Shown here in pieces: positions 1-64,000 of a DNA stretch of 64,000 bases. How positions within the stretch are numbered: the stretch's first letter is position 1; every line of letters starts with the position of its first letter. The notes beneath the pieces are model-generated. The model saw only the letters and a program-made list of their open reading frames with translations, ran no database searches and was not told the DNA's origin. The translations under genes were made by a program, and so were the position numbers. The DNA comes from Chiloscyllium plagiosum (taxonomy: Eukaryota), in contig NC_057719.1 in NCBI RefSeq assembly GCF_004010195.1, forward strand, positions 18,559,159 through 18,623,158, read 5' to 3'.

Positions 1-1611
1 AGTGTATATTTTGCAGGAGATGATGAATTTCCCACATTCAGTTTATGTTGAAAAGGGGAGGATTTGGGAGGCTGAATACGAGTTCCAGGCAAGTTGGCTG
101 GGACTGCTCAGCCTGAATGACTAGTTCTTCCAGCCCAGTATAAGTGGGTATTCAAAGGTTACACCGCCCTCTTCTATTTTGTACAATAAATGACACTTTT
201 GCATCTGAGGTACATATTAAAACACATACAAGAGAAAACAAAATCTAAAATCATTATTTTAAAAAGCTATAATCAAAGACAACTTCATACTTGAAGAAAT
301 GAAGCCTCTGTATAATTGGCTGGTATAGGGATGAATTAGGTCACTCTGTACTGTTTAAGAATGACAGTGCCCCTTCTTCATATACCATTTAGATTGTAGG
401 TTTTTATTATTCCTGCCATTGACACCGGCATTGTTGCAGATATCAAAAGTTCAAGAAAGCTTCACTTGTTCAGTCAACATTGCACAGATGCTTCAATGAG
501 GTCAAGCCCTGTAAACAGTGACAAACTATTTTCTAGTTTATGAAACATAAAGCACGTTTGTGGGCATGTAAGGTAATAAATCGCATATTTATATAAAACT
601 GATTAGTTTAATGAAGAATAAGAAATTTCTAGATAGAGGAAGCCTGCACTATTCCAAGGAGACATGAAACAATCACTGCCATAAATTTGAGACGCCCTCA
701 ATATAAGGAAATGCAAAAAAATGAAGTGACAATAGAGGGGAGTTCCTTCTGAAAGTGCTACGAGTTAATGAACTTTATAAACTATGTTTATTATTCAATA
801 TATCACAAACCTCTGTTCTCCAGTCAGATTTCAATAACACTGATTACACTGTCCAAAAGCTTGCATTGCAGCTGGAGCAGTTGCTATGTCAGTGCAATAG
901 GATAGCCCTAGTTTCACCCTTCCTTCTTATAATGATACAACCCCATTAAGACATGTTGCGAAGACTTTTACTCAGCAGTATTGCTTATGAACATAATAAG
1001 CATAGTGGGAACCTCGCAAAGTATGGGGAGGGAAATTGAGAATGTGTTTATTCGGGGCTGACAGCTTTGATGCAAACAGCGAAGGGAAAGTTTGGGAGGG
1101 CGATGGGAAATGCAAGAAGCCAAGGTGCAGAGGGCTGGTTAGTGTGGTGAGATTTTGGTGGTGGGGGGGGGGGGTGGAATGTGGAGATGAGAACTGTGTT
1201 TGCTGGGAAACTAGAGAGAGTTGAGGATTTCAAGCTTTTAAACACAGTTGAGAAATTTAAGCCAGGACAGGTCAGTGAGGATTGTATGATGAACAAGCAA
1301 AACTTGATACAAAATGGGAAATGGAGCAACACCAACAAACTGGATAGGCAGCCAGTGGGTTATTAGGATAGCCAAAACTCAAAGCAAATCGTATACAATC
1401 AACCACTTGTTGTAAAATGGCTCGCAGTCTTTAGGCCAATGTGGCAGTCACTTTGCATGAAGTCAGATTCCTTATAGAGCAATAAGAATAATTACCAATT
1501 AATCAATTTTTAAAGCTGAAGAGATATTTGAGACAGGATGTTGGAAGCTATCCTTAGTTTATTTGAATAGTGCCAGGGACTCTGTTTTGGTTTGGGACCT
1601 TACTTAATTAC

Positions 1612-1800
1612 ATCATAGTGTGGAAGCAGGCCATTTGGCCCATCCAAAGAGCATTCACCCCAACCACACCCCTACCCTATCCTTGTAACCCTGCATTTCC
1701 CATGGCCGATCCACCTAACTTGCACATCACTGGACTGTGGGAGGAAACCCAGTCAGACACAGGGAGAATATGCATACTCCATACTGACATTGTTTAAGGT
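1612..1800 (-). mobile_element. HE1-type (V-SINE) SINE, degraded
   Basis: GTGTGGAAGCAGGCCATTTGGCCC...GGACTGTGGGAGGAAACCC...GGGAGAATATGCATACTCC is the reverse complement of the HE1 body seen intact at 21243. Confidence 0.8.
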
Positions 1801-2308
1801 GAGATCTGAAGAAGTGCCCCTGTGATAAGTCTTCCTCTGGCTGTCTCATTGTTCGGGCAGCGTAGGTAATGCTCTCATTCCTGGAAATCCCAATCTTTTA
1901 AAATCGGTGTGAGCTTTGTATACTGTGCCTTACAAAATGTAATGTAGCTAGATTTTCTGATTAACCCTCCTGAAGACTGTGCAAACCCTTGTGTGTAAAG
2001 ATCAGAAAGAAGACTGGAAGTGCAGATTGCCCGACCTAATAATTTCTAAGATTTTCCTTGGTGCTGTTTTGCGTGTTAAGTTAATAGTAGAATTCCTGAC
2101 CTTCTCCCTCATTACCCTTATCCAACATAAAAGAGGTGCTACACTTGAATCAGAGTTTCTCCAACATTTTCTGTTTCGATTTCAGATCTCCAGCAACCTT
2201 TGCTTTTATTCGCCTTTAATCTCTTCTGACTGAAGGATCAATAAGTGACCAAGGGCGTTTGAAGATTTCAGGCTTAGATTGTTCTTTTCATTGTTCATAT
2301 CTGATTGG

Positions 2309-2490
2309 GTAAAAACAAGGACTGCAGATGCTGGAAATCAGATTCTAGATTAGAGTGGTGCTGGAAAAGTACAGCAGTTCAGGCAGCATCTATTCCTAAT
2401 GAAGGACTTTTGCCCAAAACGTTGATTTTACTGCTCCTCGGATGCTGCCTGAACTGCTGTGCTTTTCCAGCACCACTCTAATCTAGAACC
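2309..2490. mobile_element. Fold-back Penelope-like pseudo-LTR insertion with decayed hammerhead core
   Basis: 48-bp inverted arms 2343-2390 / 2441-2488 (1 mismatch); flanking direct repeat CAT(A/G)TCTGATTGGG at 2296-2309 and 2491-2504; decayed core CTAATGA-AGGACTTTTGCCC-AAAACGTT. Confidence 0.8.
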
Positions 2491-2663
2491 CATGTCTGAT
2501 TGGGACCACTTACCTGTTGATTTCCAAGTGTGCAACACTTTCCTATCCCTTCCACCAGCCTGAGGTCCTGTCCTGAGATGGTCCTGCACTGGAATTCTCC
2601 AGGGTACTGTAATGTAGAATAGAAATCACTGGCTCAAGATCCTGGAAAGCCCTTTCTAACAGT

Positions 2664-2708
2664 ATTGTGTGTGTGTGCATGTGAGTGTGTTTGTGTGAGT
2701 GTGTGTGT
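2664..2708. repeat. (TG)n microsatellite, imperfect
   Basis: direct inspection. Confidence 0.85.
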
Positions 2709-2729
2709 CTGGGGGGTGGGGGGCGGTGG

Positions 2730-2860
2730 TCTACCTGCTGCAAATGCACTGTGACAGTTCAAATTGGCAATTCACCATTGCTTTCTCATAGGCACCTAGG
2801 AATGAATAGTAAATGTTGGCCCAGGCACAGATGTCCCACATTCTGTGAATGAATTAAAAT
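2730..2860 (+). mobile_element. 3' tail of L2/CR1-like LINE
   Basis: GTAAATGTTGGCCCAGGCACAGATGTCCCACATTCTGTGAATGAAT matches the LINE tails at 37800-37865 and 15545-15880. Confidence 0.55.
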
Positions 2861-3339
2861 TCTGACGTTTCTGGATCTATAAAGGAGCTATGTCCTTTAA
2901 GGACATTCTTCTTTCCAGGTCAAGGGTGAGGGGAGAGCAAAATATGAATCCATGTCTAGTGTAGAACAAGGCTCAGTTCAGAACTTCAACATAATAATGA
3001 TGACATCGTAAAACCCCTTATCTCGAATGGGACTGTACTGTTGTTGGCACAGTTAGAGTGCACAAACTGCACAACTGAGACACTATATCTCATTCTGAAT
3101 ATCTTGCTCTCCGTTTTCTCAATTCTCTTAATTATCTTATGAATGCATTGGTTCACTTGATGTATGATTTCAAAACACATATTTCCCATGTTTAAATAGT
3201 CCATGTTTAAGTACTCAACCTTAAAAATGGTCACGCAATGTCTACACACAACTATGCATTGCGACAAATGGAAACCCAAGCCGATTTATTTCTCTCGTTT
3301 AGCCAAAGGTATCAATCACAATAGTTTTCCAGCAAGGTA

Positions 3340-3745
3340 AAGGTATACAGGAAAAATCCCACCGCTTTCAATTTCATAGGGATTCCCCTTTCAGTTATCA
3401 CCCCAAAATACCATGAAATGGTCACCCATTTCAACTCTGTTTGTGAGATATTACTGCAGGCAGTGCCCAGTTTGTGAACAGGTTCCGTTTGGAGTTTGTT
3501 CGTAAGTCATTTTGTATGCATGTCAAAACACAATGCAGGACAATATAAAGCAGCCATTCCTAAGTACAGAAAATGTTTGCTCATCAGATATTTAAAATTA
3601 TACACCTGTATGGGATTGCGTTCATAAGCACGAACATTCATAAGTCGAATGTTTGTAAATTGGGGACCACTACATTTGTAAACTTTCTGGCAAATTTGCA
3701 ACAGTCACTCCACTTCAGATTACTTTGGACGTGAAGTACCGTGGA
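3340..3745 (+). mobile_element. DeuSINE (SacSINE1-like) fragment interrupted by a MITE
   Basis: AAAAATCCCA...CTGTTTGTGAGATATTACTG / ...CAACAGTCACTCCACTTCA resembles the copy at 31730. Confidence 0.45.
3457..3672. mobile_element. Tigger/pogo-like MITE
   Basis: Imperfect terminal inverted repeats CAGGCAGTGCCCAGTTTGTGAAC ... GTTTGTAAATTGGGGACCACTA; internal (T)TCGTAAGTC / TTCATAAGTC motifs. Confidence 0.55.
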
Positions 3746-4267
3746 GTGACAATTTCAGTCATAATCTTATTGAATGATGAAACAGGTTGGAGTGCTGTAT
3801 CACCTACTCCTACTTTGATTTTTTTCACATTCTTATTTGCTGATGTCTGTCAAGACCTGCCACATTCCTGACACATGCTAAGGCACGATATAAATATGTC
3901 TGTCAGGATTCTTTTAGTTTTTGATCTTCCAGCTATTTGAAAAAGTTGATCATTTCGTTTCCTGGAGATTAGAATATGGATCTTGCTGTCATATGGAGAA
4001 TTTGCGGCTTCAAAGGGAAGGGAGGTAAATAAATGAGGGGAAAAGGATTAGACAGATGGAGATTACCTGGCAGAGCAGGTATTTCTTATGAAGAATAAGC
4101 CTTAGCAAAAAATAGTGAGTTTGAATTGTCTGTTCCAATGTCTAAGTTCTATGCTATAACTTAGCTAAGAACCTGTAGGGTTGTAAATTGGATAGGTCCC
4201 AAATGAGACACAGTGATTGTGGTGCACAGTTATCAATGCCAGTTGACAGTAATGATTTGAGAAAAGC

Positions 4268-4340
4268 CAGTTGGACTGGGGTGTACAAAGTTAAAAATCA
4301 CACAACACCAGGTTATAGTCCAATGTTCATTGTCTGGAAC
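4268..4340 (-). mobile_element. Penelope-like pseudo-LTR end fragment
   Basis: GGACTGGGGTGTACAAAGTTAAAAATCACACAACACCAGGTTATAGTCCAA, same family as 5905-5960. Confidence 0.7.
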
Positions 4341-4465
4341 CATCAACCACAGGATGTTATTTCTGAATGTCCAATGCCACTTAAAGCCAGCCTACTCTTC
4401 TTAAAATGGGAGGGGAATGTGGTTGAAGCAGTCCCTCTGAGTTGTAGCTGAAGATAACCCAACCA

Positions 4466-4810
4466 GGCAGCCTGGTGACTCAGTGCCTCAAAGTGCCAGG
4501 GACCCGGGTTCGATTCCAGCTGTGGGTGACAGTCTTTGTGGAGTTTACATGATCTCCCTGAGTCTGTGTGGGCTTCTTCTGGGTGCTCCAGGTTCCTCCC
4601 ACAGTCCAAAGATGTATGGTTTAGGTCGATTGGCCATGCTAAATTATCCCGTAGTGTCCAGAGATGTGTAGGTTAGGTGGATTAGCCACAGTAAAGTGTA
4701 GGATTACAAGGAAAAGGTGAGGGAGCTGGGTCTGGGTGCGATGCTCTTCACAGGGTTGGTGTGGACTTGTTAGGCCAAATGGCCTCTTTCCACACTGAAG
4801 GGATTCTATG
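4466..4810 (+). mobile_element. HE1-type SINE
   Basis: tRNA-like head (TGGTGACTCAGTG...GGTTCGATTCC B box), V domain (GTGGAGTTTACATG...CTCCCACAGTCCAAAG), LINE-derived tail. Confidence 0.9.
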
Positions 4811-4827
4811 GGATAGGAAGAGAGTAG

Positions 4828-5530
4828 GCTCCAAGGTTTTCAGAAAATGCATTGACTGTCATGGCAGAAGAGGTGACTAGGAAGACAGATGTCCTGCAGG
4901 TTGTTGGAGCTATTTATGAACCAGGGACAATTGGTCTGTAGAATGTGCAAAAGCAGCTTCTGATTGCTGATGAGGCTAAGAAAGGAGGACAGCCAGAGGC
5001 ACACAGAAAGCAATGAGTGTAGGTTGCTGTGGAAGTCAAATCCAAGAGCTAAGTTCCAGGAGCCTGGATGGAGTGCCAGTGGAACTTCAGTGATGTCACA
5101 TAAGTGCTCAAACTCAGAGAATGTATTTTTTGCTGTCCTATCCCAACAACTGCATCACCAGTCTCACGCATCGGTCAAATCGTCGCATCCCATCAATCAA
5201 CCACCAACTATCTCTTCATCACGACTCATCTCTCAAAATCATAGTCTCACCTCACCTTCCCACTGCTGCAAGTCACGCATTCACACAAATGGCATGAACA
5301 CACTGCCAGCTATTTAACTATGACAGCCACCTCACCAGAATAGATTACGTGACACTCACTGACATACTTCAATCTGTTTTGAAGGACAAAGCAGCATACA
5401 TTTGGAGGCTGTGAGAGCTAACCAGATGGTGACAGTGATGACTACACACCCCATTTCATGAAAGAACCACTGCTGACCATGACTGGGACATTCATTGCTG
5501 AGGGCCTGACCAGCACTGGGACTGAAACCA
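4828..5530 (+). pseudogene. Harbinger/PIF ORF2 (Myb/SANT-like DNA-binding protein) relic, two exons
   Basis: Manual translation APRFSENALTVMAEEVTRKTDVL...RKQ*V*VAVEVKSKS*VPGAWMECQWNFSDVT; second part at ~5384 DKAAYIWRL*ELTRW*Q resembles DKxAHNxRxxxxTGGG. Confidence 0.65.
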
Positions 5531-5889
5531 ATGAAGATAGTGGTATCATCATGCCTAATCCTCCTTCTCACATACCCCACCATATCTAACATCTGGACAA
5601 GCTTCCAATTGTGTAAGAACGAAGCTCTTACTTCTTCCATTTCCTGGACCACCACTCTTCATGTCAGTTTTACCTTTCTAATAATAGTAAAGTATCTGGC
5701 TTTGCCCATCAGTACAGGAACACCAAGAACACAGCAATGTTGAAGACATGCACTCTTATTTGATTTCACATTCATAGTAGGAGAAGAGACCAGAATTCGA
5801 AGAGCATAGATATCTCAAAAGGGTTAAGCAAGGAAGAGATTACAGAGACAGGGAGAGGTAAGATCTGGAGCATTACATATGAGTATGAT

Positions 5890-6050
5890 GTGGAGGTGCT
5901 GGTGTTGGACTGGGGCGGACAAAGTTAAAAATCACAAAGCATCATGTTATAGTCCAACAGGTTTATTTGGAAGCACAAGCTCTCAGAGCATTGCTCCTTC
6001 ATCAGGTAACTAGCTTGTACTTCCAACTAAACCTGTTGGACTATAACCTG
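5890..6050. mobile_element. Penelope-like pseudo-LTR, fold-back, second family
   Basis: Inverted arms TTATAGTCCAACAGGTTTATTTGGAAGCACAAGC / GCTTGTACTTCCAACTAAACCTGTTGGACTATAA; minus-strand core CTGATGA-A-GGAGC-AAT-GCTCT-GAGA-GCTT. Confidence 0.75.
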
Positions 6051-6054
6051 GCGT

Positions 6055-6460
6055 TGGGAGTGAGGTGCTAAAACAGCACAGCAGGTCAGGCAGCATCTGT
6101 GGAGCAGGGAAAAACAAAAATCAACTTTGGGGCATAAGCCCTTCATCAGGAATTAGGCTTTTGGGCCGGGGGGCTGACAAATAAATATGAGAGGTGTGGG
6201 GCTGGGAGGAAGATAGCTGAGAATACAATAGGTAGATGAAGGTGGTGTAGAAGGTGATAGGTCAGACAGGAGGGTGGAGCAGATAGATGGGAAAGACAAT
6301 GGACAGGTCAAGAGGGCAATGCCAATTTGGAGGCTTGGGATTGGGATAAAGTGAGAGGAGGGGATTCAAGGAACTGTTGAAATCCACATTGATCCTGTGT
6401 GGTTGCAGGGTCCCAAGGCAGAAGATGAGACATTCTTCCTCCAGGCATCGGGTGGTTAGG
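6055..6460 (-). mobile_element. Penelope-like element 3' end (GIY-YIG C-terminus plus pseudo-LTR)
   Basis: Minus-strand translation TRCLEEECLIFCLGTLQPHRINVDFNS; C-rich tract; CCTGATGAAGGGCTTATGCCCC core. Confidence 0.85.
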
Positions 6461-6465
6461 TTTAT

Positions 6466-6772
6466 ATTAGATTAGATTACTTAGTGTGGAAACAGGTCCT
6501 TCAGCACAACAAGTTCACAACAACCTTCCGAAGAGCAACCCACCCAGACCCATTCCCCTAAATTTACCCCTTACCTAACACTACGGGCAATTTAGCAAGG
6601 CCAATTCTCCTAACCTGTACATCTTTGGACTGTGGGAGGAAACCGGAGCACCTGGAGGAAACCCACGCAGACTCGGGGAGAATGTGCAAACTCCACACAG
6701 ACAGTTGCCCGAGGCAGGAATTGAACCCAGGTCTCTGGCGCTGTGAGGCAGCAGTGCTAACCACTGTGCCGC
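6466..6772 (-). mobile_element. HE1 SINE, near full length
   Basis: Reverse complement of the HE1 head, V domain and (ATCTA)n tail. Confidence 0.95.
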
Positions 6773-7471
6773 AATTTTTACCACATAAGAGCACTAAGAC
6801 AGCCAAAGACACAGAGAAGGCAGATATAAAGGCAATACACAAAGGCGATTGGTCAGATTTTGAGTGCAATGTGGCATGGTTTGATTTGTAAGTCTCCAAA
6901 TTTGGAATGCTTTTTATTTTTGTATTGTGGCCGAATGAACACAGCGATGGTCAGTGGCACAGGTGAGCTAAATTGGTGATTGGAAATTTTGAGCTTACTT
7001 ACTAACTTGCCACTCATAGAAGCCACTGACATATGCACTACATCACTATATCATGACAGTCTAGATTGGCCACCAGTGTCTGAATTTGTGTTCACTGAAC
7101 TCATGAACTTAGCAACTTAGTTGAGTTCAATTGCAATTACACTAGGGGTGTCCAAGTAGATGGCATTGCCATGGCGTCCCTCCTAGTCTCAGGCCTTACT
7201 AACATCTTTGTTGGTTACCGTGAGAAGCTCAGTTTGATGGAATGACCACAAATCTCTCATCCCTTGCATGCTTCCAGATTGGCACATTTGCAATATTGAA
7301 TCCATAGCTGCATGAAAGAATATTTTTACACAGCTCAGTAAATTTCATCCTGCTCTCAAATTTATCATTGAAATGAGCAATCAAACAAGCTTCCTTTCCT
7401 TGATGTATTAGTTGAGAAGTCTGCCAGTGGGATCTATCTACTGAAAGCCTCCAATCACTGATCCATCACTA

Positions 7472-7825
7472 AGAGGTAATGGTCTAATGGTATTATTGCT
7501 GGACTGTTAATCCAGAGACCCAGATAATATTACAGGCACCTGGGTTTGAATCCACCATGGCAGAAGGTGGAATTTGAATTCAATTATTTTTTTAATCTGG
7601 AATTAAGAGTCTAATGATGACTGTGAATTGATTTTTGGGAAAAAAAACACCCATCTTGTTCACTAACGTCATTTAGGGAAGGAAACTGTCATCTTTACCT
7701 GGTCTGGCATACATGAGAATCCAGACCCAGAGCAATGTGCTTGACTCTTATCTCCCTTCTGGGCAATTAAGGATGCCCAATAAATGCTGCCTAGCCTCAT
7801 CCCGTGAGTAACTAAGAAAAAAATA
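7472..7825 (+). mobile_element. tRNA-derived SINE (family B) with LINE-derived 3' tail
   Basis: GGTCTAATGG...CTGGACTGTTAATCCAGAG...GGGTTTGAATCC head; tail GGGCAATTAAGGATGCCCAATAAATGCTG; further copies at 25265, 43136, 51978. Confidence 0.85.
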
Positions 7826-8184
7826 CAAGTTGTGATTCCTCCAATCCCACATGCTACAAGATCAGTGTTTTTGGCAAACTTATTAATTTGGCCATCCATC
7901 TGCTTAGTTTGTAAGCTTGATGCTGAGATAGAGAATTATCATGAATGGTGATGGATACCCTGAACAAATCATCATTCACTTTATATCGCAACATCTCATG
8001 AACGACCTAGTTCAACACTTTTGGCCTTGAGTTTGATTTGATTTGGTTTACTATGGTCACATGTACTGAGATGCAATGAAAAGTATTGTTTTGTATGCTA
8101 TCCAAAAAATTTTTTAAAAAGGATAGAAAAAAAAGAAGCCATCTTTTCATTATGATGGTTCATTTTTTTTCTTAAAGGGGGAGG

Positions 8185-8883
8185 TGTTATGAAGATGTGG
8201 CTGTATTTTAAAAGAGCTAAAAGCAGCAGAACTACCGGACACAGCACCAAGTGTACTTAAAAAGGTAACAATGTAACACTGGGAGGAACAACTCGATTCA
8301 TTTGTTGCTTGGAGACAAAAGCAAATTTGAATTTGGCCAATCAGTTTGAATTATACCCGAAACGTATCAAACTCCAATCAAGTTTGAATTGAGTATATTG
8401 ACAATCTTGAGGGCCAATCTCACAATCTGATGCTCTGGAGTATAAGACCAGAGAAAATTGAACAGTTGAGAGGAGAACAGCCACAACCTAGCATGTAAAC
8501 AGACTGCCTGAAAAATAGCTCTCTTAAAAAGGCACTTTTTTGATCAATCACCTGTAAAACAGAAATTCCTAACCAGAAGAAAAGACACAGGAAGATATGA
8601 AGACAAGAAACAAAAGCTATCTGGTTTTGAGATAAGAAGTGCTGTTTTGTAAATCTTAATCATGAGCTTTATCGGACTAGTATTATAGAAGGAAAGGTAA
8701 AAGATAGTTAGAGAAAGAAATTGTTAATTGTGGTTAGTTAGTTATACGTTAAGAAATAAAATTGTTAATTTTTACTTTAAATAGTTCTTGGCCACTCGAT
8801 TTTTACAGATTACTGTAGGGGATAAATCTTTTACGTGTTGCTGGTTTTAAGTTAAGCAGGAGAGATTACCCAGTGTCGTAACA
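8185..8883 (+). mobile_element. LTR (3' LTR of an LTR retrotransposon) with upstream polypurine tract
   Basis: TGTTATGA...TCGTAACA termini (699 bp); AAAGGGGGAGG immediately 5'; CCAAT, TATAAG and AATAAA inside. Confidence 0.8.
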
Positions 8884-9189
8884 TAAGTGTATCAGTGGTG
8901 CCCAGTCTACATTATACCCTAAAAAGGAGGTGTCTCAAACATTTGAACAACATCTGAAATAAGCTATCACTCACTGCTACTATGCTGTCCACCCATGAGT
9001 GGTTTTCTCCTCCATCAAATCCAAAAGACATTTTGCCTACCATACAAATGAGCAGTATGATAATGAAGTTTGAGTGCTGGTATGATGCCAGGTCCATAGG
9101 CTGTACATCCTGGTGAACCATGTTGAACAACATGTCCTGTTGACTATCTGCAGCAGGCAGCATATCAATCATGTTTGTGCTTACAAGGT

Positions 9190-9400
9190 CATAGAAGGAG
9201 GCATTAACAACACAGAAGGAGGTCATTCAGCCCATTGTGTCTGTGCTGGTCGACTACGCTAATCCCATTTTCCAGCTTTTGACTTATAACCCTAGAGACT
9301 AGGACAGCATAAGAGAATACCTAAATACTGGTCAATGTTAAGAGCGTTTCTGACTCAACCACCCTTTCAGGCAGTGACTTCCAGACTCCCACCATCAAGC
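9190..9400 (-). mobile_element. CR1 LINE 3' fragment
   Basis: CACAGAAGGAGGTCATTCAGCCCAT...ACCACCCTTTCAGGCAGTGACTTCCAG, typical CR1 3' end in reverse. Confidence 0.65.
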
Positions 9401-10059
9401 CTCTGAAAATTACATCTATTGTTAGATGTGATTGTGTTCTTGAAGGTTGTTTATTAATTAATAACTGATTAAATAATTTTGGCCTGTGTTAAGACTTACA
9501 TTGAAAGCAATTTAAGATCATCATTTGTCCTTTCAATGTGATGCATTTGTGCATGCTAAAGGATACATATATAAATAGACAGGAGTCTGTTTTATGTAGG
9601 GAGAAGGATTGTGCATACATTGCTCTTTTTTATTTAAAATGAGATCATGGGGACTCTCTAATGCATCCCCATGGCAACACCCTGACAAAATCAGCATTTA
9701 CCTGCTTATATGAAAAATTAAGATTGACAGTAAAATGTTCTTCCTGCCTCTTCACGCCAATGAGGGTCCAACCAATCAGCACCCTTTTTTCATGCTGTAT
9801 AAAATGGTGTCCTCTTTTCCAAGTCTGGTTTCTTGTGACCTGTTTCTGATGACTGCAAGATAAAACAAAACATTGTCTCATTGTCTCTTTTTAGCAGTGT
9901 TAATTTTGATGTTACAGTTCCAGCTAATACACATGGATAAGTTATTTTCTTGCAAATGGATGGCCAGGAGATTGCTTACCTTGCTTTATTATCTTGTTTT
10001 TCTTCCTCCTCCTTTTTCCTGTTTGTTTACAGATGTCATTTGCCCACCACACATCTACT

Positions 10060-10470
10060 GATCATGCAACATACCACCATGAATCCTTGGGAGAACTGCA
10101 GGACTCTTCCGGGGCCCAGGTCATACAGGCAGTGGCTTCCATTGTATACCTACAACAATGTGCCTGTGGCTTCCTTGTCAGTGTCAAAATGGATAGTACT
10201 TTTCAGGCAAGAGCCATCCCCTTGGGTTGCCAAGGTAACTCTCAAAAATGATAGCATCGTGGAATTAAGGCATTATGACTGTGCCAACGTACTAGGAATT
10301 AACCAGAATGATTCACTGCCTATGGCTATGGATAAACCAGATGTCACAAGAATGACATGGGGCATTGCCATGCCTCACCTGGATGCATTAAATAGCAGCC
10401 TTCACCAAGGGCCAGTCTATAGTCTTCACAAAACTCCATGCTCGCTCTACCTTCTCATCTCTGGCAAGTA
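10060..10470 (+). pseudogene. Possible Harbinger transposase N-terminal relic
   Basis: PGPRSYRQ..QQC..., SPWVAKVT, ANVLGINQ loosely resemble the YRQR..EQC..ALPVAVKVT..GDxxGISQ order; weak. Confidence 0.3.
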
Positions 10471-11139
10471 GGAATGAAATATAATTTACTCTTGTTGAAT
10501 AACTTACCTCCTTCATGCATGCACACCCATTTGAATGCTATTAGATTATTCACAATGACCAGAAATGGGTGCTAATCAGCCCAATTTCTTGCCATTTATT
10601 TATTGATGTTTCTGTGATGCAACCATCATTTTCTTCTATTCATGTAAAATATAATATAAATGTAATTCCAACACTTAAATTTTAAGAAAATTTGTTGCCA
10701 GCTGTTGGTTTGGGTACAATGCAGGATTGATATTGATCTCAAGTAAGCAGTTTTGTCCACTGCTCATAGGGAGTGAACCCTACCAAATTATAAGCATGTG
10801 TCACTGTTGTATGTCAAAGTTGTTTTAATCTGAAAATGCCAGTTAACACAGTTCTCCGCAAGAGATAAGGCTAATGCTTTGTGAATTTCCCATATAATAC
10901 AATATCAACTATTCCAGGAGGGGTAAACAGAGACAACTAAGCGAACAAGCATTCAAATCTTGGTTGAAAAAAATTTAAAATAAAAAGTGTGACGTTATTC
11001 CATTATATTATCTTACTATCATTAATATTAATACACAGAGTCATCTATTCCAATCAAAAAGATTGAGGCTTTCAGTTACCTTAATATTCTAACCTAATTA
11101 TGTGCTAACTTTCCCCACATTATAAAAACACAATTTTGC

Positions 11140-11400
11140 AACTGAAGGTTACTGAACATCTTTGTGTGATCTGTACAGCTGCAATTTTCTAATAATTTTA
11201 CACATTACTGCCAGTGTCAGACTGATGAAAGAAAGCTGACCTCCCGCTGTGCAGCTTCCGGCAATGACCATATATAGCAGTTTTTTCCTCTCACTTATAA
11301 ACGCCATGCAGTGCACAGATCTCACCTCAATTATCACCCTGACTGACACAGAGACACGACTTCAAGTGAGGTGTTATTTGAAATGAAGAGTTTAGCCAAG
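11140..11400. promoter_or_regulatory. Candidate conserved non-coding element
   Basis: Repeat-free, CpG-retaining, TAAT/TGACA motifs; conservation not testable here. Confidence 0.35.
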
Positions 11401-13019
11401 GAAAGGAATGAAGTGCAGAGCATGTGAATATTCCCAACCATCACTGCCTTCCTTAGGCAGCCAATCATATCTGCCCAGAGACAACGGTTGAACTTTCACC
11501 TTATTGGCCACTTTAGTGGAGCAAAAGCTGCCCTGAGGGCTGAGTAGGAGAATACATGCATAGCAGCTGTGTCTGTGTTACGGACAAGAGCAAATAGTGC
11601 AGCTTCAGAGAAAGACAAAGGAACAGCTTGGTAAGGAGAGCAAAACACTTAAAAAGCATATAGGCAATCAAAATATAACAGCAATTAATAAATAAAGGCT
11701 ACAGCTTGGTGATTGTTTAAAAGAAAAGAACAATGCCGGACAAAATGAATAAAGAGAAAAACTGATCAATCCCATTCCTCACTCAAAAGTTCACAGTTAC
11801 ATTTGTAAAAAGCAAATCCTGAAAGGTTTTAAATTCATCCACATAAGAGGTAATGAATAAGTAAGAAATGTATATGCTGCATCAAAAATAATTAGAAGTG
11901 CAATTGTTTGGGTTTACTTTTGTTAATGTTATAGTGTGGTTTGCAATGCATTACCCATCTCCAAGAGGCATTGAAAAGAGAAAGTATGAGGAGGGTTTAA
12001 TGCGAATTGCAGACAAGTTGACTGGGACTGCTCAATCAGAATGAGGAGTTCCATTAAGTCAGTGGGGGAAAAATACACTTCCCTTCTGCTTGATAATGAA
12101 TGTTCTTAATGAAGTTGGACAACTCAGAATACAAGCAGGAGATGGTTTTAAATATTGATATGATGTCACAGTGTGTCTAAAGATACTGAAATGTTCATTT
12201 CTGCAGGTAGTTGGAGCATGTTTAATTTATTAACCAGGGACAATTGGGTTGTAGACTGTGCGGAAGCAGCTTCTGTTTGCTGAAAGGGCAGTTGAATAAT
12301 TATTGGTGTTAAAAAAATATGGATGAGAATATCACCTACCTCAACCCGAAGAACAGAAAAAATACTGAACCCTGAGCATTCATTTCTTGCTTCCTGCAGA
12401 ATAATAGTCTGCAACGTTACGAATGAGTATTTATCACATAGGCCTTTCCAGGATAAATCTCTGCTACTTTGAAGAGCAGAAGCCTGTGTTATGACCTTAC
12501 ACAAAATTTATTAGAGGCTGTGAGGTTCATGGCGTAAGCCATGGTGCCACATCATTTTGTAAACCACGATCATTAGTTCAATATGAAGATAACATGCAGT
12601 GAAAAATTGTCCTCCTTTCCTTCATGTGTTTAAAGTTGAGCGAGCATCAGCACATCTTTTACACTTCTCCAATTTGAGGTGAAGAGAGGGGGGTTCAGGG
12701 AGTGTGAGGAAAGAGCAGCGAGCACGAAAATAGAATAGTAACAGCATCTGTGCTGTAATCCGAATGGGAAGCGACAGTTATCCTGCTCCCCTTCCACTCG
12801 CCTTGATGTGAAAGCTGTACTTGCCACTTTCCCAATTTGATAAAACGATAAATCTGAAGCTTCCACAGTCATCCACTGCAGAAGGTTGTTTGGCCCATCA
12901 TAGAACAGTTGAAAGCAGAAGGAGACCATTCAGCTCATTGACTCTGTGTAGTGCTCACTCTTTCAGCATACAATCCAGGATTTTAAAAATGTTTTCATGA
13001 GCTGTGGGTAATGCTGCCA

Positions 13020-13500
13020 ATGCCAGCTCCTCAGACAATGAAGCAGTCCATGTCCAAATATGGGAAGATCTGTACAATATCCAGGCTTGGGCTGGCAAAT
13101 AATTTTCATGTTACACAAATGCCAGACAGTGACCATCTCCAGTAAGAGATAAACTAAATATTGCCCCTTGATAGTGAATGCTGTTACCATCATGGTATCT
13201 CCCATAACAACAACATCCTTGGGATTATCTTTGACCAAAACCTCAACTCAAAAACAGCATATAAATAACGTGGTGACAAAAGCAGGCCAGGGGCTAGGAA
13301 TCCTGCAGTGAATAATGGACCTCTTGACTCCCCAAAGCCCGTCCACCAGCCGCAAAGCACAAGTCGGGAATGTGATGGAATACTCCCCATTTGCCTAGAT
13401 GGGTGCAGTTCCAACAACATTCAAGAAGTTGACACCGTCCAGGACAAAGCAGCCTGCTTGATTGGCACCCCATCCACAATCATTCACTCCCCCAACCCTG
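13020..13500 (+). mobile_element. L2/CR1-like LINE RT C-terminal fragment
   Basis: SSDNEAVHVQIWEDLYNIQAWAGK...NILGIIFDQNLN...VVTKAGQGLGILQ...KAQVGNVMEYSPFA*MGAVPTT..DTVQDKAACLIGTPST. Confidence 0.85.
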
Positions 13501-13511
13501 GTACTTAACTG

Positions 13512-13625
13512 CGGATGCTGGAACTATTCTGAAGAATGGTCACTGGATTTAAATCATGAGCTCTGTTTCCTTTCCACAGATGCTGCCAAACCTGGCCAGC
13601 TTCTCCAACATTATCTGCATCTACT
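13512..13625 (+). mobile_element. Penelope-like pseudo-LTR fragment (third family)
   Basis: TTCTGAAGAATGGTCACTGG...CCACAGATGCTGCCAAACCTG. Confidence 0.6.
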
Positions 13626-14028
13626 TTGTCTACCTTATTAAGTAACTTTTAGCATCCTCTTCCCCTATTCCCCTCTCATCTCTCCATATTTCTTCAATTT
13701 CTATTCTCCTTCAAGCATCCAGTTCTCCTTGCACAGCTATTATTGAATCTATATCCATCACCTAAACAGGTAGTGCATTTCAAATCCTAATGACTCATTG
13801 CATACAAATATTTTCATCATGCCACCTCTTATTCTTTAAACTTAAATCTGTGTTCCATGGTTATCAATTCTTTAGCCGTTGGACACAGTTTCTCATTCTT
13901 CTGATTCCTGTAGAGACTGATAAAGAGACTGAGATTCCCAGCAACTGATGTAAAGGGTTACGCAATCATTTCTTTCACAGGCTGTGGATGTCACTGTCTG
14001 GGCCAGCATTTATAGCTTATCTCTGATT

Positions 14029-14580
14029 TGTAACAATCAAGCTAAAATAAATATCAGTCAAACATTATTCAGTGGGCAGCAAATGTTCCAAGCTTCAGAA
14101 AAGATATTTCTTCTTGGTTTCATAACACAAATTATAAACCATTTCACATTTATACATCACGCTGCACTCTCCACTAAACTAGTCCAAAGTTACTTGCAGC
14201 TTCCAACATGCCAGCTTCTCCCTGTTTCACTGTGTCAGGGGTTGAAATCGATTTCCCGCAGTCTTCTGAGAATCTCCAAACTGAGTTCAAAAGCAAGGAC
14301 CACTCTCGTGATTCCTTTTCCGGGCCTCCTCATCCAGTTCCATTAAATTTGTGTGCAGGTTCCATCTCTTCAATGACACAGCCGACTCCTGGGTGGTAGG
14401 GAACAGAGAACACCTTTCCCATGATTTTACACAACTACTGCAGTTGTCCTCTTTCTCTCTCTCTCTCTCTCGCTCCCATCTCTCTGTCTTTGTGTTAAGG
14501 ATTTTTTTAAAATCAGCTTGCTGCAGTTACCATGACAAAGTCAACTGCTCTATCCTTGTTTTCTGGTGATAAACCTGACA
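14029..14580. mobile_element. Possible solo LTR
   Basis: TGTAAC...CTGACA termini, ~550 bp, interrupts a LINE tail; no TSD seen. Confidence 0.3.
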
Positions 14581-14656
14581 TGTAGGATTAAATAATATTT
14601 GTCTGGGACCCTTGTTCCCTTGATGTTAAGGTCACCCAAGTCTAACTATGGACAAA

Positions 14657-15399
14657 GTCGAAAAGTGTGGCACTGGAAAAGCACAGCAGGTCAGGCAGCA
14701 TCTGAGGAGCAGGAGAGTCGACGTTTTCAGCATAAGCCCTTCATCTGGAATGTGGGGCGAGAGGGAGCAGGAAAGCGGGCTGAGAAANNNNNNNNNNNNN
14801 NNNNGAAATCGATGTTGATGCAGTGTGCTTGGAGGGTCCTAAGGTGGAAGATGAAGTGTTCTTCCTCCTGGTGTCAGGTGGCTCAGAATTTGTGATGGAG
14901 GAGGCCCAGAACTTGCATGTCCTTGGCGGAGTGGGAGGGGGAGTTGAAGTGGTCAGCTGCAGGGTGGTGAGGTTGTTTTTGGGACACATGCACCTTGGGA
15001 CCCTCCAACTGCACAGCATCAACGTCAATCTCACCAGTTTCCTCATCTCCCTTTCCATCACCTCATCCCAGATCCAACCCTCCAACTTGGCAGTGACCTC
15101 TTTGCTGTCCCATCTGTCCATCTTCCTTCCCACCTATCCACTCCATCCTCCGCTTTAACCTAACACCATCATCACCCACCTGCATCTACCTATCACTTTC
15201 AAGATACCTTCCCCTTAGCCCCACCCCACACCTATTTAGTTCTCAGCCCCCTTCCCCCATCCCCACATTCCTGATGAATGATTTATGTCTGAAATGTCGA
15301 TTCTCCTGCTTCTCAGTTGCTGCCTGACCAGCAGTGCTTTTCAAGTGCCACAATTTTCGACTCTGACTTTCCAGCATCTGCAGTCCTCACTTTCTCCTC
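14657..15399. mobile_element. Penelope-like insertion with inverted duplication (minus copy then plus copy)
   Basis: TSD ACTATGGACAAA at 14645-14656 and 15400-15411; HLGTLQLHSINVNLTSF on plus strand, homologous sequence on minus strand; pseudo-LTR at both outer ends. Confidence 0.85.
14788..14804. other. Assembly gap (17 N)
   Basis: N run. Confidence 1.
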
Positions 15400-15544
15400 A
15401 CTATGGACAAAATCAAGGACATTTGAAAGAAGAATCATATTGGATTCAAGAACGTAACTCAGTTTCCTTCACCAATGATGCTTCCAGAACTGTTGTGTTT
15501 TTCTAGAACTCTTTTTATTTTAGCGTTAGACTAGATGCAGGTTT

Positions 15545-15880
15545 CTTTTTTCATTATTCATTTGTGGGACGTGGGTTTCACTGCCTGGGCCAGCTTTGTC
15601 ACCTATTCCTAGTTGCTCTTGAAAAGATGATGGTGAGCTGCCTTCTTGAACCACTACAGTTCACATGCTGAAGATAGACCCACAATGCCCTGAGGGAGAG
15701 AATTCAAAGATGTTCACTCAGCGACAGTGAAGACACAGCGATGTATTTCCAAGTCAGGATGGAGAATGGCCTGGAGGCGAACATGCGGGTGATGATGTTC
15801 CCATGCATCTGCTGCCTTTATCTTTCTAAATGATAGTGATTGTGTATTTGGAAGGTGTTGTCTAAAGATATTTGGCATAT
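15545..15880 (-). mobile_element. L2/CR1-like LINE 3' end
   Basis: TTATTCATTTGTGGGACGTGGG...GGTGAGCTGCCTTCTTGAACC...TTCCAAGTCAGGATGG. Confidence 0.75.
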
Positions 15881-15899
15881 TTCTGAAGATAGATATCGA

Positions 15900-16200
15900 T
15901 ATATTTCTAGATATTAATAATATCAAGGGATAAGTAGATGGTGTGGGAAAATGCTATTGAGATGGAAGATCAGCCATGATCTAATAGAATATGGACCAGG
16001 CATAGAACATAAAACATCGAACAATATGGCACAGAACAGACCCTTCGGCCCTCGATGTTGCGCCGACCTGTGAACTAATCTAAGCCCATCACCCTATACT
16101 ATCTCATCATCATCGATATGCTTATCCAAGGACTGTTTAAATGTCCCTAAAAGCATGAAGAGCTCAATGGCCTTCTCCGGCTCGTATTTCCTGTGTTGCT
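15900..16200. mobile_element. CR1/HER1 3' fragments (nested, both orientations)
   Basis: GATCAGCCATGATC; CATAGAACA...CAGACCCTTCGGCCC. Confidence 0.65.
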
Positions 16201-17104
16201 AAGTGGTTGTTAATTTTCTACTGAATTATCATTTCTGAAATCCCTCCCACCAAGGACATTAAACTGCCAGGATCTTTGAAAAAAAATCAACCTAATTGCT
16301 CCCATGCCCTGTTCTTTCACGTTAGACCCTCAAATGTTTCCCCACTTTCAAGCATTTCTCCAATGCTGTAGTTAATTAATTTGTACTGTTTGAAGGTGTT
16401 TGAACTATTTATTTTGGGAACACGGTGACCACGTTACAACAAATTGAATCATACATCCTTTTGGCTAAGTGTGAGTTACATTGAGTTTTTTGGAAAGATA
16501 TTTCTGCAAGGCATGGCAGGTTTTATCTGACCAAATTCATTGGCTAGCTGGTCAACCCATCTGATTACAGCTCCATCCTGCCACACACATTCTTAAAAGA
16601 ACTCACCACTGAGTGGACATCTGAAAAAAGAACAACATCTCTTGCGTCCACACCATCTTTAAAAGACTGCTGTGCACTCAGAAAAGCTCTGGCATTCTGA
16701 AGCTGCCCTGCTGTGTCCTGGACATTAACTAGAAGATGTCAGGGAAGGGGAGTATGGTAACCATGGTTCTCCAGTGGGAACTTGGAGATCCTGGTCGAGG
16801 GGATGGTCCAGAGAACATGAGTCCTCTACCCAGAAGATGAGGAGAGAAAGCCAGAACACCAGAACTTGGTAGCCTGGTATGAAGTCACTAGTCAGGTGAG
16901 TGCCATCTCAATGGCAGGGAGTGGTCATCAGTACCATAAGAAAGTCCCCGATCTTCTCTGCTGTTCTGCATGCATTTTTCATTGTGACAGCACACTCATA
17001 CCATCTCTGCTACTGCACCGAATTCTCACACTCTGCTACTATCACCATTGCCTGAAATATGTACCCTCACTTGCCCTCACCCACTCCAACCTCCCACACC
17101 ACTA

Positions 17105-17545
17105 ACCCTGCATGGCCATTGCCAAACCCTTACCACCTGATGCCTGGAGGAGGAACACCTCATATTCCGCCTTGGGACCCTACAACCACATGGGATCAAT
17201 GTGGATTTCAACAGTTTCCTCTTTTCCCCTCCTCCCACATTATCCTAGTCCCAAGCCTCCAACTTGGCACCACCCTCCTGACCTGTCCATCACCTTTCAC
17301 ATCTATCTGCTCCACTTTCCTATCTGACCTATCACCTTCTCCCTCACCTTCATCTACCTACTACTTTCTCAGCTATCTTTCCGCTATCTTCCCCCCCCTC
17401 AATCCCACCTCCCCTTCCCATTTATCTCTCAGCCCCCCCCAGCCCACAAGCCCCTTACTGATGAAGGGCTTATATCCAAAATGTTAATTCTCCTGCTCCT
17501 CGGATGCTGCCTGACCTGCTGTGCTTTGAGCATCACACTCTCAAC
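17105..17545 (+). mobile_element. Penelope-like 3' end
   Basis: CLEEEHLIFRLGTLQPHGINVDFNSF, C-rich tract, CTGATGAAGGGCTTATATCCAAAATGTT. Confidence 0.9.
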
Positions 17546-17557
17546 TATCTACAGCAG

Positions 17558-17655
17558 GACCTAGTGCAACGGACTGGAGGGATTATTGATGGACCATTAA
17601 TCCAGAGACCCAGATAATGCTCTAGGGGCCCAGGTTCAAATCCCACCATGGCATG
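17558..17655 (+). mobile_element. SINE family B head fragment
   Basis: TAATCCAGAGACCCAG...GGTTCAAATCCCACCATGGCA. Confidence 0.7.
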
Positions 17656-18704
17656 CTGTCTATTTTCATCTCACTCAGTTCCTCCCTTTCTCTCATTGTG
17701 GGAGAACTCAACCTTTAACACAGTAAAGAGAGCCCAGATGAGTGGAGAGCTGTTGGATACTGGACTCCTCACTGCATATGGGAGGGAAACCTTGTCCCAC
17801 ACAGAAGAAGGCCAGAATCGCTGCATACCTAGCCAACTGAGTACATACCATGTTTCCTTCCATTGAAATTCTCACAGTAGCTCCATTGGCAACGTTGTCC
17901 ATTGTCCACCAGTTCTAACTAATGGCCGCAATGACTTATCGCTCTTTAATGTGGCTGGTACAGCCAGCATCTCCTCCTCCACTAGTGAAACTCCCAGCTC
18001 CCTTAGAAGCCACCTCCTCAACTCCTGAGGACAAAAGTACCTAGGCCTCAGGTGAAGCATCTTCAAGGCTATGTCCTGCACCCTGCACCAGCTCAGATCC
18101 TGACAGGCCTCAGTCTACTGTTTTACAAGAGGTGGCCAAAATTCTTATTAAGAACTCAAAATGTTCCTACTCTTCACATTGAGTCGAGCAGTTGGTCCTT
18201 TGAATGACAGGTTATGTTCTCTGGCATTTAGATCAGAGGTCATGGACTTGGGAAAAGGAGGCAATCACTTATGATGAAGAGCTCAAAATGTTTGTGCATT
18301 TCTACAATCCTCTACCTCAACATTTTGTGGATGGTCCATTCTCAAAATTATTTAAAGCTGGGGTATTGGTATGAGTTTAAGTCTGTCAGGAATCAAAGAA
18401 CATTGTATGAGAAAGTGGAATTCAGGGTGAAGTTCAGCTTTGATGATCACAAATAATGGAGCAGGCTTATTGAACAGCATGGTCTAATCCTGCACCTATT
18501 TCTAATGTTCTTACAGTTTTGTATATGTTCTCCATCATTGATATTGTCAATATCATACTAATACAAAACTTTCCTTCATGCAATGGTGCAACATCATTTC
18601 CATTTTGCATATACTGCTTCCAGTGTAACTCCCCTCTGCTTTTAATGCATTTTTAAAAGAAAATTATTCTTAAGTTGTTCTCCTGAAGCACAACACTTCT
18701 TACA

Positions 18705-18800
18705 CTAGAATCATAGTCATAGACTTATACAACGTGGAAACAGACCCTTCGGTCCAACTCATCCATACTGACCAGTTTTCCTAAACTGATCTAGTCCATG
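18705..18800 (-). mobile_element. HER1/CR1 3' end
   Basis: TCATAGTCATAG...GGAAACAGACCCTTCGGTCCAAC. Confidence 0.7.
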
Positions 18801-18848
18801 CATTTTGTTCAGCTTTCAAATGATTAGGCAGCTAATAAGCACAGTTTT

Positions 18849-18978
18849 GGGTGGCATGGTAGCTCAGTGGTTAGCACTGCTCACATCACCAGGGACCCAA
18901 GTTTGATTCCACCCTTGGATGACTGTCTATGTGGAGTTTGCACATTCTCCCCGTGTCTGCCTGGGTTTTCTTCAGGTA
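18849..18978 (+). mobile_element. HE1 SINE 5' part
   Basis: GGTGGCATGGTAGCTCAGTGGTTAGCACTGCT head plus V domain start. Confidence 0.85.
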
Positions 18979-18979
18979 T

Positions 18980-19238
18980 TCTGTTTTTCCTCCAACTCCA
19001 TTTTGATTTAACCCCTGCCTTCCCCTTCACCTTTTTGATCACGCAGCAGTGCCTTTTGATGTGAAGGGGACTGCTTGTCACTGGCCACTCGGGTGTTTCC
19101 TTTCTTCCTGGTGGTGGAAATTGAATAAAGATTTGTTCACCTGTTGTCTTTCACTGTGTCTCACACCTGCACACACACAACATGGGTGCTGGCGGAAAAA
19201 AATGAAAAAAGAAAAAAGCAAAAAAAGAAAAAAATATA
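18980..19238 (+). mobile_element. Poly(A)-tailed retroposon 3' end (L1/Tx1-like?)
   Basis: AATAAA at ~19124, A-rich tail 19196-19238; truncates the HE1 copy. Confidence 0.4.
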
Positions 19239-19659
19239 AGCAGAGTTTGTCCATCTGCTCAGCCCATTTGCAAGAAACTGGTCCACCTCTGATCCAATGA
19301 TGTCAGTAATTAATATTTAACTGCAACATCCTACTCACATTGTTGCACAGTTGTTGTCAATATACAATGACAAATTCGGGATGACAGCACTAAGTACATC
19401 AAACCTCTTCTCTGTCTGATCCAAGTCTCAATGGTACAGCAACCAGAGTAGTGGGGGGAAGAAATTTACAGTCCTCTCATAAGAAAAATAAAATGAAAGT
19501 GTTATTTTGCAAGGAATAGCCAAGTTCATTCCTGGTCTTTCAAACTCATATTCAGAAACTTTATTGTAAATAGCTGTACTTAGTCTCATCTCAATATGTA
19601 ATAAACCTGTTTATTCTTCATTAACCTTGAGCCTATCTTCAGCTCAAGAGGCAGAGAAT

Positions 19660-20270
19660 TCTCTCTCAGGAGTCTTCGTCACACATGCTCCTCTGGGAAT
19701 TGTTGGCTGCCTGTCTTAGGGTGCTCCTCCAACATGCTGCTCTAGATATTACCAACAGCATATCTTGGTATCCTTCTCGCATAGAGGAGAAAGTGAGGAC
19801 TGCAGATGCTGAAGCTCAGAGCCAAAAAGTGTGGCACTGGAAAAGCACAGTCTGGCAGCATCCGAGGAGCAGGAGAGTTGATGTTTTGAGCGCAAGGTCT
19901 TCATCAGGAATGATGAAAAGCTTAAGCCTGAAACATCAAAACCCCTGCTCCTCAGGTACTGCCTGACCAGCTGTGCATTGCCAGCACCATACTTTTTGAC
20001 TCATCCGTCCCTCATATCTCTGTCAGGTGCTGCTGAGCTCCTGTCATGTGATCTTCCTCACACATTCTCCCCGGCATACCGACTGACTGACTTGGGGTTC
20101 TCCTGTCATATTCTGCTCTGCGATGCTGACTTTTTGCATTGGGGTCCTCTTTGACCTGCTCCTCTAGGTGTGACTGACTGCCCGCCTTGGGGTCCTGCGC
20201 TCACACATCCTGCTGGGTGCTATTGATCTTTTGTCTTGAGGTCCTCCTCTTGTGGAGAACTTGGGGCACA
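19660..20270. repeat. Degenerate ~48-bp tandem repeat
   Basis: TT(G/A)GG(G)T(C)C anchor at 19716, 19765, 20092, 20139, 20187, 20236 (47-49 bp spacing within each part); split by a PLE insertion. Confidence 0.6.
19785..20003. mobile_element. Fold-back Penelope-like pseudo-LTR
   Basis: GGAGAAAGTGAGGACTGCAGATGCTG...TCTTCATCAGGAA|TGATGAAAAGCTTAAGCCTGAAACATC...ACTTTTTGACTC inverted arms. Confidence 0.8.
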
Positions 20271-20299
20271 GTCAGTTTGAGAGCTGGTATACTTGATGC

Positions 20300-20780
20300 T
20301 TTGACTTACAAAAACAAAATTTGATAAAGTGCCTTGTAATTGGCTTATCAACAAATTTCAACAAAGGACATTGATAGGCTATTGAAGTTGGTAGTCAAAT
20401 AGCACAGGAAAGGGTATATTTTGAAAAGAGGACACAGGATCACAGGGACAAATCATTGCAGGTGCCTGCATAGGATGAGAAGCAGTTTATAAAGCAACTG
20501 GGAAATAAAACATATGGGATCCTAAGCTTTGTAAATAAGGGGATAGAGTAGTAAAGCAAGAAAATTATGATGATTCTGGCTAACACACAAGTATCTTATG
20601 AAGAGATTTGACAGTAGTATTCAAAGTCAAGAGGGATCTGAGGAGAGTAAGTAAGGGGAAATTTTTTACCTCATTGATGAAAGGGTAGAGAAGCAGAAAC
20701 ACCAATTTAAGGCAATCAGCAAGGAAAGAATAGCGACGCGATGGAAATAGTTTTATGCAGCAAGTGTTTAGGATCTGTAA
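20300..20780 (+). mobile_element. CR1 LINE fragments, old
   Basis: D.QK.FDKVP motif (TTTGATAAAGTGCC), GGGATAGAGTA..AAAGCAAG, CR1-like 3' UTR. Confidence 0.6.
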
Positions 20781-20929
20781 TTTAATTCTACAGAATCACT
20801 TTTGCCCTCTATCCCTTAGTCTTTTTAATTAACAAAAATCTATCAATTTCGGAGTTAAAATCATCCAGTACATACAAGGCCTGCTGGCCTTTTGAGTCTG
20901 TATTACCAAAACTACACTGAAAATATGTT

Positions 20930-21980
20930 AGCCCCATCTTTCAGCATTAGATGCATAGCCTTGAATGTCATGCCACTTCAAATGTTCATCCAAGTACTTG
21001 TTAAATATTGTGAGGATACCCAGGCAGTGAATTTCAGGACCTCACCATCCTGTGGGTGAAATATATTTTCCTCAATTTCCCTCTGAAACTCCTCCCTTTC
21101 ACCTTGAAAGTGTGCCCCATGTGTTATTGATCCCTCAACTAAGGGGAACAGTGGTTTTCTTTTCACCCTGTCCATGCCGCTCAATCAGGCTCCCCCTCAG
21201 CTCTCTCTGCTCCAAAGAAAGCAACCCGAGCTTATCTCTTCAGAGCACAGTGGTTAGCACTGCTGCCTCACAGCGCCAGAGACCCGGGTTCAATCCCCAC
21301 CTCAGGCGACTGACTGTGTGGAGTTTGCACATTCTCCCCGTGTCTGCTTGGGTTTTCTCCAGGTGCTCCGGTTTCCTCCCACAGTCCAAAAATGTGCAGA
21401 TTAGGTGAATTGGCCATGCTAAATTGCCCGTAGTGTTAGATGAAGGGGTAAAATGTAGGGGAATGGGTCTGGGTGGGTTGCGCTTCAGCGGGTCGGTGTG
21501 GACTTGTTGGGCCAAAGGGCCTGTTTCCACACTGTAAGTAATCTAATCTAATCTAATCTAATCATAACTAAAGGACTCCATTCAAGACAATATTCTGGTG
21601 AATCTCCTCTACATCCCCTCTAGTGTCATCACATCCTTCCTATAGTACTTTAGCCATGGCCTAACTAAACTTTTGTGCAACTCCAGCAGAACCTCCCTGC
21701 TCTTATAAGCTATACTTCAACTAATAAAGGGAAGACCCACATGATTCTTGAGTGCCCTATAAACCTGTCCTGACACCTTCAGAGATCTGTGGACAAGCAC
21801 CCCCAGATATCTCTGCTCCTCTGAGTTTCTGAGTGTTCTATCATTCAATGATTACTCCCTTGTCCTTCTACTCCTTCCAAAGTGCATCACCTGATAACCA
21901 TCAGGGTTAAATCCCATCAGCTGCTGATGTGCCCATCTGACCAATCTGTCTGTATCCTTCTGTAACCTAAGACTTTCTTC
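20930..21980 (-). mobile_element. CR1 LINE 3' fragment interrupted by HE1
   Basis: ORF 20978-21184 MSGMDRVKRKPLFPLVEGSITHGAHF; LQKDTDRLVRWAHQQLMGFNPDGYQVMHFGR. Confidence 0.85.
21243..21563 (+). mobile_element. HE1 SINE, young, (ATCTA)n tail
   Basis: Intact head, V domain, tail GGCCAAAGGGCCTGTTTCCACACTGTAAGTAATCTAATCTAATCTAATCTA. Confidence 0.95.
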
Positions 21981-21981
21981 A

Positions 21982-23007
21982 GAATTTTGACCATACCCCT
22001 CTAAACTCTTCCTATTCATGTACCCAATCAAATATCTTTTAAATGTTGTAATTATACCAGCTTCCAACACTTCCTCTGGCAGCTCATTTCATGCACGCAA
22101 TACCCTCGACATGAAAAAGTTGCCCCTTAGGTCCCCTTTAAATCTTTCCCCTTTCACCTTAAACCTATGCCTTCTAGTTTTGCCCCCCCCCCTACCCCAG
22201 GGAAAAGACCTTGTCTATTCACCCTATCCATGCCCCTCATGATTTTATAAACCTCTATTAGGTCAGCTCTCAGCCTCTGATGCTCTTGGTAAAACAGTCC
22301 CAGCCTACTCAGCCTCTCCATATAGCTCAAATCCTCCAACCCTGGCAACATCCTTGTAAATCTTTTCTGAACCCTTTCAAGCTTCACAACATCCTTCCTA
22401 TAGCAGAGATACCAGAATTCCACGCATAGTGGCCTAACCAATATCTTATACAGCCACAACATGACCTCCCAACTCCCATACTCAATGCACTGAACAATAA
22501 ATGAAAGCATGCCAAATGCCTTCTTCATTACCTTATCTATCTGTGGCTCCACTTTCAAGGAACTATGAGCATGCACTCCAAGGTCTCTTCATTCAGCAGC
22601 ACTCCTCAGGACTCTATCATAAGTCCTGCTCTGATTTGCTTTTCCAAAATGCAACACCTCACATTGGTCTAAATTAAATTCCATCTGCCATTCTTGAGCC
22701 CATTGGCCCATCTGATCAAGAGTCATTTGTACTCTGAGGCCACATTCTTCTCTGTTCACTACACCTCCAATTTTGGTGTCATCTGCAAACTTTCTAATCA
22801 TACCTCCTATGTTCACTCCCAAATAATTTGTATAAATAACCAAAAAGCAGTGGACCCAGCATTGATCCTTGTGACACGCCACTGATCATAGGCCTCCAGT
22901 CTGAAAAGTAACCCTTCACCACTATCCTCTGTCTCTACCTTCAAGCCAGTTCTGTTTCAAAATACCTACTTCTCCCTCTATCCTGTGTGATCTAAACTTG
23001 CTAACTA
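21982..23007 (-). mobile_element. HER1/CR1 LINE ORF2 RT fragment (~1 kb)
   Basis: KFADDTKIGGVV, WQMEFNLDQCEVLHFGK, KKAFGMLSFI..LYKILVRP..LERVQKRFTRMLPGL. Confidence 0.95.
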
Positions 23008-23140
23008 GGAGAAAGTGAGGACTGCAGACGCTGGAGGGTCAGAGTCAAAAAGTGTGGCGCTGGAAAAGCACAGCCGGGCAGGCAGCATCCGAGGAGCATG
23101 AGAGTTGTCGTTTCGGATATATGTCTGAAACATTGACCTT
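23008..23140 (-). mobile_element. Penelope-like pseudo-LTR fragment
   Basis: GGAGAAAGTGAGGACTGCAGACGCTGG...GGCAGCATCCGAGGAGC...CGTTTCGG. Confidence 0.8.
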
Positions 23141-23299
23141 TTCGTAGGCTGTCATGCTTTTAACATTCTTGATGTCACTGGGATTCAACCCTTAGTGCAT
23201 GGGTTTTGAGATGAGACCTCAAACCCTTGATCCACCATTGCACAACACTGCACGTAACACAAACATGTTATGTCAACAATCTAAACAGATAAGAAAACA

Positions 23300-23430
23300 G
23301 GTCCTGAGGAAGGGTCACTGGACTAGCACATTAACTGATTTCTCCCCACGGATGTTGCCAGACCTACTGAGCTTTTCCAGCAGTTTCTATTTTGTTTCTG
23401 ATATACAGCATCCACTGTTCCTTTGGTTTT
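23300..23430 (+). mobile_element. Penelope-like pseudo-LTR (third family)
   Basis: GTCCTGAGGAAGGGTCACTGGAC...GATGTTGCCAGACCTACTGAGCTTTTCCAGC. Confidence 0.7.
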
Positions 23431-23479
23431 TAGAAAACAGGTTTGTTTATAGCATTTTGGGGCTGCGTATAAAATGGTG

Positions 23480-24480
23480 AATGTAGCATTGATTTAATTG
23501 TCCTTTCTCCTCTCTGCCAAATAGATATATTGTGGGAGGGGGTGGGGTAAAAAGGTGTAGAATTCAACCTTCCCGACACCGAGGAAGCAAGCTTATCGCA
23601 GCCACAAAAAAATTGTGATGAGGAATTTAGATGGATATAACAATGGCAAGAGAAAGAATTGTGCAAATTCAAAATTCTGAAATTAGAATAAATACAAAAT
23701 TCAGTAGCACTCTGTCACGGTAATAATTGAATTCTGGTGGAAAACAGTGACTTCGTTCCATTTTGTTCGGGAGATATTAGCATCTGAGATCTGCCAAGCT
23801 GATACGTTCATGATTGTGAACAAGTCTCCTCTGTACTGGGTCCAGACAGTTTAACAGACTTCTCAATGGCAAAATAGAACAAAATTACTTTTCCCCCAGC
23901 CCTGCTGCAACCCCCCCCCCACTCTGCTCCGAGATTAACTTATTTTAAGTACCATTGAATTTTATATTTAATAAAATTTCAATATGCGCAGAGAATGGGA
24001 TTTGTAAAGTAATGTGTCTTCATAACTCTTTCAAAATCTCCCTTAACCCTTCAGCAGCCCTAACCTTCGTAGCAGAAACTTTTCGAACATTATTAGGAGC
24101 TGCACACTCTTGAATTTCCCATTTAAATTTGTTTTTCCCTTGTCTCTTAATTACAGATAATGGCTGATGAGTAAATAACTCAAATGAATCACATTCACTC
24201 AACATTTTTCATTCACACTCAGCTCTGAGGTACTTTCATTGATAAAAGAGATAAGAAACTGAAGGCAGCGATGAAAATGGAAAAGTAGGTTAATGCCATT
24301 GAGGGTGCATTCTCTTGTCTAAATATAGCTGGCGAAGGGTGCGATGAGCATGTATTTTCAGCTCCCATGAATGAATGCAGTGGGTGAAGATCTTAATTAT
24401 CAGCTGCTAGCTAAAAAGGTGCATTCCCTCACACACAAAAAAACTTTTAATGAATGCAAAATCTCAACCGTACTCACCGC
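23480..24480. promoter_or_regulatory. Candidate conserved non-coding element cluster
   Basis: ~1 kb repeat-free, CpGs retained, multiple TAAT(TA) sites. Confidence 0.4.
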
Positions 24481-24639
24481 AGAGAATGCTGAAAATACAA
24501 CCAGAATTTATCCTGTCTGGCCACTGATATGTAGTGCCCACAAATAAACTTTAGCCAGATTGCTCTCAACAAGAATAAAGGGTCAACGAAATGGATGCAA
24601 TGCTACAGGATGACCATCTGACCAGCTTCAACTGAAATG

Positions 24640-24860
24640 GAATAATTTGCATTACTATAGCACCTTTCATGACTGCAGGACATCCCAAACCACTCTGTAA
24701 CCAATTAAGTGCAAATGAATTGCAATTGTTATTTTTACCTAACTTGATAGTCAATTTGTATACAGCAAGCTCCCACAGCATGATGAAGCATATGAACTGT
24801 TTAGTTCTGTTGATTGAGGGGTCTGTTTAATTTACAGCACTGGGAAATGCTCTTCCACCT
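24640..24860 (-). mobile_element. DeuSINE 3' part
   Basis: TATAGCACCTTTCATGAC..GGACATCCCAAA...CAGCAAGCTCCCACA. Confidence 0.7.
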
Positions 24861-24959
24861 TGGCACTTTACACAGTTCCAATTATGTTGTCATTTTCTGT
24901 GGATCACCTTAAGACTGCTGTACTGTCATTATCTTTTGAGTGACTTGTTAAAGTGTGCA

Positions 24960-25225
24960 AAAGCCCTCTCAGCTGAGCAGGAAAGATCTCGTGACATTTT
25001 TTAAGAAGATTTTTCCCAGTACCTTTGTTAATATTTACCCCTCAACCAACATTGCCAAAACTAATCAATTGCTCTTTGTCATCTATTTGTGTGGGAGCTT
25101 GCTATGTGCAAATTGGCTGCTACCTTATTACAGTAAACAAGAACAGCTAGAACAGTATTTTGTTGAAAACAAAGGTACCTCAATGGTTGTAAAGTACTTT
25201 GGGATGTCCAGAAGTCATGAAAGTT
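24960..25225 (+). mobile_element. DeuSINE fragment
   Basis: ATATTTACCCCTCAACCAAC...TGTGGGAGCTTGCTATGTGCAAATTGGCTGC...TTTGGGATGTCC. Confidence 0.75.
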
Positions 25226-25264
25226 GTCCTCCCTTAAGCATCGATTGTCGTTACAAGGTGTTAG

Positions 25265-25690
25265 ATTTTCTTTATTATTTATTCACAGGACATAGGGGTC
25301 ACTGGTTGGACCAGCATTGATTACTCTTTTACTAATTGCTTATCACGAATTGCCCAGTGGACAATGTCAACCACATTACTGTCAGTTTGAAGTCACGTGT
25401 AGGCCAGACCGACTAAGGAAGGCAGTTACTCTCCCTGAAGGAGAGTAAAACAGAAACAGCTGGAAAAGCTCAACAAGTCCGGCGGCATCTGTGAAGAGAA
25501 ATCAGAGTTAACATTCCAGGTTGAGTGACCCTTCCTCAGCACAAATATTTATTTCCTGACAATCAACAATGATTTCACAGTCATCAATTCCAGATTTTTA
25601 TTGAATCCAAATTCCACCACGGTAGGTCCCTGGGACATGACCTGGGTTTCTGGAAGACTAGCCCAATTATAATGTCGGTAACCCACCACT
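25265..25690 (-). mobile_element. SINE family B with nested PLE pseudo-LTR (25447-25545)
   Basis: CAACCACATT...GTCACGTGTAGGCCAGACC; nested CAGAGTTAACATTCCAGGTTGAGTGACCCTTCCTCAG. Confidence 0.75.
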
Positions 25691-26039
25691 TCAGACGTTT
25701 CCCAGAGCACCATTTCTTTGTATATTTGACATTGATTATTTTAGTATTTAACAAGAAGAGACTGGAAGCCAAAAAAGAAGGCACTGAGGTCTTGGCAAAT
25801 CTGATCAGGATATAGGGAGACAATACAGTTGAATTCATAGGATGTGGAATCCAAAACAGAACTGAATGCCAACTGTAATATCCTGACATTAGAAGGTATT
25901 AAAATCCAATCTGAGTGTAATCAGCTGTACTATTCTCTCCCTCCCTTACTTTCCTTCCAGATATATTAAAAGCACTTCTAAAATATCTCTCAGCAAGTGT
26001 CAGTGTTCAAAAATAATTCATTTGATATAATTGTATTAT

Positions 26040-26620
26040 AATTTCTAAAATATGCTAACTGTGAGGGGATGAATATTCAATTAGCAGGAATCCAAAAATA
26101 TAATTAATAGGGGAAACATGTATTGCTCTAATCCGTTAAATCTTATGCTTGGCTCAGTTTTAATGGGAATGAATAGAAAGTGGGCAGCGATCCGAGGTTT
26201 GGGCTTGAAATGTCCTTGGGATCCAGGTGTTTTTTTTCTGGAGTTGACTATAACACTCCACACAGTGTTAGCTGTAATGCACAGCACTGTGGTGGTGGCA
26301 GGGTTAAATTAATAAGTACAGGTTTCATGAGGTTGTCCCGCCGCACTTCCCAACAGATACATCTGTTCAACAATTATTACATGATTTTTTTTCATAAAAA
26401 ATTCAACACCCAGGGTGTCGCGCTATCAAGAACCTGAAAATTTATGCAGCGAATGGAATAGTTAATTTCTCAGAGGAGAACAAGAGAAAAATTACAGATT
26501 TGAGTGAAATTCCTTGAGTGAAATGCATACAGTGCACTTGCTCTTTATCCTTAATCACAGTTTAGCATCAGATATCAGGAAAATCCTGGTCCGCATGCTG
26601 ATGAATTTGCACTGTTGAAA
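26040..26620. promoter_or_regulatory. Candidate conserved non-coding element
   Basis: Repeat-free, CpG-retaining; TAATCC, TAATTAAT, TTAAATTAAT motifs. Confidence 0.4.
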
Positions 26621-27739
26621 AGGAAGCAACTTGTTGAGGGACTTGAAATAGTAATTACATCTCCAAATGAAAAACTAAAAAAAAAGAAAAAAAAATGTGT
26701 TCTTCATTCTAAAAATAAAGACTCTGGTTTTCAAAGATTATGTGTGTATCTACATTGGATTCCACCAAGAATGGAAACCATAGTCCTCTATGGTTAGATT
26801 GAAGTCCGTTATATGTATCCTATAGTCAAAAGGGCAGGTCGTCCTCATTCATTGCTAAGGAAGTCTGTTCCCCTAAGTGTACGACAGCCAGGCTAATTTC
26901 CATTTAAGTGTACTGCTTTGCAGTCCATACACACTATGCATAATTAAACAGCAGAATAATGGCTTCATCCTCACCTTTGCAAATGTTAATCTGTTCATTG
27001 CTCAACTCAATGACTCAGTTTAACACCTCAATATTCACGAACTACTAGAGTCTAGCCAGTCTAAATGTCACTTACAAGTTCTTCATAAAATACAAAACTG
27101 TTCTATTTCTGTAAATAGATTTTTTTTATAAATCCCAAACAAAATAAATTCATCTTTTAACATATCAGGCTACTTTGTAAGTTACTAAAGGCACACAACT
27201 GGCAGACCTTCTATTTGCTAACACATCAAGTGCATACTTTAAGTAAACATATTTACCTGAAAAATTCTATACATTGTTCTATTATGTATTTTGTTTATCC
27301 AGAATGGACAATTTATTTCTCAATGAGAATAAAGTTTTCAATGGAAATGAAGACTTCAACCATGAAGGAAGAGGGAAAATGTCAAATGAAATTTTCAAGG
27401 AAAGGAATCAGCGAAATATATGAACGTTGGCAATTAAAATAACACAAGGCTTTAAATAAACCTTACGTCACTCAACAGTTGCAGGGAGAGAGGGTTAACA
27501 TTTCAGGTCAATAACTTACCATCCACCAGCTGAAGGAGGATTGGAATCTAAAAGGACTTTAATCCAGTGAAATATAGGGAAAGGGCTGGAAGAGTAAGAC
27601 AAAGTCTTTGATAGAGTGGATGGCAGTGGAACGTAATGGCTGGATATTTATGGAAACGTTTAAAATGGCAGACGGGCCCCAATTCAAATTTTCCTAGCCC
27701 AGGTCCTAATGTCCCAGGTTTTCATCAGCATGGGATAAG

Positions 27740-27935
27740 TGCTATAGAACGTGGTTCAGGCCAAACCATTAAATGTTTTCTAAGGAGTTAAATATAGTTT
27801 TTAGGGACAAAGAGATCAAAGTATGTAGGGTGAAAGCAGGAACAAAGTTCTGAGTAGTATGGTCAACCATGATCATATTGAATGGCAGAGCCGGCTCAAA
27901 AGGCTGAATGGCCTACTCCCTTTCCTATTTCCTCT
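27740..27935 (+). mobile_element. CR1 3' end
   Basis: CCATGATCATATTGAATGGCAGAGCCGGCTCAAAAGGCTGAATGGCCTACTCC. Confidence 0.8.
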
Positions 27936-28049
27936 ATATCTATAAGGATGTGGGCTGGAGTGAGAGTTGAGCCTGCCTGTCCCTCCACTATAAGGCAAAG
28001 CACAATTTCTTTGGAATTGGCCTGGTTTCTTGAGGCAAAAAAGCCCCAA

Positions 28050-28660
28050 ATACTATACTGTGAATGTTTGAAATCTGAAATAAGAACAGAAAATGCAGAA
28101 GAAACCCAGCAGGTCTGGCAGCATCCTTGAAGGGAGAAACAGAATTAACTTTTCAAGTTCAAAATGACTCATCTTCAGAACTGAAGGGTTGGAAAATTGC
28201 AATTTTTATGCCTTAGACAGAGGGGGAGGAGGAGCAAGTGGAACAGATTGTAAGAGTGCTCAGAGCCAAAGGCAAAGAGATTGCTAATGGTAGTGAAGAT
28301 AAAATAGAGATATAAAAAGGGTGTAAATGAATGCATGGCAGGAGAAAATCAGTCTGCTTTCTGAGAGCAAAGTCAGCAAGATACAAACACAAACAACATG
28401 GCTGCGTGTATGTGCCTTTTAGGTGATGGGAGTATTTGGCAAATATAACAAAAAAAGAGGTACAGAGGTCATGTTCTGGAGTTGTGGAACTCAAAATTGA
28501 GACCTTGGGGCTATACAGTGCCAAAGCAGAAATTGAGGTGCTGTTCTTTCAGCCTGCATTGTGCTACATTGCAAAGCTAACAGGCCCATGACAGCAATGT
28601 TTACATGGGATCACATGGTTTATTAAAATGTTGAGCAATCGGAAGGTCAGGGTCAGTTTT
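28050..28660 (-). mobile_element. Old Penelope-like 3' end
   Basis: AAATCTGAAATAAGAACAGAAAATGC...GACTCATCTTCAGAAC; GIY-YIG C-terminal-like sequence at 28480-28570. Confidence 0.65.
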
Positions 28661-29269
28661 TCAGTTTTTCAAGGCCATGTTATTCAGAACCCTTTCAAGG
28701 TGTCATGAACCACAATGTAGATGAATAAATGTTCAAAGGTCTTACCTATGGGCTCATGCTAACCTACCTCCAAGTACCCTCCTATCTTCTATGCTAACCT
28801 ATATAACTCCACCCACTCCCAAAGACATGCAGCATATGCAGGATCATAGAGGGACATAGATTGGCATGGAGAGTATGAGGGATCAGGGAGGCACACAGAG
28901 AGGCATTAGTAGGCATGGATAGATTGTGGTGAAGAATTGGAAGACAGCGTGATGAGAGAATTTGATGACCTAATGTTAGATAAAGCAACTAGGACAAGGT
29001 ACTGTGTGAGCATGTTAACTAATCTTCCTTAGCAGCCACTACTCCCTATGGCCACCACTAAACAGTTTCCAGGAGCAATGGGCCTGATTGCAGTTGACAT
29101 CAAGCTGGAAAATTTCCCAACTTCTCTGCCCTGCTTCTAGAATGAAAATCCCTGTCTTCAAGGACAAAAGATTTCCCTGTGTAAAGGCCAAAAATAGTGG
29201 CGTTCATCCCATAACTTCATCTCTGTTGATCTTCACAGAAACTGCCTGACTTTTTACCCAAGGAGGTAA

Positions 29270-29812
29270 GAGTAGAATTACCATAGTCATATAGAGTCAT
29301 AGAGTCATAAGACAGTCCCGCTGTCTTATTAGAGAGACATGTTAGTTAAGGGATGAGGTTGGGACCTTCATAGTGACTTCATACAGGAATTGAACCTGTG
29401 CTGTTAGCATCATTTTCTGTCACAAACCAATCGTCACCACTGTGTTCTCCAATTTTACTTAAGCTCTCTTCCATCCCCTGACCCCCTTGCCAGCCCTCCC
29501 CCTTCCCTTCCACCCCTCCCAGCCACCTACCAGATTCATTCCTCCCATTGACCAACCAGGTCGTACCCTCTGCCTGTCTTCACTTATCCCCACTTCACCA
29601 CACTGCCCCAGTCACCCCCTTTATCTGCAGCACCCCCGACCATCACCCCCAGTCCTGAAGAAGGGTTACACCTGAAACATTGACTTCTCCACCTCCTGAA
29701 TGCTGCCTGCCTGACAGCCTCTTGCCTGTCTACTTTGGATTCCAGCATCTGCAGTATTTTTTTATCTCTATCACAAACCAATCATCCAGCCAACAGATCT
29801 AACCAATGCCCT
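29270..29812 (-). mobile_element. tRNA-derived SINE (family C) interrupted by a PLE
   Basis: GGAATTGAACC (B box, reverse)...TCACAAACCAATC | TCACAAACCAATCATCCAGCCAAC. Confidence 0.55.
29433..29770 (+). mobile_element. Penelope-like pseudo-LTR with hammerhead core; 13-bp TSD
   Basis: TSD TCACAAACCAATC at 29420-29432 and 29771-29783; AGTC-CTGAAGA-A-GGGT-TAC-ACCT-GAAA-CATT-GACT. Confidence 0.85.
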
Positions 29813-30053
29813 TCTCAGCCAAGAATGAGTACAGTAAAAGGAACAAAAGATGTAACCAGTTGAGGCATGAATAACTCCATCTGCATCCATATTGACAGAC
29901 TGATGAAGAAATAAAACAAGGTTAAACAAGATTGAACTGGCAAAGGAAAAGGTTGCCATAGCAATAGGGGGGGGGGGGGGTGGCGTTCCCACCATCTAGC
30001 AGTCATAGAGCCAAGAAGGTCACCAGTTTAAGCAGTAAATGAAAGGGTGGACT

Positions 30054-30178
30054 TGGGAATGAGACTGGGCCAGGTAATATGGGGGAACATGGTGCTGAGT
30101 GACGGTGTGAGTGAACCTGGGAGTGAGACTAGGCCAGGTGAAATGGGGAGCAGGGTGCTGAGTGAGGCCGTGAGTGGA
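30054..30178. repeat. Two-copy 64-bp GC-rich tandem duplication
   Basis: TGGGA(A/G)TGAGACT(G/A)GGCCAGGT...GGTGCTGAGTGA at 30054 and 30118. Confidence 0.8.
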
Positions 30179-30779
30179 ATGAGAATGATGAGGGGACGTT
30201 GGGCGCACCAGTGGCATGGGCACCAGGATGGAGTCAGTGCTGGCTTCCGATTCCAGATGCTCCACGATGTTTGCACTACCAGCTTCCACTGCCCCAGTGC
30301 AATGGCAGGGAATACAACAGAGAACAAGAATGGAGGCACAGGTTAGCATCCAAAATTGTTCAACTTAATATTAAGTCAAGACAGCTGTAGAAAGCATGAT
30401 GAGCTGCTGCTCCATTTCCTTCAGCTTCATTGGAACATTGTGCCAGGCCAATAACAGAAAGCTCAGTGTGGGAGCAAAGTGGACAAGTAAAAATGCCATC
30501 AACCTGAAGCCCGGGGTCCAGTTTCATAGATGTAATGCGGGGCTGCTTTGCAAAATTGTCAGGCGACCTGGGTTTGGTCTCCCCAGTAGAGAGGTTAAGT
30601 AAATAATACTTCCAAGTGAGCAGGCAGACTCTCAGAATGTGAAGTATGCGTGTTTCGTAAAGGAAAGAAATGGTTCTGAAAAAGCTTGTAAAATCCAATG
30701 TCCAAAAATCTGGAATTTGAAAACCAAATCTTACCTTGGATTTTAAAAAAATACAATTTTGTTACCTCCAATGCCAGAG

Positions 30780-31150
30780 CATCAAAATAACATATTAAAT
30801 AGACAGAATTACACCTCACGTTGCAATGTGCAGAGCTTTCAATCAGAGTGCAGTGTGCAATTGAGTTGATTATGAGTAGCGCAGAGAGCAGATTAACCCT
30901 TATATTGTCGATAACAATTTAATCTGTACTGTTAGCACAAATGTAGCGACTAATATTTTCTTAAAGCACAAGGTAATATCTTATGTCAAGTTCAACACAA
31001 CACAATACAAAGCATTCCCAATGGTGTAGAAGTGAATAGATGGTAACAATGGTATCACTGGGAGAGCTAATTAAAGTACAACGCACTTTAATCAAATCAG
31101 TTTTCTAGTCCAGAGTGGCAGTGAATGTCTTTGGCTGAACCATTTTATAC
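30780..31150. promoter_or_regulatory. Candidate conserved non-coding element
   Basis: Repeat-free; GATTAA, AACAAT (Sox-like), CTAATTAA motifs. Confidence 0.35.
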
Positions 31151-31729
31151 ATAAATTTTCCTTTTCCAATAAGGATTTAATTTTCATTCTTAAACCACCA
31201 GTCATTATTTTTCTACAGATAAATTCTTAACATGTTCCATAAATAGGTGTTCCTTGCAATTTGTTATGGGGACAGGACAACCAATGATAATTTGAAATGA
31301 TCTTGCTTTCATCAAGTGATTTACTTGAGAAAAGAAAGTGAAAAAACTCATATGCATACATGTTTTGGAAGTTGAGAAGTAATGTCAGTTTACTCTGATT
31401 TGTGAATTATTGTCAATCTAATGTCAAGACAATGTCAGGAAAGAAGAAAGAATGAACTATGACCAAAACAAAGATACTTAGTGTAATGCAGAGATTTCAG
31501 CACAAAGTACATCTGCTGAGTTAATAAGTTTGTGAGTTTTGAGATCAAGTTCATGAAGGGAGAGTTTACATTGCAGCCTATTGTCAGGCCTTTCAGAGTA
31601 GACTCAGGAGTTATGTTTCACTGTCAGTGTGCAATCAAGAAAGACCTAGAGTAAAGATGCATTGACATGTGAAAAAGAAAAGCTGTAGGATGGAAGTACA
31701 ATAGTAGAGAAATGTAAGAATCTCGTTTG

Positions 31730-32120
31730 TGTCACTTGTGGATCAGTTGGCAACATTTTTGCCTGAACCAAAAATTGCAGTTCCAAGTTTCACCTCAGAG
31801 AGTTTGTCATAAATTAAGTGTAGGCTGATACTCCAGTGCTGTCTTGATGCAGTGCTGCATCATTGGAGGGACTATCTTTCAGATGTAACCGATTAAAGCT
31901 GTCTTAGGTCGGTGTGAAAAATCCCATGGCACTATTTTGAAGAAAAGTAGGGCAGTTATCTTTAGTACCCTGATAGTTTGTCCTCAAACAAAATTACGAA
32001 TAAACAGGTTAAATAGATTATCTACTTATACCAAATTACTGCTGTGGGAGATTGCTGTCTGAAAATTGGCTGCTGCATTTGAAACATGGCTGTGAACTCC
32101 ATTCACTGTAACTTGTTTTG
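31730..32120 (+). mobile_element. DeuSINE (SacSINE1-like), near full length
   Basis: Head GGATCAGTTGGCAACA; Deu-like domain GTGCTGCATCATTGGAGG..ATCTTTCAGATG..AAAAATCCCATGGCACTATTTTGAAGAA; TGTGGGAGATTGCTGT..AAATTGGCTGC. Confidence 0.75.
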
Positions 32121-32124
32121 CCTG

Positions 32125-32380
32125 CATGTATTGATTTTGGGTGCTCTGGTTTCCTCCCACAATCCAAAGTTGTTCAGGTTAGGTGGATTGGCCATGTTAA
32201 ATTGTCCATAGTATCCAGGGAGGTGCAGGCTAAATGGGTTAGCCATGGGAAATACAAGGTTATAGGGATAGGGTAGAGGGCTGAGTCTGTGTGGGATGCT
32301 TTTTGGATGATCGGTGTGGACTCAATGGACTGAATGGCCTGCTTCCACACTGCGGGGATTCTATGACTGATTCTATGATT
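32125..32380 (+). mobile_element. HE1 SINE, 5' truncated
   Basis: GGTGCTCTGGTTTCCTCCCACAATCCAAAG...GGCCTGCTTCCACACTG. Confidence 0.85.
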
Positions 32381-33933
32381 GTAATATCACGATCTCAGCA
32401 TTTTCCATCACATGCCATTATATTAAAGCAAGTCTTTCAAGTTTTTTTAAGGGACATGGTCAAGTTAATATTTAAATTACTCTCAGAATAAAGTGCATGA
32501 GGTTATGGTAAGAATTCTACAACTGAGTGTCCATCCAAGGTGATATTAAGAGTTGTTAAGTTCACGGCATTGTTGTGTTTTTCTTCACTGTTACTCTGTC
32601 AGCTATAAATGATGTGCTCATGACATCATCAGTGAATCACAGCATGTGACTCAAGGATATTTTAAGAAATCTCCTACTCCATTTTACTTCAAGGTCACTT
32701 GAAGCATGGTAGGTGACTAAATACATGCTCCTCTGTTGTAACCTACTAGCTTAACAGTTAACACAGGCTTTGCAATATTTATATATGATAGCTAGCTGAA
32801 ATAAATGTCTGTTGTATTCTTTAATATCACAATAGTCATACCCAGTTTCAGGAGATAACATAAGCATTGCCACATGAGGTAAAACATTCTGTTGGAGGCA
32901 AAGTCAAACCAACCATAGTCAGGCAATAGCATGACGTTTAGCAGTTTTAAAGATGGTTAGAAGTAACACAGACAAAGCTGGGTTGGAAATTTATTTTTTC
33001 CCATCCCATTTCTTTGCTTTCCTCCCCTTTTATGACTCATTCATATGGCCTTTCTTCATGTGGGAAAAAAATGATGGTAGGTGATGGGAGGACACTGCAT
33101 CAAAATGCATTCAAATGTTCATCATAAATGTCTTTGAGCAAGGAGTATGAACTGTGTGATCAAGACTAGGAACGTTGGCTTCATTTGGCTAGCCTATTCT
33201 GTATAGTACTGTTACTCAGTACAGGCTAGGGATTAAACCAGGTATCTGCTTGTTTATACCAAGTCAGGCAATGTATTCAGCAATTGAGCTACCTGGAGAG
33301 TTGACAGTGGACATTTTCAGGATAAAATGGAGGAAGCTCCAGTTTTTAGGATAGTTTGTCAGGATAATGCAGAGCAATGAATTGCATCTACCCAGATATT
33401 TACTTGAAAGTGCTAGGTGCTGTCAATATGTGCAAAGTGGAAGATTTGCCATCACTGCTGTCATGCTTCACCTTGATAAGTGCACAAGCAGAAAAAAAAC
33501 CTAGAGTTTTCAGACTGCGCTGCATTGCTATCAGGAATGAAATATTGAAGACAACTGACAGAAATATTAGCTGTAAAGTTTGTGTGGATGATGTGGTATG
33601 TGACCGAAGGTAAAGTTTGTTTGAGGTAACTTGCTGCCACCAATCCACTTTTATCTATTATCTGTCCATGTTCTGCCTAATGATCAATGGACAGCAAACT
33701 AGATGGTTTATTGCATGAAAGCAGCAAGCACAACCTACATTACTAGTCAAACATAATTACTAAGGATTGTCAATAGCTCTACTGAATACATCTATTCCCT
33801 ATGACAGTTAGTATAGAACACACTACTTCCACTCAAAGACTACACATGATACCAGATTGGGTGAAGCCACTGAAACTTCAACATTCAACTCCATTTACAA
33901 GTTTTCTGGCGACACCACTGTTATAGGTCACCA

Positions 33934-34268
33934 TCATAGAATCCACACAGTGTGGAAACAGGCTATTTGGCCCAATAAGTCCATGCCAATCCTCTGAAGA
34001 GCAAACCATCATTCCCCTACCCTATTATTCAACATTTAACATAGTTAATACACCTAACCTACACATCCCTGAACACTACGGGCAATTTAACATGGCCAAA
34101 TCACCTAACCTGCACATCTTTTGGATTGTGGGAGGAAACTGGAGCACCTGGAGGAAACCCACGCAGACACGAGGAGAATGTGCAAACTCCACACAGACAG
34201 TTGGCCAAGACTGGAATTGAACCTGGGTCCCTGGTGCTGTGAGGCAGCAGTGCTAACCACTGAGCCAC
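33934..34268 (-). mobile_element. HE1 SINE
   Basis: Reverse head and V domain. Confidence 0.95.
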
Positions 34269-34269
34269 A

Positions 34270-34766
34270 TATCTCAAACAACGATGAGATGGAATACAGG
34301 AAGGACATAGAGTGGTTAATGGCACAGTGTAAAGACAACAATCTCTACATCAATGTCAACAAAATGAAGAAGCTGGTCATTGACTTCAGGAAGCAGAATG
34401 GAGGGCACGCCCCTGTCAGCATCAATGGTGCTAAGGTGGAGATGATCAAGAATGTCAAGTTCCTGGGAGTGGTGATCTCCTACAATCTGTTCTGGTCCAC
34501 CCACGTTGACACTATGGTTAAGAAAACACAGCAAGGCCTCTACTTCCTCAGGAGGCAAAGGAAAGTTGGTATGTCCATAAAGACTCTCAAAACATTTTAA
34601 TATATGCACCATAGAAAGCATCCTGTCTGGATGCATCACGCTTTGGTATGGCAACTGCTCTTCCCAAGACTGAAAGAATCTACAAAGAGTTGTAAACACA
34701 GTCCAACATTTTTCACGGTACCTCGGTACACATAACAGTTATCAATAAAATCAAATCAAATCAAAA
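34270..34766 (+). mobile_element. Rex1/Babar LINE RT C-terminal fragment with (TCAAA)n tail
   Basis: ISNNDEMEYRKDIEWL..CKDNNLYINVNKMKKLVIDFRK..KFLGV..WSTH..KKTQQGLYFLRR..IESILSGCITLWYGN. Confidence 0.85.
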
Positions 34767-34999
34767 ATGAAAGTAACTCTTTCAGATCTATTGATAGTTT
34801 GATTGATTTCTTGTCACGTTTACCAAGTACTAGTACCTTATCCAACAGATGAGGAATATCAGAGATTGCAATAAAATTTGATTTGATACAGAGTGATTCT
34901 GTTACTGCACAAACACTTCAGAGGCCTGTGTTGCTCAATGACCAATGACCCAAAGTCAAATTCACATCCCATCATGATATAAAATTGAAGGCATGGAAT

Positions 35000-35530
35000 T
35001 GAAATTATTGAAGGCAATGATGAGTTGTGAATGGGTGTTTTTCTGACTGGAGGTCCGTGACCAGTAGTGTTGCACAAGGTTTGGTGCTGGAACCTCTGTT
35101 GTTTATAATTTGTATGAAATTGTAGGTGATCTGATTAATAGGTTTGCACAAAAGTTGCTGGAGTTGTGGATAGTAAGAAAGTTTGTCAAAGGCTGCAGCA
35201 GGATGTAGATCAGTTGGAAAGTTGGGCAGAGAAACGGCAAATGGAGTTTAATCTGGGCAAGTGTGAGGCGATGCATTTGGGGAAATTAAATACAAAAGGA
35301 AAGTATCCAGTAAATGTCAGGACTGTTAGGAGAATTGATATACACAGGGATAATGGGTGCAAGCCCATAGTTCCCTGAAAGTGGCAACACAAGTGGATAA
35401 GGTGGTTCAGAAAACATGTGACATGCTTGCCTTCATAATTTGGGGCATTGTGCAAAAGAGGTTTACCAGGATGGTCCCTGGATTGGAATGTATTAGCTAT
35501 AAGGAAAATTTTGACAAACTTGGATTATTT
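35000..35530 (+). mobile_element. CR1 RT fragment
   Basis: LQQDVDQLESWAEKRQMEFNLGKCEAMHLGK. Confidence 0.85.
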
Positions 35531-36049
35531 TAACTCTTTCAGAAGCAGTACCTTATCTAACAGATCCCCAACCCTGTCCCTCACCCAATGTCCCCAACCT
35601 TCACTAAGGCAGTGTATCTGAATGTATATAGTCAGACACAATTGGCCCTTGGAGTGCTCAACATTGATTCTGGAATATAGTCATAATGGAGTATTCAAAT
35701 GGTCTGGGGCAGAGAATTCTGAAGATTCTAGGCCTTTGAGTGAGGAAGTTTTGCCTCACCTAGGTCACAAATGATTGACCCCTTATCTTGGACATGAGCT
35801 GGCACAGTTTAAACTCTCCTACCAGTGGAATTGAATTTTTATCATCACTTTATCAAGTCCCTTCAGAGTCTTGTATGTCACTGAGATCATCAGACATTCT
35901 TTCAAACTTTGGAGAATGTAGACCCAATTTGTTCAGCTTCTCATCATAGAACAACCCCTTTTATCCTAGGGAGTTTACTGATGATTGTCAGTAGATTGAT
36001 GGAATAAAAATTGAATTGGATTTCGTGAACCTTTGTCTTACTGCCTCCA

Positions 36050-37865
36050 ATGCAGCAGGAATGTGGAAGAGCATGCAAGCAGCAGCACCAGGGGTGTTGA
36101 ACTGGTGAAATTACTACAAGACTCCAGACATGTTAGACAGCTGAAGAATTGTGCAATGGAGAGTTCCTTGATCCCACAGCCAATAGATTAGCTCAAAACC
36201 ATGCCACATACGGTTATGAAATTTGATAGATAATTAAGCAACTAATGAAAGGAGGAGGATCCATGAACATCCACATTTCAATGATGGCAGAGGCCAGTCT
36301 ATACTTGCTAAAGAAAAATCTCAACTGTTACTAATTATCTTCAAAAAGTGGACAAAGCATCTAACATCACAGAAGCTTGTTTTCAGTCAACTCAATTCAG
36401 TCCATGTTGCATTAAGAACTAGCTGGCTACAGCAAAAGGTGAAGGTTCCAACAACACTCTGGTTACAGTGCTAGTGCCCAGAACTAACTGTTACAATTCA
36501 GTGACAGCACTAGCTATATGACAAAGATCAGATCAGCCATAATCTCATTGAACGACAGAGCAGACTCAATGGGCCAAATGGCCTACTTCTGTTCCTGTGT
36601 CTTCAGGTTTGAGGTGGTAAATTGCGATATATGTCCTCCCCTCAAAAATCCCCTCCAATTGAATGTTTGCCCCATCAATCTACTTACAATCATCAGTAAA
36701 ATGTTGGAAATAATCATTGACAGTGCTATCAAGTGACACTTATTCACCAAGAGCCTGCTCACTTATGTTCAATTTGTGTTCCACGAAATATTTTCACAAG
36801 AGATAATTCAAGACGTGAAGTGAGCATGACTGCCTGTGACATAAAGACAACATTTGACTGAGTGTGACGTTAAGGAGCCCCAGTGAATTTGTGGCCAATA
36901 AAATGAGGAGGAAACAGTGGCTCAGTGGTTACCACTGCAGCCTCACAGCACCAGGGTCCCAGGTTTGATACCAGCTTTGGGCGAGTGTCTGTGTGGAGTT
37001 TGCACATTCTCCCTGTGTCTGCATGGGTTTCCTCCGGGTGCTCCGGTTTCCTCCCACAATCCAATGACGTGCCGGTCAGGTGAATTGGCCATGCTAAATT
37101 GCCCATAGTGTTAGGTGCATTAGTCAGAGGGAGATGGGTCCGGATGGCTTACTCTTTGGAGGTTCTGGTTGGGCCAAAGGGCCTGTTTCCAAACTGTAGG
37201 GAATCTAATCTTAAAAAAAAATCTTCATTGACTGGAGTCACACTGAATTTTCAAGACCAGTCATCTCAGCCTAGTTCATAGCTGCAAGATTATCTCAGAG
37301 CAGGGGATTCTAGGCCCAACTATTTTAACTTCCTTATTGGCGTAGGCTTGGTGAGTTGAAAAGCCTGTTCCTAGGATGTATCATTGTTTGTTCTTTGTTC
37401 TTATCAATGACTTCCAAGCAATCATAAAGTCAGAAATCAGATTTTCATTGTTTTGTATTCTGCAAGAATTGTAAACAAAACATGTCACAGGCATAGCAAC
37501 TAATGTCATCTCTACATAGCTCCAATATGTAAAATATACCACATTTGAGATGTACGCAGCAACTCTCCATTGTCATTCTACTAGCTTCCCAAATCTGCCA
37601 CCTCTACCACCTAAGGCAGCAAAAGTATGAGAACTCCACCACCTAAATGTTATCCTGCAAGTTCCACAACACTCTGACTTGGAAATATATCAGCAATGCT
37701 TCATCACTGATTGGTCAAAATCCTCAAAATCGCTAGTTTTGGGACTATCTTCACCAGCCTGACTGCATTTCTTCAAGAATGTTTATCATCGGTTTTTCAA
37801 GAGTACTAAAGTTTGGGCAATAAATATTGATTGTGCCAGGGACATCAACATCCTTGGTGTAAATT
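36050..37865 (+). mobile_element. L2/CR1-like LINE, heavily decayed, interrupted by HE1
   Basis: CPINLLTIISKMLEIIIDSAIK; DIKTTFD*V*; 3' tail GGGCAATAAATATTG. Confidence 0.7.
36914..37218 (+). mobile_element. HE1 SINE
   Basis: Head, V domain, tail. Confidence 0.9.
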
Positions 37866-38528
37866 ACAAAGAACTGAAATCAACTTGCACTCCACGCCAA
37901 ATTGTTGGATTACATTTTAATAATTTAAAGAACAATTAAAGCAAAGAAGATGGGGGCACAATCCCTCTGCTTCGCAGTAAAATATAACTAACGTTGATTT
38001 TAAAAAAGGACAAGAATAAAAGAGTAGCACCGAGACAGTAGGACATCATTATGTCAAATTTGTGAAATTTGTCCTGAATAGATGAAAATATTAAGATCTC
38101 CTCACAGGCTGATCAGTTAATGATTGTGAAGAATCATTCAGAACAGGCCAGTCAATATTTCTCACTATCAGCAATTTACAGCTGAAGTGCACTAGATGGC
38201 ATTAAGTTTCTTACTACTGTATCAAACTTTATTTCCACTGACTAATAAATCAACACCCAATATTTTTGGGGGTGGTGAAGGGGGATGGAAGATCTGTTGA
38301 AGTTCACAGAAGGCCTAGAAACGTAAACAGTCTATCTATCATGGTGGTGTCAACCCCTTGGACGTGCACTCTGAGAATGTTTACCAAGCATGCCCCCGGG
38401 ACATAAGTATAATCCATCGTAGACATGATTGACATGCTTGATTCTATTATTCAGTGCATGTCAAAACACACTGTCGCATTAATTTGCATTTCCTGTACAG
38501 AGAACTGAGAGCATGCAAGAAAGGTGGA

Positions 38529-38852
38529 ATTTAGTCAGTCAGTGATTTTGACCAATGTCATCAGTAATGGGAATTGAAACAAGTTTGTCTATTCTCAACA
38601 CAATGGACCAATTTCTAAAATTTATTGTAATATTGGAACAGGAGTAGACCATTCAGTCCTTACGAGGTAAAAACAATGACTGCAGATGCTGGAAACCAGA
38701 TTCTGGATCAGTGGTGATTTAGTCAGTCAGTGATTTTGACCAATGTCATCAGTAATGGGAATTGAAACAAGTTTGTCTATTCTCAACACGATGGACCAAT
38801 TTCTAAAATTTATTGTAACATTGGAACAGGAGTAGACCATTCAGTCCTTACG
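38529..38852. repeat. 136-bp direct duplication flanking a 52-bp PLE terminal fragment
   Basis: 38529-38664 vs 38717-38852 (2 mismatches); spacer AGGTAAAAACAATGACTGCAGATGCTGGAAACCAGATTCTGGATCAGTGGTG. Confidence 0.95.
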
Positions 38853-39067
38853 CCTGTTCCATCACTCAATGAGAACATGGTTTTATCTGTACCTTTATAC
38901 TATTCTAATATTTCTACTGCACATAACTTACAACAACAAACATCTTGCCTTTTGATAGCACATTTAAATCAGTTAAAATGTCTGTTTCACATCAAACAAA
39001 ACTTAACTTCAACCTGAATGTGCCTCCATCACATTCTCAGGCAGTTATCAGGACAGAAGGCTTTAAG

Positions 39068-39640
39068 GTAGATAAGCAGGAGGCAGAGCACAGAAAGCAG
39101 GGCACGAACAGCATCTCAGCCGGGCCCACAGGGGCTGACCTGACCTCCCAGTCACTGCCCATTTAATTCCACTTCTCACTCCCTTTCTGACATGACCATC
39201 CTTGGCCTCCTCCATTGCCACAGTGAATCAGACTGCAAATTGAAAGAACAACACCTCATCTTCCGCCTGAGCAGCCTATAGCCCGAAGGATTCAACATTG
39301 AGTTCTCCAGTTTCAAATGACCTCCCTTCCCAGCCCCTTCCCCTACCTTCCATTCCTCTGATTGATCCTTTCTTCCAGCCACCAACTGGATTCATTCCTC
39401 TAATCGACCAACCAGGTTGTACACTCAACCTGTGTTCACCTATCCCTACTTCACCACCCTGCACCCTGCCACTCCCCTTTATCTGCAGCTCCCCCCACAC
39501 CTACCCCCAGCCCTGCAACAGAGATACATCCAAAATGTTGACTTCTCTACCTTCTGATGCTGCCTGGCTCGCCTAGTTCTTCCAGCCTCCTGCTTGTCTA
39601 CCTTGGATTCCAGTACCTGCAGTTTTTTTGCTGTCTCTAA
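39068..39640 (+). mobile_element. Penelope-like 3' end
   Basis: DLPVTAH-NSTSHSLSDMTILGLLHCHSESDCKLKEQHLIFRLSSL*PEGFNIEFSSFK; pseudo-LTR same family as 29433. Confidence 0.85.
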
Positions 39641-39744
39641 GAAGATTTTAAGGGGCTTATTAAAATGAATTGGGGAAGTGGAAAGGTTTAAGTTGGAAAT
39701 TCCAGGGAATAGGGTTGGAGGAATTAAGATAATTCTGATGACAT

Positions 39745-42040
39745 GCAAACATGGTTAGCCCATACCTGGAGTACTGTGTACAGTTTTGGTTTCCTTAGCT
39801 CAGGAAAAGTATTATTGCCAAACAGGGAATGCAAGGAAGGTTCACCAGATCTGTTCTAGGATGGTGGGATTGACCTATGAAGAGAAATTGGGAAAATTGT
39901 GCCCTGTATTCTCGAGAGTTTTGAAAAATGAAAGGTGATTTAATTGAAACCGACAAAATACTGAAAGAGATAGTTAGGGTAGAACCAGTTAAGATGGTTC
40001 CCCCGACTGGAAGTGTCTAGAATGAAGGGGGTGGAATTTAAAAATAAAGAGCAATGTTACTTAAGACCAAGATGAGAACTTGCTTATTTTGGAAATTGCT
40101 GCTTTGGAATGCTCTACCACAGAAGACTATGGCATTCAGGGTTATAGTGATTGGATCGGTAAAAGTCATTGAAATGTTCAATCAGTCATGATCATATTGA
40201 GTGATGGGCTGGCTCGATAGACTGAATAGCCTATACTTGTCAGGGCCACTGAAGTTTCTGGATAGTGCACATGATGTCTGACCGTTGCTGCAATGCAGAT
40301 CAGAATAACGTAAGAAATGACCCAGTCACTGCCCATTTGACCCCGTTCTGGCATTCAGTAAGATCACAGCTGAAATTTAATATCAATTCCATTTTCCACA
40401 CTATTTATCATATTCCTCAACTCCCTTGGAGTCATTAAAAAGTCTCAACCTTGGTTTCGAATATACTCAACAAAAAAAGATCCACAACTTTCTAAGATGA
40501 GGATTCCAAAGATTCAGAACCCATAATGAAAAAAAAAACAAATTCTCCTAATCTCTTATCCTGAAATGGAAATGAATAGCTCAACATTTACCCCTTTGAG
40601 AATTTCATACTTTTCCATGAAATCATTTCTCATTCCTCGAAGCTGCAGGGAATGTCAAAGCATTTTACTCATAGGACAATCCTCTCATTCCAAGAATCAA
40701 TCTAGTGACGTTCCAATAGGTCATTCTAAGTTGGATATATTCAAAAGAATGTGGAAGCATGAGATACGGTTCTGGGGATGGGAATCATTAGTTAGGTAAC
40801 TAGATTGAGAATGTCAAGACTGTTCTGCACGGAGAGGAGACGATGGAAAGGTTTGATCGAGATATTCAAAATCATGAGGTGTGCGGAAACAGTAGATCAG
40901 GGAAAACTGTTCCAATAGTGGAAGAAGTTGACCAGTTGACATTAATTTAAGATGATTGACAAAAGTAATGGCTAATCAAGGAAAACCTCTTCTACAAAAT
41001 GAACAGCTGGGTTCTTGATAGCACTGCCTGAGAATGTGATGGAGGCACATTCCGTTGTAGCTTTCAAAAGAGAATTGGATCATTTTCTGAACAAGGAAAT
41101 ATTGTAGGACAAAGAGGAAAAGGCAGAGGATTGGTGTTCAGATGAATTCCTCTTACAGAGAGTCAGAACAGATAGAATGAGCTTCATGGGCTCTTGCGCC
41201 ATAACCAAACTATAAGAATTAATCATAGGTAAGGAGACTTAAACAATAAATGGTATGCTGGTGTGGAATAATGAAAGCTCTTTAGAATTGCAGGGGAACT
41301 TCCTTACTCTTGTACTCCAAATCCATTCCAATAAAGGTCAACACATCACTTTCTTTCCTAATTGCTTGCTGGACTTACATGTTAACTTTCTGTGACCAGC
41401 ATGCAAAGAACTCATCGCCATGAAAAACATTGACTTTTTCCTCACCTGAAACAGTTTGCTTATCCGTTGTTGTTTTTATCCAAGTGGATAAACTTCACAC
41501 TTTTCCACTTTATACTTCATTTGACTTTTTTTCCAGCCTAGTTCATTAGCAACTCCATAATATTTCACTCTGTTTGTCCCCTCTCATAACATCAACCATT
41601 TTTTATTAAATTAGCAAACTTGGAGATTTTTAACACTTGCTCCTCTCATTCAAGTGATTGAAATAGAAAATTTGAGGCCCAAGCACTGGTGCTTGCTAAC
41701 CTGAACCTGCCCCACCTGCTTCTATCCCCTGGTTTCTATCTGCTAACTAATCACAATCTAATTTAATATTTTACCTCAATCACATGAAGTCTAGTCTTGT
41801 GCAATACTCTCTTGTAAGGTTGGATCTATTGGAAAACCTTCTGAAAATCCAAATATGTGACCCCCTTATTGACCGTTCTAATTGCATACTCAAAAAAATT
41901 AATACATTTGTCAAACATAATATCCTTTACAGGAAACCAAGCAGAGTTTGCCTATTTTGAATTTTGTAAGTGCCATACCATCAAGTACTAAATAATAGAT
42001 GCTAACATTTTCTGTATTGCCAATGTCAGACTAATTGGCC
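39745..42040. mobile_element. Cluster of old CR1 fragments in alternating orientation
   Basis: CCATACCTGGAGTACTGTGTACAGTTTTGG (P.LEYCVQFW), CR1 3' UTR motifs, reverse RT fragments 41280-42040. Confidence 0.7.
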
Positions 42041-42051
42041 TCTGGTTCCCT

Positions 42052-42146
42052 TATTCCTGATGAAGGGCTTTTGCCCGAAACGTCGATTTTGCCTGTCCTC
42101 GGATGCTGCCTGAATTGCTGTGCTCTTCCAGCACCACTAATCCAGA
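42052..42146 (+). mobile_element. 95-bp PLE pseudo-LTR insertion with 12-bp TSD
   Basis: CTCTGGTTCCCT at 42040-42051 and 42147-42158. Confidence 0.9.
42053..42088 (+). ncRNA. Minimal type-I hammerhead ribozyme motif
   Basis: CTGATGA(42057-63)-A-GGGC-TTTT-GCCC-GAAA-C-GTC(42082-84); ACGT palindrome at stem III; stem I pairing is short and imperfect in this copy. Confidence 0.75.
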
Positions 42147-42791
42147 CTCTGGTTCCCTAATTCCTGTTTTGTCATCTTTGGCATTTAAACCACCAAGATT
42201 TAGATCAACTAACACATCATGGCCTAGGGTTTAATCCAAGACCTTCCTGATCTAAACATGGCTCAGCAGTTTTTAAAGTAATGCATTTGCCCATTGAATA
42301 CTGTGACTTACAATGGTCATGAGACCTCTGATATAGTTTATTTCAATTTAAGCCATTAAACTTTCCATGTGAAACACAGTGTGGAATCTGGCCTTCTCAG
42401 ATCCTTTAGAAGGAAAAGTGAAGGTTCTTATAGGCAGGAGGACTGAAGTATGTTTCCTTATACAGAGTTAAGTGTTTACTATTAGGTTCTCAGAATTCCT
42501 CAGGCAAGTTGGGTTTCTTGACTGTAATCAGCAGGAACCAATTTTTATATTTGCATGTCATGAAACCTCATTAACATTCCAGCTCTCTGGAATTCCATTC
42601 ACTGGCACAATTTTTGTTATTCAAAAATAGGAAGCAAATCTGTGTAGAAACATAAGCATTATAAGAAGCAGCATCTTCTGGTTAATCCAATCCAACTAAA
42701 GCCTTAGGAGTGGCATAAGAGCGAGATTGGGATTGGGGACCTCCTTTTATGTGCATTCAGGAGAAGAGGAGAACTTTCCAGGCCAGACAAA

Positions 42792-42840
42792 GGGAAAATT
42801 GAAAAAGGGCACAGGGAAATTTGAAAAAGGGCACAGGGAA
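42792..42840. repeat. 22-bp tandem repeat x2
   Basis: GGGAAA(A/T)TTGAAAAAGGGCACA twice. Confidence 0.85.
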
Positions 42841-43213
42841 TGGCAGGAAATGTCAAACATTACGAGTAGAAAATGATACTCAAAAGGAGGCAGTAGAGGG
42901 TTATAAAGTTTAACACCACTGTCTTGCACTAAGTCATTCTGGAGAAAGTGCAGTGTAAAGAAGGCAATTAGAGTGTAACCATCATGTGGGACAGTCTATA
43001 GATATTTAAAAGCACATACTTTGCATGTTTAGGGAAGCCAACAAATTTATCTGTCAGCTCCTTCAGGGAGCTGTGTAATCACATAGCTCGGGAGGAAATG
43101 CTGTGCCTATGGGCGAGAAGAATACAGTAGTATTTTTTCTTTATTCATTCACAGGATGAGGGTGTCACTGGCTAGGCAGCATTTATTGCCCATCCCTGAC
43201 TGCCCAGTTAAGA

Positions 43214-43426
43214 GCTGGAAATGTGTTGCTGGAAAAGCGCAGCAGGTCAGGCAGCAACCAGGGAACAGGAGAATCGACGTTTCGGGCATAAGCCCTTCTT
43301 CAGGGCAAGTTTGCTTATGCCCGAAACGTCGATTCTCCTGTTCCCTGGATGCTGCCTGACCTGCTGCGCTTTTCCAGCAACACATTTCCAGCTCTGATCT
43401 CCAGCATCTGCAGACCTCACTTTCTC
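43214..43426. mobile_element. Young fold-back PLE pseudo-LTR with intact minus-strand hammerhead core
   Basis: 83-bp arms 43211-43293 / 43313-43395 (1 mismatch); TSD CTGCCCAGTTAAGA at 43200-43213 and 43427-43440. Confidence 0.95.
43272..43305 (-). ncRNA. Minimal hammerhead ribozyme motif
   Basis: Minus strand CTGAAGA-A-GGGC-TTAT-GCCC-GAAA-C-GTC-GA. Confidence 0.7.
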
Positions 43427-44799
43427 CTGCCCAGTTAAGAGACAACCATAGACCTGTGATCTGGATTCACATGTAGGCCAGATATGGATAGCAGTTTCTT
43501 TCCCTAAAGGATATTAGTGAACCAGATGGCTTGTCCATCAATCAACAATGCATTCATGGTTATCATTAGACTCTTAATTCCAGATTTTAAAAAAAATTCA
43601 AATTCCACCATCTACCATGGTGGGATTCAAACCCAGGTCCCCAGAACATCATCGGGATCTCTGGAGGCACAGTCCAGCAATAATACCACTAGGCCATCAC
43701 CTCCTCAAGCTTTGAAGCTCCTTGTCACCTGATCCTTTGCTGAGGGTTTGTGGACTGGTGATTGAAAACCATTCGGTTTGTTCAGTTCAGCTTGGACATA
43801 AAGAGTCAAGATGCCAGAGCTGTCAGATTTGCAGCCAATGCTGTGGTTGCTCAGATACAAGGAGGCATCGATTGTATCCTTTTGGTATCAAATAGGTAAA
43901 TTGCTGATCAGGGAGGGATTTCATTCCTTTTTTCACACTGTGAACACAGGCAAGAATTTATGCAGGTAAACCTCTGTTACCCCCAGTGATTTGCCACCAC
44001 TCATACATTCTGCACAACTCCCTGGCAAATACAGCATCATTTCAAGAGCAGACAAATGGAAGAGATAAGGGAAATCCTCAGAGGATTGCCTAACGACCCT
44101 TTACAAAACCATCAGACAGATGCCGAATTGTGTTATAATGTAGCTGATGAATCTGCAATTGCCATCAACGTAAAGGGAGTTCATGTTCTGAAGATGGGCT
44201 TTCAATGCCTGGACTGCTCAAGAGGAACACTTCAGTTGTCTCTGGACAGGGTCACCAGCAGTGATTGCTTGTTGGTCCCTGAACTAGCTCAGTGGACGGT
44301 GTGATACCTTAGAAAAGATTGGGATGGACCAGCCACCTGCATTTTCAAATTTGGAAGGGGGGTAAGACAGAGATGCTGACATATGCAATGCTGAGGCAGA
44401 GAAAGGCAGTGTAATCATGAAACAGGCAGGTCAAAGACAATTTGGTACCGGCTACGTTTTACAACCGATGACTATGCACAAATCTTTGTGGATATGCAGG
44501 TGTAATAGCCAGTTCTGATGTTCAAGGCTTACAATCCTCAAGGGAATGCATAATTTATAATGATGAAACTTCATGTTGCTCTGCTTGCCAGACATCGTGA
44601 ATCTCTTTGTTGCTTTTGCACAGATAAAGTTATGTTCAGTTTGGTTGCCAGAGCATCAGGATGGAACCCTGTGGGCTGACTCTTGTGTAACATGGATCTT
44701 TGTTTGTAAAGGACATTTCTCTATCACTGAGATGTGTAGGGATCATGAAATGCTGATTGACTCATGCAACACAACCACACAAATTTCTGTTCCTGTTCC

Positions 44800-45300
44800 C
44801 CAGAGAATATGCTCCTCCAGATGAGGCCAATGTAGCAAAACCTGTGCCCACACTTCCCCCCTCACCTCCATTCAAGGCCCTAAAGGATCATTTCAAATTC
44901 TACACATCCACCCATCTCATTTACTGCATCTGTTGCTCTTGATGTGGTCAGCTCGACATCAGGGAGACCAAGCGCCAACTCGCGGAGCAGTTCAGGGAAC
45001 ATCTAAAGTCCTTCCCACCTATCCACTCCACCCTCCCCACCAACCTATCACAATAATCTCTCAACAGCATCCACCTATCGCCATCCTACAAACCTTGCCC
45101 CCAGCCCTACCCCCAGCCCCAGAACCACCACCTCCTTTCGCTTATCCCTCAGCCCCTTCCCCGTCCACATTCTTGATGAAGGGCTTATGTCTGAAACATC
45201 AACTTTCCTGCTCCTCAGATGCTGTCTGACCTGTTGTGCTTTTTCCAGCGCCAACCTTTTCGACTCTGACCCTCCAGCATCTACAGTCCTTGCTTTCTCC
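44800..45300 (+). mobile_element. Penelope-like GIY-YIG fragment plus pseudo-LTR
   Basis: HLIYCICCS*CGQLDIRETKRQLAEQFREHL; TTGATGAAGGGCTTATGTCTGAAACATC. Confidence 0.85.
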
Positions 45301-46199
45301 TATGCATGAGAGCATCTATGCCATTCACAAGCCTACACCTGATTTGCACCTTGAATGATCATTGCCCCTCAAGTCATTCTGGAAAGGAATACAAAACTGT
45401 AGGGGGTATATCTAAATTACAGGAGACCAAAAGATTGCACAAACCTTTGATAAGCTAATCTACAGGTAAGCGCTTTGTTCACATCTGTCCATCCAACATT
45501 CTTTTAGTTTTCTCTTCCTACCACTACTATTTTGGAGAAATACAATTGTACATTGTAAGCTGTGACTCTGGGCATGTAATCTCTGATGTACTTTATTTCA
45601 GTCTCAGCAGTAGCCCTTAAACCCACCACATAAACAAATGACATTCTGGTGAAATGGTGTGAGGCATCAGGGTTGTTGATTGATTTATATTTGAACATCA
45701 ATCACAAATCTTCCTTTTTAGTCGATGAAATGAGTTCAGAAGAGTCATCATCAGTCAGAAGACTCTTCTGCTTATACCTTTAGTTCTGTTGTTTATAAGA
45801 GTTCAAAGGTAGCCTGGTATTCTCTCCATTTAGACTGAAATTTCAAATCAAAATAATTTTGGAGCAATCCACAAAATTAGCTTTACAACTAACATTTCTT
45901 AGCTAAACTTTAGCAAAACCAGCAGACTTTTTTCTCCATCATTGTAAACCATATAGAAACAAATTTGGATGAAATACTAACAATAAAATTTGAATTTTTC
46001 TGATTAAACTCTTTTTCAGGTTAAAAGCATCAGGATATTTTTTTTTTTAAAAAGGGCCTCTTTCTATCACCGCTTTCTCTTTCGAATAAGAGGTAAAGGT
46101 TCTTGGTGAAATAATGTGTTCATGCACATAAAACAATGAGTTTTTGTACATCATCATTGATCCGAAAACCAAGTTATCTGGGATTATGAGCAGAATGTG

Positions 46200-47990
46200 A
46201 CTGACAGAGGTGAAGCTACATGAGAAAATAGCTTGGACTTGCCATTTCAGTCACCCGGTATGCAAGATTCCGCAAAACAGAAAGTAAATGTAATACTAAT
46301 TCCATATTCCTCTCCAGTTCCTTGCAAATATGCATTCCTTAACTCGGGATTGAGATTCACTCTTCCCCAACACTGCACACACTTCATTTTTAATGCAAAA
46401 TGTTCTGAGCCCAACATTGACTGGCCAATGAGGATTCTGCCTCTTTGAACCATTGCAATTTGACAACTCTTAGTCATAATACTCTGACACGTGTAATGTG
46501 AATTAAAAGATTCCTTAGGCAGATTGAGCATTAATAATTTTGGGGGGATATCATTTTTTTTACAGCTTCATGAATCACAGGATGTCAGAGAAGCGATGAA
46601 CACGTAATATATGACAGGTACAATGCATTTGTTACATGCTCTATATGCTTTGTTAAATAGATTTAATCTATGCGCTTTTTGAGTTTTGATTAAAACATTG
46701 CAGCCACCACATTTATGTGGGTTGCACATTTGGAGCCCATTTTAAGTCGTTTTGACAGCTGCTCCCATCAAGAAAATGTTTTCAGGCAAGAGTGAATTGA
46801 AAATATTAAAAAGAGAAAGTGAACTGAGGCATATGCCTCATCATTTACTAAATCCAGTCAAATTCACTGATAACCCTGATGAGTAAAATTTTGCTCAATT
46901 CATTTATAGAAGCCAATACAAAATGCATATCGATCTTTGGCTGACAATCACTGTGATACATGATGCTATCTGTATTAATTAAACTTACAACCAAAAATAA
47001 ATATACTTTGCCTGTGGGCCATAGGATTCTATAAAACAAATGGTGGCTGTGGAATCAGGCAGATCACATATAAATATAATAAGGAGGAAAATATCTTCCC
47101 AATGCCCAGCAGTGGTCATTGAAATATATGTTGTGTTTTTTTTTTAAATATTGGGAAATCCATTAGCAATTGAAGAGTTAAACTGTGCCTCAGATCAGAG
47201 TACAGTATTCCGATCCACATTCCAAATATTTCAAAGTCTGACTTTCAGTGTGAGATCCTTCTGACTTCAAATGAGGGGAGACAAAGGCAATATGTCACAT
47301 TAGGTCATGTCAGGTCTAATGTGCAATTTTATTATGTGATTTAATAAATTGCCGATAACCATTTCATTTTAATGTATGTTGCTTTGAACAGCAGTTGTAA
47401 TAATCCCATCAGCATAACTGGCCTGCCATCCTGGAGATAGCTTCTAAAGCAGAGCGCCGATCATTTTCTCATCATAGTTGCTCGTTCCAGTTGTTAGTAA
47501 TGATTATTTTGTCTGTGATCTTATCTCACAATGGTTCTTTAATTTGTTAGCCTTGTACAACAGCTTTCCTCTTGTATTTACTGTAGGTAGCTTAATTAAA
47601 TGTTATTGCTAAGCCTATGACTTGATAAAAGGCTTCCAGAAGCAGACAAATAAGAAGCTGAATAAACTAGTGTATGGACTTGACTCGGATTTTCAAAAGC
47701 AATTTGAGACGGTTTTATTTGCAAACTTTTTTATTGAGCAATACTAAGTTGCGGAATTAATGACAAATTTGACAGTTGGATTCAACACAGATAATAAGCG
47801 GAAAATAATGCTTATGGAGGGAGTATTACAGAGTTTTAGCCTGGTAAATAACAGATATTGTGAACAGCAGTGGGCAAAATTCAAATCCCAGAAACACGTA
47901 CAGATGTACTGTATGAGGATTATTTGTGGATGTGACAGGATCAATTGTGAGTGGCTGGACAACTTTGTCGGTGAGTTTAGAATTCTATGG
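46200..47990. promoter_or_regulatory. Candidate conserved non-coding element cluster
   Basis: ~1.8 kb with no recognisable repeat; TGACAG, TGATTTAAT, TTTTATTA, TAATTA motifs. Confidence 0.4.
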
Positions 47991-49059
47991 ATTTCAGAGT
48001 ATATCTAGAATTGCTGCTACTTTTTACATTTATTCAATGCTCTGCCAAAATCAACACCAGTATTATTTTATAATATGAACAAATGTCCTTTGGATCTCCA
48101 GTGATTTTAAAATATTCACACATGATATATTCCAAGATTTGCTGATACAGATACATATGCAATAAAGTGACAGATTAGGAGAGATAATAATATTTCAATA
48201 CAGATAGACCAATTACGCTGCAGAGCTGATTCTGAAGGCTGATTAAAATATTGGATATTAGAATAGAAAACAACGAATGTTTGTTCAACACTGAAATAAG
48301 TTACTGGGGTGAATGCAGGAAATCTAAAGCAACAGAAAATGTTGGAAATCCACTGCAGTTTTGCGCAGAGAAGAACAAAGTTCATTGGGCTAAAGTGTGG
48401 CATCCTAAATTCACACTAAAGCCAACAGCGGCTCCTGGAAGGGGTTTACGCAGAGATGCCATCCAAATTAGCAACCTCCTGAGCTCGTGGTCCAAATAAG
48501 GACGACAGGAAGGTTCCTGGTGTGGTTGACCTCTTCACCAACTCTGGAGGTCAAGCAGCCCCATCAGGAAAAGTGGGTCAGGAATCAAAAGGCCACTTCA
48601 GTGTGGAGGTGCCCTCTAAACAAATGTTCAGAAGGGAAACGCCTTGAAGCTATGATGAGGAGCCCTGAACTTGAAAGGCCCCTTTTTTAAATACCATGGA
48701 ACTCTGGCATCTACAGTGCTTGAGATTGCTGAAAGGGCACCCTCTCCATGTAGCTAATGGCCTCTCCCTTAGCTGAGCTAGCCACTGATAATATGACAGC
48801 ACACCATCTGAATTGCCTTTAATTTGGGTCTTTAACATGGTAATTGCCTGTCTGCTTCTATTTAACCAGCATCCAATGCATATTCCTGTCTGCCGCTTGA
48901 AAACCGAGCCAGCTGTGGAATGAATTGGGAATTCATTCTGAACTGAATCCTTTCCTGGAGCCCTTGCCATCCCCTACAGCCCGGAACATTCTGCCCACAT
49001 GTTTCATATTTTGCCCTTCATTAAAACTGTCATCAGAATGTGCCCAGGAAATTGTGTCA

Positions 49060-49405
49060 ACTACCATGCCAGAGATTGAGTATGTAACCCAGGCTCTCAT
49101 TCCACTGCAATACTCAGGACAGAGATGTGCTAAGGCTCAGCTGAGAGGTGGCATCTTTAGGATGAGACTGTAGGCTAAGCAGCTTTGACCTCCACTTAGA
49201 TCCCCATTGCAGTGATAAAGAGCAGGACAATTCTCTGGGATTCTGCTCATTATCAACAGATTATGTAGTTATTCATCTCATTGTTGAGTGAGGGAGCTTG
49301 CTGTGTGCAAATTGGCTGCCATATTTCTTCATGTAATATAAAAGTACTTAAGCAACTTTGAAGTGATCCAAGTTTGCGAACGTTACTTTAGAAATGCATG
49401 TCTTT
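49060..49405 (+). mobile_element. DeuSINE, old
   Basis: GAGGTGGCATCTTTAGGATGAGAC; GGGAGCTTGCTGTGTGCAAATTGGCTGCC. Confidence 0.7.
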
Positions 49406-49959
49406 CCTTTTTGGTTTGTCGACAACACTCTGAGTTCTCTGCATTCCTCTAATTCAGGCCTCTTGTGCTTCACCAATTTGAATAACTCCACCACAAGCAG
49501 TGACCTCAGCTGTCATGATTAAAATCTCCGGAATTCCCTCCAACGCCTCTCCATCTCACTTCTTACATTTAATACACTCCCTAAAACCTTCAATACTCTT
49601 CCTAAACCCTACTTCTTTGAACAAGCTATTGGCTAACTTTCCTAATATCTCCATTGCTGGTGTACTGTCTGAATCATCATGGACAATCCCACTAGGTCAA
49701 AGGCGCTACATAAATGCAAGCTGCTATTGTTGTTGTTGCTGCTGCTGCTGCTTCACTGTTGTGCTAATAACGTCATCCCATCAGATGCTGCTTCAAAAAA
49801 GAAATATGTTGTAAGACATGATACTTTGATCATGGGTGAAATATTTTGAAGATAGAGTCTAATGCTTTGGTGATACCATTATTATACATATTTAGTTCTC
49901 TGTCACTTAACTGACCATTCTTTGCTGTTCTAATTGACTGAAACTTCAAAAATGAAAGA

Positions 49960-50350
49960 ACTAGAATTTACATAATGCCTTTCACAATGTCAGGATGTCT
50001 TAAGAAGTACTTTGTACAGTCAATTAATTACATTTTAGCACAGTTATTATTGTGACATAGGTAATCTGTGCACAGCAAGATTGGAAAATAAAACAAACTA
50101 AGTTAAATGCTGTTGGGTATTCTGAAATCTTCCCACTTTTCTTGAAAACAGAAAGTGCTTTGGGATCATTTGCTTGCATCCAATTAGTCTATGAGCATCA
50201 GTTTAACATCCAACTCAGAAGGCATCACCTCCAATTGTGCACCTACTCCCTCAGCATTCTATTGAAGTAGCAGTATTCATGATATGCTTAAATCCTGGCA
50301 TGGGAATACATCACCATCTGAATTAAACAGGTGTTGCTATTGAGCCACCT
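49960..50350 (-). mobile_element. DeuSINE, old
   Basis: TGGGATC...GTTTAACATC..GAAGGCATCACCTCCAA..TACTCCCTCAG. Confidence 0.6.
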
Positions 50351-50937
50351 ACTTCAAGATGTCTTACTACATGAGATGTGATATGAGATAAATTGCAATT
50401 AATAAAATATCCTGAAATGGTTTCAACTTCACAGACAGTTGCACTTCTTTACTAAATAAGATACTGTTTGTAATTTTCCATCTAATTGGATTATAAATTG
50501 AGAGGTATCATGTAGCGTCACTTATTTCTTTCATTATTTCAATTATATATTTCGCACATCAGAATCTACAAATAGCTTATCCTACTGTTCACTGAGGTAT
50601 TTGTATAATTTGAAACTTGAAAAGGTAATCAAAAAAGTAACTACTATCGCTGCAAATGATTCTCACTTTCAAAAATGAATTCCTATTAGACCTGGTTGCC
50701 CACCTCCAAGAGAGAACTGCACTCAACAGGAAGGAGAAGCAGGACTTGGCAATGTTGTGTTTTCCTGTTCTAAATAACTCACTCACTGCATGATCACGGC
50801 AACAACTCTTAGATGTCCATTCAAAATCTTGCATCCAATTCACATGAATATTCGTGGCTCGAAATGGCGAAAGCCACAGTCAGAAAGATTGTCTGCTCTT
50901 AAGCATTGTTTAGCATGACTTCGAAATGTACAATTGG

Positions 50938-50971
50938 TAGTGGCATCTAGTGGCGAGATATCAACATTGCA
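50938..50971 (-). promoter_or_regulatory. Candidate CTCF site with upstream motif
   Basis: Minus strand TGCAATGTTG-ATATC-TCGCCACTAGATGCCACTA. Confidence 0.45.
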
Positions 50972-51124
50972 TCTTTATGAAAGCCTTTTCTATCACACCC
51001 AAAATCGATGAAATTAGGCCTGAGTCTTTTATAAGATGCCTGATTGTATATCCAGTCTAGAAACAAATTTGTTTGACAACTTCTGCACATCCAACAAATG
51101 TTCTTTTAAAAAAACACCTCTGAC

Positions 51125-51760
51125 TTCAATTGTGATCGGCAAATGTTCCTCGATTTGAGGATGGTGTCTTCTCAGGGTAAAGACTTTCTGTTGTGGGTTT
51201 TCATGTGACTGAATAGGCTGATTCTTGAATCACAGGTCTTTGGGCACATGAGACAGGATTTTCTGGAGATGATGGGATCCAGATCCAGACCAGCTTTCCC
51301 TTCTTTCCCTCTCTTCTAGCTTTGCCTCAAGGCCATGATGTGGCTTGTTGGACAAATCGTCACTATTTTGAATGATTGGTCGCAAGCTCCAAGTCATTAA
51401 TGTCAAGGCTGTTTCACTTGAAGGGTTATCTTTGAAGTGTTTTGTTTCTCCTCCCTTGGAATGCTGGCCATTTCAGAGCTGGGAAAATACAACCTGACAA
51501 AGGAAATGGTTTTCAACCAGACAGACATTCTGGCGAATATGTTGGAGTTTAGTTTGCAGATGTTTTGTCCGAATTGCCTAACTTCTGCTCTTTTTCTATC
51601 ATCTTATGAACATATGGTTGCTAAGGTATGGGAAGTGGTCAACGTATTCCCAAGTGTCTCAATATATATGGGAGGCTGAATGTTTGGCAGATCAGATACA
51701 AGAGTTGTGAATATGTGTTTTGCTCTTGCAACATTCAAGACACAATTACTTTTCTGTAGT
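51125..51760 (-). mobile_element. RTE-like LINE 3' fragment, old
   Basis: CCTCGATTTGAGGATG resembles the reverse of the tail at ~58080; weak RT-like sequence. Confidence 0.4.
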
Positions 51761-51977
51761 CTGAAGAGATAAGAGAGATTTGCAAATCTGGTGCAAAGTG
51801 GGTAGCAATACTATAGTTATTTCTGAGCTGTAGACCACATATATCAAAAATGCCAAGTTTAGTTTTGAGGCAGAGGTGATTGAGATTACCATCCAAAATG
51901 ACAAGCTTTTAATACTAAGGCAGAGGGCAAGTGATCTTTGCCTTTATTATATACCAAAAGTTACCACCCAAAAGTTC

Positions 51978-52270
51978 ATAGTGATGGGTTGTGCTAATGT
52001 TGCTGGACTAGTCAATCTTCTAGGGGAGTAAGTTCGAAATCTACCATGGTGGAGGGTGAAGTTTAAATCTGATTTTTAAAAAATCTGAACTAAAATAAAT
52101 GCTAATCCAATAGTGATCTTGTAACTACTGTTGATTGTTGTAAAAGCCTATCTGGTTAGCTCAATGTCCTTTAGAGAAGGAACTCTGTTATTCTTACTCA
52201 GTCTGGTTTGGCCTGTTCTATATATGACTCCAGAAGCCACAACAATCCGATTAACTCTTAGCTGCCTGAT
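51978..52270 (+). mobile_element. SINE family B
   Basis: CTGGACTAGT...GTTCGAAATCTACCATGG...ATGTCCTTTAGAGAAGGAA. Confidence 0.75.
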
Positions 52271-53699
52271 GCAGGGATTAAGTAATCTGGACGTCACTTA
52301 GGTCTTTGGTAGTGAGGATTTCATTATGGTCAAAATGGAACTTTTCTTTCACATCTTTATTGGAGTCAAGTATCAATGCATAAGCACTGATGTTGGAAAT
52401 GTTTGGTTTCAATTGAACAATGATTGAAATATCATGAGCCTTTTATATAGACAAGTAAGAAATTTAGCAGTGCATCCAAGAAATCTATTCTGGATGACAA
52501 ATGTCTATAAAGATAGAGACAAAATCAAGACCTACTCTCCACTAAGCTGGATTCCAAGATACAATGTTCATCATTGCTAGCATCATTACATAAGCAGACA
52601 TTAAGAAGTCTTCATTTTTCAATCCTCTAAACCCACTTGGCAGCACACAATATACAGAGGTAACACCCAACGTCACCATTGATGCACTGTAACTATGGTA
52701 TGTACTATCTCCATGATACAATGCAGCAAGTCATCAAACTTCTTTGGCAGCACACTCCAAATGATACCCATATCCCAAGCATAAAAGAAGGCAACTGAAA
52801 GTTGAAATAAGCTGGAACAGTTTCTCTATGTGTAGCCAAAGTTCCAAATTAGTCATTGGATTTGGCACTCTAACTTTCAGTTACTTAGTAAAGTTGACTT
52901 TGACTCTTAAAATACGAAGTTCTGTTAAATGTACTTTCACTTCATATCATTGAAGCTACATCCCTGTATTGTTTACTTTGCACAGCAGATTGTGGTGATC
53001 TGGAGTGCACTGTCGAAAAGGTGGAAGAAGGTACAATTGTAACATTAAAAATACCAAAGTGAAAAGATTGTTATTGGGCTATTAATAAAAGCAAGGGAAT
53101 GAGATTTCATACAAAGCTCTACCAAAAAGCATAATACAAAAAATGGCTAAGTCAATGTTGCATCATTCTGTGGTTGCATTCTATGATCCTAAGTAGACTT
53201 TATTATCTTTCTGCCACTGAAAACAACTTAATTAGTTAAAAGTTACTGTGGCAATAATCAAGTATAATACGCAACATTTTAGGGGGTGGTCACTCATTAA
53301 AATTAAGTATGTTAACAACTGCCTTAAATTAGTAGAACCTGTCATCTGTACAGGATAGGCATTTATCTGTCATTATCACCGCAATAATTTCTAAATCGGT
53401 ATTTTGTTCAACAGCAAATATGCTCTATGTATGTAGAATCCAGTGTTATTATATATTTTTCAAGCAGTAGATGTCTTGTAGTTAGATTTTCAGAAAGTTC
53501 CACATAATAGGTCAGAGAGCAAGCTATTCATGATGATATAGCAGCGATTTGAATGAGGGAATTAAATGTAATATTTTTGAGTTTGCTGACAACACAGAAT
53601 AGAAGAAATTGAGAGTGGAGAGGAGGAAGTGGCTTCAAGGTGATTTGCTCAATTCGAGTGAGCAGACAAATCCATGGTGGGATTAGTATGATGAGGATA

Positions 53700-54605
53700 A
53701 ATGTGTAACTATCCACTTCTGTAGGAAAAGCATTTTCTTTATTGTGGCCATCTCTTTGAAGAATCAGAAAAGGGTCTCTTGAATGACATGGCCAGGTGGC
53801 ATGCGGTGCACAGTGTACTTGCTCCCTACTCATACACTGGAACAAATTTGGTGCTGACAACACTTGGGTAGGGTAAATGGCAATAAGATTGGGCAATGAT
53901 GTTGTACAAAAAGGGCACATGTACATAGTAACTGAAAGCAGGAATACATGTCCTGCAAGCAGTTAATAAAGCAAATGATATGTTCACTTTCTTGACAAGA
54001 GGATGTGAGTCCAGAAGTCAAGTCATCTTGCTGCAGCCATGGTGAGGTCATATTTGGAATACTATGCCCAGTTTTGATCACTTTACCCAAGAGAGAATGT
54101 ATTTGCCATGGAGGGAGTGTACCAACGGTTCACCAGAGTGATTGCTAGGTTATCAGGTTTGTCACAAGAGGTAAGGTTGGCTGCACGAGGTCTGTATTCA
54201 CTGGAGATTAGAAGCTCAAGAGGGGATCTGACGGAAATGTACAGAATTCTGACAAGGCTGGACAGACTGGATGCAGCAGTGATGTTTCCCTAGGTTAATG
54301 GGTCTAGAACAAGGGTTCATAGTATTAGGATATAGAGTATACTATTTATGATGGAGGTGAGGAAGGGAAGTATCTTCAGAGAGTGGCGACGCTGTGGAAT
54401 TCTCTACTACAAGTAGAGGTGGAGGCCAAGTCATTGAAGCTATTTAAAAGAGAAATAGATAGATTGATATCTAGGCACAAGAAACATGGTATAGGGAGAG
54501 AGTGAGAGTATGGTATTGATATAAAGGAACCACTCATGATCATACTGAATGACAAAACAGCTCAATGGACTGAATGGCCTACTCTTCATCCTGTTCTTAA
54601 TGTTT
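53700..54605 (+). mobile_element. CR1 LINE 3' ~0.9 kb
   Basis: MEGVYQRFTRVIARLSGLSQEVRLAARGLYSLEIRSSRGDLTEMYRIL; CR1 3' UTR. Confidence 0.85.
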
Positions 54606-54732
54606 TGATGTGATGATGATGACAACATTCAACATCTGGGGTTTTTGGTTGGTATGCAGCTGATTAATAAGGTAGAAAGGTTCTGCTGTAAATGGTATAG
54701 TACCCCACAGATGACTGAGTTTTGGATGAGCT

Positions 54733-55055
54733 ATTAGATTAAATTTTTTAGATTCCCTACAGTGTGGAAACAGGCCCTTCAGCCCAACCAGTCTACACCG
54801 ACCCTCCGAACCATAACCCACCCAGACCCATTTCCCTCTGACTAATGCATCTAATACTATGGGCAATTGATCATGGCTAATTCACCTGACCTGCACATCT
54901 TTGGACTGTGGGAGGAAACAGGAGCACCCACTGGAAACCAAGTCAGACACGGCGAGAATGTGCAAACTCCACACAGACAGTCACTCAAGGCTGGAATCGA
55001 ACCTGGAGCTCTGGTGCTGTGAGGCAACAGTGCTAACCACTGAGCCACCATGCCC
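54733..55055 (-). mobile_element. HE1 SINE
   Basis: Reverse full body. Confidence 0.95.
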
Positions 55056-55624
55056 CCAATATCTAGCGATAATAACACTAAACCATTGCCACCTATCTTT
55101 TGGTCTGTAACATGCACTTATTTACAAAAGCGGCCATGCCTTTTATTTAGCCTTTCTATGTGCAGAAATTTGATGAAAGTTTCTGTGGGGACCTGAGGTC
55201 AATATCAAAATTTCTAAGCAAAATCTTCAGCGTGTCCAAATAGTGCTTCCTTTTACCACCATAATGGCATGCCTCAGGCTCGACCTCTCTATAAGAGATT
55301 TACTTTGGCAAGCAAGTGTCAGGCATTCTGACCACATTACCAGCTCAATTCAGTGTAACTATGTCAGTATGATGGGAAGACTTATCAAGCCACTATCTCT
55401 GTGTCCAGTAATTTGCCCTACCTCTGATCTTCAGAAGCTTCCAAAAGCAGCAAACGTGAAAATGTTAGAGCTTCTTTGTGCGATGCTAGTACACCATCCA
55501 AGTCTCACATACTAGAGAGAAAATTGGGCAAAACTGTAGCACTGTAGATTTTCTATTTGAAAGACAGATTTACTCCCCAGCATCCCCAGAATGATATTAA
55601 AGGCTATTTTGGTAGGCATTTTTA

Positions 55625-55925
55625 AAAAGATTCATTCATTCATTGGATCTAATTTCACTGGCTTGGCCAGCAGCTATTCTCCATCTCTAACTGCCCTAGA
55701 GAAGGGAGATCGTGAGCCACCTTTGCATAATACTGCAGTCCTTTGGGTGTAGTGCCAAGACAAATGCTCCAGGATTTGCCCCAGTGACAGTGAAGAAATG
55801 GTGATTTAGTTCCAAGTTAAGATGGCATGTAGTAGAAAGGGGAAATTGCGGATGATGGTTCTATTCTCATGCATCTACTGCTCTTGCACTTTTAGTGGTA
55901 GAGGTCACAGGTGTGGAAAGTGAAC
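55625..55925 (-). mobile_element. L2/CR1-like LINE 3' end
   Basis: Same family as 15545-15880. Confidence 0.7.
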
Positions 55926-57589
55926 TCTCACCTCTGTCAAGAAAAACTCAATAGAGACTGTGCTACCAAATTAATCTACGGTGAGTTTCTGACCGGTTCC
56001 TAGTCACAACTGGACTTAAGCAGGGTTGTGTCAATTCCAAAGAATTCAATAATAATTGGAACAAGGCACCACCCAGTAATTCAAAGATTTGACATTAGAT
56101 GCTACGGGTTGAACTGATTGGGCATAAAGATATTTTTAATTTTGCCTGCAGATCAAACAGGATGTTGAAATTTATTGTCAACAATCAAACAAATTGAACA
56201 GCATCTTCTAACTGAGAAGAGTTTACTCCTACTTAGACTCACAGCTAGAGCATTCAAAACACTTAATCAAAAATGGAAAACAACAAGTTGTGTCAATTCA
56301 ATTTGATCTCTCATGACATTGCACACGGAGAAAAGTTACCACATTTGTTTTGTCCCTTTCCTTCTTATAATTGTCACTTTAGTTGTCTTTTATTTTATAA
56401 CTGTTGCTGTCTTCCTCTTTCTGACAGGGGTGAATTAGCCTGCTCAAGAGCTAACATATGCATTAAGTATTCAGTGAGAAGTATAAATTTAGTGCGCTAG
56501 CAGTATTGGAACATTAGTGCAAATTTGTGTGATCCAAAAATCCCTTCACTTTATACATATTGACGTACAGGCCTGGCATTAATGGTATTTTGGATCATTA
56601 AGGGTTTGTTAAGCACCAATTAAAGTCAGACCTTCAAAGTTATATATGCTTGCCTTTCAGCAAATATTGTGTTAATGACATGACTGCAAAGGTGGTCCAA
56701 AGACAAAAGACAGAATTATAAATTCCAATATGGATCAGACCAGTAGACATTGCAGAGGTATACAACTGCATGGCTGCAAGAGCAAATTTTATTTTTCTGA
56801 TCATGAAGGTGAATGAGCAGCTAGTTACCAGATTAATTTATGGTAAGTATGTTCTATGTTCATCTTGATTGACAATATTATCTATCGACACATATGACAG
56901 CATCCACACATGTCATGCGACATGTATTAATCAATTCTCATAGCTCTGCTTTCAAGTTGCCACACTCTACCATAATTACCTACTGTGGTGCACTTAAGCA
57001 TCTAGAAAGTTTTGTAGAGTAAAATGATACATTCCTTCAAGATTACAATTTTAATGCTCATTTAATTCACTGCTTCTGCACCAAGGGTAAATTAATTCCA
57101 TCTCATTTTTTTTTCTCTCTCTTCCTTTTGCTCTGTATGCCTCTTATTCTCTTGTCATCTTTTCTGATTAGCTAAATCTCTGATTTCTCTATTTTTTGTG
57201 TCTTCCCTTCTCTTGCTGGAGTTCTGACTGCCCTCTCTCTCTAGTACCTCATCCAAATGCCCAAAATTATTCTGAAAGGCAAGGGCAATTGGACAAGACA
57301 GCAGAGGCAGATATTTCCATTGGGGGAGTGCATCCATTAAAGCCTCTATGTCAACTGTTTATATGCATGTCTTTTGATAGGAGATGATAAATAAATCCTG
57401 GCTGATTTTTATTGACATTCCCTCATCAGAAAGTGCTTAAAGTGATCATGAAGACACAAACCTCTTCCCAGATCAAATATAGAGAAAGAAAACAGCTTTG
57501 AAAGTATCATAACTTAGTTTATGCATAAATGCATGCACCTGTACAATTCTATTATTATGGTAACGATAAACATTTCTCAAACCATTTGA

Positions 57590-58118
57590 GAAATATTGAC
57601 ATTGGTGCCTATGCAAAATCTGGCAAAGCCACTCATAAGATTGGCTCTCCAACATCCTCGGGATTGAGGTATGGGTGACAGATCTTCAGCTGTACTGGGC
57701 AATCCATATTGTCTGTGTGCCTCACACAAGGCTTCCAAAACGAGCCTTGTACTCAGAGCTTCAATCGGTTACTAGGAGGGTGAAGGAAATGATTCTTGGA
57801 CATCCTCAAACCTTCCCTGAAAAAATATTAATATCTCCATCAATTCATGGGCAGTTCTTACACAAGTCCAAACTGGAGAAGCCACATCTGTGAAGAGTTC
57901 AACCACCGAAAACCTGCAATGGGTCCAAGAGGAGATCAAATGCAAGCAACAGAAAGACTTGTGAAAACCCAAGTGTTCCACCAATCAATTCACCTGTCCC
58001 ACCTGTGGCTAAGTCTGAAGATCTAATAGTTAATTATTTATTCACTTCAGAACTCACTGAAAGGCAGAATGGAAGAAATTGTCATCGATCCTGAGAAACT
58101 GTCTGAGCAAGAAGAAAC
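57590..58118 (+). mobile_element. RTE-clade LINE C-terminal fragment
   Basis: QLYWAIHIVCVPHTRLPKRALYSEL; TCPTCG...HFRTH zinc-finger-like end. Confidence 0.75.
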
Positions 58119-58749
58119 ATGGACTATCCAACACTCAACTTCCATAATCTGTCTTTATGTCCCAAATGTTCATGCACTGAAGTGACTTTTTAGAGAGGAC
58201 AAACACTGACCTAAAATAGCTGCTGTAATCTCTTGCCCTTAGATTGAGGCAAGTCCAGGGAACCTGTATGAAATTAAACCAGAATTAAATTAAAATTGCT
58301 CTTTCATCCTGAGACACTGAAACAGATGATGAAGTTAGCATCAAGAAATTTGCATTTATATCCTGGAACGTGGCCTGCAGAGTATTCGACTTGGAAAGAC
58401 ATTGGAGCTAGACTCAATAATATACAAATAAATGATATTTTCATAGCTTGTTTGCCAGAGCAAAGAGAACAATATGGCTCTGTACCAGAACTGGGACATT
58501 TCTCCATCCCTCTCTCTCTCTCTCTCCCTATTTCTTTAATGTCCCCAAAGTCAACACCAAGTGAAAATGCAACTTGGAAGTGATAATTCACCAAGAACTC
58601 CAGAATTCTACAATTTTTACTATAGCTGAGGAAACAAGACAATGCCTGAACAGTCATGGGCTCAGCTTTCGTTCTTGCAAGTCAAGGACTCAAAAAATGT
58701 AAACCGCATTTACTTTTCTCTTCTCGTTTGTAATAGATACTTTCACCCT

Positions 58750-59270
58750 GACATTTTAAAACTTATCTCTTGTGTTTGTGTGTTTCATGTCACATTTTAT
58801 TATTTGCTGCAGGTAATTAGTCGGCAATAAAATTTCTCATCCTTTAAATCAAGATTGGTAATTGGTTCCTTTATGTTCCAGCTGATTTGTGTTTCAATTG
58901 AAATGATAGTTGCATACTAAAAAAAAATTGTTGCAACCAATAAAGAGTTAAAGACAATGGAGACAATTCCTCTTCCTCACCTGCTCATAAGAGCATGCAC
59001 ATGAAATATGTGACTTTAATTGTATATGAAATGATTGTTTTGTATTAGTTTGCTGAGAATTAAACTGGCACACCTGAAGCGGAATTTAACGATATGATCC
59101 TGATTTATTTTTATAACCTGACCTCTTTGCAAAGTACTTATTAACGTATCAAGTATTTTATCCGTGGCACTGATGAGGTACTTATTAATACTCAGTATTA
59201 GCATTCATGGCAATGAGGAGAATTTATGCATGCGGCAGCTACAAATGCTTAGGCATGTGATTAACAGACC
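58750..59270. promoter_or_regulatory. Candidate conserved non-coding element
   Basis: Repeat-free; TAATTAG, CAATAAAA, TGATTTAT, TGATTAA motifs. Confidence 0.35.
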
Positions 59271-59299
59271 ACTCTGTTGAGTGTGGTATATTGCTTTCA

Positions 59300-59515
59300 T
59301 CACTTGTTTATGTCCTGGACAAGATTTCTCCCTTTGTCAAAATCTATAACACAGATGATCCAGATTTATCACCTTGCTGTTTGTAGGAGCTTGCGGTGCC
59401 CAAACTGTAATGGTTGCATTGCCTGCAGTAGAACAATGGCTACACCACAAAAAAAAGAGTTAGTAAGGCAGTATAGGACATCGAGAGGTTTTGAAAGTTG
59501 CGACACAAGTGCAAA
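59300..59515 (+). mobile_element. DeuSINE 3' part
   Basis: TTGCTGTTTGTAGGAGCTTGCGGTGC. Confidence 0.55.
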
Positions 59516-59569
59516 AAATAATTAATTTAAAATCTTATGTTGAAGGCAATCCCTCGAAATTGAACTGGA

Positions 59570-60220
59570 GTGTCCAAAGATATGCAGATGATTTTGTCGT
59601 GGCTTTTTTCATCAGCGTTGGTATGGATCTTCCTGTGGCGGCTTCAGTCAGTCTGTGATTCCATGCAGCATTTTCTTCTTGGTGGGTCTGATCCAGGATT
59701 CCAATGAGGTGGGGAGGAGTTGGGTCCTTGAGCCCAGAACCCTGAAATGGACTAAGTGGACTTTCTTACATTCTCATTTCAAAATTACTTTTTTATCAAA
59801 TTTTCATGGAAAGACTTTTTATGAACTTTTTAATTTCTTTATTTTTCTAATTTATTACTCGGATTTTCTAGTTTTGAAGGTCTGTAATTCTATACTTTTT
59901 ATTATTCTATTTTTCTAATTGTTTTTTCCCAAGAATTTGTACTCTAGAATTTGTACCTCGGTACCTTTGTACTTAAAATGGTGCCGTAAGTGGTGACTTG
60001 TAAACTTTTCACCGTACTTATGAGAGTACATGTGACAATAACGCTAATTCATATTAGATGGTTTGGCCATGCTAAATTGTCCATAGTATCTAGGGTTGTG
60101 CTGGCTAGATAGATTAGTCATGGGAAATGCTGGGTTTGGGTGGCATGCTCTTCAGAGGGTCAGTGTGAACTCGATGGAACAAATGGCCTGCTTCCACATT
60201 GGAGGATTCTATGATTGTAT
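59570..60220 (+). mobile_element. HE1 3' part interrupted by a Rex1-tailed element (59598-60050)
   Basis: GTCCAAAGATATGCAG | ...TACATGTGACAATAA | ATTAGATGGTTTGGCCATGCTAAATTG; same insert family at 62200-62370. Confidence 0.65.
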
Positions 60221-60526
60221 GAATGCTCCTCAATGGGGTGAGAAATGTTGTCAAGACTCATGAGGTGATTGCAAAGAAACAAAAACAGAAAATCCTGGAG
60301 AAACTGAGCAAGTCTGGCAACATCTGTGGAGAGGAAATAGAACAGAGTGGAGCTTTGTGCGGTTTATCAGACATCTTGATATTACCACTCGGTATTCTCA
60401 AAGAAGACTCTCAGCAGTTCTGAATAAGTTTTCTCTTTTGGTCAGGGTCTTACATATACTTCAGGGATAAGAATTTCAAAAAAGACTTACATCAACGGCA
60501 GGAACACAACTTCAGTCAATTCCAGA

Positions 60527-60626
60527 AGCACACAGACAAACGCACACAAAAACACACATGCGCGTATACACACAAACACACACACACGTACACACACATG
60601 GATATACACGTATACACACACACACA
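60527..60626. repeat. (CA)n-rich low-complexity tract
   Basis: direct inspection. Confidence 0.85.
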
Positions 60627-61039
60627 GCTACTAATCAACCTATTATCAGTGAATGACATTGATGGAATATGCTTGATAATGCATCTGACTTGCCTACTAG
60701 ATTCTGGCTCCTCTGTGGTAACCACCTCCCCCACCTTGCCACAAACACCTTCCCACTTCCCCAGCCCCCTTATATGCAAAGAGAAATCTCCAGCACTACA
60801 GTAAGTAAAATAAGGCACTTTGGAAAGTCGAATTTCAACACCAATTTACATAACAAAGCCCCGAGGATGAGGAATGATAAATGTGACAGAAGTCTCTCTT
60901 GGAAAGAAACTGTCAGTCGCGCCCCAAGATTCACCTACTAAGCACATTCTTGGAACAAAATCATGCAACTGCAGCGAAAAAAAAATTGAATGCCACGGAA
61001 AAAAAATCTTCATTTTCTGCAAGAAAATCCCCACCTAAA

Positions 61040-61620
61040 AAAATGAAATGACATTATGCATATGAAAATGTCCAGAATGATGTTAGATTTATGCATACAT
61101 CAGGCACAAATTCTATTACTACACGGGCGCTGTTGTGTAATTGCACTCTGAACACATGACTGCGCTGATCAAATCTGATCTCATTAAGTCAGACACGGAC
61201 AGTGAAGGAGTCAAGAGGAATTTACGACTTGGACACTTGAAAGAAGTAAATTGCAATCCTGTTTAAAGGCTCCCCCCACCCCTGTCTCACCCTCTCTTCC
61301 GCTTCCCCCCACCCCCCTCCACTTCCACCACCCCAGCGGCCGTGGTTGTGGCACTATGATTAAGGTCACACTGAGTGTTCATTATTGGCTTGGCTAATGT
61401 GATTGCACTGGAACAATACCCTTGAACTTGCCGGCTCTGATATGCATACTAATTGCCTAATTTGTCCTTCACAATGACCTTGGCAGGCCATCCGGTACTC
61501 TGATCTGCCAGCCAGCTTCTAATCACAAATCGTCATCAATGAATAAGTACACACCAGCTATGAACCTTTCTCAGTCAGTCTCTCGCTCTCATTCTCTTGC
61601 ACACATCAGATCAAAAATGA
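61040..61620. promoter_or_regulatory. Candidate conserved enhancer with nuclear-receptor half sites
   Basis: TTAAGGTCA 61360-61368, TGACCTTGG 61475-61483, TATGCATA x3, AACAAT, CTAATT; CpG retained. Confidence 0.5.
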
Positions 61621-62834
61621 TCCATACATTTCTCCCCTCATTTTTCCTTCCTTGGCCACTCTTGTTTTCACTCTCCCTGTAGACTGAACAACTAGCATTT
61701 AAAACAAGATCAATCTCTTTTTTGTTTCAATTCTTTGCTGTTTCTCTCCTTATCAATGCCAAAAAAACAAAACCATTTCTCTCCCCCTCTCTCTCCCTCT
61801 TTATGTACACATCCCTATTTTCAGCTTGTAACTTTTGTTTGGTTTGAACTGGGAAAAGAGTAGTATTTTCTCAGTCCAGTTCTTTACTCTCTTCAGGGAA
61901 CAAGGAAACTAGCCCTCATTTGAAAGCTGCTTTCTAATCTAAAACCAGCGCTGGCAACCCCCAACTCTCCATGTCTGAATCACCCATGTGGGATTTACCA
62001 AGTCCAGCAACTTCACACTCAGGTCATCCATGCACAAACCGTGAGGTCAGGAGCTGGTGCTACTAGCATGGACTCTGCAGGCTTACAAATTACATTCTTT
62101 TTGAATGGGAAAAGAGAGAAGGAAAAGCCCTCGTGTGTGACAGACATGACAAAATAATAAACATGTTTAGAAAGGACAAGCTCCCAAAATAATCTTAGCT
62201 TCCCTCACTTTGCTTAATGTTTCCTGGAAAATTGTACTTTTCCTGGGAATCTGTATTCAAGAATCTGCAACTAGCCACATTGGTACGTAAGATGGTGTCG
62301 TATGCAGTGACTTGTAAATTTTTCACTGTACTCATGTGACTACATGTGACAATAAAGCTAATTCAATTAAATATTTGTTTTCAGGTTTACTTCATGCCCC
62401 ACAATGTGCTACAGGAAGAATGTGTGGGATCAGAGGACTATTTTGGGAAGGTCTCCTTAATTTCATCTTTTTTTACTGTCATTTATTTTTCATCTTGTTT
62501 AAACCATCTGCTTGTCTTTTTTTTAACCTGTAAAGTAAGTCTGGTTTCCTAGAGTTCTTCCTAACGTGAGATCAGTTTCAAGTGTCTCAATTTTAAGAGA
62601 CGCACACACCCTGGCCCCCACTCTGACTCCCCATCATAGGAACATGGGCACAGACTGATGAAAGAGTTTTTGAGAAGTAATGGTTTGAGTGGTTATGGAG
62701 AGGCAGGATGGAAACTGCTCTGGAAAAAAAGCAAGGATTCACCTTCTTACAGGCTGTGGGAATAGCAACATTTTGGCCCTCAAGTGAGCCAAATGCACTA
62801 ATAGGAAAAGCAAGCATTTAAATGGACTTGCAGC

Positions 62835-63657
62835 TATCATAGAGTCAGAGCGATGTACAGCACGGGAAACAGAGCCTTCAGTTCAATCCAACAATGCCAA
62901 CCAGATATCCTAAACGAACCTATTCCCATTTGCCAGCACTTGAGCCCATACCACTCTCAACACTTCCTATTCATATACCTATCCAGATGCCTTTTAAATG
63001 TTGTAATTGGACTAGCCTCCACCACTTCCTCTGGCAGCTCATTCCACACATGCACCATCTTCTGTGTGAAAACGTTGCCCCTTAGGTCCCTTTTAAAATT
63101 TTCCCCTTTCACCCTAAACCTATGTCCTCTTGTTCTGGACTCCCACAACCCAGGAAAAGGATCTTGTCTGTTTATCCTATCCATGTCCCTCAGATTTTAT
63201 AAACCTTTATAAGGTCACCCCTCAGCCTCCGACGTTCCAGGGAAAATGGCCCCAGCCTTTGGCTCAAATCCTCCTACTCTGGCAAAATCCTTGTAAATCA
63301 TTTCTAAACCCTTTCAAGTTTCACAACATCCTTCCAATAGGAAGGAGGCCAGAATTGCACACAGTATTCCAAAAGTGTCCTAACCAATGTCCTGTACAGC
63401 TGCAACATGACCTTGCAACTCCTATACTAGATGCTCTGACCAATAAAGGAGAGCATACCAAACGCCTTCTTCACTATCCTATCTACCTGCGACTCCACTT
63501 TCAAGGAATTATGAACCTGCATTCCAAGTCTCTTTGTTCAGCAACATTCCCCAGGGCCTTACCATTAAGTGTATAAGTCCTGCCCTGATTTGCTTTTCCA
63601 AATGCAGAACCTCGCATTTAGTTAAATTAAACTCCATCTGCCAATCCTTGGCCCATT
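62835..63657 (-). mobile_element. HER1/CR1 LINE 3' ~0.8 kb
   Basis: ESRTRGHRFRVKGENFKRDLRGNVFTQKMVHVWNELPEEVVEASPITTFKRHLDRYMNR. Confidence 0.95.
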
Positions 63658-63662
63658 CAAAA

Positions 63663-63966
63663 CATGGCACGGCCATTCAGTAATTAGCACTGTTAGCCTC
63701 ATAGTGCCAGGGATCTGGGTTCGATTCCACCCTCAGGCCACTGCCTTTGTGGATTTTGCATATTCTCCCCATGTCTGCATGGGTTTCCTCTGGTTTTCTG
63801 TTTTCCTCCCACAGACTAACAATGTGTAGGTCAAGTGGATTAGCCATGGGCAATGCAGGATTACAGGGATAGGATTAGGATGGTGGGTCCGAATGGGATG
63901 CTCTTTAAAGGGACAATGTGGACTCAATGGGCCAATTGGCCTGTTTCTATACTATGAGGATTCTGT
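63663..63966 (+). mobile_element. HE1-type SINE
   Basis: GGCACGG..CAGTAATTAGCACTG..GGGTTCGATTCC head, V domain, tail. Confidence 0.85.
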
Positions 63967-64000
63967 ACTTTCAGCTCCATGGCTTCTACTGTTATCTCAT

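Follow-up and report, generated by a model that had tools for sequence, protein, structure and literature searches.

A recent 5′-truncated insertion of a Penelope-like element carrying a minimal hammerhead sequence in a shark genome

Insertion and target site

The analysed window, a 64,000-nt stretch of DNA, contains an insertion of 95 nt enclosed by perfect 12-bp direct repeats (Table 1). The repeat can be extended to 20 nt at 19/20 identity (42040–42059 vs. 42147–42166) because the target beside the duplication resembles the 5′ end of the element, but the comparison with the empty site shows that only 12 bp were duplicated and that the further 8 nt are target sequence. The 95-nt copy is 96/96 identical to a reference built from two other genomic copies. 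The last T of the left duplication is also the next base of the element, a 1-nt microhomology, and the match between the right duplication and the next bases of the element may reflect primer–template pairing.

As a check for the empty site, assembled contigs from four public runs, representing organisms A, B, and C, were aligned to positions 41600–42600. A 751-nt contig of organism C, a related species, passes from 42039 straight into 42147. In organism B, likewise a related species, a contig carries 27 nt in place of the 133 nt of the window; both empty sites are short by about 107 nt, the length of the insertion plus one repeat. Contigs from the two runs of organism A enter the element from both flanks, and no empty-site joint was found among the contigs listed. 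Among the three organisms compared, the insertion is confined to the species of organism A. The empty sites of organisms B and C show that the insertion is young and that the duplication is real, and they rule out a tandem duplication or a chance repeat as the origin of the flanking repeats. A 20-bp target-site duplication is similarly ruled out, in favor of 12 bp plus target microhomology. The single locus is of minor importance, serving as a presence/absence marker that separates the source species from two relatives.

Table 1. Features of the insertion, its target site and its nearest relative (window coordinates)
Position	Strand	Feature	Basis or remark
42040..42051	+	Left copy of the 12-bp target-site duplication	Sequence; present once at the empty sites of organisms B and C
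42052..42146	+	5′-truncated, tail-less copy of the 3′ pseudo-LTR (pLTR) of a Neptune-type Penelope-like element (PLE), 95 nt	Not present in organism B or C
42052..42056	+	5′ strand of hammerhead stem I	Sequence; 2 bp + U·U + 1 bp with 42085–42088
42057..42064	+	CUGAUGA catalytic core with one additional A (between 9 and 10.1)	Sequence
42065..42076	+	Stem-loop II, GGGC-UUUU-GCCC (G10.1–C11.1)	Sequence, predicted fold
42077..42084	+	GAAA, self-complementary ACGU, and C17	Sequence; ACGU would form stem III between two copies only
42085..42146	+	pLTR sequence 3′ of the predicted cut	Its end is the more upstream of the two 3′ ends preferred in the family
42147..42158	+	Right copy of the target-site duplication	9/12 bases match the element's own next bases
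42159..42166	+	Unduplicated target sequence	Matches the element's first 8 nt at 7/8; 5′-junction microhomology
43211..43428		Nearest relative: older-subfamily insertion with two arms, head to head	Minus-strand arm antisense to the 95-nt copy in a plus-strand transcript

Hammerhead core and predicted fold

All core nucleotides of a hammerhead are present in the insertion. C3-U4-G5-A6-U7-G8-A9 occupies 42057–42063 and is followed by the extra A at 42064; G12-A13-A14-A15.1 lies at 42077–42080, the ACGU palindrome at 42080–42083, and C17 at 42084. Hammerhead numbering places the predicted cut between 42084 and 42085. Stem I consists of 2 bp, a U·U mismatch, and 1 bp, and the same pairing recurs in 64 like copies. 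The three CpGs (42076/77, 42081/82, and 42084/85) are all intact. The predicted fold is an inactive hairpin in which UGAUG of the core pairs with CGUCG (−11.4 kcal/mol), and Rfam gave no match in the window at gathering thresholds. The original prediction had described 12-bp repeats around a 95-nt insertion with a complete core and intact CpGs, and the sequence reads as claimed, although neither the short stem I nor the inactive fold had been mentioned; its further statement that this is a young insertion of a Penelope-type minimal hammerhead with pLTR sequence is borne out by the empty site in two related species and by the pLTR identity.

By eye, the reference pLTR and the copies L004 and L006 contain one frame with no stop between a point slightly 5′ of the hammerhead and the start of the open reading frame (ORF), across the pLTR and the tail, and in the same three sequences the AUG within CUGAUGA opens a separate frame of 16 codons.

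The parent element

At 30 loci of a 37-nt core sequence, a GIY-YIG endonuclease is encoded in the upstream extensions that reach furthest (L021). The reverse transcriptase (RT) motifs DKG and YIDD were found in a broken longer copy (L193), and in the longer copies the order is RT motifs, a CX4CxxC linker, and then the GIY-YIG domain with a CCHH motif. The CCHH motif, two Cys of which fall between GIY and YIG, and the CX2-5CxxC linker were recognized by eye in L183, L186, L192, L193, and L197. The Pfam GIY-YIG score of 21.3 (E = 3.5e-4) falls just below the curated cut-off of 22.6, and two short peptide pieces had no Pfam match. The closest database proteins come from Chiloscyllium punctatum (84–86%) and Stegostoma tigrinum (60%), which points to a carpet shark as the probable host; the database homologs carry RVT_1 and GIY-YIG, RVT_1 being above the cut-off in one and GIY-YIG just below. 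In PMC8557442, the CX2-5CxxC linker is described as absent in Penelope/Poseidon, while CCHH and the linker together define the Neptune type. By those definitions the parent reads as an EN+ PLE of the Neptune type, an assignment made from motifs read by eye.

A 26-mer marking the sequence after the pLTR that opens the ORF has 950 exact matches. The gapped assembly yielded no intact full-length parent, its long copies being either broken or interrupted by gaps, and the longest "open frames" were rejected as an intact parent, since they were assembly gaps. Because no such parent was recovered, we only infer that the source element is autonomous. Two other observations were made at these loci. The upstream part of L019 contains a degraded stretch, adjoining a longer PLE copy, which we take to resemble large-subunit rRNA. 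At L204:2546-6997 (G000:C101948, minus), two consecutive long intronless frames of 902 and 581 aa are unrelated to the 95-nt insertion, and the first of them matches URGCP and URGCP-like GTPase domains.

Copy number and other copies in the window

A DNA search of the source genome with the whole element came back empty, as common words are skipped, and exact patterns were used for the counts. The 37-nt core has 9,838 exact copies in the 3.56-Gb genome and a 38-nt part downstream of it has 10,115, the reversed controls giving 0 in both cases, which rules out a chance origin of the core motif. An 18-nt anchor of the insertion's own subfamily has 6,854 matches genome-wide. The idea that the genome is seeded with tiny ribozyme-bearing units is thus supported by the count of exact 37-nt cores. 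Within the window, blastn gave 10 family-1 and 1 family-2 core-spanning matches, and a relaxed structural scan found 9 cores, compared with 0–2 in each of 10 shuffled windows; two of the nine are perfect, on opposite strands, and about three look like chance. The claim of more than a dozen cores in 64 kb therefore holds roughly if decayed and partial copies are counted but not otherwise.

The nearest relative is an antisense copy 1.1 kb away. Its pairing arm (43211–43308) has a predicted duplex energy of −140.7 kcal/mol with the 95-nt copy and −175.2 kcal/mol with its own partner arm. Two-armed head-to-head insertions are found at 2308–2487, 19784–20002, 43211–43428, and 5913–6056, with one arm ending at the short 3′ site and the other carrying the tail; one tail-less and one tailed arm are consistent with priming by both cut strands. 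A second PLE family has its own minimal hammerhead with an AGCU palindrome and a 3-bp stem I (5913–6056 and 4279–4323), and many of its copies likewise begin just before the core. A 52-nt tail-only fragment of the same family as the 95-nt insertion (38665–38716, minus strand) lies between two 136-bp copies that are 98.5% identical (38529–38852), an unusually long target duplication for this element.

The window also holds copies of an interspersed repeat of ~310 bp (4484–4810, 6461–6773, 21245–21562, 33930–34269, 36917–37219, 54733–55059, and 63677–63964), presumably similar to shark HE1/V-SINE, and LINE-like fragments at 21991–22704 and 62946–63657. Of the 302 non-repeat open frames of the window, the 150 longest were compared with Pfam; none matched above the cut-off, one had a weak match to DUF2380, and no host exon was recognized among them.

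Ends of the family copies

The ends were mapped in the 100 matches listed of a 3′ anchor, all within the first 19 Mb of one contig (C1). Among these 100 copies, 50 end at, or within a few bases of, the end of the 95-nt insertion, 49 end at the tail end, and 1 ends elsewhere. The tail is the 36 nt between the two preferred 3′ ends, and 1 of the 49 tailed copies continues into the ORF. Such bimodality is the known "tail" pattern of internal priming in PLEs: an optional tail of 30–40 bp is described in PMC8557442, and PMC11167929 attributes the tail to reverse transcription starting at either of two internal sites.

The 5′ ends were resolved for 83 of the 100 copies listed, the other 17 running into assembly gaps. 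Thirteen lie 3′ of the predicted cut (a few being sequence variants), 5 at the cut, 8 at −1 to −20, 40 at −21 to −46, and 15 further upstream; the 2 others extend past the 470-nt reference. Between −21 and −46 the ends occur at 3.0% per nt, compared with 0.34% per nt further upstream, and the 95-nt insertion begins at −33/−34 relative to the predicted cut. The 5′ ends thus cluster at the 5′ edge of the hammerhead, while varying from copy to copy over 26 nt, with unique flanks, and the same sequence is present in copies extending >470 nt upstream (L042 and L099). An inverted partner arm was flagged in 25 of the 83 resolved copies. Among the other 58, one-armed, copies, a strict search (at least 7 nt) found an exact duplication of 8–16 nt in 12, which show microhomology of 0–7 nt at the 5′ junction and 0–3 nt at the 3′ junction; one of them, L102, is a near twin of the 95-nt insertion. 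The insertion is a typical member of the family, at the high end for microhomology.

A lack of shared ends among the short copies had been set beforehand as a refutation of the original prediction. The outcome is mixed: the 3′ ends are common, at two sites, whereas the 5′ ends cluster without being fixed. Random truncation would give a less regular pattern than this tight clustering of 5′ ends, which may most simply reflect the 5′ end of the RNA, set by a pLTR promoter, or release of the polymerase after a hairpin. A pLTR promoter would give run-off products of this size if priming took place at the first pLTR/ORF junction of the transcript, and PMC2377424 reports an internal promoter in Drosophila Penelope. 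A cap-derived extra G was not apparent by eye at the clustered 5′ ends. Under the alternative, the polymerase would be released after the hairpin and a U-rich stretch.

Origin of the insertion

The locus very probably represents the 3′ end of a Neptune-type Penelope-like retrotransposon, inserted recently in 5′-truncated form. It likely arose by target-primed reverse transcription of uncut RNA and is likely unable to move again or to self-cleave. The insertion itself, its 12-bp duplication and youth, the identity of its sequence with the pLTR of an element with RT and GIY-YIG, the two 3′ ends, and the clustered 5′ ends are all observed; the mechanism is modeled on the anatomy of the insertion and on PMC11167929. 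The element's endonuclease would nick the target, and the nicked strand would prime at the upstream one of the two internal start sites, aided by partial pairing with the RNA. Copying would then run about 95 nt through the whole hammerhead, ending at its 5′ edge, which would mean that this template was not self-cleaved. The new DNA would join the target via about 7 nt of microhomology, and repair would produce the 12-bp duplication. For an anole PLE, unprocessed RNA is the main template, cleavage is not needed, and the hammerhead cleaves only with protein, in vitro; the first 172 nt of the ORF are required on the RNA (PMC11167929). By analogy, the tail-less 95-nt copy is likely a dead end. As a population record, such stumps show how a PLE primes (at two internal sites), joins (by microhomology), and stops.

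The original prediction had suggested a non-autonomous retrozyme-like family. In a rival history of this kind, the short units would be retrozyme- or SINE-like, with transcription driven by a pLTR promoter of their own and re-mobilization by the PLE protein. The very high copy number of the short units and the clustering of their 5′ ends near the hammerhead would suit such a family, as would the internal promoter of Drosophila Penelope and the proposal, made in bioRxiv 10.64898/2026.07.22.740005, that animal retrozymes derive from PLE pLTRs. The copies are not tandem, however: a second same-strand substrate strand lies within 1 kb in 7 of the 100 copies listed, at irregular distances. Their 5′ ends differ among copies and their flanks are unique, and short and long copies form one continuous series from the ORF-bearing element. 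The tail-less copies, moreover, stop before the tail start site and the ORF-start region needed on the anole PLE RNA (PMC11167929), although that element is of a different clade and the comparison is one of analogy only. We consider a retrozyme- or SINE-like family improbable, and this part of the original prediction is not upheld.

Still less credible, and in our judgment highly improbable, is the proposal that two copies can pair into a functional ribozyme and so cleave host pre-mRNA. The core nucleotides are intact at the 95-nt insertion and in about 10,000 copies, the ACGU palindrome permits a 4-bp intermolecular stem III, and the hammerhead of the anole PLE does cleave in vitro with protein help (PMC11167929). 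The intact cores, however, are accounted for by the youth of the insertion. In a nearest-neighbor model that ignores tertiary contacts, the active double hammerhead is predicted at −10.3 vs. −22.8 kcal/mol for two inactive hairpins, leaving the active dimer about 12 kcal/mol less stable, and stem I has 2 bp. The nearest copy lies antisense, and a long duplex between it and the 95-nt copy is predicted. The only two perfect cores of the window are on opposite strands, and dimers of the Schistosoma mansoni min-HHR cleave poorly (PMC4209133). On these models, cleavage of host RNA by the 95-nt copy is unsupported and disfavored. 

A peak of 5′ ends at the predicted cut

A further pattern selected copies of the U7/GAUUUU subfamily ending between −9 and +6; it had 513 matches, of which the 100 listed were tallied by hand. 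Left out of the tally were 14 copies at +5 and 14 at +6, positions that absorb starts further downstream, and one copy with an indel. Among the remaining 71, with 5′ ends at positions −9 to +4, 24 start at the base directly after C17 (binomial P = 6e-11), and the rate at this base, where cleavage is predicted, is about nine times that at the nine positions upstream. Eight cut-start copies with a readable target share 0–6 nt with it (1, 4, 6, 2, 1, 0, 0, and 1). Extrapolating from the 24 of the 100 listed of 513 matches, cut-start insertions make up about 3% of the young subfamily, or roughly 220 of 6,854.

Internal slippage was rejected as the cause of the peak, as 18 of 65 ends are still at the cut after removal of six cases of slippage or microhomology (P = 4e-7). 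CpG decay was rejected as well: a T precedes the G in 11 of the 24, more than the 4 ends at −1 could account for, and only 2 of these 11 match at −2. The correlation between the arms of two-armed inserts was discarded as evidence for cleavage, as the partners are mostly short for other starts too (8 of 10 by eye).

In the CUGAAGA (A7) subfamily, used as a control, 10 of 81 ends are at the cut (P = 0.06; 100 listed of 1,715 matches, with 16 at +5/+6 and 3 unusable ones left out), and the peaks of the A7 and U7 subfamilies differ (Fisher P = 0.002). In an older mixed set (100 listed of 4,412), 9–11 ends fall at the cut, against about 3 at each of the positions −1 to −5, a peak mainly found in GATTTT variants and inflated by CpG decay. 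No peak was seen in the second PLE family, whose palindrome is AGCU and whose stem I is better: by eye, 0–2 ends fall at the cut among the 100 listed of 2,972, a count confounded by a 2-nt length variant.

The peak could be a fossil record of hammerhead cutting in the germ line, in which the cut-start insertions were copied from self-cleaved RNA and the larger class, including the 95-nt copy, from uncut RNA starting just before the ribozyme; we hold this to be possible but doubtful. As the inactive hairpin ends at the same base as the cut, stalling and release of the polymerase at the base of the hairpin (UGAUG/CGUCG) after the U run explains the pattern at least as well as cleavage, and we give it about an even chance, leaving the remainder to an unexplained junction preference. 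The predicted hairpin ends at the cut, with C-1 paired at 0.99 and G0 at 0.68, and the peak is strong in the U7/GAUUUU copies listed and, in the older set, mainly in GATTTT variants. Among the matches listed of the A7 subfamily, whose core breaks the helix, there is no significant peak, nor was one seen by eye in the second family, subject to its length variant. On the other hand, the stronger stem II has no comparable peak at its 3′ base (2 ends at −8 and 5 at −7), and G0 was still paired in the one A7 copy that was folded with its flanking sequence (0.74, with another partner), making this control not clean. In one two-armed insertion (L205), both arms start exactly at the cut, which speaks against stalling. 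Overall, the controls lean towards polymerase stalling. The L205 insertion (G000:C2, about 20,821,500) has one extra base between its arms and a duplication of 11 bp or longer.

For cleavage in vivo by the minimal hammerheads of metazoan PLEs, PMC4209133 gives no evidence, and PMC11167929 reports no RNA reads starting or ending at the cleavage site. The 5′-end peak offers a cheap, direct test of such cleavage. If the cleavage reading is true, the peak would be in vivo evidence for a loop-less PLE hammerhead with a 2-bp stem I, together with a map of the transcript start. Our literature search, judged by its listings and lacking most subscription papers, found no paper on this shark family or on PLE 5′ ends at the cleavage site.

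Comparison with known systems

The family resembles the truncated EN+ PLEs of the Neptune clade described in PMC11167929 and PMC8557442. It shares with them a pLTR with a hammerhead, heavy 5′ truncation, inverted partner arms, a variable duplication, and an optional tail of 30–40 nt, here 36 nt, and the ORF of the parent likewise combines RT, the CX4CxxC linker, and a C-terminal CCHH GIY-YIG (PMC8557442). The 95-nt copy itself is truncated, tail-less, and one-armed, with a 12-bp duplication. Unlike in the Neptune PLEs described, the copies here are extremely short and numerous, with 5′ ends concentrated at the hammerhead. Target and element are similar at both junctions; in the anole PLE, by contrast, priming in vitro took place at a nonhomologous site (PMC11167929).

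With the min-HHRs of metazoan PLEs described in PMC4209133, the insertion shares the full core, the extra base between positions 9 and 10.1, the G10.1–C11.1 pair, and the palindromic 15.2–16.2 without loop 3, as well as the occurrence as dispersed single copies. Helix I has 4–5 bp in the S. mansoni families compared with 2 bp, U·U, and 1 bp here; a 2-bp helix I is reported for a Drosophila virilis variant. The same paper reports no cleavage of min-HHR monomers and low cleavage of dimers, and describes thousands of single min-HHRs per genome, probably truncated PLEs (sharks are unnamed in its main text).

The non-LTR retrozymes of animals (PMC7229834 and bioRxiv 10.64898/2026.07.22.740005) are alike in being noncoding, PLE-related units with a type-I hammerhead, of which dispersed monomers exist; the survey in the latter includes one cartilaginous fish. 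Unlike these, the copies here are not tandem, have no second ribozyme bounding the unit, and are directly continuous with the PLE ORF in the longer copies. Non-LTR retrozymes are further characterized by linear and circular monomer RNAs. According to PMC7229834, a non-LTR retrozyme has a canonical type-I hammerhead with loop–loop contacts in a monomer of 150–450 bp, repeated in tandem with the hammerhead in at least two consecutive units, whereas the present insertion is a single 95-nt unit with a minimal core and no loop 1. By the published definitions the 95-nt copy is therefore not a non-LTR retrozyme, being nontandem, minimal in its core, and continuous with an ORF; it is classed as a truncated EN+ PLE insertion carrying a min-HHR, a kind that is already known.
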